Position numbers and translations under genes: made by a program. Positions 1 through 32,000 of a stretch of 32,000 bases of DNA are shown one piece after another; positions within the stretch are counted from its first letter, which is position 1, and the number at the start of each line of letters is the position of its first letter. The notes under the pieces are model-generated. The model made no database searches, had not been told where the DNA came from, and saw only the letters and a program-made list of their open reading frames with translations. The stretch is from positions 1,080,001 to 1,112,000 of the forward strand of contig NC_009776.1 of NCBI RefSeq assembly GCF_000017945.1, written 5' to 3'. Origin of the DNA: Ignicoccus hospitalis KIN4/I (lineage in GTDB: Archaea; Thermoproteota; Thermoprotei_A; Sulfolobales; Ignicoccaceae).

Positions 1-709
1 ATATATTGTCAAGCCCTTCTTCGGTTAGAGAAGACGCGAAGAGCACCTCGCCCAACCCGGCCTCCTCTAGAGCTTCTACCACCCTCGCGAGCGCGGGGGG
101 AGCGTCTCCCAAGCTCATCGCCAAGGACCCCAAGTCCTCCAACCAAGAATCTATTACGTTTATAATTTCCTCGCTCAATAAATCGGACTTGCTTATGACG
201 TGTATCAGCGGAACCTTCATTCTGGCCGTCACGCTCAGGCCCAGCAGCAGCGCGGAGGTGAAGGAGTAGGGATCCGCGGAACCCTCGCTTATGAAGAGCG
301 AAGGGTCTATTAGGTAAACTAGGACTGCCTTGTCGTTAGCAGTTATCTTTTTGAATAGCTCCAGCGTACTCTTCCTATACGCGAAGAGCTCCAGCTGTCC
401 GGGCGTGTCCACTATTACGTAATTGCTCTCGGTCTCCTCTATGCTCGCCCTGAGCTGGTCCGCATAAAGGAGCATCAAGTCCACGGACTTGACCAAGGCT
501 CCGTTAGGCCCCAGCCCCTCCTTCAAGAGCTCTTTGTAATTGACGTACTCCCGCACGTCTACGTCCGGAGCGTAGGGGAGGACCTCCACGGCGGGGTCCA
601 AGTTAACCCTGCAAGCGCTCATCTCGTGGTCCTCTATCCAGTCGCCCAACGTCTTGGTCATGCTAGTCTTTCCAGAGCCCGCGGTCCCTACCAAGTAAAC
701 GAAGTACAT
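1..709 (-). CDS. GPN-loop GTPase (PF03029 / Npa3-XAB1-PAB0955 family), 3' end runs off the window
   Basis: The gene is absent from the ORF track because it is truncated by the window edge. My minus-strand translation from the ATG at 707-709 reads MYFVYLVGTAGSGKTSMTKTLGDWIEDHEMSACRVNLDPAVE...LGPNGALVKS...YVIVDTPGQLELFAYR...HVISKSDLL. It shows a Walker A (GTAGSGKT), the eponymous GPN loop and the DTPGQxExF switch motif. Confidence 0.8.
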   Translation of the reverse strand, partial: MYFVYLVGTAGSGKTSMTKTLGDWIEDHEMSACRVNLDPAVEVLPYAPDVDVREYVNYKELLKEGLGPNGALVKSVDLMLLYADQLRASIEETESNYVIVDTPGQLELFAYRKSTLELFKKITANDKAVLVYLIDPSLFISEGSADPYSFTSALLLGLSVTARMKVPLIHVISKSDLLSEEIINVIDSWLEDLGSLAMSLGDAPPALARVVEALEEAGLGEVLFASSLTEEGLDNI

Positions 710-779
710 GACGTCGCGTCCGCGCTCGCTCCTACACAAACCTTTAATCTATTGGTTGCCTACCCGTCCTTAGAGAGTC

Positions 780-1763
780 ATGACGTCGCTTACGGCTAAG
801 GACATTATGAGGAAAGTTTTCCCGGTTGCCGACCCGGAGGAGCCGGTCTTAGAGGCCGCGAAGAAGATGGTAGAGCACGAGTACGGCGCGGTGTTGATAC
901 TCTCAGACGACGGCACCTTGAGCGGGATAATGACCGAGAGGGACGTGCTTAGGGCGGTTGCAGAGGGGAAGGACATAGCGCAAATACCGGTCAAGGACTT
1001 GATGAAGAAAACCACCGTCGTGGTACACAAGGACGTTCCAGTAAGGCTCGTCTTGCAGCTGTTCGGCGCGTACAAAGTTAGGAGGATGCCGGTGACGGAC
1101 GACGACGGGAGGGTCATAGGAGTTATAAGCTCCACGGACGTGGTTTACGAGGCCATACCCAAGGTCCTCCACCCCCTCGCGGGCAGGATAGGGGACGCCA
1201 TGAAGCCCGCGGAGGAAGTGGAGGACAGCGTGCCCAGCGCCGCTAGGTACTTCGCCTCGAAGAAGGTGGACGGCGCGCTGGCCGGGGGCAAGCTCATATC
1301 CGAGAGGAGCGTCATAAGGGCCTTGCTGGACTCCACCAAGCCCAGCGAGAGGGCCGAGCGGGTCATCTACGTCCCGCCGGAGATGAACTTGAGGAACGCC
1401 TCTATACTCATGAAGCTGAACAAGATAAGGTTCGTGATGAACGACAACAACTACGCGTTTACGAGGGACATAGCAATAGCCGCGACGGAGAGGGCCGAGT
1501 TCACTATGAAGAGTTACATACTGATAAAGACTAAGCCGGGCTTCGAAAAGGAAATCGCAGAGAAGGCCTCCTCTTTGAAGAGCAACATAGTTAGCATAGA
1601 GTACGTCGCGGGCCCCTACGACTTGGTGTTGACGGCGCTAACCGGCCCCCAAGAGGAGGTGAAGGACTTGCTCATCCCCCTCTTAAGGGACAAGGAGCAA
1701 GTGGTTGACACTTTAACCCTTGTTGTCCTAGGGGAAAAGTACTTAGGAGGGAGCGGAGAATAA
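780..1763 (+). CDS. CBS-domain pair protein with C-terminal Lrp/AsnC-type RAM (ligand-binding) module
   Basis: 327 aa. The N-terminal half has two CBS repeats (MRKVFPV..., GAVLILSDDGTLSGIMTERDVLRAV; VRRMPVTDDDGRVIGVISSTDVV). The C-terminus, KSYILIKTKPGFEKEIAEKASSLKSNIVSIEYVAGPYDLVLTAL...VVDTLTLVVL, matches the AsnC/RAM beta-alpha-beta-beta-alpha-beta pattern with the (T/A)G.YDL motif. It starts at ATG and is divergent from the GPN GTPase. Confidence 0.75.
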   Translation: MTSLTAKDIMRKVFPVADPEEPVLEAAKKMVEHEYGAVLILSDDGTLSGIMTERDVLRAVAEGKDIAQIPVKDLMKKTTVVVHKDVPVRLVLQLFGAYKVRRMPVTDDDGRVIGVISSTDVVYEAIPKVLHPLAGRIGDAMKPAEEVEDSVPSAARYFASKKVDGALAGGKLISERSVIRALLDSTKPSERAERVIYVPPEMNLRNASILMKLNKIRFVMNDNNYAFTRDIAIAATERAEFTMKSYILIKTKPGFEKEIAEKASSLKSNIVSIEYVAGPYDLVLTALTGPQEEVKDLLIPLLRDKEQVVDTLTLVVLGEKYLGGSGE

Positions 1764-1790
1764 AGGACATTGAGGAAAGGGTGCTAAAGG

Positions 1791-2213
1791 ATGGCTGAGG
1801 TCCTCGCTTTCGACAGCTCAGAGAAGCTTAAGGAGTACATCGAAAAGTTGAAGGATGAGCTCGAGGAGAGGGAAATGGTCGTCAAGAAGCTTATTGAGAG
1901 CTACGAAGAGGAGGTGGCAGAGCTCGAGGTGCTCAAGAAGATGGGGGCGAGCATACAAGAGGGGGACGCGACCTTAAAGCTCTCAATAGAGGGGGTACCC
2001 CTCTACATAAGGCCTAACCCCCTGAAAGTTTACAACTTGTTAACAAAAGCCATGAGCGAGATAAACGAGCTTAAGAACGCGATATCCGTGCTGGAGAGCA
2101 TAGCGGAAAAGCTCAAGGAGTTGCCGGGCTTCGCGGTAGTGATAGAGATTAAGGGAGGGAAGCCCGTGGCCGCTTACATGGACAGGATAAAGGGCGGTAA
2201 GGAAGAGAAATAA
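1791..2213 (+). CDS. hypothetical coiled-coil protein (prefoldin-like helix / beta-segment / helix layout, tentative)
   Basis: 140 aa with host-like codon usage. E/K/L heptad-like N- and C-terminal helices flank EGDATLKLSIEGVPLYIRP. GAGGAAAGGG lies upstream of the ATG. I recognise no family-defining motif. Confidence 0.5.
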   Translation: MAEVLAFDSSEKLKEYIEKLKDELEEREMVVKKLIESYEEEVAELEVLKKMGASIQEGDATLKLSIEGVPLYIRPNPLKVYNLLTKAMSEINELKNAISVLESIAEKLKELPGFAVVIEIKGGKPVAAYMDRIKGGKEEK

Positions 2214-2218
2214 AAGGG

Positions 2219-3253
2219 TTAGAAGAGCTCGTAGCTCAAGTTCTCAGCTATCTTGGAGGGGTCCAAGCCAAGCTTTTTACCAGTCATTATCGTGGCTACG
2301 TCCCTCGCGTCGAGCCTCAGCAATATCAGTAAGGCTAACAAGACGGCCACCCTGAAGGGGTAGCCCGAGAAGGCCGCTAGGGCCCTCTTGCGCTGAACCC
2401 TCATGGCGTTAACCCTAACCTTGGCTAGAGCCTCGTACGGGTCCTCGGGGACGCCCTCGCCGTAAGGGGTCCTCCGGAGCAGCGGGACCACCTCGTCCGG
2501 CTTGGCTTGGACCAAGGCCCTCACGAGGTCTTGGTCGCACGCCGGCGGCTCCGCGGGCAGCTTCAAGCCCTTTAGGATGGCCCTCCCTACGAGGGTGACG
2601 GCGAGAGCGTCTATTTCCGGACAGAGGAGCTTGCTTATCTCTATCTTGCTGGTGCCCACGTTCATGCTCTTTCCTATCCTGGTTATTACGTTATACATAG
2701 ACTTCAGCAACATGACGTCCATAGCCAGCACGAAGGCCGACAAGTCCTTGTAGCTGCGGTACATCTCCACCGCTTGTTCTATGTAAGAAGCCATCTTGAA
2801 GCCCTTCAGAGCTTGAGCTAAGCCCTCCAAGCCCCTCTCCTTTATCACCAAGAGGGTGGTCGACACTACCGGATCGTCCTTAAATAGGAGGAAGCCCTCA
2901 ACCTCCTTCAAGTCCTTCCCCGAGACGGCGGCCCTCACTATTAACATCACGTCCCTTGCCCTGAGCCAGTCCACTAAGTTGTCTATCATCAGCTTCAAGT
3001 TGTATGAGGGCACGTAGCCTCTGAGCTTCATCAGTATCTCGTAGTACTTCTGGCACGCGAGCCTCTCCAGCTCCTCCGAGCTGGCCTCCTCTACCGCTAC
3101 CCCCTCGAGCCAAGTTCCCCTGAGCGCGTTCTGCACCTCCTCCGGGGTGGAGGCGGTGAGCAAGCTGAGCTCCTTCTCTTTATCGAGTATCTGCCCTCTG
3201 TACATGTAAACGAGGGCCGTGGGAGAGATCAGCTCCGCCGGCAACGCGCTCAC
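2219..3253 (-). CDS. atpC: A-type (A1AO) ATP synthase subunit C (V-ATPase subunit d / AC39 family)
   Basis: 344 aa and all-helical. The length and the C-terminal ...AFSGYPFRVAVLLALLILLRLDARDVATIMTGKKLGLDPSKIAENL pattern are typical of archaeal AtpC. Its GTG start overlaps the stop of the upstream H-like gene (GTGA). Confidence 0.65.
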   Translation of the reverse strand: MSALPAELISPTALVYMYRGQILDKEKELSLLTASTPEEVQNALRGTWLEGVAVEEASSEELERLACQKYYEILMKLRGYVPSYNLKLMIDNLVDWLRARDVMLIVRAAVSGKDLKEVEGFLLFKDDPVVSTTLLVIKERGLEGLAQALKGFKMASYIEQAVEMYRSYKDLSAFVLAMDVMLLKSMYNVITRIGKSMNVGTSKIEISKLLCPEIDALAVTLVGRAILKGLKLPAEPPACDQDLVRALVQAKPDEVVPLLRRTPYGEGVPEDPYEALAKVRVNAMRVQRKRALAAFSGYPFRVAVLLALLILLRLDARDVATIMTGKKLGLDPSKIAENLSYELF

Positions 3254-3591
3254 CCGAACAGGGCGCTCAAGACCGCCTCGACCGCCTTGTCCTTGTTGCT
3301 CTCGAACTTCCTCTCCAGCTCGTTGAGCAACTCTTGGAGCCTCCTAGCGGCCTCCTCCCGGTAGCTCTGAAGCGAGGCCGCCAGCTGTTGGTTTAGGGAC
3401 TCCTTGAGCTCGTCCAACTTCTTCTTGTACTCCGCCTCCATCTCCTCCGCGAGCTTGGCGGCCTCCGCGACCACGCCCCCGGCCTCCTCCTCGGCGCCCC
3501 TTATGGACTCTTTGACCTCCTTCTCTACCTTCTCCAAGTTCTTGAGGAACTTCTCAAACTGTTCGTTTAACGTCTTGAGGTCGCTGGCCAA
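3250..3591 (-). CDS. A-type ATP synthase subunit H-like peripheral-stalk protein (V-ATPase G-like), tentative
   Basis: 113 aa forming a single long E/K/A/L-rich helix (…EEAGGVVAEAAKLAEEMEAEYKKKLDELKESLNQQLAASLQSYREEAARRLQELL…). It is translationally coupled to atpC. It has a TTG start with GAGGAGG about 15 nt upstream. Confidence 0.45.
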   Translation of the reverse strand: MASDLKTLNEQFEKFLKNLEKVEKEVKESIRGAEEEAGGVVAEAAKLAEEMEAEYKKKLDELKESLNQQLAASLQSYREEAARRLQELLNELERKFESNKDKAVEAVLSALFG

Positions 3592-3676
3592 GCCCTTACC
3601 CCTGCCTCCTCACGCCCTCGAGGTTTAAGGACTATTCTACTCAATAGCCGTAAGCCCGAGGGGCGCGGGGGGGAAC

Positions 3677-4327
3677 TTGAGGGCCTTCGAGGCGCTCAAG
3701 GCTGTGCAAAGGCACTTGAGGGCGTGGGACTTGAAGTTCAAGGAGGGGAGCCCGAAGGTCTGCTTGCCCTCCGAGCTCCCCGAGGTCCCCGCGGGGGAGG
3801 GGCTGGACAAGGTTAAGGGTTGGATAGAGGTCTCCGAGGAGTATTGGAACTCCTTCGAGTGCGAGGAGGTAACTGTGCCGGCCGCTTACGACGGCAAGCG
3901 GGTAGTTTACGACCCCTCGGCCGGCGACGAGGCCGTGAAGTACTTGATAGCCTCCGTGTACGAACACTACTTGAACCACAAGCTGGAGGGAGCCCTCCCG
4001 AGGCTCTGGGAGAAGCGCTACGTGTACGTGCTATCCAAGGTCTACGGCCGCTTGGGGGCGCTGGAGGCGCTTAGGGCCTCCTTCGAGGCGAGCGACCTCT
4101 TCGACTCGGCCGCGATGAGGGCCGCCTCCAAGGGCCCGGATGACGGGGAGCTGGACGTGAAGCTCTTCCCCTCCGAGAAGGTGCGCTTGTTCTTAGACGG
4201 CGGGGCGGAGCTGGACGAGAGGTTGGAGAAAGTTATCATCAACAGCCCTGAGTTCGAGAAAAAGCTCTTCGCCACGGTAATTTTGGCAGAAGCGCGGAAG
4301 TTTATTAGAAATGGTTCGATCGCTTAA
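3677..4327 (+). CDS. hypothetical protein
   Basis: 216 aa with a TTG start and host-like codon usage and composition. I recognise no motif. The opposite-strand ORF at 3641..3979 looks like an antisense artefact. Confidence 0.45.
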   Translation: MRAFEALKAVQRHLRAWDLKFKEGSPKVCLPSELPEVPAGEGLDKVKGWIEVSEEYWNSFECEEVTVPAAYDGKRVVYDPSAGDEAVKYLIASVYEHYLNHKLEGALPRLWEKRYVYVLSKVYGRLGALEALRASFEASDLFDSAAMRAASKGPDDGELDVKLFPSEKVRLFLDGGAELDERLEKVIINSPEFEKKLFATVILAEARKFIRNGSIA

Positions 4328-4341
4328 AACCGGCGGCGCGG

Positions 4342-4641
4342 ATGAAGGCCTTCGCCGTGTTCCTCAGCGAGGGCGACGTGTACGAGGACGTTCCCTTGCA
4401 CAAGGTGATTATGGAGAAGGCTAAAGAAATGGGGATATCTGGCATGACTATAATAAAGGGTTATACAGGCTACGGCAAACACAAGGGCACCAGCGAGATA
4501 GACCCGTTCCACGGCTACGGGGACAAGCCGGTAATAGTCGTCGTGATAGAGGAGGAGGAGAAGGGCAAGAAGTTCGTTGAGCTCGTTAAGAGCCTTAAGA
4601 GCGACGCCCTCGTGGTCTCTTGGAACGTGGAGCGCCTATGA
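4342..4641 (+). CDS. DUF190 / UPF0166 PII-like protein
   Basis: 99 aa. The sequence MKAFAVFLSEGDVYEDVPLHKVIMEKAKEMGISGMTIIKGYTGYGKHK...KPVIVVVIEEEEKGKKFVELVKSL matches the DUF190 pattern (i.l.e.d...g.PL...i...a.e.G..GaTv.rG..GfG......lP.vie.vd.ee.i..f). Confidence 0.65.
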   Translation: MKAFAVFLSEGDVYEDVPLHKVIMEKAKEMGISGMTIIKGYTGYGKHKGTSEIDPFHGYGDKPVIVVVIEEEEKGKKFVELVKSLKSDALVVSWNVERL

Positions 4642-4651
4642 GGGAGAGGTC

Positions 4652-5377
4652 ATGGTGGACTTGAGACACCCCCTAGTGCAGGCCGCGTTAATGGTCAACG
4701 AAAAAGAGGTGACTACGAAGCTGCTCCCGTCCAACGCTTACGCGAGCTTAGAGGAGAGCGTCAAGGACTTGGCCGGGCCTTCCGGCTGTCGTCACATAAT
4801 AATAAACATAGGGCTGGTAAACGACAAATGGGACGTAGTAGAGGCGTTAGTGTGTGAGGGCGAGCTGGTCGCTTCTAACGTCGACCTCAAGAGCTACGCG
4901 CCCGAGGCCGAGGTAGAAAGGGTCGTGGGCGAGTGTTACGAGTTCCCCAAGGAATTGATCGAGAAGCTCGAAGAGCTCTCGAAAGTTGAGGTTAAGGAAG
5001 AGGTTGAAAGGTACGAGGCTGTGAAAGTAGTCCGGGCCCCGCCCCTCCCGAGGGCCCGGGCGGAAGAGATAGCCGCGAGGGAGCCCAAGCTCCCGACGGA
5101 CTTGTTGAACAACTTAACGGACGAGTGGGCCACTTACAAGTCCATATCCCACGCACTCATAATCTTCTTGGAAACCAGCGAAGTGGACTCTTACGCCGTG
5201 GCCACGGGCTCCACCGAGGACGGTAAAATAATTAGCTTGGTCTACCTCCCGGCTGAGTACAAGCCCAAGATGGAGGAATTGGAAAAAGAGATAATTAGGG
5301 TTGCCTCTGAGAACGATGTAGACATAGTTTACTTGAACGTAGGAGGGGCGGAAAAGCTAATATCCACTCGGGGATGA
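4652..5377 (+). CDS. hypothetical protein (upstream of sufC)
   Basis: The track ORF is 4577..5377. I prefer the ATG at 4652 (MVDLRHPLVQ...) because it follows GAGGGAGAGG and avoids a 65-nt overlap with the DUF190 gene. Its stop overlaps an ATG at 5374 (ATGA). I recognise no family. Confidence 0.5.
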   Translation: MVDLRHPLVQAALMVNEKEVTTKLLPSNAYASLEESVKDLAGPSGCRHIIINIGLVNDKWDVVEALVCEGELVASNVDLKSYAPEAEVERVVGECYEFPKELIEKLEELSKVEVKEEVERYEAVKVVRAPPLPRARAEEIAAREPKLPTDLLNNLTDEWATYKSISHALIIFLETSEVDSYAVATGSTEDGKIISLVYLPAEYKPKMEELEKEIIRVASENDVDIVYLNVGGAEKLISTRG

Positions 5378-5466
5378 GGAGCCCGGTTTTAGCTGAACCT
5401 CATGAGGAAGAGTTGCTCCCCCAACCCCACTATCCATTTACCCCATCTGCCGTAGCGGGGCTCCGG

Positions 5467-6186
5467 ATGCGCGAGTTGCAGGGCCTCGAAGTGGTTGACC
5501 TATGGGTCAGCGTCGGGAATAAGACCATACTAAAGGGGGTAAACCTCAAGCTCCCGAGGGGCGAGTTCCACGCCTTAGTGGGGCCCAACGGCGCGGGAAA
5601 GAGCACCTTGGCAATGACCTTGGCCGGCTACCCGGGGTACAAGGTGGTCAAGGGTGACATACTATTAGACGGGGAGAGTATCAAGGACCTCCCCCCAGAG
5701 GAGAGGGCGAAGAAGGGGCTCGCGGTGCTCCTCCAGCACCCGCCGGAGCTGGAGGGGATAAGGGTGGCGGAGCTGCTCGAGAGGCTCAAGGGCTTGTACG
5801 GCTGCAAGGATAGCGTGGAAGACTTGTTGCGCAGGGTAGGGCTGCCGAGCGACATGGCCTTCCGGTACGTCAACGTGGGCTTCAGCGGAGGGGAGAGGAA
5901 GAGGTTCGACTTGGCGAGGGTAATAGCCATGAGACCTAAGATAGTCGTAATGGATGAGCCCGATTCCGGCGTCGACGTAGAAAGCATCAAGAGGATTGCG
6001 GACGGAATAAAGTGGCTGCTCTCCCAGAACGCCGGAGTTTTGGTCATAACCCACTACAGGAACATCTTGAAATACGTTAAGCCCCATCTGGTCCACGTTA
6101 TGATAGACGGGAGGATAGTCAAGAGCGGGGGGCCCGAGATCCTCGAAGTTATTGAAGAAAAGGGCTTCGCGGGGGTGGTAGCATGA
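5467..6186 (+). CDS. sufC: Fe-S cluster assembly ATPase SufC
   Basis: It has a Walker A (GPNGAGKST), the ABC signature-like FSGGERKR, a Walker B (IVVMDEPDSGVD) and an H-loop (VITHY). The start is placed at MRELQGLEVVDLWVSV (a typical SufC N-terminus). The track's ATG at 5374 would add 31 non-conserved residues but gives an ATGA overlap, so the start is uncertain. Confidence 0.9.
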   Translation: MRELQGLEVVDLWVSVGNKTILKGVNLKLPRGEFHALVGPNGAGKSTLAMTLAGYPGYKVVKGDILLDGESIKDLPPEERAKKGLAVLLQHPPELEGIRVAELLERLKGLYGCKDSVEDLLRRVGLPSDMAFRYVNVGFSGGERKRFDLARVIAMRPKIVVMDEPDSGVDVESIKRIADGIKWLLSQNAGVLVITHYRNILKYVKPHLVHVMIDGRIVKSGGPEILEVIEEKGFAGVVA

Positions 6187-7499
6187 ACGAGGTCCAGATA
6201 ATTAAGTACTACGCGGAAGAGATATCCAAGAAACTGAAGGAGCCCGAGTGGGCGCTGAGGCTCAGACTGAAGGCTGCAGAGCTCTACCCAAAGGTCCCAG
6301 CGCCGCCGTGGATGCCCGAAGACTTCGACTTGGAGGCCTTCGCCGCTAAAGCGGCGGAGGAGGAGTTCGTGAAGCCCGGGGAGGGCGAGATACCGGACTG
6401 GTACAAGGCCTTACTCGAGAGGATAGGAGTGCCGGACATAGAGCAGAGCGCGCTGGCCGGAGTTACGGTGATGGTTAACGAGAACGTGGTCTATGAGGCG
6501 CAGAAGAGGGACCTCATGAGGAAGGGAGTGATACTCAAATCGATGGACGAGGCCGTGAGGGAACACGAGGAATTCGTGAAGGAGAGGCTCCACTCCGCCC
6601 AGAGGCCGGAGGCCCACAAGCTGGCCGCCCTCCACGCCGCCCTCCGGAGGGGAGGGACCTTCATGTACGTCCCGCCGAGGGTCAGGGTACCCTTCCCGGT
6701 CCAAGCGTTCTTCGTGATAACGGAGGAACAACTGGCACAGACGGAACACACCATGATAATAGCAGACGAGGGAAGCTACGTACACTTCATAGAGGGCTGT
6801 ATAGTCCCCATCCCGGCGCCCTTCAGCGTACACTTGGGCGGCAGCGAGTTCTTCGTTGAGAGGGGCGCTAGGCTGAGGGTCTCCAGCCTCCAAGACTGGC
6901 TGGGCGACGTAGTACACGTGCCGGTCAAGGGCGCGATAGTGAAGGAGAGGGGAACTCTGGAAGAGCTCGGGGTGAGCTTCGGAGGGACCAAGATAGGCAT
7001 GAGGCCCACCATAAGGTTGGTCGGCGAGGGGGCCAAGCTCTCCTTCAACAACGTAGCGCTACTAAAGAAGGAGATGAGGTCTTGGAGCGGCTCCTTCGTT
7101 AAGATGGAGGCTCCGAGGACCAGCGCCACTGTAATAAATAGGAGCGTGATGCTGGACAAGTCCTTCGAGGAGTTCTTGGGCGAGATAGACGTGGAGAGGG
7201 GGGCGAAGGGAGTAAAGGGCTATCAGTCTTGTAACACCCTCCTGCTGAGCGACGAAGCCACTAACGTGACCATACCGAAGCTCGTAAGCAAGACGTCCGA
7301 CGCTGAGCTGGCGCACGAGGGCACGGTAGGGAAGCTCGGCGAGGAACAGCTGTTCTACTTGAGGTCCATGGGCTTCACCGAGCCCGAGGCTGTACAGATG
7401 CTAACCATAGGCTTCATAGACCCGCTCGTGAAGGACTTACCTAGCGACTACGTCAGGGCAATAAGGGAGATAGTTAAGATGACCCTCAACGCCTCGTGA
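6183..7499 (+). CDS. sufB: Fe-S cluster assembly scaffold protein SufB/SufD family (SufB-like)
   Basis: 438 aa. It overlaps sufC by ATGA. The beta-helix core, ...TEHTMIIADEGSYVHFIEGC...NNVALLKKEMRSWSGSFVKMEAPRTSATVINRSVMLD...CNTLLLSDEATNVTIPKL...AHEGTVGKLGEEQLFYLRSMGFTEPEAVQMLTIGF, is characteristic of SufB/SufD. Confidence 0.85.
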   Translation: MNEVQIIKYYAEEISKKLKEPEWALRLRLKAAELYPKVPAPPWMPEDFDLEAFAAKAAEEEFVKPGEGEIPDWYKALLERIGVPDIEQSALAGVTVMVNENVVYEAQKRDLMRKGVILKSMDEAVREHEEFVKERLHSAQRPEAHKLAALHAALRRGGTFMYVPPRVRVPFPVQAFFVITEEQLAQTEHTMIIADEGSYVHFIEGCIVPIPAPFSVHLGGSEFFVERGARLRVSSLQDWLGDVVHVPVKGAIVKERGTLEELGVSFGGTKIGMRPTIRLVGEGAKLSFNNVALLKKEMRSWSGSFVKMEAPRTSATVINRSVMLDKSFEEFLGEIDVERGAKGVKGYQSCNTLLLSDEATNVTIPKLVSKTSDAELAHEGTVGKLGEEQLFYLRSMGFTEPEAVQMLTIGFIDPLVKDLPSDYVRAIREIVKMTLNAS

Positions 7500-7508
7500 G
7501 GCTCCAAC

Positions 7509-7524
7509 CTTTATTATTTTTGTT
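7509..7524 (+). terminator. T-rich tract downstream of sufB (candidate archaeal oligo-T terminator, doubling as TATA-like box for the next gene)
   Basis: CTTTATTATTTTTGTT starts 10 nt after the sufB stop and includes a T5 run at 7517-7521. It is the only AT-rich patch between sufB and the 7550 gene. Confidence 0.3.
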
Positions 7525-7549
7525 CCTAAGTAGGACCCCGGAAGGGAGT

Positions 7550-7924
7550 ATGCCCGAAGAGGAGAAGAAGGAGGAAGTAAAGGAACAAGAGCAACAGAAG
7601 AAGAAAGTGGACATAAAGGCGCTGGTCAAGCTGGTGCCGCCGGCCAGCGCCCTCAAGCAGAGGACCAGCAAGGCCAGGGAGAAGAGGATAAGGCTGAGGT
7701 TGAAGGACGTCAAGCCCACTCAAGCTAAGATAAACCCGAACCTAGCGGAACAGCTGGGCATAACCGACAAGCTCGAGATAGCTGTATCCGGCAAGAAGTT
7801 CGTCTTCGAGGCGGTAAAGGACTCCTCAGTGCCGGAGAACGAGGTACACGTGAACGAGGAGCTGATGAGGGAGAACGGGATCTCGGACAACACCATAGCT
7901 ACCGTGAGGGCCCACCGCGGCTAG
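7550..7924 (+). CDS. small Lys/Glu-rich protein with C-terminal VAT-N/CDC48-N-like double-psi beta-barrel (tentative)
   Basis: The start is placed at ATG 7550 (AGGGAG upstream, with a TATA-like TTTATTATTTTT at 7510-7521). The N-terminus is low-complexity (EEEKKEEVKEQEQQKKK). The C-terminus, RLRLKDVKPTQAKINPNLAEQLGITDKLEIAVSGKKFVFEAV...PENEVHVNEELMRENGISDNTIATVRA, mirrors the two psi-loops of VAT-N (lrV.e....g.a.id......LGv..gD.veI.g.....a.v......g.irid...R.N.gv..gd.v.v). Confidence 0.45.
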   Translation: MPEEEKKEEVKEQEQQKKKVDIKALVKLVPPASALKQRTSKAREKRIRLRLKDVKPTQAKINPNLAEQLGITDKLEIAVSGKKFVFEAVKDSSVPENEVHVNEELMRENGISDNTIATVRAHRG

Positions 7925-9624
7925 GTGCCCTTAACTTCCTCCCTAAGGATCTTCAGCAAGTACTTTATCAAATCGGCCTTAGTTACCATGCCTACTAACT
8001 TAACGTTTTCGTCGATGACCATAGCGTGGTCCTCGCTCTTGTTCATCATTAACTCGATGACGTAAGCTATGCTAACTTTTTTATACACTATTACGCGGGG
8101 CAAGTACATTATCTCCTTTATCCTCTTACTGGGCTCCTCGACGATTAGCTCCTCCAAGCTCACCTCCCCTACGAGCTTGTCGTTCGCGTCCACCACCGGG
8201 TAGTGGTTGTGGGTTTCCTTGGCTGCCAAGTCCAAAGCCTCCGCTACCGTCATGTTCTCCGTGAACCTCAAGACGTTCTTATTAACTATATTTTCAACCT
8301 CCACCCTCAACGCCTTCTCGAACCCCTTCTTCTCCTTTAACTTCAAGTATATCTCAATGATACTCCTCTTCTTTATGTCTTGGGGCTCCGGGAGCTGGCC
8401 GGCGACCAAGCTTACGGGCAAGGTGAGCAAGTAGCCCACGCTGGCGGCCACGGTCGAGGTGAAGAAGGCTCCGAAGCCCAAAAACTCTACCCCTATGAGA
8501 ACGCTAGTTAGCAAGGTCTTCATTGAGGAGGCGAACAGCGAGGAGACGCCAGCTATCATTATTGGTTCAACCGTATGTATGGAGAAGAACTTGGCGTAGA
8601 GTAACCCTAGGGCGGAACCTATAGAGACCAAAGGCATGAAGAGGCCTCCGGTGGCGCCCCAAGTTAAGGATAGGGGGAGCAACAGGGACTTGGCTACGGC
8701 AACCAAGGCTAAGGTCTCTTCCTCGAGGGACTCGGGCTCGTTGAACACCTTTTCTGTCAACAAGTCGCCCGCCCCCGGCACCAAGGGGGATACGAGGAAA
8801 GTGGACGCTATTATTAACAAGCTCAACGCTAGGGGCGGGACGAACCAGTACCTCCTCCTCACGAACTTGTCGGACAGTTCGCCGCTCTTGTGCTTAATGA
8901 AGTAGATTATGTACGTAAGGGCGGCCGCAGTGCCCCCTACACCCAAGGAGGCGAGGACCACGTCCAAGCTCGGGTAGGGGGGCTTGAAGGGCCTGCTTAC
9001 CAACAGAAGCCTCTGGGGGCCCGCGAGGAACACCGTGACCAAGTACGAGGTGAGGGTGGCGACTAGGGCTTGTAGGAAGATCCCCCCTTCTATGGCCCTC
9101 TTGTAGGGCACCTCCATTGCGAACGCCATGGCCGTTAGGGGGGCTCTAAATACCGAGGCCACCCCCGCCGCCGCCCCTACCAGTACCATCCTCTTCAGCT
9201 CTTCCCCCCTCGCCCCCAACCACCAAGCGAGCCAGTAGCCGAAGAAGGCGCCGAGCGCTATTCCGGGGCCCTCGGGGCCCACCACCGCGCCCCCTAAGGC
9301 TGAAGTAATGGAGCCCAGCGTGTAAACGGCGAGCTCCTTCTTGCCTATGTAGCCCAACTTCGCGTGGTAGGAGCGCACCACGTAGCTTGTGGAGGAGCCG
9401 TGGAGGGTGCCGAGCAACTTCTTCAAGAAGTACGCGGTGAAGAGTATGCTCGAAACGGAGACGAGAGCGAATAGGTGAGGGTAATTCGTAGCGAGGACGT
9501 ATCTGAACTTGTTGGACCATACGAATACGTCCGTGAAGAAAGCGACTGCCGCGCCGGAGACCAAGCCTATTAGGAAGGCCGCGCCGAGCGCTTGTAGGTC
9601 CTCTGGGAGGTCATTAACCTTCAC
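7921..9624 (-). CDS. ClC-family voltage-gated chloride channel/antiporter with C-terminal CBS pair
   Basis: 567 aa with a GTG start and multiple TM helices. The ClC selectivity motifs are GPEGPGIALGAFFG (the G(K/R)EGP type) and GGLFMPLVS (GxFxP). The C-terminal region has two CBS repeats (...THNHYPVVDANDKLVGEVSLEELI..., ...SEDHAMVIDENVKLVGMVTKADLI). Confidence 0.85.
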   Translation of the reverse strand: MKVNDLPEDLQALGAAFLIGLVSGAAVAFFTDVFVWSNKFRYVLATNYPHLFALVSVSSILFTAYFLKKLLGTLHGSSTSYVVRSYHAKLGYIGKKELAVYTLGSITSALGGAVVGPEGPGIALGAFFGYWLAWWLGARGEELKRMVLVGAAAGVASVFRAPLTAMAFAMEVPYKRAIEGGIFLQALVATLTSYLVTVFLAGPQRLLLVSRPFKPPYPSLDVVLASLGVGGTAAALTYIIYFIKHKSGELSDKFVRRRYWFVPPLALSLLIIASTFLVSPLVPGAGDLLTEKVFNEPESLEEETLALVAVAKSLLLPLSLTWGATGGLFMPLVSIGSALGLLYAKFFSIHTVEPIMIAGVSSLFASSMKTLLTSVLIGVEFLGFGAFFTSTVAASVGYLLTLPVSLVAGQLPEPQDIKKRSIIEIYLKLKEKKGFEKALRVEVENIVNKNVLRFTENMTVAEALDLAAKETHNHYPVVDANDKLVGEVSLEELIVEEPSKRIKEIMYLPRVIVYKKVSIAYVIELMMNKSEDHAMVIDENVKLVGMVTKADLIKYLLKILREEVKGT

Positions 9625-9895
9625 TTAAGCCCCTCTTAGGGAGCTGGGCCAAACTCTAAAAACGCGTGTTTTAGTTCTCGAGGGCTACTTCCTCTTCGTA
9701 CGGAAAAACTCCCTCCTCGAAGTCCTCCGGCGGTAGGGGCAACACCATGGGTCTCTTGGGTACTACCTTCACGCTCATCTTCTCGTTCCCCGTGTGGGGG
9801 TTAGGAGAGGAGGGCTTATAAAATAGGCATATATAAGTGTTTGTGATTGTAAAAGAAATATAGCTTCACAAAACCCGTATATGTCAGCTCAGACC

Positions 9896-10060
9896 TCACT
9901 CCTCCTCCAAGGCTTCCCTAGCTATCGCCTTGGCCTCCTCGCTGCTCAGGAGCTCCTTGAGCTTCTCTTGGAGGCACCTCCGGTACTCCTCCTCGCTTTT
10001 GGAGATGGCCTTACACTCCCTCTCCACGCTCTCCAAGAGCTCCGCCGCTCTGTCCGCCAC
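9896..10060 (-). CDS. small helical hypothetical protein (54 aa, GTG start)
   Basis: My minus-strand translation is VADRAAELLESVERECKAISKSEEEYRRCLQEKLKELLSSEEAKAIAREALEEE*. The GTG follows an in-frame stop and lies 7-8 nt downstream of a perfect GAGGTGA Shine-Dalgarno. TTTTAA is about 40 nt upstream. Its composition is host-like, whereas the plus-strand track ORF 9881..10066 is Leu-rich and looks antisense. Confidence 0.35.
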   Translation of the reverse strand: MADRAAELLESVERECKAISKSEEEYRRCLQEKLKELLSSEEAKAIAREALEEE

Positions 10061-10100
10061 CTATAAATCACCTCTCGCAAGGGGGCTTTCAAGGGGAATT

Positions 10101-10159
10101 AAAATATGATGAGGGCGTCCTATTCTGAGCGGGTGATGAGAGACCCGGAACTGAACCGC
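10101..10159 (+). ncRNA. C/D-box sRNA (2'-O-methylation guide)
   Basis: All four boxes are present with archaeal spacing. They are the C box ATGATGA (10106-10112), a 12-nt guide GGGCGTCCTATT, the D' box CTGA (10125-10128) and a 4-5 nt loop. These are followed by the C' box (G)TGATGA (10133-10139), an 11-nt guide GAGACCCGGAA and the D box CTGA (10151-10154). The element sits in an intergenic region. Confidence 0.7.
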
Positions 10160-10243
10160 TCGAATTATCTAAGAAGTATTAGGTAACTACTGAGGCCCGC
10201 GCGTCACAGCGCCCCGAGGGCCTACCCATACTCGGGAGCACCA

Positions 10244-10477
10244 ATGCTGGCACTCCACTTGAAGCTGCCTTTCTTCTCTCACCCTATGAGCGAAGAAGAG
10301 GCCATAATCAAATCTATCAACGGCGAGGTCGTGAGCATAGAAAAGCTCAACGACCTCTACGTAGTTAAGGTGAAGGGGTGCTCTCACTTGGACGTGAGGG
10401 CCGCTAAGGCGTGGTTAGTTAAGTCCGGCTTTAAATCATTGGCTAAGAAGACCGTGTTCGTGTGCCTCCCAACTTAA
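10244..10477 (+). CDS. hypothetical small protein
   Basis: 77 aa, or 63 aa if it starts at MSEEEA (ATG 10286). Composition is host-like. It is followed 10 nt later by the next gene. No family recognised. Confidence 0.4.
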   Translation: MLALHLKLPFFSHPMSEEEAIIKSINGEVVSIEKLNDLYVVKVKGCSHLDVRAAKAWLVKSGFKSLAKKTVFVCLPT

Positions 10478-10487
10478 AAGTTCCCTT

Positions 10488-11024
10488 ATGCGGAAAGGGG
10501 GGAGATGTGAATTGAAGTGCGTGAGCGACTTCTGCTTCTTGGAGGACGTGGAAGTACCGGAAATAGACAAGCCGGAGAACGAAGGAGCGCTGCTGATAAA
10601 CACTAACGAAGACCCCATAAAGACAGAGTACGTGACGGTCTACCACCAACCCCTATGCGTCAACTCCACCTTCCCCTTCGGAAACTTCGTGCGGGCAGTA
10701 GAGAGGGCCGTCAAGGAGAAGGGCAAGGTCTTCGTGACCAGTAAGGAGGGCTGCGGAAGGGCTTCGGCCGTGGCGGTGGCCGCCGCCTTGGCTTCCAAGG
10801 TAGACTTTGAGAGAGTGAAGTCGAAGTTCGGCGAGTGTAAGATGAACTACGAACAGTTGGTTAACGCGATCTTCGTGGGGCTGGTCATGAGGAAGTTCGG
10901 CGCCGAGCTGGGGGCGGAGAAGTTGCTGAACGGCTGTGAGGGCATAAAGGGGTTTAGGAACACCAGGGAGCTGTGCGAGTTAAGGGAGGAGGCCCACGAG
11001 CTGGCGCTCCAGTGGTCACCTTAA
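10488..11024 (+). CDS. hypothetical protein; possible Cys-to-Ser dual-specificity-phosphatase-like fold (tentative)
   Basis: 178 aa. The segment KVFVTSKEGCGRASAVAVAAALA aligns position-for-position with the PTP/DUSP P-loop V.VHC.AG.SRS......Yl. Thr-Ser replaces His-Cys, while the Gly and Arg are retained. The rest is not recognisable by eye. Confidence 0.5.
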   Translation: MRKGGRCELKCVSDFCFLEDVEVPEIDKPENEGALLINTNEDPIKTEYVTVYHQPLCVNSTFPFGNFVRAVERAVKEKGKVFVTSKEGCGRASAVAVAAALASKVDFERVKSKFGECKMNYEQLVNAIFVGLVMRKFGAELGAEKLLNGCEGIKGFRNTRELCELREEAHELALQWSP

Positions 11025-12605
11025 GGCTTCCACGTCCAGCTCCAACACCGCCGTGGGGAGCTCCACCCCCACTTTTTGTAAGTACTCCGGGTGCACCTCG
11101 CCCATCACGCCCACGACCTTGTCCCCGACAATTACAGCAGCCGCCCTCCCCTCTATGAAGGGCCTGACCTTAACCTCTTCCAAGGCGTACCGGAAGCCCA
11201 AGGTGAGGGCGAGCCCCTTTAAGACTGCTCCGACGTCAGTTAGGGTCACCTTGTCCCCTGCCACCGCGACGCCCACCCTCCAAGCGGTCTTGTCCTTGAG
11301 GACCACCGGCCCCACCTCGAAGACCTCGACCCTCGACAAGGCCTCTTGGTTCTGCTTGACCGCCAGCAACAAGGAAGGCACCAAGCTCGGGCGGAGGGCG
11401 GAGTAGCTCTTCAGCCTGGGGTTTAGTACCTTCACCGGCTCCACTCCCAAAAGCTCCTCCACCAGCTCCCCGTCTATTAAGGCAAAGTTGAACACCTCCT
11501 CTAAACCCATGGAGGTCAGGATCCTCGCCAAGTAGTCCTTGAAGTAGTCCCGGGAGCCCCAGTGGGTGGGGGGCAGCGCCTCGGCGGGGACCTTGTTGTA
11601 ACCGTAAGCGGAGAGTGCGTCCTCCGCCAAGTCCACCTCGGAGAACACGTCTATCCGGTAGGGCGGCGCCACCGCCCACTCCCCCTCCACGAAGAGGCCC
11701 ATCTTCCTCAACAGCCCCTCTACGTCCTCCAGTTCGAAGCCTGCCACCCTCTTTATCGCCTCCTTGTCCAGCCTCACTTTCCTGTACTTCAGCCTGGGAG
11801 TCTTCATGTTAGCGCCTATCACCTCCACCCTCTGGAGCTCCGGTCGGGGGGAACGCTCAGCCAAGGAAGTAACCATGACGTCCAGAACCCTCAGCATTAC
11901 CTCCGGCACGGTGCCGGTCACGTCCACGAACACGTTCTTCGTGTTTTCATCAACCTTGTAGTCTTCTGCGTTAAGTATGGGAGCCAAGGACATGATCTTA
12001 CCTTCGCTGACGAAAGCCGGGTACTGGCCCTTCACCACCAAGTGGCCGTACTCCTTACCTTTCTCGGTCCTTTCGAGCACCTCCTCGAAGGTCATCTCCT
12101 CCGAGTAGCCCAAGGGTACCATCCTCCCTTCGCTCAAGGACTTGTACTCTATGACCAGCCCCTCCTCCCACCGGGGGTTCAGCTTGTCCAAGTCGTAGAG
12201 ACCTATGGACACGATCTCCCTCTTGTTGCCGTAGCTTATGGCAAGCTTCTCTTGGAGCTGGAACAGCTGCCTTATCGCTTCGTCGTCCAGCTCTAAGTTC
12301 TTGACCACGGCGCCGAAGGCGTAGGGCCTGTACCTCGGCGCCCGCGTGATGTCTAGCTTTACCCTCCCGTCCTCGGCCTCGTAGCGCGGGGGCTCTCTGT
12401 AACCCAAGAACACTCCCAAGGCCCTCCCCAAGCCCTCGGCGGAGAACAAGTCCGCCCTGTCGTGGGGAGCCTCGTAGGTAAGCTCCTCCGTACCCAGCTC
12501 CTCCACTTCCAGCTTCAGAGCCTCTAGGACCGGCCGGAGGTCCTCGGACAGAGGCCCTCGGGCGAGGCGCTCCAAGTCCCACAGCTTGACCGTGACTACT
12601 GGCAA
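11016..12605 (-). CDS. pheT: phenylalanine--tRNA ligase beta subunit
   Basis: 529 aa. It has the archaeal PheT N-terminus MPVVTVKLWDLERL..., a B3/4-like region and a C-terminal catalytic-like fold. It sits 27 nt downstream of pheS on the same strand. Confidence 0.9.
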   Translation of the reverse strand: MPVVTVKLWDLERLARGPLSEDLRPVLEALKLEVEELGTEELTYEAPHDRADLFSAEGLGRALGVFLGYREPPRYEAEDGRVKLDITRAPRYRPYAFGAVVKNLELDDEAIRQLFQLQEKLAISYGNKREIVSIGLYDLDKLNPRWEEGLVIEYKSLSEGRMVPLGYSEEMTFEEVLERTEKGKEYGHLVVKGQYPAFVSEGKIMSLAPILNAEDYKVDENTKNVFVDVTGTVPEVMLRVLDVMVTSLAERSPRPELQRVEVIGANMKTPRLKYRKVRLDKEAIKRVAGFELEDVEGLLRKMGLFVEGEWAVAPPYRIDVFSEVDLAEDALSAYGYNKVPAEALPPTHWGSRDYFKDYLARILTSMGLEEVFNFALIDGELVEELLGVEPVKVLNPRLKSYSALRPSLVPSLLLAVKQNQEALSRVEVFEVGPVVLKDKTAWRVGVAVAGDKVTLTDVGAVLKGLALTLGFRYALEEVKVRPFIEGRAAAVIVGDKVVGVMGEVHPEYLQKVGVELPTAVLELDVEALR

Positions 12606-12632
12606 GCCTCTCCCCTGGGGGATGTAAAGGAA

Positions 12633-14069
12633 TCAAAATAACGCCTTCCCCGACCACAGGCCCTTTATAGGCTTCACCTTCCTCAGCTTTATCAAGTCGT
12701 TGGAGTACAAGTCCCTTATGTCAGAGAGCCCCAAGGCCAGCATGGCGAGCCTGTCTATCCCTATCCCCCAAGCCGCCACGGAGAAGTCCCCGAGGCCCAA
12801 CGGCTTCAACATCTCCGGCCTGAACATCCCTCCCGGGAAGACCTCGACCCAGCCCAGCTCAGGGTGCTTGACGAAGCCCTCCACGGAGGGCTCGGTAAAG
12901 GGGAAGTAAGCCGGCTTGAACTTGACCTCCCCCAAGCCGAGCTTCTTAGCGAACTCCTTGAAGAAGCCCAACAAGTGCTTGAACGACACCTCCTTCCCCA
13001 CTATTATCCCCTCGAGCTGGTGGAACTCCATGGAGTGCGTCGGGTCCAATGTCTCTGACCTAAACACCCTGTCCAAGGAGAACGCTCTGTACTCCCCTCC
13101 CCCACGGGAGTACATGGTCTGCGCGCTTACCACGGTGGTGTGGGTCCTCAAGAGGACCTTCAACGCAACTTCGGCCCTCCAGTAGCCCCACATCTCCCGG
13201 TGCACCTCCGCGACCTCCTCCAAGAGCCCCTCGGGCGGGGGAGGCACCCGGGCCCCGGACGCGTAGAACACGTCTGTCTCCGAGCGGGCCGGGTGGAACT
13301 GGGGGACCAAGAGCACGTCGAAGTTCCAGAAGGCGTTGGTTACGTAGTCCCCCACGACCTCCTCGAACCCCATAGATACCAAGACCTCCTTCACGTACTC
13401 GTGGAACTCCAATAGCGGGTGCCTCCTCTTGGGAAGCCTCGCGGGGAACTCCACGCTCAAGTCAAACTTCTTGAACTCGGCGTCTTTCCAAGTCCCCTCT
13501 ATTAAGTCCTTCCTAGTTAGGGCGGTAACCGTCTTACTCGGGACTAGCTCCCCGCGCTCCAAGGCCTTCAAGGCCAACTCCGAAGGTTTTATTATTATCT
13601 TCTTCACCTTGACCTTCCTTAAGAACCCCCTCTTCCGGAGCTCCTCGCAGGGGCTCCCCTCCTCCAAGCACCTCCTAACCCTCGAGGCGTACTCCTTCAA
13701 CACATTCGCGTCGTAACACAGCTTGCCTTCCCTTATTTCGCCCCCCAAGCGCTTAGCGAGGCCTATCGCGACCCCCGCCTCGGGCCCGAGCTTCGACTTG
13801 AGCTCGCTCAGCTCGACACACTCCCCCATCTCTAACAACTTCTCCTCCGGCAACCTTTCGCTCAGATACTTCTTCCCCTTCTCGTTAAGCTCGAAAGTTT
13901 CCACCTCGACGCGCTCAACCTCCACTAACCCCTTCTTCTCCAGTTCCGCCAGGGGCCTCATGAGTTCTTCCTTCCTCTTTCCTAACTTCTTGGCCACCGT
14001 TTCGAGGTCCTCTCCGTCCTTGCTGAGTGACACGAGCAAGCGGTACTGTTCCTCGGGCACCCTTATCAA
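12633..14069 (-). CDS. pheS: phenylalanine--tRNA ligase alpha subunit
   Basis: 478 aa with a TTG start. Class II aaRS motifs are present: FRSETLDPTHSMEFHQLEGIIVG (motif 2), FKPAYFPFTEPSVE and AWGIGIDRLAMLALG (motif 3). The N-terminus has winged-helix-like repeats. Confidence 0.9.
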   Translation of the reverse strand: MIRVPEEQYRLLVSLSKDGEDLETVAKKLGKRKEELMRPLAELEKKGLVEVERVEVETFELNEKGKKYLSERLPEEKLLEMGECVELSELKSKLGPEAGVAIGLAKRLGGEIREGKLCYDANVLKEYASRVRRCLEEGSPCEELRKRGFLRKVKVKKIIIKPSELALKALERGELVPSKTVTALTRKDLIEGTWKDAEFKKFDLSVEFPARLPKRRHPLLEFHEYVKEVLVSMGFEEVVGDYVTNAFWNFDVLLVPQFHPARSETDVFYASGARVPPPPEGLLEEVAEVHREMWGYWRAEVALKVLLRTHTTVVSAQTMYSRGGGEYRAFSLDRVFRSETLDPTHSMEFHQLEGIIVGKEVSFKHLLGFFKEFAKKLGLGEVKFKPAYFPFTEPSVEGFVKHPELGWVEVFPGGMFRPEMLKPLGLGDFSVAAWGIGIDRLAMLALGLSDIRDLYSNDLIKLRKVKPIKGLWSGKALF

Positions 14070-14162
14070 GAAAGGTCCCTACGACATAACTTGGGGGACT
14101 AAAAAGGCGGATGAGGAGCGCTAGGCCGCTCGAGCGGTGAGGAGAGGCCCTCTTCCGACGCC

Positions 14163-15701
14163 TCATATGTCGAAGTACTGGTAGAACTCCGCCGGGTGCG
14201 GGTAGCTCTCTATCTTCAAGCACTCCTCTTTCTTCATCTCTATCCAAGTCTCCAACATCTCCTTGGTGAATATGGGGAACAGCCAGTCGTGGTCGTTCTC
14301 CAGCTCCTCTATCGCCTCGCACAAGGTCCTCGGCAGCTGCAAGGGGGTGCCGAGCTGCTTCCTCACTACCTCTTCCAACTCCCTCCTCGTCTTCGGGTCC
14401 ATGGCGTATATGTTCTGGTCCACCGGCGGCGGGGGCTCGATCTTCTTCTTGATGCCGTCCAAGCCCGCGGCAACCATCGCCGCGAAGGCCAAGTAGGGGT
14501 TGGTGCTGGGGTCGGGGGAGCGGTACTCTATCCTCGCCGCCTTCGGCACTCCCCTCATGTAGTTCGGCACCCTGATTATGGCGGAGCGGTTGGCCTTGCT
14601 CCAAGCTATGTATATGGGGGCCTCGTAGCCCGGCACCAGCCTCTTGTAGCTGGAGGTGGTCGGGTTGACTATCGCGCTGAGCGCCCTGGCGTGCTTCAAG
14701 ATACCTCCTATGTAGTACCTAGCCAGCTGGCTCAGCTCCGCGTACTCGTCGTTGGGGTCGTAGAACAAGTTCTCGTCTTTGTCCTTGCTCCACAAGCTCT
14801 GGTGGGTGTGCATGCCGTTTCCGTTGTCGGCGTAGACGGGCTTGGGCATGAACGTCGCTACCAGGCCGTACTTGGCAGCCACGTTCTTTACCACGAACTT
14901 CAAGGTGACTACCTTGTCAGCCGCTCTGGTGAGCGTGTCGAAACGGAAGTCTATCTCGCCTTGGCCGGGGGAGGCCACCTCGTGGTGGTGAGCCTCCACT
15001 TGTATCCCGAAATGGTCCTCGAGCACGGTAGCTATCTCTTGCCTTATCCAGAACATCTTGTCGTATGGTATGGCCGGCACGTAACCTTCCTCGAACCTTA
15101 TGATCGGGAGCTCCGTGTTCCACGCGGCCTCGGCAGAGACCACCTCCACGTGCATCTTCTTCCAAGGTCTGTCCACCTCATTGATTACTTTGTTGAGTAT
15201 CATGAACTCCACTTCGGGACCGAAGTAGGCCTTGTACCCTTGCTCAGCTAGGTACTCCTCGGCCCTCTCCGCTATGTACCTCGGGTCCTTCTCGAACCTC
15301 TTCGCTTCGCCCTTCTTATAACCTCCCCAGAAGATCTGAGCCAAGAACCTAGCGGTCCTCCCCGCGGCCACCCCCGGAGGGCTCTGCCAGTCGTCCGGAA
15401 TTATTGCGAAGGTCTCCGGCACGGGCCTCAAGAGCATGTCGCTCTCGTTAATCATAGTGAAGCCCTTTATGGAGGAGCCGTCAAAGCCCCCAACGGCGAC
15501 GTTGAAGGCGTTCTCCGGGTCGTCCAGTATCTCCCGCGCGGGGAAGGTCATTTGTTGCAACCTTCCGGGGACGTCCAAGAACTGGACCATCACCCACCTG
15601 ACGTTCTCGGTTTTCATGCTCTCCACTACTTCCTTAACCAACTCCTCGCGTGACACAACTGTTCCCGCGTTCCCCTTCACTGATAAACAAGTATTTATCA
15701 T
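14163..15701 (-). CDS. glnA: glutamine synthetase, type I
   Basis: It has the N-terminal beta-grasp (VRWVMVQFLDVPGRLQ..., FDGSSIKGF) and the catalytic region (FGPEVEFMI, MPKPVYADNGNGMHTHQSLW, NRSAIIRVP, RIEYRSPDPSTNPYLAFAAM). The start is uncertain among ATG 15701, GTG 15680 and ATG 15617. Confidence 0.9.
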   Translation of the reverse strand: MINTCLSVKGNAGTVVSREELVKEVVESMKTENVRWVMVQFLDVPGRLQQMTFPAREILDDPENAFNVAVGGFDGSSIKGFTMINESDMLLRPVPETFAIIPDDWQSPPGVAAGRTARFLAQIFWGGYKKGEAKRFEKDPRYIAERAEEYLAEQGYKAYFGPEVEFMILNKVINEVDRPWKKMHVEVVSAEAAWNTELPIIRFEEGYVPAIPYDKMFWIRQEIATVLEDHFGIQVEAHHHEVASPGQGEIDFRFDTLTRAADKVVTLKFVVKNVAAKYGLVATFMPKPVYADNGNGMHTHQSLWSKDKDENLFYDPNDEYAELSQLARYYIGGILKHARALSAIVNPTTSSYKRLVPGYEAPIYIAWSKANRSAIIRVPNYMRGVPKAARIEYRSPDPSTNPYLAFAAMVAAGLDGIKKKIEPPPPVDQNIYAMDPKTRRELEEVVRKQLGTPLQLPRTLCEAIEELENDHDWLFPIFTKEMLETWIEMKKEECLKIESYPHPAEFYQYFDI

Positions 15702-15729
15702 CTATCCCAATATTACTGAACAATGTTCA
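15681..15729. promoter_or_regulatory. two inverted repeats at the glnA start/leader: TGATAAA-N6-TTTATCA (15681-15700) and TGAACA-A-TGTTCA (15717-15729)
   Basis: Both are perfect palindromic arms read directly from the sequence. They lie between the minus-strand TATA-like TTTATAGAAAT (complement of 15741-15751) and the glnA coding region. A third TGTTCA copy at 15756-15761 flanks the TATA on the other side. A regulatory function is inferred only. Confidence 0.3.
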
Positions 15730-15811
15730 CAAAATTGTCAATTTCTATAAACGTTTGTTCATTTAAGCACGGAAAAGCTAAGGCTCGAGGCAACGCGTGT
15801 TTACGCACTCC

Positions 15812-15827
15812 GTTAGGTATACCTAAC
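15812..15827. promoter_or_regulatory. perfect 16-bp palindrome GTTAGGTATACCTAAC over the putative feoA TATA box (DtxR/IdeR-like half-sites)
   Basis: The palindrome is exact and is centred on TATA, 31-46 nt upstream of the feoA ATG (15858). Its half-sites TTAGGT/ACCTAA match the arms of the DtxR/IdeR iron-box consensus TTAGGTTAGSCTAACCTAA, but with shorter spacing. Confidence 0.45.
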
Positions 15828-15857
15828 AAGTTTTTTAGGAGGGGCTCCCGAGCTTAT

Positions 15858-16097
15858 ATGGGGGTTACGGTGTATCTGTCGGAAGCGCCGGAGGGGTCGT
15901 TGGTAAGGGTAGTTAGGATAGAAGGCGGCTTCGGCGCGGTCAGGAAGTTATACGAACTAGGAATAAGGGAAGGATCAACCATTAAGGTGGTTAGGAACCC
16001 TCCCATAGGGCCCCTAATAGTGGAGGTGGACGGTTCGACAATAGCTTTAGGGAGGGGCATAGCTTCCAAAGTCGCGGTGGAGGTTGTGGAGCGGTGA
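15858..16097 (+). CDS. feoA: FeoA-family (DtxR C-terminal SH3-like) domain protein
   Basis: 79 aa from ATG 15858. The sequence MGVTVYLSEAPEGSLVRVVRIEGGFGAVRKLYELGIREGSTIKVVRNPPIGPLIVEVDGSTIALGRGIASKVAVEVV fits the FeoA pattern (L..l..G....v..i......rrL..lGi..G..i.v.......p..v.v.g....l....A..i.v). The track's longer 15723 start would run through the promoter palindromes. Confidence 0.7.
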   Translation: MGVTVYLSEAPEGSLVRVVRIEGGFGAVRKLYELGIREGSTIKVVRNPPIGPLIVEVDGSTIALGRGIASKVAVEVVER

Positions 16098-16384
16098 ACG
16101 CTAAGGACGTCGTCGGTTTTGCGTTCCTCACCATCGGCTTGGCCGTCAGCGCGTTGGCGTGGTCTACCCTCTTCTTGCCAGACCCGATAGCGCTAAAGGT
16201 GTTAGAAGTTCTGGCCGTGGCCGCCTTCAGCGTGCTCGGCGGCGTGGTGGCTTGGATAGGGCTCCAGCTCCTAAGGAGCCCGCCGCCCAAGCCCGTGGAA
16301 GAGTTGGAGAGGGAGCTGAGGGAGGAGATAGACACCATAAGGAAGGAAGTGTTAGAAAAGCTCAGGGGCAGTACTCGGGATTGA
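16094..16384 (+). CDS. small membrane protein (2 predicted TM helices plus charged helical tail)
   Basis: 96 aa. Its GTG start overlaps the feoA stop (GTGA). The hydrophobic segments are VVGFAFLTIGLAVSALAWSTLFL and VLEVLAVAAFSVLGGVVAWIGLQLL, followed by PPPKPVEELERELREEIDTIRKEVLEKL. Confidence 0.5.
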   Translation: MNAKDVVGFAFLTIGLAVSALAWSTLFLPDPIALKVLEVLAVAAFSVLGGVVAWIGLQLLRSPPPKPVEELERELREEIDTIRKEVLEKLRGSTRD

Positions 16385-16784
16385 GCAACGCGAGGAGCTT
16401 TCTGGCGCCCACGTTCACTACGGCCGCGCCCCCGGCGCTCAACTTCGCCTCGCACCCTAAGCCCCTAAGGACCTCCTCCAAGTCAGGGTTGTGAGCCACG
16501 TACAAGGCTCCGGGTTTGAAAACCTTCGCGAACGTCTCTAAGTTGAACTTACCGGAGGACAACTCTTCCTTGACCTCGTAGGGAACGTTGAATACCTCGG
16601 AGAGGATCTCTGCGGTCTCCTTGGCCCTCCTGAGGGGGCTGGAGTATATCGCTGTGGGCGTGGGCAAACACTTGGCAACCCTCCTCACGTCCTCCTTGCC
16701 CTCCTCGGTGAGCCACCTCTCCTCGTCGCTCCCCGCCCTCTGGGCGCTGACGGCCTTCCCGTGGCGGAAGAGTATCGCGATCAA
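16362..16784 (-). CDS. histidine phosphatase superfamily protein, SixA-like phosphohistidine phosphatase
   Basis: 140 aa. It has the RHG motif (AILFRHGKA), SSPLRRAKETAEIL, and a second catalytic His in VAHNPDLEEVL. The size is typical of SixA. Confidence 0.7.
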   Translation of the reverse strand: MIAILFRHGKAVSAQRAGSDEERWLTEEGKEDVRRVAKCLPTPTAIYSSPLRRAKETAEILSEVFNVPYEVKEELSSGKFNLETFAKVFKPGALYVAHNPDLEEVLRGLGCEAKLSAGGAAVVNVGARKLLALLNPEYCP

Positions 16785-16835
16785 CGCGCCTCCCGGCTTT
16801 TCAGCGGCGGAGGGGTTAATCGCAGAGGGCCCGGG

Positions 16836-17627
16836 ATGCTGGACTTGTTGTTGTGCACCTTCCTAGCCCCTCAGCTCCTAGGGGGCTTCGCCCTGCCGGG
16901 GGCTTGCGAGCTGCTGAAGACTGGCTTGGCCTTGTGCCACCACCAGAGGCTGACGAGCGTTTACTACTTGAGCCCCGAGCCGGTTTACTTAGGCACGTTT
17001 TCTAACTTGGACGCCGCGGCCTACTGGAACGGGACCTTGGCTCTGCACTTCAAGGGGGAGGACTACGTAAAGGTGGGCGACCTCGAGCTCCCGCTCCCCG
17101 GGGGCGACGTCTGCTTCATGGACTTCGAAGGCGGGGTGCTGCTGGTCGTAGGGAGGTCGTGGGCAGTAGCGTATAACGTCAGCTCCTTGGAGCTGGAGTG
17201 GTCCGCCGGAGGGGTCAGCTGCCCGGCGGACTTGTCGCCAGACGGGAGGAGGGCGGCGGTCTACAGTAAGGACTTGGGGGGAGTCTTAATTATTGATATA
17301 AAGAAGAAGGTGGCTGAAGGCGTGGTAAAGGTGTGCTCTCCGAAGGACGTGAGCTTGAGCGAGAGAGGGTACCTAGTCACTTCGTGTAGTTCCTCCATCT
17401 TCAACGGCAAGAAGTTGAGGTTCGGGGGATACGCGGGCCTCGCTTGGGAGGCCGCGCTGTTGTTGAACAAGAGCTGTAAGGGCGTTATGCTAGTAACGGC
17501 GGACAACAAGGACTACTGCTTCGACTTGGGCTTTACCCCGGACGGCGCGGCCTTGGTCGGGGGAGCTCTGGTAGTTAACAAGGGCGGGGCTTTCATCTTG
17601 TTGAAGCCCTACTTGCCCTCCAAGTAG
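16836..17627 (+). CDS. hypothetical secreted/exported protein, possible beta-propeller-like repeats
   Basis: The start is placed at ATG 16836 (MLDLLLCTFLAPQLLGGFALPGA is signal-peptide-like), which avoids overlap with the SixA-like gene. Repeated ..SPDGRR.. and ..TPDGAAL.. beta-strand-rich segments are present. No family call. Confidence 0.45.
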   Translation: MLDLLLCTFLAPQLLGGFALPGACELLKTGLALCHHQRLTSVYYLSPEPVYLGTFSNLDAAAYWNGTLALHFKGEDYVKVGDLELPLPGGDVCFMDFEGGVLLVVGRSWAVAYNVSSLELEWSAGGVSCPADLSPDGRRAAVYSKDLGGVLIIDIKKKVAEGVVKVCSPKDVSLSERGYLVTSCSSSIFNGKKLRFGGYAGLAWEAALLLNKSCKGVMLVTADNKDYCFDLGFTPDGAALVGGALVVNKGGAFILLKPYLPSK

Positions 17628-18055
17628 ATGACGTACTTCAGCGCCTCCACCAGCTCTTTCAAGTAGTTTATCTCTGCCTTGACGGAGCTCAAGTCCGAGT
17701 TTACGCGGGATTCTAAGGAGTTCACGGCCGAGGTCAGCTTCGCGTAAAGCAGCTTGAGGTCCACCAAATCCTTGTTAAGTTGTGCCTCTAACAGGGTGAT
17801 CTTCCACATCATGAAGGCTATCGCCACAGCTTGTACTATTATGATGGAGGCCAGCGCGAGCTGGGCCGCGCTCACCTCCTTCACTCTAACCTCCTCGAAC
17901 TCCTCCCTCACCTTCTTCGGGTCCAAGAAGCAGTCCTCCTCGCACCTCTCCACTATCCTTTTGACCTCCTCGTAACACTTCTTGTCCAAGTTGGGGAGCT
18001 TCTTAGCGCACTTCCAAAGCCCTCTGATCTCGAGCTCCGCCCTCAAGTGGTCCAA
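17609..18055 (-). CDS. hypothetical membrane-anchored coiled-coil protein with N-terminal 4-Cys segment
   Basis: 148 aa. It has CAKKLPNLDKKCYEEVKRIVERCEEDC, a TM helix (AAQLALASIIIVQAVAIAFMMW) and a C-terminal heptad-like region. It is the last gene of a minus-strand run and overlaps the upstream gene by 13 nt. Confidence 0.5.
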   Translation of the reverse strand: MDHLRAELEIRGLWKCAKKLPNLDKKCYEEVKRIVERCEEDCFLDPKKVREEFEEVRVKEVSAAQLALASIIIVQAVAIAFMMWKITLLEAQLNKDLVDLKLLYAKLTSAVNSLESRVNSDLSSVKAEINYLKELVEALKYVIYLEGK

Positions 18056-18435
18056 ACTCTTCCCGTGGAGGGGTCGAACTCAACCCTTCTAACTTTACCG
18101 TAGAGCTTGGCGAAGGTGGGCGACTGCGTCAAAACGGCGAACTCGGTGGCCGCCGCGAAGCCCTCCTCCTCTACCCACTCCCTCGGGCCGTCGAAGGGCT
18201 CCGCGCCCTTCAAGGGCTCCACGCACTGGGGCTTGCCCTTGAGAAGCTGGAGGGCGAAGTGGTAGCTGGCCCTCGCGAGCTCCGCCAGGGTGTCGGCGCA
18301 GAGCCTGTACCTCTTCCCGGGGACCTCGAAGGTTACGCACCGCCCCTCCACGAAGGCCGAGTAGCCGCTCCCTCCCGGCAACTCCTCCGGGCAAATCCGC
18401 TTCAAGTTCCCACCGCCTCTGGAAGGGGTATACAA
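18043..18435 (-). CDS. hypothetical protein
   Basis: 130 aa in the same operon-like run as the flavin reductase and aldolase. No recognisable motif. Alternative-frame ORFs here are Arg/Gly/Pro-rich artefacts. Confidence 0.45.
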   Translation of the reverse strand: MYTPSRGGGNLKRICPEELPGGSGYSAFVEGRCVTFEVPGKRYRLCADTLAELARASYHFALQLLKGKPQCVEPLKGAEPFDGPREWVEEEGFAAATEFAVLTQSPTFAKLYGKVRRVEFDPSTGRVWTT

Positions 18436-18499
18436 GGGGCAGAGTCGGGCCGGCTCACCGACCGCCCTCGGCGGCCTCGACGACCGCCGCTTCGGCCCA

Positions 18500-19033
18500 T
18501 TACTCCTTTTTATATTTTCCTTTAACGACGTACTCCTCGCACGGGGGCAAGAGGAAGACCTTCCCCGCCTTCTGCATTGGGACCTTCACTTGCCTCAAGT
18601 CCCATCCCCAGCGCCCGAAGGGCCTCTCCGCCTTCCAGTTCACCACCTTCCCCACGTAGAACACGACGTCCCCTACGTCCAAAGACTTCAAGACCTCGCA
18701 TTCGGCCCACCCCGCCGCCCCCTCGGGCACGGGGGAGGGGACCTTCTCGCCCTTCCTCCACCCCACCCTCTCGAGCTTGTTCTCCTCCTCGCAGCTCACG
18801 GTCCCCAAGTACCAGAGCAGCTCCGGGTCCTCTACTACGGAGACCGTAAAGTGGCCGTACTTCTCTATCAACTTTTGGGTGCAGCCGTCCTTCTCGACCG
18901 CCACCCCCACGGTGGGGGGCTCCGTGGAGACGGGGGTCACCCAAGAAGCCGTCATGAAGTTCCCGTCCGAGGGAGGGACGCCCGAGCCCACCACGAAGGC
19001 CGGACGCGGGTGGAACAAGTAGTACCACTTCAT
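18500..19033 (-). CDS. flavin reductase-like FMN-binding domain protein (flavoredoxin family)
   Basis: 177 aa. The segment LFHPRPAFVVGSG...GNFMTASWVTPVSTEPPTVGVAVEKDGCTQKLIEKYGHFTVSVV fits PF01613 (P.PV.lvt......N.mt.sw....s..PP.v.v.v......t...i.....f.vn.l). Its start overlaps the aldolase stop (ATGA). Confidence 0.7.
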   Translation of the reverse strand: MKWYYLFHPRPAFVVGSGVPPSDGNFMTASWVTPVSTEPPTVGVAVEKDGCTQKLIEKYGHFTVSVVEDPELLWYLGTVSCEEENKLERVGWRKGEKVPSPVPEGAAGWAECEVLKSLDVGDVVFYVGKVVNWKAERPFGRWGWDLRQVKVPMQKAGKVFLLPPCEEYVVKGKYKKE

Positions 19034-19581
19034 CCCCTAACAGCCCTCTCCAACAGCGCGAGCTCGGCTAAGTATTCGAGTGCCTCGAGCTTGTTCAGCG
19101 CCTCGTAGGGGTCCTTACCCAAGGCGACTGCCCCGTGACCCTCGAGCAAGATCACGTCCGCCCTGGTGGACTCCTCCGCGACCCTCCGGGCGAGCTCCTC
19201 GCTCCCGGCCTCTAAGGGCGGAACCCTCGCCAGCTCCCTTATCGCGTAGGCCGTCTCCACGTACTCGCTGGGGTCCAGCGGGAGCCCTAGCTTTGCGGCC
19301 AAGACCGCTTTGGGGTTGTGGGCGTGCACCACCGAGCGCGCGTCGGTCTTCATGTATATTAGGGCGTGCATCTTGTACTCTATGGAAGGCTTCGGCCCTC
19401 GCCACTTCAAGTCGTTCAAGCTCACTACGCTCAGCTCCTTTATATCGTTCTTCGGTACGCCGGAAGGCGTTATTAGGAAGACGTCCCCGCACCTCGCGCT
19501 GGCGTTGCCGCTCAACACCGTTATCATTCCCTTTTGATAGAGCAACTTCATGACTTCAATTACTGGGCGCGCGTCACACAA
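19030..19581 (-). CDS. class II aldolase/adducin-family protein (fuculose-1-P aldolase / MtnB / ribulose-5-P epimerase-like)
   Basis: 183 aa. It shows GNASAR, FLITPSG, metal-ligand His residues in VVHAHNP, and LLEGHGAVALGKDPYEAL. Substrate specificity cannot be decided by eye. Confidence 0.8.
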   Translation of the reverse strand: MCDARPVIEVMKLLYQKGMITVLSGNASARCGDVFLITPSGVPKNDIKELSVVSLNDLKWRGPKPSIEYKMHALIYMKTDARSVVHAHNPKAVLAAKLGLPLDPSEYVETAYAIRELARVPPLEAGSEELARRVAEESTRADVILLEGHGAVALGKDPYEALNKLEALEYLAELALLERAVRG

Positions 19582-19999
19582 GGCCCAGTCCCCGGAGCCT
19601 GCGCAAGACCTCGTTTAGGGCCTTCCACTCCTCGGGGAAGACCCTCTCCGGCGGGTTGTTAACCACCTCTTCCCAGTTGTGCTTGACCCACGAGCACGCT
19701 CTCGAAACTTCTATAAACACCTTCCCGTCCTTAACCCTGACGTTGAGCGGGTACATCTTACAGCTCAATGGCTTTTTCTCGTGAATCTTACACCTCCCCG
19801 TCTCGGGGTCGTTGAAGGGGCACCGGCCCTTGATCACCCAGCGGTAGAGGCCGGGGAGGAGCTCTACGAACTCCCTCTGCCCCATCCTCTCCAGCTCCTC
19901 CTTCTCGTCTTCAAACACCACCGGCATCTCGTCCTCCCTCTCGAAGACGCAGCAGCGCTTGCACTCCTCGTTATACGGGCATTTGAACAAGGAGGGCAC
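19574..19999 (-). CDS. YkgJ/UPF0153-type Cys-cluster (putative Zn/Fe-S) protein
   Basis: The C-terminal motif GRCPFNDPETGRCKIHEKKPLSCKMYP matches C.fl....g.C.iy..RP..Cr.yP. An N-terminal CPYNEECKRCC motif matches C..C...CC. The track ORF starts at ATG 20095, but residues 1-32 look like antisense of the ferredoxin gene. I therefore place the start at GTG 19999 (TTG 19990 is also possible). Confidence 0.6.
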   Translation of the reverse strand: MPSLFKCPYNEECKRCCVFEREDEMPVVFEDEKEELERMGQREFVELLPGLYRWVIKGRCPFNDPETGRCKIHEKKPLSCKMYPLNVRVKDGKVFIEVSRACSWVKHNWEEVVNNPPERVFPEEWKALNEVLRRLRGLGLV

Positions 20000-20012
20000 C
20001 GGGGGAGACCCT

Positions 20013-20231
20013 TTGGAGGAGGGGTTAGGGAGGGTTTCGGTCGACCCGGAAAGGTGTGACGGCTGCGGCCTGTGCGTTGAGCTGTGTCCCTTCAACTCCC
20101 TAGCGATGGAGGGCGGAACGGTGAGGCAAGTAGGGCCTTGTTACCTCTGCGGGGGCTGTGAGGCCTTATGCAAGGCGATAAGGGTAGAACCTTTGTTGGA
20201 GCCTAAGGAGTTCGATGAAGGCTTCCGCTAA
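20013..20231 (+). CDS. 2x[4Fe-4S] ferredoxin-type small protein
   Basis: It has CDGCGLCVELCP (CxxCxxCxxxCP) and CYLCGGCEALC (CxxCxxCxxxC). The start is uncertain among ATG 19959, TTG 19983 and TTG 20013. All three choices overlap or abut the divergent YkgJ-like gene. Confidence 0.65.
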   Translation: MEEGLGRVSVDPERCDGCGLCVELCPFNSLAMEGGTVRQVGPCYLCGGCEALCKAIRVEPLLEPKEFDEGFR

Positions 20232-20484
20232 GGCCTCATCCGCCCTCGAGGTGGTAAATGCGGTTAGATTGCCAGCATTCACCAACCAGAAAGTATGAAG
20301 CTTCGCGTGACACAGAAAACACCTTACATACTATCGCATCCTCCAGCACCAAGGATGAAAGGTAGGGACACGCAAGGGAGGCAAGCCTAAGGAGTCTTTA
20401 AAAGTGTATGACATTCATGTCCTCCCTGCATAATTTGTCCTTACTATAAATCCTTGAGAGAGGTGAAGGGAACGGGGCCAAGGT

Positions 20485-20943
20485 ATGACCTACGAGCTGG
20501 TCAAAACCGATGAAGGCACTTTAAGCGTTAAAGGTCATTCGATCCGATTTATGCTCATTCCCTCCTCCGCATTAGTTAAGATACACGAGGAACTCAAGAA
20601 AGTGTTGGGACCGGCGGCGGACGTAATGATGAGGAAGGTAGGGGAGGGCTTTGGAGAAGCGGTAGTGGAGTTGGTCAAAAAGGAGGAGGGCAGCGACGTA
20701 GATTCGATAAAGAGGTTTTTGGAGAAGAGCGGGTTCGGCGTTGTGGAAATAACTTCGGAGGGAAATGACAACTGCACCATTACGATACACAAGGCCCCCT
20801 CTAGGGACTTCGACACCAACGTGTGCAAGTTCGAGGAAGGAATAATAAAGGTGCTCTTAGAGGCCTTCAACGGAGGGAAGTGGAAGGTAAGGACCGTTAA
20901 GGCGGAAGGGGAGGACTGCGTCATAGAGGCGACCAAGGGCTAG
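20485..20943 (+). CDS. V4R (4-vinyl reductase-type) small-molecule-binding domain protein
   Basis: 152 aa. The N-terminal part, ...GHSIRFMLIPSSALVKIHEELKKVLGPAADVMMRKVGEGFGEAVV, and the C-terminal part, ...NVCKFEEGIIKVLLEAFNGGKWKVRTVKAEGEDCVIE, fit the V4R pattern (R..l.......l...l....G..a...ly..G...G ... C....G...G.l.........v.E..C...G...C.f). TACTATAAAT lies about 32 nt and GAGGTGAAGG about 17 nt upstream of the ATG. Confidence 0.6.
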   Translation: MTYELVKTDEGTLSVKGHSIRFMLIPSSALVKIHEELKKVLGPAADVMMRKVGEGFGEAVVELVKKEEGSDVDSIKRFLEKSGFGVVEITSEGNDNCTITIHKAPSRDFDTNVCKFEEGIIKVLLEAFNGGKWKVRTVKAEGEDCVIEATKG

Positions 20944-21300
20944 CTCACCCCAAGGCCCTCGCTACCGCCGTGCCCCAGCCCTCCCTCCTCCTCCCTTGAC
21001 CTAACTTCTCCTCCAGCACCTCCAACACCTCGTCCTTAGTCCCTTTTACCTTTATCTTCGTCCCGGCCGGAACCACTAGGGCCGGCTCCTTAGGCTTGTT
21101 GGAGACTATATCCCACCCGGTCCTAGCGACCTCCAGGAGGAGATCCCCTTGGGCACGTAGGTTCCAAGGACCTCCAGTTTCCCCCTCACGAGCGCCCTTC
21201 CGACCTCCTTGGAGGGTTCTCTCAAAGGCTTGCAGCGACGCTAAGCTGTTAAAGACTTCGCGATTGTGTTTATCTACTGTGGAAATTCCGATTAGATGCC

Positions 21301-22104
21301 TTAAATCTCCTTTCCTATCAAGAGTTTTATTATTTTGATTATGTCGTCTCCAGTGATTTTAGCCTCATCATTAATATTAATCCCACAACAACATAGGACA
21401 TAGGCGTAGAACAGCGCCGCCGCGTCGCCCTTCCACGGACAGTAGGGGAACCTGAATTTGTCCCTCGTGAGGGCCGCCCTAACGACCTCGTAGAACCACT
21501 CCGACCTGGAATCCAGCTTTTCCTCGCTCTTCAGGTAGGTGACGGCGGCCGCTAGGAGCAAGAACTTGCAGAACAGCTCTTGATTATCGATGCACTCCTT
21601 CACGTCACTTAAAGCTTGAGAAAGTCCCTGGGCCTTTCCATCATCGTAGCAAGTGTTGAACAGGTGTAGGATTTTATTGAGCTTAGACTTTTTCTCTCTA
21701 TCAATGGTATCCCAATTCTCCTTCAATTTTTCCAATAAATCCTTCAAGATCACGGTGCAATCATCTTGGCCCTTTCCACTGTCCCGTAGTTCTTTATGTA
21801 AACTCTTCTCTAGATCGTTAGGGTCTATCCCGGCTTCATGTACAGTCTTATTTAATACCTCCCTTAAGAACTTCTCCAAGAACCTCTTCGGGTCGTCCTT
21901 GCAGACGTCCTCACCCTCAAACAAGTTGTTCGAGAGCCCCTTCGCCAAATCTTTTAGCAGCTCTGAGGGGCTTACCTCATTGACGCCCTTCTCTTCACAC
22001 TTGCCTTTGCCCTCCTTTGGCCTCGGTAATACCTTTAGGAGGTTGTCGAGTTTCGTGAGTTCGTTCGCGCTCGACCCACTCCCTCCCGAGTCCTCATTGC
22101 TCAA
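21301..22104 (-). CDS. orphan Cys-rich, Lys/Asp/Glu-rich hypothetical protein with atypical composition (TTG start, no internal Met)
   Basis: This is a 267-aa open frame whose only canonical start is TTG 22104. It has ten Cys, including a VLCCCG run and FPYCPW, and a Gly/Ser-rich N-terminus. It uses AAA, GAT, AAT, TTA and CAT codons that the neighbours avoid. My hand count of 21301-22080 gives about 47% G+C, with 60-nt stretches of about 28-42%. I recognise no family. Confidence 0.5.
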   Translation of the reverse strand: MSNEDSGGSGSSANELTKLDNLLKVLPRPKEGKGKCEEKGVNEVSPSELLKDLAKGLSNNLFEGEDVCKDDPKRFLEKFLREVLNKTVHEAGIDPNDLEKSLHKELRDSGKGQDDCTVILKDLLEKLKENWDTIDREKKSKLNKILHLFNTCYDDGKAQGLSQALSDVKECIDNQELFCKFLLLAAAVTYLKSEEKLDSRSEWFYEVVRAALTRDKFRFPYCPWKGDAAALFYAYVLCCCGININDEAKITGDDIIKIIKLLIGKEI

Positions 22105-22164
22105 CCCTTCTCGCCATTTGAGACGGAAGGTGGCCGTTATTTATTCGTTCTCACAAGCTGTGGA

Positions 22165-23047
22165 TCAAATTAGCCAAGCGCGTCCGGACTTCGCTCGCAC
22201 AGCCGTCGTACCTCTTGAAGTCGGCCCTATAGCTCCCCTCAGCGCCCTCTTCAAAGAACAGAGCGTGTTCACGCCCTCAACCTTAGAGACCCAAAGCTCG
22301 GCGTAACCCTTGATCAGCTCATCGAGCTTGGAGGTGTCGGGAGAGTTAGGGCGGAGGACCTTGTTCGCCGCCTCCAACATTTTTCCAACGTTTCGTCCGT
22401 ACCTCCCTCGCCCCGCTTGCCGGCCTCGAATTCGATTAGCGCGAACCTCCCGAAGCCCCACCTGGTCGCCCTGCCCACGCCATAGAGGGTCATAACGACT
22501 AGCGCGGTAGCGGCGAAGAGCGGGAAGAGCTCCTCGGCCTTTTCATTGACGTCGCTGGTTCGCGGCTTGAGGAAGACCTCCACCTCCAACTTCCCGGCGT
22601 CGACGAAGGGAACCTCCGCCGTCCCTGACGGGGGCGAGCACGAAACCTTAGCTTTGGACGGGTCCTCGGAGAGGTTGTACCTCACAGTGAGGTTGAAGGG
22701 GCTCCCCCACGATGACTTCTTGCCGACCCTGCCGAACATGAACTCGGTCAGCCTTAGCTCAAGGCTGGTCTTATCGGAGAGTTTTACCGTTATCGTATCT
22801 CTCCTCAAGCATTTGCTCTGTCCCTCCATTGCCTCGCTCAGCCTCCTCATCCTGCCTATTATGGAGTAGGGCTGGGGTCCCCCCTACGTAGCGCTCGCCG
22901 CAAGCGGACTGTCTGAAAGGCCCCCGCGTCGCCGCTGGAGAAGGGGGTGACGTTGACGAACCTCATTTTGAGGTACCTCTTCGGCGTGAAAAGCCTCTTC
23001 TCCACCTCCTTAGCCGTCAGAGCTACGCCGTAACTCGTCGAGAGCAA
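22165..23047 (-). pseudogene. RAMP-superfamily (Cmr1-like) CRISPR-associated gene interrupted by two frameshifts
   Basis: Three successive ORFs lie in three different frames (22859-23047, 22314-22850, 22165-22461). The N-terminus is ...MRFVNVTPFSSGDAGAFQTVRLRRALRR. The central part carries the glycine-rich RAMP loop LYGVGRATRWGFGRFALIEF. The frame breaks are placeable at C6 (22879-22884) and T5 (22380-22384). Confidence 0.5.
22314..22850 (-). CDS. largest intact frame of the RAMP-like gene (would be annotated as a 178-aa hypothetical protein)
   Basis: It starts at ATG and contains ...TITVKLSDKTSLELRL...FNLTVRYNL...LEVEVFLKP...FAATALVVMTLYGVGRATRWGFGRFALIEFE. The last roughly 40 residues (CWRRRTRSSALTLPTPPSSMS) look out of frame. 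Confidence 0.5.
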   Translation of the reverse strand: MRRLSEAMEGQSKCLRRDTITVKLSDKTSLELRLTEFMFGRVGKKSSWGSPFNLTVRYNLSEDPSKAKVSCSPPSGTAEVPFVDAGKLEVEVFLKPRTSDVNEKAEELFPLFAATALVVMTLYGVGRATRWGFGRFALIEFEAGKRGEGGTDETLEKCWRRRTRSSALTLPTPPSSMS

Positions 23048-23173
23048 GCGCGCCGTCCCAAAGGCCTTAGGCCCCGGACCTTAACCAAGGTTTCCAGCCT
23101 ACTTACCGATAAGTAATTACTCACTGTCCTAGCTTTAAGCCAGGAGACCGACGAGGAGTAGGGATATCCACAC

Positions 23174-23722
23174 TTGAGCCCGGAGGAGTTCGATAAGGAA
23201 ACTGTTGCTAAGGTCTTCGCCAACTTCGCCGAGAAGTTCATGTTCGACACCCTCCCCAAGAACTTAAAGAAGTACGTCGGAGAGGGGGCGGCGACCGCGT
23301 TGATCTTCAACATAGTTAAGGAAGGTGCCAAGGAAACCATGGGAGAGGAGCTGAAGAAGATGATAAAGGTAGAGAGTCTGAAGGACGCCATGAAGGCTTG
23401 TTATTTGCCCTACAAGCTCGTAGGCATGGAGTTCGAGTACGAGGAGGCCGAGGAGGGCGACGAGTACGTCTTCAAAGTCACTAAGTGTCCGCACTTCAAG
23501 TACACCAAGGACATGCCCTTCGCTTGCGCCGCGTGCGCGGCGATAAAGGCCGGTATAATAGAGAAGCTCGAGGACAAGCCCGTCCAAATAGTGTTCAAGG
23601 GGACCAGGAGGCTCGGCAGCCGCGAGCCCGGGATCTTGATAGAAGTAGTCAAGCACATGCCCTCCGGAGACCCCTACTGCGAGTTCCGGTTGAAGGAGCT
23701 ACCCAGACAAGGCCAGAGTTAG
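23174..23722 (+). CDS. V4R / ATC-hydrolase-like Cys-motif small-molecule-binding protein (tentative)
   Basis: 182 aa with a TTG start (the alternative ATG gives MFDTLPK). The C-terminal half, ...VFKVTKCPHFKYTKDMPFACAACAAIKAGIIEKLEDKPVQIVFKG...VKHMPSGDPYCEFRLKE, fits the C...C....G...G......v......C..Gd..C.F pattern. Composition is host-like. Confidence 0.45.
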   Translation: MSPEEFDKETVAKVFANFAEKFMFDTLPKNLKKYVGEGAATALIFNIVKEGAKETMGEELKKMIKVESLKDAMKACYLPYKLVGMEFEYEEAEEGDEYVFKVTKCPHFKYTKDMPFACAACAAIKAGIIEKLEDKPVQIVFKGTRRLGSREPGILIEVVKHMPSGDPYCEFRLKELPRQGQS

Positions 23723-24433
23723 GAGAGCGTATTCTTCCCACCACCTCCCCCCTTTTAGGGCGCACAGCGCCGCCAGAGCAGCTTCCGCGGGGGAGCACCT
23801 CCCGGTCACCAAGTCCCTCAAGAGGGACTTAGCCAACTGGGCCAGCGGGGGGTCGTAGTAGAGGGCGTAGGCGTAGAGCGAGTACAACAAGTTAACGGTC
23901 TTGGTAAAGTTTCCTCCGTGAAGCCTCCTAGCCAAGGTTTTGAACGCGTAAAGCTCCCCCATGTTCAAGTTCGAAGGGGCGCAAGGCGCCGGAGGGGGCC
24001 TCAAACCTTTAGCGAGGCTCTCGTACGTCCCTTTCAAGACTAAGAAGCAATACAAGGCCCGGGCGTCCTCGCGCCCCTCCAAGCACTTCAAGAACTCCTC
24101 CAACCCCTTGGCCTCTGGGTAGGAGGAGACCATGACGTAGTACCACTGGCCGTAGGTCCTTAGCTCTAAGAGGTTCTTCACCTTCGGGAGCCTCGCGGTG
24201 AGGGCCTCCACGAGTTCCCCCGCGAGCCTCTTGGGGTAGTCCGGCGGCAGCAGCCCCCTCGAGCGGTAGCATAGCGTCCTATTCGTCAACGAGCTGAGCA
24301 GCCACAAGGTCAAGTCTGTGGCTAACAAACTCCCCTCCCTTAGGGAGTAAGATATCGCGTGGGCCCCGCAGTCCGTAACGGGCAGTTGGGCTGTCAAGTT
24401 GGCAATTACAACGTAGAGCAGGGTTGTGTTCAA
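23699..24433 (-). CDS. hypothetical protein (Leu/Ala-rich, helical)
   Basis: 244 aa with a TTG start. Its 3' end overlaps the convergent V4R-like gene by 24 nt. Codon usage is host-like. No recognisable motif, and the start is uncertain. Confidence 0.45.
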   Translation of the reverse strand: MNTTLLYVVIANLTAQLPVTDCGAHAISYSLREGSLLATDLTLWLLSSLTNRTLCYRSRGLLPPDYPKRLAGELVEALTARLPKVKNLLELRTYGQWYYVMVSSYPEAKGLEEFLKCLEGREDARALYCFLVLKGTYESLAKGLRPPPAPCAPSNLNMGELYAFKTLARRLHGGNFTKTVNLLYSLYAYALYYDPPLAQLAKSLLRDLVTGRCSPAEAALAALCALKGGRWWEEYALLTLALSG

Positions 24434-24476
24434 GCCTAAATCACCCCCTTTCGAAACCTCACGCGGGGTAGATCGA

Positions 24477-25991
24477 GTGGAGAAAGAGGTCTACGTCCCG
24501 GACCTCAACGCGGTCCAGAGGGGGCTGCTCACGAGGCTCGTGGAGCAGGGCCTCCTCTACGGGACCTTGTTGATACCTTCAACCTTGATCAAGGAAATAG
24601 AGAGGCAAGCGAAGGAGGGGCTCGCCTCCGGCATGGCGGCGTTGGAGGAGTTGACCAAGCTCAGGGAGCTCGAGATGCAAGGGCTCGTTAACATAGAGGT
24701 CGTAGAGGTAAAGGAGAGGGACGTAGATGACGCAGTTAGGAAGGTCGCCAAAGAGAAAAACGCCACGTTGGTCACTGGGGACAGAGTACAAGCGCTCGTT
24801 GCCACGACTATGGGCATAGAAGTGTTCTTCGCGGGCGAGTACAGGCCGGCGAAGCTGAAGTTCGAGGAGTTCTTCGACGAGGAGACTATGAGCATTCACT
24901 TGAAGGAGGGAGACGTGCCCAAGGCTAAGAAGGGGAGGCCGGGGGAGTGGGAGATGGTCCCCCTCTCCAATGAGGTGTTGGACGCGGCGACGTTGGAAAA
25001 CATGGCCCTCGAGATAATGGAAACTGCCAGGTCCCGGAGGGACGCCTACGTTGAGGTAGATAGGCCCGGCACGACGGTGGTGCAGCTCGGGAAGTATAGG
25101 ATAGTGATCACCAGGCCTCCCCTCTCGGACGGGTGGGAGATAACCGCGGTCAGGCCGATAGCGAAGTTGAGCTTGGAAGACTACGACTTGCCGGAGAAGC
25201 TGATAAGGAGGTTGGAGGACAGGGCGGAAGGAATACTCATAGCCGGCGCCCCCGGCGCGGGCAAGACTACCTTCGCCCAAGCCCTCACCGAGTACTACGC
25301 CAGGAAGGGGAAGGTGGTCAAAACCATAGAGTCCCCGAGGGACATGGTCCTCCCTCCGAGCGTCACTCAGTACTCTAAGGAGCACACGAGCGTGAAGGAG
25401 CTTTACGCGATACTCTTGTTGTCGAGGCCGGACTACACCATATTCGACGAGATGAGGACCGACGAGGACTTCAAACTATACATGGACCTCAGGATGGCCG
25501 GAATAGGCATGGTAGGGGTAGTCCACGCCACCACCCCGATAGACGCGGTCCAGAGGCTGATAGGGAGGGTGGAGCTGGGGATGATACCCAGCATCGTAGA
25601 CACCGTGATATTCATAGACAGCGGGAGCGTGGCGAAGGTCTACGAGCTCCAGATGACCGTCAAGCTCCCCACGGGGCTCCGGGAGGCGGACCTAGCGAGG
25701 CCGGTAGTGGAGGTGAGGGACTTCTTGACCGGGGAGTTGGAGTACGAGATCTACACTTGGGGCGAACAGACGATGGTGGTCCCGGTCAAGAGAGTTGCGA
25801 AGAGGGGCGAGGAGAAGATCTTAGCTTACGTCTACAGGGTCCTCCCGGAGGCGACCTCCGTGGAGGTGAAGGACGGGGTCGTGGTGGTGACCGTGCCGAA
25901 GTGGGCCGGGAAGAACGTCTTAAAAAAGGCGAAGAAGTTGAAGAAGCTGGAGGACCGGTTGGGAATGAGAATAAAGGTCAAGTACGAGTGA
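24477..25991 (+). CDS. PIN-domain / PilT-like P-loop ATPase / KH-domain protein (COG1855-type archaeal ATPase)
   Basis: It has an N-terminal PIN-like region ([13 protein letters not shown]...[14 protein letters not shown]) and a Walker A in [19 protein letters not shown] Walker B-like [10 protein letters not shown] is followed by [14 protein letters not shown]. The C-terminal KH-like region is ...[38 protein letters not shown]. The start is moved to GTG 24477 (the track ORF starts at GTG 24426). Confidence 0.75.
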
Positions 25992-26037
25992 GGTCACCAA
26001 AGGCCAATCTCTTCACCGCTCTGCCCGTCGGGCGCGA

Positions 26038-27189
26038 TCATCCCTCTACCATTTCGTGGCCGGAGGTGTGGAGCTTTAGCACCTCCTCCTCTGAGGGGGG
26101 CCTCCACAAGAGCTTGTAGTACTTTTTTATCTCCTCGAACCTCCACGGCCCCACGGGGTGGTCGCTGCCGCCGTAGACCCTCACCCCCGCTTCGAGCATG
26201 TCCTTAACCCTCATGAACTCCTTCCAGCGGTTGCCGAGGATCCTCTTGAACTCCTCCACCCCCACGGCCTCCATTATGCCGGGCTGTACGGACACCGGCA
26301 CGCCGGCCTCCGCCAAGGGCTCCAGCTGGTCGTCCCTGACCAGCGCGGCGTGCTCTATCCTCAAGACCCTCTTAGGAGACCCGGCGAGCTTGAAAGCCTT
26401 CAAGACCACGTCCAAGGCCTCGTCGCCCATCACGTGGACCGCCACTTGGAAGCCCTCTTCCTTGCCCTTCTTTATCCAAGCGACCAGCCTCTCCAAGGGG
26501 ACGTAGAGCCTCCCCTTACCTTCAGTCATAGCCGTGCCGTGGACTATAACGCCGTCCACGAAGAGCTTCACCCCGACGGCCCCCGGTATGTAGGTCTCAG
26601 TCCTCACGTAGTGATACACCTTGACGTCGTGTTTTATTTTATTAACTATCTCCATTTCCAGCCACCTCGAGGTCATGCTGTGTACCTCTACCACCCCTCC
26701 ATCCTTCAGCTCGTCCAGCACCGCCTTGAACGCTTTGTACAAAAGCATCGTGTCCGGGTCCGGTATTACGCGCCTCAACTTCCTCATAGCGCTCTCGTAG
26801 AGCCTCCCGGTGAGCTTCCCGTCCTCGCACTCCGCCCCCTCGTCCTCGCAGCTCACCCCTCCCAACTTCAACGCCTTGGTGTTCGCAACGGCCATGTGGC
26901 CGTCCCTAGTAGCTAGGGAAACGGGCACCTCCGGGGACGCCTCGTCCAGAGCGAACCTATCCAAGGACCTAGCCAATTTCAAGGGGAGGAGCGTGCCCAC
27001 GACCCAGCCCTTATAGGTGCCTCCCCTCTCGGCCTCCCTCCTAACCCTGAGGAGGACCTCCTCAACGGATTTACAGTCCTTCAAGTTTAGGTCTATCTTG
27101 GAGCGGGCGCTCCACGACAAGTGGAAGTGGGTGTCCACAAACATCGCTCGCGCTTCCGGGCCCTCCTCTAGAGGAGCGTTACAAAGCAT
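26038..27189 (-). CDS. metal-dependent amidohydrolase (amidohydrolase_3 / YtcJ-like TIM-barrel) lacking the usual N-terminal extension
   Basis: It has the HxH motif in MFVDTHFHL, plus VAVHVMGDEALD, IEHAALV and YGGSDHPVGP. An alternative start at ATG 27144 follows GAGGAGG. The longer start overlaps the upstream MDR-like gene by 11 nt. Confidence 0.75.
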   Translation of the reverse strand: MLCNAPLEEGPEARAMFVDTHFHLSWSARSKIDLNLKDCKSVEEVLLRVRREAERGGTYKGWVVGTLLPLKLARSLDRFALDEASPEVPVSLATRDGHMAVANTKALKLGGVSCEDEGAECEDGKLTGRLYESAMRKLRRVIPDPDTMLLYKAFKAVLDELKDGGVVEVHSMTSRWLEMEIVNKIKHDVKVYHYVRTETYIPGAVGVKLFVDGVIVHGTAMTEGKGRLYVPLERLVAWIKKGKEEGFQVAVHVMGDEALDVVLKAFKLAGSPKRVLRIEHAALVRDDQLEPLAEAGVPVSVQPGIMEAVGVEEFKRILGNRWKEFMRVKDMLEAGVRVYGGSDHPVGPWRFEEIKKYYKLLWRPPSEEEVLKLHTSGHEMVEG

Positions 27190-28027
27190 CCGGCCTGACC
27201 AAGCTCCTCGAGAAGGAGGACGTGAGCGCCTCCTCCAGCTCGTTGACCTCTTCCACCAACTCCCTCAAGTACTTGGTGGGTAAGGAGGCTACCAGCCTCG
27301 CGCCCTCAACTAGGTCCCCGGGGGTCAGGGGGACCACCTCGAGCTTCTTGCCTGCGAACACGTGCTTGGAGTAGTCCACGAGGGGGTGGAGGTACACCGT
27401 TCCCCCCTCCTTTACGCACATCGCTGCGGTGTCGAGCGCGCTGGCCTCCGGGACCGAGACCACCACGGCGTCCCACTCTTGGGTACAAGCCGAGGCGGTG
27501 GTGGGGTAGTAGTTCAAGTCAAAGCTTATCTCCCTCCCCCAAGGGAGCAGCGGGAGCTCCCAAGAGAGCTTGTAGGAGGCCAACACGTTAGTTAGGCCCG
27601 AGCCGACGAGCAAGGTCTTCTTGTCGGAGGTGAGCTCAGCTATCTTGAGGGCCAACGCCCCGGCGGAGGCCAAGGCCTTCGCGTAGTCCGGCACGTCCGG
27701 GGCCTCCGCTAAGGACTCCTTGGGCACCACTACGTACTCCGCCAAGGTGCCGTCCCTGGTCACCCCCAGTATGCCGTCGAAGTAGCTGTTTATTAAGACC
27801 TCCTTCCCCTCTTCCTCCTCCACCTCTACGCCCGCCTCCAAGACGTTGCCGAAGCCCTCCAGCCCCAACACGCGCTCGGGCTCCACCCAGATGTTGCCCC
27901 TTTCCAGGCCCCTCTCCAAGGGGGAGACCGAGGCTAACTTCACCTTTACGAGGACGTGGTCCTTCGGGACGGGGGGAATGGGCGTCTCTTCGACGACCAA
28001 GTCCCCTCGGAACTTGACGGCCCTCAT
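27179..28027 (-). CDS. medium-chain dehydrogenase/reductase (ADH/GroES-like) family protein with degenerate Zn and NAD(P) motifs
   Basis: The ADH_N-like N-terminus is [35 protein letters not shown]. The catalytic Cys is replaced (ASVSPLE), GHE becomes GLEGFG, and the Rossmann GxGxxG becomes GSGLTN. Its start overlaps the leuD stop (ATGA). Confidence 0.6.
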   Translation of the reverse strand: MRAVKFRGDLVVEETPIPPVPKDHVLVKVKLASVSPLERGLERGNIWVEPERVLGLEGFGNVLEAGVEVEEEEGKEVLINSYFDGILGVTRDGTLAEYVVVPKESLAEAPDVPDYAKALASAGALALKIAELTSDKKTLLVGSGLTNVLASYKLSWELPLLPWGREISFDLNYYPTTASACTQEWDAVVVSVPEASALDTAAMCVKEGGTVYLHPLVDYSKHVFAGKKLEVVPLTPGDLVEGARLVASLPTKYLRELVEEVNELEEALTSSFSRSLVRPDAL

Positions 28028-28551
28028 TTGCCCTCCACCGCCAACCTCTTCTTAAGGTAGGGGACCAAGCCCCCGCTCTCCAAGATCTCCAGTAAGCTCG
28101 GGGGGAGCTTGGGGACGTCGAACTCCTTCTTGAGGTTCCCTTCCTTGTCGTAAACCCTCACCTTCCCTCCCTCTAGGTCTACCTCGACCTCGTCCCCCTC
28201 TTCCACCGCCTCGCTTATCCCCTTGACGGCCACCGCGGGCAAGCCTTGGTTTATGCAGTTCCTATAGAATATTCTGGCGAAGCTCTCCGCGACCACCGCC
28301 TTAACCCCGGCGCCCTTTAAGGCCACAACGGCTTGCTCCCTGGAGCTCCCCATCCCGAAGTTCTTGCCCGCGACGACTATGACGCCGCCCAGCTCCTTGC
28401 TGCGCTGGTAGAAGTCCGGCATTATCGGCTCGAAGCAGTGCTTGCCCAGAGTTTCGGGGTCAGTATAGATCAAGTAACGCCCCGGAATTATGACGTCCGT
28501 GTCTATGTTGTCGCCCACCTTAATGGCCTTCGCCCTTATAGCTCCGGTCAC
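28024..28551 (-). CDS. leuD: 3-isopropylmalate / (methyl)malate-type dehydratase small subunit
   Basis: 175 aa. It shows [28 protein letters not shown] and [10 protein letters not shown]. The substrate loop reads YLIY, which is like the YLVY of methanogen isopropylmalate/citramalate isomerase and unlike the YLRT of homoaconitase small subunits. No large-subunit gene is adjacent. Confidence 0.85.
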
Positions 28552-28644
28552 TGCGCGATCCCGGTCGGACTCGGGGAGGAGGTTATATAGTGTTGCTGCA
28601 AAAACCCTATTATTTCCTACTAAGCGCGCGTCCGGTAGTCGGCT
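28552..28644. promoter_or_regulatory. divergent promoter region between leuD operon and the synthase gene
   Basis: This 93-nt spacer contains TTATATA (28583-28589) and CTATTATTTCC (about 28606-28616) as TATA-like boxes facing the two divergent genes. The assignment is inferred from position only. Confidence 0.35.
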
Positions 28645-30078
28645 TTGGTGACGCCGTTCTCAGATGAGCTGAGAAAGTACAGGCCGGCGTTCGAACGGGT
28701 TAAGATACTTGACGCCACCTTGAGGGAGGGGGAGCAGACCCCGGGCGTCTCCTTCACTATAGACCAGAAGCTGGAGATAGCGAAGAAGCTGGACGAGATA
28801 GGCGTCCACATGATAGAGGCCGGCCACCCGGCGGTGGCGCCGGACGTGTACGAGGCCGTGAGGAGGATAGCGTGGATGAAGAAGGAGGGGGAGATAAGGG
28901 CCGAGGTCGTGGCCCACAGCAGGGCGGTCAAGAGCGACATAGACAAGGCCGCGGAGACCGAAGCGGATAGGATAGCCATCTTCTACGGGGTCAGCGACAT
29001 ACACTTGAACGCTAAACACAAGAAGACGAGGGAAGAGGCCCTCAGCATAATCGGCGAAATGGTGGAGTACGCGAAGGGTTACGGCGTGAAGGTAAGGTTC
29101 ACCGCCGAGGACGCCTCGAGGGCGGACTTGCAGTACTTGGAGCAAGTGGTCAAGACCGCGAGGGACGCGGGGGCGGACAGGGTGAGCTTGGCCGACACGG
29201 TAGGGGTACTAACCCCGTGGACCGCTCAGAAGTTCTTCGAACACATGGTAAAGGCAGTCCCTAACGTTGAATACGACATCCACGCTCACAATGACTTAGG
29301 CATGGCGCTGGCCACGGCGTTCGGGGCGGTAATGGGAGGGGCCACGGCAGTACACGTGACAGTAAACGGGCTGGGCGAGAGGGTGGGCATAGTCCCCCTC
29401 CAGCTCTTCGCGGTGGCGGTGAAGGTACACTTCGACGTGGAGCTGGTGAAGCTGAGCGGCCTGATGGAGTTGACGAGGATGGTCGAGCGCTACTCCGGCA
29501 TAGAGGTCCCCTACAACATGCCGGTCATAGGCGACTACGCGTTCTTGCACAAGGCCGGCGTCCACGTGGCCGGCATACTGGCAGACCCGAGGACCTACGA
29601 GGCCTTCCCGCCGGAGATGATAGGGAGGAGCAGGGACTACGTGATAGACAAATACACCGGAAAGAAGGCAGTGAAGGCGAAGCTCGAGAAGCTCGGAATA
29701 AAGGTGGACGACGACACGCTGATGAAGATACTAGAAGAGATAAAGAGGAGCAACTTAAGGTTCCTCACCGACGACGCGTTGATAAGCATCGCTGAGAAGG
29801 TGAGCGGCAAGGTGCTCAGGCCCAAGGCGACGGAGAACGTGGAGGCGGTGGTCTGGGTGAAGGTGGACAGCAACGCCTTTACGGGCTCGGTGGCCCGGAG
29901 GCTGAGCAACATAGAGGGCGTTAAGGAGGTTTCCGAAGTAACTGGCGACTATGACTTGCTAGTGAGGATAGAGGCCCCAGACCACAAAGTGCTAAATACC
30001 ATACTGGACACCGTGAGGGGCATGAAGGGTATAGTAGGTACCCACACCCAAATAGTCCTCAAGAAGCTCGAGAAGTGA
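28645..30078 (+). CDS. 2-isopropylmalate / citramalate / homocitrate synthase-family enzyme with C-terminal RAM (AsnC-type) regulatory domain
   Basis: The DRE-TIM barrel shows LDATLREGEQTPGV, ...HAHNDLGMALA..., and HVTVNGLGERVGI. The C-terminal roughly 80 aa, AVVWVKVDSNAFTGSVARRLSNIEGVKEVSEVTGDYDLLVRIEAPDHKVLNTILDTVRGMKGIVGTHTQIVL, form a RAM module in place of the bacterial LeuA dimer/regulatory domain. It has a GTG start. Confidence 0.85.
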   Translation: MVTPFSDELRKYRPAFERVKILDATLREGEQTPGVSFTIDQKLEIAKKLDEIGVHMIEAGHPAVAPDVYEAVRRIAWMKKEGEIRAEVVAHSRAVKSDIDKAAETEADRIAIFYGVSDIHLNAKHKKTREEALSIIGEMVEYAKGYGVKVRFTAEDASRADLQYLEQVVKTARDAGADRVSLADTVGVLTPWTAQKFFEHMVKAVPNVEYDIHAHNDLGMALATAFGAVMGGATAVHVTVNGLGERVGIVPLQLFAVAVKVHFDVELVKLSGLMELTRMVERYSGIEVPYNMPVIGDYAFLHKAGVHVAGILADPRTYEAFPPEMIGRSRDYVIDKYTGKKAVKAKLEKLGIKVDDDTLMKILEEIKRSNLRFLTDDALISIAEKVSGKVLRPKATENVEAVVWVKVDSNAFTGSVARRLSNIEGVKEVSEVTGDYDLLVRIEAPDHKVLNTILDTVRGMKGIVGTHTQIVLKKLEK

Positions 30079-30682
30079 ACCCTCTCTCCTTCAACAACTC
30101 CTCCTTAGCCTTCTCTATAGCTAGATCGAGCGCGAGCCTCTTTATCATATTTTCTAACTCAGAGGCGCTCAAGGGGCCTACGTGGAGCAGCTCTCTCCCA
30201 ACGGCGTAGGCCGGCACGGCGTTGGCTCCCAAGGAGCGCAACTCTTTCAACCTCTTTTCGGAATCTACGTGAATTACTTCGAGCTCTAAGTTCGTGTACT
30301 TCCTTATTAGAGGCGCCGCCTCTTTCAGCGCCTTATAGCAAGGTAAGCCCGGGTATACGTAGAGCTTGAGCTTCACCGGGTGGGGGAGCGACTCCTCGCC
30401 CGTTCCCTTGGAGAGCTCCTTCAACACCTCTAGGAAACCCGGTATCAGGACGCCCTTTAAGGAGCCGTAGAACGTCACTTTACAAACCCCGTCCTTACAA
30501 GCCCTCAAGTAAGGCTTCTTGGAAGGGTCTTCGGGTTCCTTCCCTTCGATTACCTTCACGCCCCTGACTTCCTTCAAGGGCGAGGCCTCTTCCAGAGGGA
30601 AGGCTTCTACGACCACCTCGCCCTCCAGCTCAGTTATCTTCTTCAAACCTAAGAGTTGGAATAAGAACTCCAGCTCCTTCAA
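30059..30682 (-). CDS. thioredoxin/glutaredoxin-fold protein (PDO-like) with single-Cys active-site position
   Basis: 207 aa. The C-terminal domain, LKLYVYPGLPCYKALKEAAPLIRKY.NLELEVIHVDSEKRLKELRSLGANAVPAYAVGRELLHVGPLSASELENMI, fits the thioredoxin_3 pattern, but CxxC is reduced to C-Y-K-A. Its 3' end overlaps the convergent synthase gene by 20 nt. Confidence 0.5.
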   Translation of the reverse strand: MKELEFLFQLLGLKKITELEGEVVVEAFPLEEASPLKEVRGVKVIEGKEPEDPSKKPYLRACKDGVCKVTFYGSLKGVLIPGFLEVLKELSKGTGEESLPHPVKLKLYVYPGLPCYKALKEAAPLIRKYTNLELEVIHVDSEKRLKELRSLGANAVPAYAVGRELLHVGPLSASELENMIKRLALDLAIEKAKEELLKERGFTSRAS

Positions 30683-30775
30683 ATACCGCCCCCCGCTTAC
30701 CTACCGGTAAGCAAGGTTATTGAGCGCGGCCCCTATTCAACAGAGCCGCCGGGGGCGGGGCTTTAGGGTAGCGGC

Positions 30776-31843
30776 GTGGAGTACAAGGGGGCGAAGTACA
30801 TACACCTCAAGAAGGGTAAGTGGGGCGGCAAGGGCTCAGTAATCATCTACTACAAGGGGGACGTGGGCGTAGTGCCGGGCTACCCTTCGATACAGAGGCT
30901 CGTGCTTCTCTCCAAGGTCCCCCATTACTTCCCAGAGGGGGTTTCCGTGGAGGAAAAGATGAACGGGTACAACGTCAGGGTAGTCAAGGTCGGCGGAGAG
31001 GTCTTCGCCGTAACGAGGGGAGGTTACCTCTGCCCCTACACCAACGCGAGGCTCAAGAGCGTGTACGGGGAGGAGTTGAGCTCGCTGTTGGACGAGCTCC
31101 CGCCCGGGAGCTTCGTGGCCGGCGAGGTGGTGGGGACGGAGAACCCCTACGTAAGGGTAGAGTATCCAGAGGCGCCGAAGTTCGACTACTTCATCTTCGA
31201 CATCTTCGTGAGGGAGGGAGACGGGTGGAGGCAGATGCCGGTCGAGGAGAGGCACGAGCTGGTGAGGAGGCACGGGCTCCGGGGGGTTAGGCTGTTGGGG
31301 ACCTTCCGGCCCGACGAGTCTGTGAGCAAGATAAAGGAGATCGTCGACCGCTTCGACGCCGAGGGGAGGGAAGGGGTGGTGCTGAAGGACCCCTTGTACA
31401 AGAGGCCCCCCGCGAAGTACACGGGCTCCTTCACCAACATAGGGGACATAGAGCAAGGCATGAAGTACCCGTTCGACGAAGGGAAGGACTACTTATTCCC
31501 CAGGATAGTTAGGGAGATGTTCAAGGTGTTTGAAGAGGGACTGGCCGGGCGGAAGCTGGAGGAGAGGGCCCTCTGGCTTGGGCGCGCCATCTTGGCGCCG
31601 GCCGTCGAGGCGGTCAAGGCCGTCGCCGAGGGGAGGCCCCTCCACGAGGACTTCGTCCTGCGCTTCCCCACGGAGGGGGACCTAGAGGACTACTTGGACT
31701 ACGTTAGGCAGTTGGGGGTGAAGGTAACCGTGTTAGAAAAGTGGGAGGAGGGAGGCTGGGTCGTAGTTAAGGTAAGGAAGTTTAAGCGGAGCCCGGACGT
31801 TATAGAGTCCATGTTGAGGACCGGGAGGACCCCGCTAGACTAG
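30776..31843 (+). CDS. ATP-dependent RNA ligase, archaeal Rnl3 (Pab1020-like) family
   Basis: 355 aa with a GTG start. It has the nucleotidyltransferase motif I, EEKMNGYNVRV (KxNG lysine), followed by FAVTRGGYLCPYT. Motif IV is EGVVLKD and the motif V-like sequence is PPAKYTG. Confidence 0.7.
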   Translation: MEYKGAKYIHLKKGKWGGKGSVIIYYKGDVGVVPGYPSIQRLVLLSKVPHYFPEGVSVEEKMNGYNVRVVKVGGEVFAVTRGGYLCPYTNARLKSVYGEELSSLLDELPPGSFVAGEVVGTENPYVRVEYPEAPKFDYFIFDIFVREGDGWRQMPVEERHELVRRHGLRGVRLLGTFRPDESVSKIKEIVDRFDAEGREGVVLKDPLYKRPPAKYTGSFTNIGDIEQGMKYPFDEGKDYLFPRIVREMFKVFEEGLAGRKLEERALWLGRAILAPAVEAVKAVAEGRPLHEDFVLRFPTEGDLEDYLDYVRQLGVKVTVLEKWEEGGWVVVKVRKFKRSPDVIESMLRTGRTPLD

Positions 31844-32000
31844 GCGGGAGGTCATGCCGTTCTCCAAGAGGTCCTCGAAGTCGTCCACCGAGGCCACTTC
31901 TTTCCCATTCAAGAGCACCCTCAGCGGGCCCCCGCCCACCTTACCGACTACCGTACCTCCGGTGACCTTCAAGACCTCCTCCGCGGCTTCCGGCTTAACC
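31835..32000 (-). CDS. C-terminal fragment of an unidentified protein (5' part outside window)
   Basis: My minus-strand translation is ...VKPEAAEEVLKVTGGTVVGKVGGGPLRVLLNGKEVASVDDFEDLLENGMTSRLV*. Composition is host-like and the frame is open to the window edge. The ending is faintly PurM/ThiL-superfamily-like, but I cannot support a product call. Confidence 0.4.
   Translation of the reverse strand, partial: VKPEAAEEVLKVTGGTVVGKVGGGPLRVLLNGKEVASVDDFEDLLENGMTSRLV

Follow-up and report, generated by a model that had tools for sequence, protein, structure and literature searches.

Immunity by type III CRISPR systems is shaped by a growing set of accessory proteins, most of the characterised ones being bacterial or derived from Sulfolobales. 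One example is Cmr7, a decorating subunit of the Cmr complex that is present in many copies and is not all-helical. The main text of a survey of type III gene neighbourhoods lists Cmr7 as an additional cas gene specific to Sulfolobales (PMC6546367). In the same text, clusters 83, 84 and 108 are non-CARF type III accessory families without an assigned function that were catalogued by their neighbourhood (Shah et al., 2018; PMC6546367). The gene described here, Igni_1240 of Ignicoccus hospitalis KIN4/I, is located in a 32,000-nt stretch of DNA (referred to as the window) next to a decayed gene of the RAMP superfamily. The features of this locus, all of them on the minus strand, are as follows.

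21301..22104 (-): Igni_1240 coding sequence, 267 aa (ABU82416.1, WP_012123380.1, UniProt A8ABW4; arCOG09413)
22102..22104 (-): TTG start codon of Igni_1240, the first in-frame start past the TAA at 22143-22141
21673..22104 (-): fast-evolving, K/E/D/N-rich, predicted helical N-terminal half (orthologue identity 29-38%)
21385..21672 (-): conserved C-terminal core, approximately aa 145-240 (from alignments; pLDDT 93-98)
22105..22164 (-): 60-nt spacer with two in-frame stops by direct reading, the TGA at 22167-22165 that closes the RAMP fragment and the TAA at 22143-22141
22165..23047 (-): decayed RAMP gene in three reading frames (three-frame translations)
22461-22165 (-): last RAMP fragment
22850-22314 (-): RAMP fragment Igni_1241, 178 aa
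23047-22859 (-): RAMP fragment Igni_1242, 62 aa

Direct reading of the sequence reproduced what an earlier note on this DNA had described. The open reading frame lies in the frame of the last RAMP fragment at a distance of 60 nt, with TGA and TAA in between, and opens with the TTG at 22104, no in-frame ATG or GTG being present between this codon and the upstream stop. Internal Met codons are absent (P = 0.005 given the 2.0% Met frequency of the window genes), and the ten cysteines counted earlier were found again and represent an enrichment (3.8% vs 1.0% in the window genes; P = 3e-4). A protein sequence search returned a hypothetical protein of I. hospitalis with 100% identity. A TATA-like box, AATAAATAA, spans 22145-22137, some 37 nt ahead of the TTG, and is a putative promoter. 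An ORF on the opposite strand, 21653-22306(+), has no support for coding and was taken as a shadow ORF; neither CRISPR arrays nor Rfam matches were found in the 32-kb window.

Igni_1240 is a real, expressed gene and not a remnant, as its orthologues begin at the same Met-Ser N-terminus and the protein was seen in published proteomics. At the aligned Met-Ser position of the two Ignicoccus-type orthologues, the start codon is ATG at locus L003, which belongs to an Ignicoccus-like metagenome-assembled genome (MAG), and GTG in I. islandicus. Expression, for which the earlier note had proposed a proteomic check, is documented by Giannone et al. (2011, Table S1), where Iho_1240 (arCOG 9413, 267 aa, no predicted transmembrane domain) has adjusted spectral counts of 9 and 5. 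Igni_1241 and Igni_1242 have 0 spectral counts each in the same table. The presence of Nanoarchaeum equitans leaves the abundance of Igni_1240 unchanged (re-normalised counts of 9.8 against 8.4; Giannone et al., 2011, Table S1) and, consequently, nothing points to a role in symbiosis. The proteome also contains Cmr4 (two copies), Cas10, a Cmr3-like protein, Cmr5, Cmr6, a further RAMP protein and a DxTHG-type Csx1, all encoded at other loci, so that a type III system co-occurs with Igni_1240 in the same genome. The normalised count of Igni_1240 (about 10) is 4-30 times lower than those of the Cmr subunits (35-285), which argues against a stoichiometric structural subunit, while Csx1 reaches about 7.

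The decayed RAMP gene is probably cmr1-like. It is named so because of a moderate hhalign match to a Cmr1-like profile in the G-rich loop (probability 69%, E = 4.5e-5); its match to Pfam RAMP models fell short of the cut-off (E = 0.014), and an NCBIfam scan of the I. hospitalis remnant gave no match. I. islandicus carries a homologous remnant, damaged by a different lesion, which shows a weak NCBIfam match to Cmr1 (E = 0.083). Igni_1240 itself does not belong to the RAMP superfamily, as no match to Pfam PF03787 was obtained and its confident structural model is all-helical.

A direct search of 5.8 billion proteins with Igni_1240 matched only I. hospitalis, I. islandicus and one MAG. A profile search recovered 40 proteins at E < 1e-3, 23 of them at E < 1e-10, which are soluble and 220-360 aa long. 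The relatives that could be identified are Desulfurococcales or Pyrodictiaceae-type archaea (six by source name, most of the 14 loci described below by gene context), the other members carrying no taxonomy. No established family model describes these relatives: for the 40 members, Pfam gave nothing consistent (14 unrelated models, one member each, all weak), PADLOC yielded scattered weak matches only, NCBIfam none, and 0 of 40 matched PHROGs. In single-sequence Pfam/NCBIfam scans, Igni_1240 matched UCH (E = 0.0011) and Cas2 (E = 0.077), both of which were rejected as sub-threshold noise. With an Ignicoccus-only alignment, nothing was recovered from collections of genomes, metagenomes and viruses, as the patterns were too clade-specific, and a large protein search with the trimmed conserved core gave no matches. 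An alignment of an 11-sequence subset, used for locus scans, yielded three loci. The family is unnamed, its sole listing being that of arCOG09413 as an "uncharacterized conserved protein"; no papers were found for the Igni_1240 accessions, its locus tags or arCOG09413. The main texts of CRISPR neighbourhood surveys, to which the search was confined, do not mention the family, and their supplementary tables may hold an earlier cluster number for it. It appears to be undescribed so far.

Sequence conservation divides the protein into two halves. The C-terminal core is 54% identical among Ignicoccus orthologues and carries the motifs (D/N)TCY-x3-KA-x2-L-x2-AL, FLLLAAAxxY, EWFxxxxRAA and (F/L)PxCPxxGDxAAxxY, with D/N150, T151, C152, Y153, L161, W203, G226, D227, A230 and Y233 being nearly invariant in the family. 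The three Ignicoccus-type proteins keep these invariant residues except for a conservative D150N, and a motif variant, FKFPYCPW, is peculiar to this clade. Divergence is rapid: the orthologues of I. islandicus and L003 share 39% identity, while the flanking syntenic genes share 72-94%. The structure prediction and fold search proposed in the earlier note resulted in a confident, all-helical AlphaFold model with 12 helices (pLDDT 88.1, pTM 0.89). This confidence was obtained with the 40-sequence alignment, a three-sequence alignment giving a pLDDT of 47.7. Foldseek searches with the model gave no significant match (best PDB match E = 1.4, best BFVD match E = 0.47), and a profile search of PDB sequences with the family found nothing but designed helical bundles (E > 0.007). 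The predicted fold is without a match among the structures searched (PDB, BFVD).

The genomic context of the relatives ties the family to type III-B cmr operons and supports the earlier suggestion of an accessory role alongside the neighbouring RAMP protein. When recurrence of the gene pair was checked, cmr or csx genes, or their remnants, were found to adjoin the family gene in 12 of 14 independent loci, which are those that could be reached, mostly on longer contigs, and not a census of all 40 members. Position-conserved adjacency in diverged genomes, by which a type III-B accessory gene is operationally recognised, is present in these 12 loci. The family gene precedes cmr4 in seven loci. 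In L012, L017, L018 and L019, it is followed by genes for Cmr4, a Cmr5-like protein, Cmr1, Cmr6, Cmr2 and Cmr3, the subunit identities in L012 being confirmed by NCBIfam; in L013, L014 and L016, the N-terminus of Cmr4 follows at the contig ends with gaps of 105, 6 and -4 nt, respectively. In the complete genome of Hyperthermus butylicus, the order is cmr4, cmr5, cmr1, cmr6, cmr2, cmr3 and the family gene, beyond which lies a CRISPR array of 46 repeats. The family gene is also found divergent from cmr2 with cas6 and csa3 close by (L011), between csx1 and Cmr3-like fragments (L008), and upstream of a Cmr3-like fragment (L009). In I. islandicus and L003, it lies between a divergently oriented gene for a 138-aa protein and PmbA plus the nuo operon, and no cas gene is adjacent. 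A product of equal length, Igni_0330, is encoded beside the cmr3-like gene of I. hospitalis. No synteny exists between the surroundings of Igni_1240 and those in I. islandicus or L003, the RAMP remnant being the sole common feature. Vertical orthologues with conserved synteny had been named earlier as evidence against a foreign origin; the orthologues are real, but the position in I. hospitalis differs from that in the other two genomes.

The unusual base composition reported previously was confirmed. The hand-counted values were reproduced at a G+C content of 0.476 for the entire Igni_1240 (47.6%, against about 58% for the window genes), 0.408 at 21661-21900 and 0.283 over its final 60 nt. 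Compared with the 33 other genes of the 32-kb window, which served as reference instead of the whole genome with its roughly 1,430 genes, Igni_1240 is lowest in both G+C (z = -3.1) and GC3 (z = -3.35). About 0.04 of its deficit of about 0.10 stems from an amino-acid composition rich in K, N and D, and the remainder from the choice among synonymous codons: its amino acids would predict a GC3 of 0.807, but the value is 0.628 (z = -3.8), and the codons AAA, GAT, AAT, CAT and TTA, singled out before, are 2-13 times enriched within their synonymous sets. What did not hold is the reading of this composition as a mark of import. I. islandicus and an Ignicoccus-like MAG carry orthologues, and at 13 of the 14 loci the family gene falls below the remainder of the locus in G+C content (mean -0.10; Wilcoxon p = 2.4e-4), the host genomes themselves ranging from 0.43 to 0.62. 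Atypical, AT-rich codon usage is a family-wide trait, milder in cmr cassettes, and the N-terminal half is the most AT-rich part of the orthologues. Since the deficit is common to the family, the low G+C content is no evidence for a recent import into I. hospitalis. The adjoining RAMP remnant has a genome-typical G+C content (0.593); consequently, neutral drift alone does not explain the lasting AT-richness of the ORF. A single-gene, AT-rich "island" can be a stable trait that a rapidly evolving defence gene shows in numerous genomes and is not necessarily the mark of a recent transfer.

The likely explanation is that Igni_1240 is a functional orphan of a Cmr-linked accessory family, which works in trans with distant Cmr modules. 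In this model, type III-B (Cmr) cassettes that already encode Cmr1 to Cmr6 would have the family as a conserved seventh gene, mostly placed immediately upstream of cmr4 and at times coupled to it in translation. The cassette would have been broken up in the Ignicoccus lineage, leaving the I. hospitalis gene, which has its own TTG start and TATA-like box, stranded beside the frameshifted cmr1-like RAMP gene. The protein is made at a low level. It might act in trans with the intact, expressed Cmr modules Igni_0326-0329 and Igni_0460-0462, either as a non-catalytic cofactor of the Cmr effector complex or as one of its accessory subunits, present in sub-stoichiometric amounts. The C-terminal helical core, which is conserved, may contact the Cmr complex, whereas the fast-diverging N-terminal half could be the exposed side in an arms race with viruses. 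Gene order suggests the Cmr-linked mode of action of the family, and both the physical association with Cmr and the division of roles between the protein halves are to be understood as predictions. Igni_1240 would add a piece to a CRISPR system that is spread over at least three loci in I. hospitalis.

A more far-reaching proposal, put forward tentatively and considered rather doubtful, is that the family represents an unrecognised seventh component of a Desulfurococcales-specific type III-B effector. Its fold would be one unseen in solved structures, its hypervariable N-terminal half would be shaped by viruses (e.g., as a shield or decoy against anti-CRISPRs), and its AT-richness would result from repeated allele replacement out of a shared mobile cmr gene pool or from mRNA selection. 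If this is true, Ignicoccus shows that the component can serve Cmr modules at distant loci.

Alternatively, the protein might not bind Cmr and instead be an ancillary effector or signal regulator, for example a protein that senses or degrades the Cas10 second messenger or an effector resembling a toxin, its all-helical, ligand-binding fold being new. Novel folds do occur among non-CARF sensors, Csx23 being one example. The abundance of Igni_1240 in I. hospitalis is like that of Csx1 and unlike that of the Cmr subunits, retention of the gene despite the loss of adjacent cmr genes suits a trans-acting module, and the cyclase motif of the Cas10 partner is GGDD in two loci (L011 and L015) and GGDE in a third (L012). 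Loci led by the family gene, however, exhibit GGDE, GGDQ or AGDE, so that the cyclase may be impaired in some of them. Neither CARF, SAVED and HEPN nor nuclease and transmembrane signatures were found: Pfam, NCBIfam and PADLOC scans of the 40 members gave no consistent CARF, SAVED or HEPN match, and the conserved Arg of EWFxxxxRAA lacks the His 4-6 residues downstream that defines the HEPN Rx4-6H motif. Together with the fixed slot directly before cmr4, whose overlap or short gaps are more typical of complex components, this renders such an effector unlikely.

The three Ignicoccus-type genomes keep the gene after the loss of adjacent cmr genes, and in two of them PmbA and the nuo operon are its nearest neighbours, so that its function is perhaps not strictly tied to Cmr. 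An exaptation to a role unrelated to CRISPR, with the RAMP remnant as a mere historical trace, would agree with this slot, which I. islandicus and L003 conserve between the 138-aa gene on one side and PmbA plus the nuo operon on the other, without an adjacent cas gene, and with the FKFPYCPW variant of the clade. It is nevertheless judged improbable, given that the family-invariant residues are retained except for the conservative D150N, that the full Cmr machinery is still expressed in I. hospitalis, and that the unchanged abundance in the presence of N. equitans gives no indication of a symbiotic role. Chances are slim that the family regulates transcription or translation of the cmr operon. 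While the leading position in seven loci, the divergent orientation to cmr2 in L011 and the low abundance of Igni_1240 would suit a regulator, neither a helix-turn-helix nor any other nucleic-acid-binding domain was detected by sequence and fold searches, the H. butylicus gene is the last of its operon, and a fast-evolving half is unusual for an autoregulator.

The origin from a virus, plasmid or symbiont favoured in the earlier note, possibly as an anti-defence protein adjacent to the RAMP by coincidence, is very unlikely and already largely refuted as a recent lateral gain. It is true that cas cassettes are prone to horizontal transfer, that Igni_1240 is lowest in G+C and GC3 within the window, and that the orthologues are far more diverged than the flanking genes, which could reflect in-situ swaps with distant alleles. 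Against this stand the equal G+C deficit in 13 of 14 host genomes, the clade-specific motifs common to the three Ignicoccus-type proteins, and the missing homologues. Two IMG/VR scans gave no confirmed match, PHROGs matched 0 of 40 members, and the best BFVD match was that at E = 0.47; sampling of the viruses that infect Ignicoccus and its relatives is poor, and the missing viral homologues are therefore weak evidence. No plasmid homologue of Igni_1240 was found, no homologue from N. equitans or other Nanoarchaeota is present among the 5.8 billion proteins or could be traced among the identified profile-search relatives, and the 5.8-billion-protein set holds none outside Desulfurococcales-type archaea. 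A location within the cmr operon on the cas strand in seven loci is, moreover, not typical of anti-CRISPR genes. Finally, a non-functional, further-decayed RAMP extension or chance ORF, to which the shared frame with the last RAMP fragment, the TTG start and the absence of Met had lent some credence, is refuted by the detected peptides, the 40 homologues with a conserved core, the free-standing orthologues whose N-termini align, the confident helical and not RAMP-like model, and the 54% identity of the C-terminal half across Ignicoccus species.

The Cmr-linked accessory family is a concrete target for reconstitution and cryo-EM because it is position-conserved in otherwise complete cmr operons of hyperthermophilic Desulfurococcales, has a confidently predicted fold without a match and is seemingly undescribed. 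Two candidates for an existing name were rejected. Hbut_0719 (cluster 166), the sole H. butylicus entry in the main text of PMC6546367, is a Nob1/PIN nuclease encoded a few genes away, and PMC3936711 uses the name "Cmr8" for an unrelated family found in bacteria of the oral microbiome. Like clusters 83, 84 and 108 as presented in the main text of PMC6546367, the family is small, crenarchaeal, known from type III adjacency and without database matches. Those clusters, however, comprise proteins of 160-180 aa that are tied to a Cas_RecF ATPase (cluster 17), one of them with a transmembrane signal, whereas the family members, with 220-360 aa, are soluble and tied to cmr4 or cmr3. With the Cas11/Cmr5 small subunit and the Cas11 analogues Csx19 and Csx24, the family shares a purely alpha-helical (here predicted) architecture and a location within type III operons. 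Nevertheless, family-bearing operons already have a Cmr5 or Cmr5-like gene, and Igni_1240 is about 100 aa longer than Cas11/Cmr5. An identity with Cas11/Cmr5 was rejected given this accompanying Cmr5, an hhalign probability of 1.6% and the lack of a fold match in the PDB set, which presumably includes Cas11-type chains. Cmr7 differs from the family in sequence and fold, no Foldseek PDB match lying below E = 1.4 for the predicted all-helical model, and Igni_1240 is far rarer than the Cmr subunits in I. hospitalis. The likeness to Cmr7 appears to be one of genomic role only: Cmr7 of the Sulfolobales type III-B (Cmr-beta) system and the family are both lineage-restricted extras without a catalytic motif, embedded in cassettes of Thermoproteota in which cmr1-6 are all present, and other lineages manage without either gene.

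The ORF at 21301-22104 (-) is Igni_1240, whose product is 100% identical to a hypothetical protein of Ignicoccus hospitalis KIN4/I (ABU82416.1 / WP_012123380.1 / A8ABW4), and every detail that an earlier note had read from this stretch, G+C values included, was reproduced. TTG 22104-22102 is the start codon; neither ATG nor GTG occurs in frame between the upstream stop and this codon. The 267-aa protein lacks internal Met (P about 0.005), contains 10 Cys (P about 3e-4) and shares its frame with the last fragment of a decayed RAMP gene, across a 60-nt gap containing a TGA and a TAA stop. A AATAAATAA box lies within this spacer, about 37 nt 5' of the TTG, which suggests that Igni_1240 is probably under its own promoter. 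The locus and its surroundings are organized as follows:

19574-20095 (-): Igni_1237, CxxCxxCC-domain gene whose starts differ widely between assemblies (103 to 173 aa)
20485-20943 (+): Igni_1239, flanking V4R/MetOD1-type small protein, abundant in the proteome (140 spectral counts); GC3 low at 0.675, 0.12 under expectation
21301-22104 (-): Igni_1240
22165-23047 (-): RAMP remnant, including Igni_1241 and Igni_1242
23174-23722 (+): Igni_1243, flanking V4R/MetOD1-type small protein, abundant in the proteome (539 spectral counts)
23699-24433 (-): Igni_1244, putative gene of 244 aa with a TTG start, matching no family, with a spectral count of zero, and overlapping the end of Igni_1243 and the start of a PilT-type ATPase gene

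Igni_1240 is a real gene and not a remnant. Two orthologues were identified, EYM_02180 of I. islandicus (301 aa) and a protein of the Ignicoccus-like MAG GCA_054020855.1 (305 aa). Each is a free-standing gene beginning at an aligned Met-Ser position (GTG and ATG start, respectively), and the C-terminal 120 residues are highly conserved between them and Igni_1240. A published proteome lists Iho_1240 (Igni_1240) as arCOG 9413, an “uncharacterized conserved protein” of 267 aa without signal peptide or transmembrane domain, with adjusted spectral counts of 9 in pure culture and 5 in co-culture (Giannone et al., 2011, Table S1; PMC3149612). For the two annotated RAMP fragments, Iho_1241 (178 aa) and Iho_1242 (62 aa), the same table gives a spectral count of zero. 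The free-standing orthologues, their aligned starts and the observed peptides contradict the earlier proposal that the ORF is a decayed extension of the RAMP gene.

When a profile of the three Ignicoccus-type proteins was run against a set of 1.84 billion representative proteins, it retrieved 40 proteins at E < 1e-3 (23 at E < 1e-10), here termed the Igni_1240 family. Where a source is named, it is I. hospitalis, I. islandicus, Hyperthermus butylicus or a MAG labelled Pyrodictiaceae, Desulfurococcales or “Crenarchaeota.” Members are 167-358 aa long and tend to be rich in Cys (2-16 residues) and poor in Met (0-7 internal residues); the Met-free, Cys-rich character of Igni_1240 is therefore a family tendency. 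They share an N-terminal L-x2-LL-x-P motif, followed in order by LLDTCY(D/N)-x2-KA-x2-L-x2-AL, LLLAAAxY, EWF-x2-L-x-RAAA and YLPxCP-x2-GD-x-AA-x2-YY, and an amphipathic helix at the C-terminus. Across all 40 members, Pfam gave no consistent match (14 unrelated models, each weak and in one member apiece), NCBIfam and PHROGs gave nothing and PADLOC only scattered weak hits, while a profile search of PDB sequences recovered designed helical bundles only. An AlphaFold2 model of Igni_1240 built from the 40-sequence alignment is confident (mean pLDDT 88.1, pTM 0.89; 93-98 pLDDT in the conserved core) and consists of 12 helices and one two-residue strand pairing (residues 43-44 with 250-251). Since the best Foldseek hits for this model were not significant, at E = 1.4 in the PDB (with TM below 0.23) and E = 0.47 in BFVD, the predicted fold is without match in these two collections and apparently new.

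The genomic context of the family was surveyed at 14 independent loci, and its linkage to Cmr genes can be stated with high confidence. At four of them (L012, L017, L018, L019), the family gene heads a co-directional operon and is followed by Cmr4, a Cmr5-like protein, Cmr1, Cmr6, Cas10/Cmr2 and Cmr3; NCBIfam confirmed the identities of Cmr4, Cmr1, Cmr6 and Cmr2 in L012. At three further loci (L013, L014, L016), the contig ends soon after the family gene and the N-terminus of Cmr4 is the next gene, at distances of 105, 6 and -4 nt, respectively; the fragments in L013 and L014 show 59-72% identity to the L012 Cmr4, and that in L016 was recognised by eye from shared N-terminal motifs. In the complete genome of H. 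butylicus (L015), the order is cmr4, cmr5, cmr1, cmr6, cmr2, cmr3, family gene and CRISPR array, the family gene starting 35 nt past cmr3 and the array (L015:11231-15166; at least 46 repeats, CTTGCAATTCTCTTTTGAGTTGTTC) lying directly downstream of it. A Nob1/PIN gene (Hbut_0719; cluster 166 in Shah et al.) follows the array. In L011, the family gene is divergent from cmr2, with cmr3, cmr4-6, cas6 and csa3 close by; in the Pyrodictiaceae MAG (L008), it lies between a CARF-HEPN csx1 and Cmr3-like fragments, and in L009 a Cmr3-like fragment comes after it. The L008 member is split into two frames (L008:2704-3470; 167 aa + 97 aa) and the downstream Cmr3-like gene is also fragmented, a sign of either faulty assembly or another cassette in decay. 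Together with the frameshifted RAMP upstream of Igni_1240, this leaves only the I. islandicus (L001) and Ignicoccus-like MAG (L003) loci without an adjacent cas gene, and the earlier note was right to propose an accessory partner of the RAMP.

These two loci carry a 138-aa gene divergent from the orthologue (L001:7460-7876 (-) and L003:7309-7725 (-); 73% identity between genomes), for which Pfam gave no match. A 138-aa hypothetical, Igni_0330 (Iho_0330), directly follows a cmr3-like gene of I. hospitalis (PMC3149612, Table S1). If the two were homologous, an ancestral linkage of cmr genes, 138-aa gene and family gene would be reconstructed.

The RAMP remnant beside Igni_1240 consists of pieces of one former gene across three reading frames. 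Its match to the Pfam RAMPs model (E = 0.014) falls short of the cut-off, and blastx pairs it with the L012 Cmr1 at E = 0.05; at the G-rich loop GVGRATRWGFGRF, hhalign matches it to a Cmr1-like profile (probability 69%, E = 4.5e-5). Each of these weak to moderate matches points to a cmr1-like RAMP, which the remnant probably represents. I. islandicus exhibits a second decayed RAMP (L001:694-1035, CP006867), about 7 kb upstream of EYM_02180, which is homologous to the I. hospitalis copy (81% identity over GGPxxYSIIGRMRxLS, GGPRSYSIIGRMRWLS). It carries an in-frame stop (RFVN*TPY), and the disabling lesions differ between the two species. Its G+C of 0.348 is under the locus mean; the I. hospitalis remnant is at genome level.

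The G+C of Igni_1240 is 0.476 over the whole ORF, 0.408 at 21661-21900 and 0.283 in the last 60 nt, and it ranks lowest in G+C (z = -3.1) and GC3 (z = -3.35) against the 33 other window genes. About 40% of the deficit is due to a K/N/D-rich composition and the remainder to synonymous choice (GC3 0.628 vs. 0.807 expected, z = -3.8), with the strong over-use of AAA, GAT, AAT, CAT and TTA codons that had been noticed by eye. This had been taken as a sign of recent foreign acquisition, a reading that fails because in 13 of the 14 loci the G+C of the family gene falls below that of the remaining locus (mean difference -0.10, range +0.01 to -0.25, Wilcoxon p = 2.4e-4), across host loci of 0.43 to 0.62 G+C. 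Low G+C is thus a stable trait of the family. The deviation is extreme in L003 (z = -6.7; GC3 0.47 vs. 0.77 expected). The cmr cassette of H. butylicus lies as a whole (0.51-0.59) under its housekeeping neighbours (0.64-0.70), and the family gene is no outlier within it. Neutral AT-drift is unlikely in I. hospitalis, as the adjacent pseudogene has a genome-typical G+C of 0.593. The family gene is also unusually fast-evolving: the I. islandicus and L003 genes share 39% identity vs. 72-94% for syntenic neighbours, and orthologues show 29-38% identity in the N-terminal and 54% in the C-terminal half. This could stem from diversifying selection, from alleles being replaced repeatedly out of a mobile cmr gene pool, or from selection at the mRNA level.

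The AT-rich region in I. islandicus extends beyond the orthologue, as a roughly 4-kb low-G+C block upstream of it (L001:3918-7876; 0.37-0.41 vs. 0.47-0.50) encodes WD40/beta-propeller-like proteins (344 and 693 aa) and small ORFs. Further compositional deviations in the window are:

4577-5377 (+): depressed GC3 of 0.70, about 0.10 under expectation
15436-16097: lowest-G+C stretch outside Igni_1240 (0.46-0.50), between glutamine synthetase and FeoA-like genes, with short ORFs only and poor codon signal
30059-30682 (-): depressed GC3 of 0.69, about 0.10 under expectation; 207-aa product without recorded Pfam hit

I. hospitalis expresses Igni_0326 (DxTHG Csx1), Igni_0327 (Cmr4), Igni_0328 (Cas10) and Igni_0329 (RAMP) as well as Igni_0460-0462 (Cmr4, Cmr5, Cmr6; PMC3149612) from elsewhere in its genome, so that partners would be on hand for Igni_1240 in trans. 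Igni_1240 might assist the Cmr effector as a cofactor without catalytic activity or as a sub-stoichiometric accessory subunit, a specific mechanism that we put forward tentatively. Such a role would fit the fixation of the family gene beside cmr4 with overlaps or short gaps, the presence of all six canonical subunits in the same operons, the lack of sensor, nuclease or membrane signatures in the family and the division of the protein into a conserved core and a hypervariable half. In the proteome, Igni_1240 reaches a normalised count of about 10, near the value for Csx1 (about 7) and below those of the Cmr subunits (35-285), which speaks against a multi-copy structural role of the Cmr7 kind. 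Such low, Csx1-like abundance would suit an ancillary effector or regulator, a possible alternative to the cofactor or accessory subunit. The cyclase motif of the partner Cas10 (GGDD in L011 and L015, GGDE in L012, GGDQ in L017, AGDE in L018 and L019) gives no clear steer on the role. These Cas10/Cmr2 proteins are 1163-1367 aa long and all carry an N-terminal LHDPPWK (HD) motif; because the cyclase motif varies, cyclic-oligoadenylate signalling may have been lost in part of this Cmr variant.

Among known systems, Cas11/Cmr5 is closest to the family in secondary structure. A Cmr5 variant was rejected, as Cmr5 co-occurs and the hhalign probability is 1.6%. In genomic role, the family most resembles Cmr7 of the Sulfolobales, to which it has no sequence or fold relationship. 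Hoikkala et al. (2024; PMC11229360) do not mention these organisms. In kind, the family comes nearest to the small crenarchaeal clusters without annotation catalogued by Shah et al. (2018; PMC6546367). The main text of that survey does not list the family; its H. butylicus entry, the Nob1/PIN nuclease Hbut_0719, lies a few genes from the family gene. The Igni_1240 family, with its apparently new fold, belongs among the type III accessory genes, as a concrete, testable and apparently undescribed group of Cmr-associated proteins of inferred function.

Follow-up and report, generated by a model that had tools for sequence, protein, structure and literature searches.

A probable cmr1 pseudogene in Ignicoccus hospitalis KIN4/I

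Three consecutive minus-strand open reading frames (ORFs) of Ignicoccus hospitalis KIN4/I, at 22859–23047, 22314–22850 and 22165–22461 of the window (the whole 32,000-nt stretch of DNA that was analysed), are very probably the non-functional remnant of a crenarchaeal long-type cmr1, the gene for the type III-B Cmr1 RAMP subunit. The pieces are separated by two frameshifts, the C-terminal half of the gene is gone, invariant residues have been lost, and no protein has been detected. An earlier note on this DNA had listed a decaying type III remnant among several readings of the locus, and it is this reading that the evidence favours. Two intact homologues from hydrothermal-vent assemblies, P0005 (504 aa) and P0006 (487 aa), anchor both the family assignment and the map of the fragments.

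Three fragments and two frame breaks

The three ORFs occupy successive frames, as the earlier note had described. The first two correspond to the annotated genes Igni_1242 (22859–23047) and Igni_1241 (22314–22850), and the third (22165–22461) is unannotated. Igni_1241 is identical to ABU82417.1 / WP_012123381.1 of I. hospitalis KIN4/I, while the tags Igni_1240 (267 aa), Igni_1241 (178 aa) and Igni_1242 (62 aa) rest on protein lengths and gene order in the published table of the proteome (PMC3149612). The frame steps by −1 at both ORF junctions, and adding one base per junction brings all three into a single frame. The previously described runs of C6 (22879–22884) and T5 (22380–22384) are both present, and with one base added at each the read-through is open, giving 267 aa from an ATG or 294 aa from a TTG. 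Cmr1 proteins of this family are 487–626 aa long, so the read-through product covers no more than their N-terminal ~55%, a point that the earlier note overlooked.

The first fragment of the cmr1 pseudogene (22862–23047, minus strand) is delimited by its ORF and by alignment to P0005 and P0006, and corresponds to Igni_1242. It carries the N-terminal motif ‘VNVTPFSSG’ (22931–22957), equivalent to ‘YNYTPYMGG’ of intact Cmr1, and its codon-usage frame signal is positive from ~23040 to 22900. Taken by itself, this frame reaches 7.2 bits with the family profile described below, second best among the six-frame segments. The stretch ‘RLRRALRR’ in this ORF had been taken for a conserved motif; the true α1 motif is instead ‘IIGRMRRLSE’ (22833–22862), which lies in the middle frame, upstream of the annotated methionine, and aligns with ‘LIGKVRWLAR’ of the intact homologues.

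Stop codons confine the first break to 22862–22883, and tblastn homology to P0005 and P0006 in the new frame starts at 22883. The break accordingly maps to the run at 22879–22884 (G6 in the coding sense, C6 on the plus strand) or at most one or two codons away, and inserting one G in the run brings the reading back into frame. The chance that a run of at least six would touch a random 22-nt window is 2.5% (p = 0.025).

The second fragment (22314–22883, minus strand) comprises Igni_1241 together with 33 nt of open frame upstream of it. This fragment holds the α1 motif, an ‘FMFG’ motif (22731–22742) and the glycine-rich RAMP loop ‘LYGVGRATRWGFGRFA’ (22440–22487). It reaches 45.3 bits against the profile made without the Ignicoccus sequence, and tblastn E values of 2e-10 and 7e-10 to P0005 and P0006. 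Its tail, from ~22380 to 22314, is an out-of-frame read-on that is not Cmr1 and accounts for the last ~22 residues of Igni_1241.

The second break is bounded to ~22381–22428, where the longest run is A5 (coding sense; T5 on the plus strand, 22380–22384), the candidate site of the frameshift. Homology continues in frame 1 through ‘GFGRFALIEF’ and resumes in frame 0 from ‘KMLEAANKVL’ (22354–22383), and the codon-usage frame changes between windows centred on 22403 and 22373 (~22390). A run of at least five would touch a 48-nt window by chance in 23% of cases, so a break exactly at A5 is plausible but only compatible with these data. The earlier claim that both breaks fall exactly on homopolymers thus stands for the first, which is tied to G6, and is weakened to compatibility for the second.

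The third fragment (22165–22383, minus strand) is the 3′ part of the unannotated ORF, recognised by a HMMER alignment to P0005 that runs across the second junction. It encodes a helical segment, ‘KMLEAANKVL...LIKGYAELWVSK...SLKRALRGAIGPTS’, matching family positions ~240–305, and its stop codon falls where intact Cmr1 has ~220 further residues. Codon usage hinted at a third frame step near 22240; this brought no gain against the Cmr1 profile (71.5 versus 71.4 bits), and we do not claim it.

Both breaks recur in other records. Contigs L001 (Logan ERR9765778) and L002 (JGI 3300004930) match the window at 100% identity across 3.6 and 2.3 kb, respectively, with both homopolymer runs included, and a third record, HIH90892.1, encodes the identical frameshifted C terminus. 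Sequencing error is ruled out because independent assemblies agree across both runs; population variation is not addressed by this agreement, as L001, L002 and HIH90892.1 probably come from one and the same strain.

Assignment to Cmr1 through intact homologues

Compared directly with named models, the corrected product is inconspicuous. It matches Pfam PF03787 (RAMPs) over residues 88–175 with 15.5 bits (E = 0.026), below the 22.1-bit gathering threshold. The NCBIfam (TIGR01894) and PADLOC Cmr1 models gave no match to it, and a comparison with PDB sequences yielded nothing useful. A word-indexed search of 5.8 billion proteins recovered only the product itself. A full HMMER search of 1.84 billion (1.84e9) representatives found, beyond the query, only P0005 (E = 1.1e-7) and P0006 (E = 1e-4), the P0005 alignment covering query residues 122–243 and thereby crossing the second junction.

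The genes for both homologues lie between cmr5 and cmr6, in the order cmr4-cmr5-cmr1-cmr6-cmr2(cas10), with cmr3 next on the P0006 contig. P0005 and P0006 match the PADLOC Cmr1 model (E = 3.5e-21 and 9.7e-18, respectively) and score 25.0 and 20.6 bits against the Pfam RAMPs model, the former passing the 22.1-bit threshold; P0005 reaches 24.2 bits with TIGR01894, under the 28.65 cutoff. Sequence comparison therefore places the remnant in a family, and it supports its assignment to Cmr1 transitively, through P0005 and P0006; the call holds because these two proteins sit in cmr operons and match Cmr1 models. The Cmr1-like RAMP identity proposed in the earlier note is accordingly upheld by way of the intact homologues and not by the named models directly.

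A profile search added four further long RAMP proteins, among them P0010 (Thermofilum pendens) and P0011, whose JGI annotation reads ‘CRISPR type III-B/RAMP module RAMP protein Cmr1’. From the six intact proteins we built a family profile of 530 positions, leaving the Ignicoccus sequence out. The three-frame join scores 71.4 bits against this profile, compared with 45.3 bits for the middle frame alone, and this rise identifies the three fragments as collinear pieces of one cmr1 homologue. The glycine-rich loop (G.G.....G[FY]G) that had been recognised at 22440–22487 is present: ‘GVGRATRWGFGRF’ aligns with the invariant ‘GLGKA..RGFGRF’ of the six intact members, with one invariant R replaced by W.

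Alongside the long-type Cmr1 proteins of Thermoproteota type III-B systems (P0005, P0006, P0010 and P0011), the remnant is collinear over positions 9–305 at 24–28% identity and shares with them the TP..G motif, the I.G..R.L helix, the FG motif and the G.G.....GFGRF loop. The long-type proteins are intact (487–626 aa) and possess a second, C-terminal domain, and the genes of P0005 and P0006 have their place inside a cmr operon. The remnant, in contrast, is interrupted by two frameshifts, ends at about position 305, has a 24-residue deletion and lies among housekeeping genes.

A structure prediction, a check that the earlier note had proposed, is loosely compatible with a RAMP-type fold. An AlphaFold2 (AF2) model from an alignment of seven sequences is of medium quality (pLDDT 64.3, pTM 0.70), and its top 18 Foldseek matches in the PDB are all type III RAMP subunits, at weak scores (E 0.012–0.63, TM 0.27–0.45). 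The matches are Csm3/Csm5-type (Cas7-like) subunits of solved type III-A complexes (6xn5, 9ash, 9g9b and others). Matches at this level do not indicate a subtype.

Decay of the gene and alternative readings

The remnant covers positions 9–305 of the 530 in the family profile, and no six-frame segment of the window matches positions 306–530, the C-terminal half. It has consequently lost the two-domain architecture of the intact clade members, which are ~490–630 aa long and consist of N- and C-terminal RAMP-like halves. Relative to P0005 and P0006 there is also an internal gap of ~24 residues. Of 22 residues invariant among the six intact family members, 15 are kept and seven are lost, the lowest retention of the set (the others keep 73–100%).

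Two of the substitutions fall in the α1 motif, I.G..RW[FL].R, in which W has become R and the final R has become E, with I, G, R and L retained. In Cmr1α of Saccharolobus islandicus, mutants in the corresponding groups of residues were impaired in capturing target RNA and in binding crRNA (Li et al. 2017, PMC5737701). By motif spacing, and not by direct alignment to the S. islandicus protein, I52-x-G54-x-x-R57-W58-F59-x-R61 of Cmr1α corresponds to I-I-G-R-M-R-R-L-S-E of the remnant, so that the equivalents of W58 and R61 are R and E.

Published proteomics recorded no spectra for Igni_1241 or Igni_1242 in either pure culture or co-culture, and Igni_1239, Igni_1240 and Igni_1243 were detected in the same proteome (PMC3149612 Table S1). 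Zero spectra fall short of proof of absence, since that study detected only ~75% of the proteins (PMC3149612). Each fragment still shows a strong codon-usage signal in the frame that it occupies. This signal, together with the 15 retained invariant residues and the glycine-rich loop, suggests that inactivation was recent or that some constraint persists.

Besides the loss of invariant residues, the ancestral cmr1 has been damaged in at least four ways. One nucleotide was lost at a G run, now the G6 at 22879–22884, and another within 22381–22428, for which the A5 run is the simplest site. Compared with the closest homologues, ~24 internal codons are deleted. The whole C-terminal RAMP half, ~220 codons, is also gone; there the remnant abuts the lower-GC orphan Igni_1240, its frame ending at 22165, 60 nt before that gene, as GC content drops from 57–63% to 43–53%. 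A gene in this state presumably makes no protein and does nothing, and the annotations Igni_1241 and Igni_1242 are, we infer, artefacts of ORF calling.

A very unlikely alternative is that the fragments are functional, with Igni_1241 co-opted as a stand-alone single-RAMP-domain protein for a non-CRISPR role with the orphan Igni_1240. Igni_1241 does have an ATG of its own and 178 codons that include the glycine-rich loop, and the next gene downstream on that strand, 60 nt away, is Igni_1240, which shows low expression (PMC3149612). However, the annotated start of Igni_1241 removes the conserved α1 motif, which extends upstream in the same frame, its last ~22 residues are out-of-frame read-on, and it yielded zero spectra (PMC3149612). 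Igni_1240 (267 aa) differs in base composition (GC 43–53% versus 57–63%) and showed no family match, no link to a cas or defence family and no relative on viral contigs; its single-sequence AF2 model (pLDDT 37) is unusable. The pair of Igni_1241 and Igni_1240 occurs in no other genome among those searched. The recruitment of a RAMP together with the downstream ORF, as the earlier note had suggested, hence finds no support, the ORF being an orphan of different base composition.

Recoding or phase variation is less likely still. On this view, slippage by −1 during translation or transcription would happen twice, at G6 and at A5, and yield a shortened Cmr1-like protein of ~270–295 aa that could be used by the I. 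hospitalis Cmr complex lacking cmr1. A crenarchaeal precedent for programmed −1 frameshifting is fucA1 of Saccharolobus solfataricus. Both shifts at the present locus are −1 and occur at runs where re-pairing of a single P-site tRNA is possible (AGG-GGG-G and GAA-AAA-T). The coding signal is kept in all three frames, the glycine-rich loop and 15 of the 22 invariant residues are retained, and the expressed cmr operon of the genome lacks cmr1. Against this, both sites are plain runs and not the canonical X XXY YYZ heptamer, and with two low-efficiency events in series the yield would be vanishingly small. The protein so made would be missing its second RAMP domain as well as the α1 W and R on which RNA binding depends, run lengths are identical in three assemblies, and no conserved frameshifted orthologue was found in any collection searched. 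Peptides of Igni_1241 and Igni_1242 are absent where neighbouring proteins were detected (PMC3149612). The narrower proposal, that a single-domain Cmr1-like protein made by these two slippages supplies the Igni_0460–0464 complex in trans at a slippage-tuned level, is more doubtful again; if true, an archaeal cas gene would be expressed by recoding. No positive evidence for slippage or phase variation emerged, and with both frames restored the protein is still truncated and mutated.

Least credible of all is an intact gene whose sequence was misread or misassembled at two homopolymers of the reference genome, a reading that the placement of both breaks on runs typical of such errors would favour and that is effectively refuted by the 100% identity of L001 and L002, from separate runs, across both homopolymers, by the same frameshifted tail in HIH90892.1, and by a corrected product that still lacks the C-terminal half of Cmr1 and seven invariant residues.

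Genomic surroundings and the cmr1-less operon

The cmr1 pseudogene is surrounded by housekeeping genes. Tandem and direct repeat scans of the 32 kb found no CRISPR array, none of the 30 other window ORFs contains a cas Pfam domain, and the window gave no hit to Rfam families or tRNAs. These results confirm the previous observation that the window holds neither other cas genes nor a repeat-spacer array. As a description of the genome, the ‘solo’ RAMP of the earlier note does not hold: I. hospitalis has nine CRISPR arrays and 37 cas genes, which include a type I-A cluster (Igni_1132–1141) and two cmr-type operons (Igni_0326–0329 and Igni_0460–0464) (PMC3149612).

At the syntenic locus of three relatives, comprising two metagenome-assembled genomes (L006 and L007) and I. 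pacificus (L008), the order orf244-ATPase-amidohydrolase is kept and the whole Igni_1239–1243 block is missing. No counterpart of the remnant, or of Igni_1239, Igni_1240 or Igni_1243, was present there, so the comparison with relatives that had been suggested recovered no ancestral state. In L006, the closest relative, the genes on that side are the ones that adjoin the cmr operon in I. hospitalis. The absence of the block from the relatives and the presence of cmr-operon neighbours in L006 suggest that the block, and the remnant with it, lies at a genome rearrangement breakpoint. Flanking repeats of a mobile-element insertion were sought around Igni_1239–1243, with only short chance-level matches. 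No frameshifted orthologue turned up in any collection searched, a profile search of genome contigs with the Cmr1 alignment confirmed nothing, and searching the literature by locus tag gave no results.

The Igni_0460–0464 operon (on contig L087) is intact, lies outside the window and is abundantly expressed (PMC3149612). Its order, cmr4-cmr5-cmr6-cmr2-cmr3, is that of the P0005 and P0006 operons apart from cmr1. At the very position that cmr1 occupies in those operons, its cmr5 and cmr6 overlap by 11 nt, and no remains of cmr1 were found in or around it (L087, 20.8 kb). Its subunits share 27–48% identity with their counterparts from the P0005 and P0006 operons, a distance similar to that of the remnant (24–26%). 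We found no intact cmr1 in the examined parts of I. hospitalis, and the proteome table contains no Cmr1 annotation or neighbouring arCOG number for this organism, a weak negative. Because the operon matches the order of its homologues minus cmr1 and the identity levels are comparable, the remnant may be the leftover cmr1 of the Igni_0460–0464 module.

In terms of annotation, the two hypothetical proteins Igni_1241 and Igni_1242 should be merged into one cmr1 pseudogene. The locus is a previously unannotated case of a familiar process, the decay of a cas gene in a reduced genome, with no new mechanism or system. Cmr2–6 form a stable core complex that has basal activity without Cmr1 (PMC5737701), and the highly expressed, cmr1-less Cmr4-5-6-2-3 set of I. 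hospitalis fits this core-complex evidence. I. hospitalis would then offer a case from nature of a hyperthermophile with a reduced genome that has lost cmr1.

The orphan gene and the 3′ end of the cmr1 remnant

Directly downstream of the cmr1 remnant lies Igni_1240 (21301–22104, minus strand), an orphan ORF of 267 aa with a GC content of 43–53%, compared with 57–63% for the remnant. Its product is rich in Cys and Lys/Glu and is predicted to be all-helical; no family match was present in Pfam, NCBIfam, or PADLOC, no relative was found in the viral contigs searched, and the AF2 model (pLDDT 37) is unusable. The published whole-cell proteome (PMC3149612) contains the protein in low amounts. A foreign origin is possible for Igni_1240, which may also mark the event by which the 3′ half of cmr1 was lost.

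Near the 3′ end of the remnant, a codon-usage frame plot (22154–22260, minus strand) hints at a third −1 frame step close to position 22240, which would enter a frame encoding 'YDGCASEVRTRLANLIHSL'. The suggested step brought no gain in the Cmr1 family profile score.

Flanking genes and an inferred rearrangement breakpoint

The Igni_1240–1242 block is bracketed by two genes for small V4R/MetOD1-type proteins, Igni_1239 (20485–20943, plus strand) and Igni_1243 (23174–23722, plus strand), one with MsvR C-terminal-like similarity and the other with a MetOD1 match. Both are abundant in the published proteome (140 and 539 spectra; PMC3149612). In the three closest relatives, no counterpart of either gene turned up within 10 kb of the conserved ATPase gene. 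An imperfect inverted repeat of 28 nt (79% complementary) has one arm in the middle cmr1 fragment (22717–22744) and the other in the 5′ part of Igni_1243 (23235–23262), and probably arose by chance.

Igni_1243 and Igni_1244 are convergent and share 24 nt at their 3′ ends (23699–23722). Igni_1244 and the PilT-family ATPase gene overlap by 8 nt at their divergent 5′ ends (24426–24433) when both are called from their first start codons; the ATPase is 521 aa as called here but 504 aa in the published annotation. A rearrangement breakpoint adjoins Igni_1244 at about 23700, as seen when the closest relative, a MAG (L006, 2832–9329), is compared with positions 1446–6622 of L087, the I. hospitalis stretch that also carries the cmr operon. 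Left of the orf244 homologue, the MAG encodes TyrRS, an aldo-keto reductase, PPS_PS, proteasome alpha, and an SSF transporter; in I. hospitalis the same genes, except TyrRS, sit just upstream of the cmr operon.

The cmr operon of I. hospitalis

This operon, Igni_0460–0464 (L087, 10001–16290), has the order cmr4-cmr5-cmr6-cmr2-cmr3, with an 11-nt overlap between cmr5 and cmr6. In the related operons of two other contigs (L003 and L086), cmr1 occupies exactly the position of this overlap. All five Igni_0460–0464 proteins are well expressed in the published proteome (PMC3149612), and the I. hospitalis Cmr complex therefore appears to work with no Cmr1 encoded in its operon.
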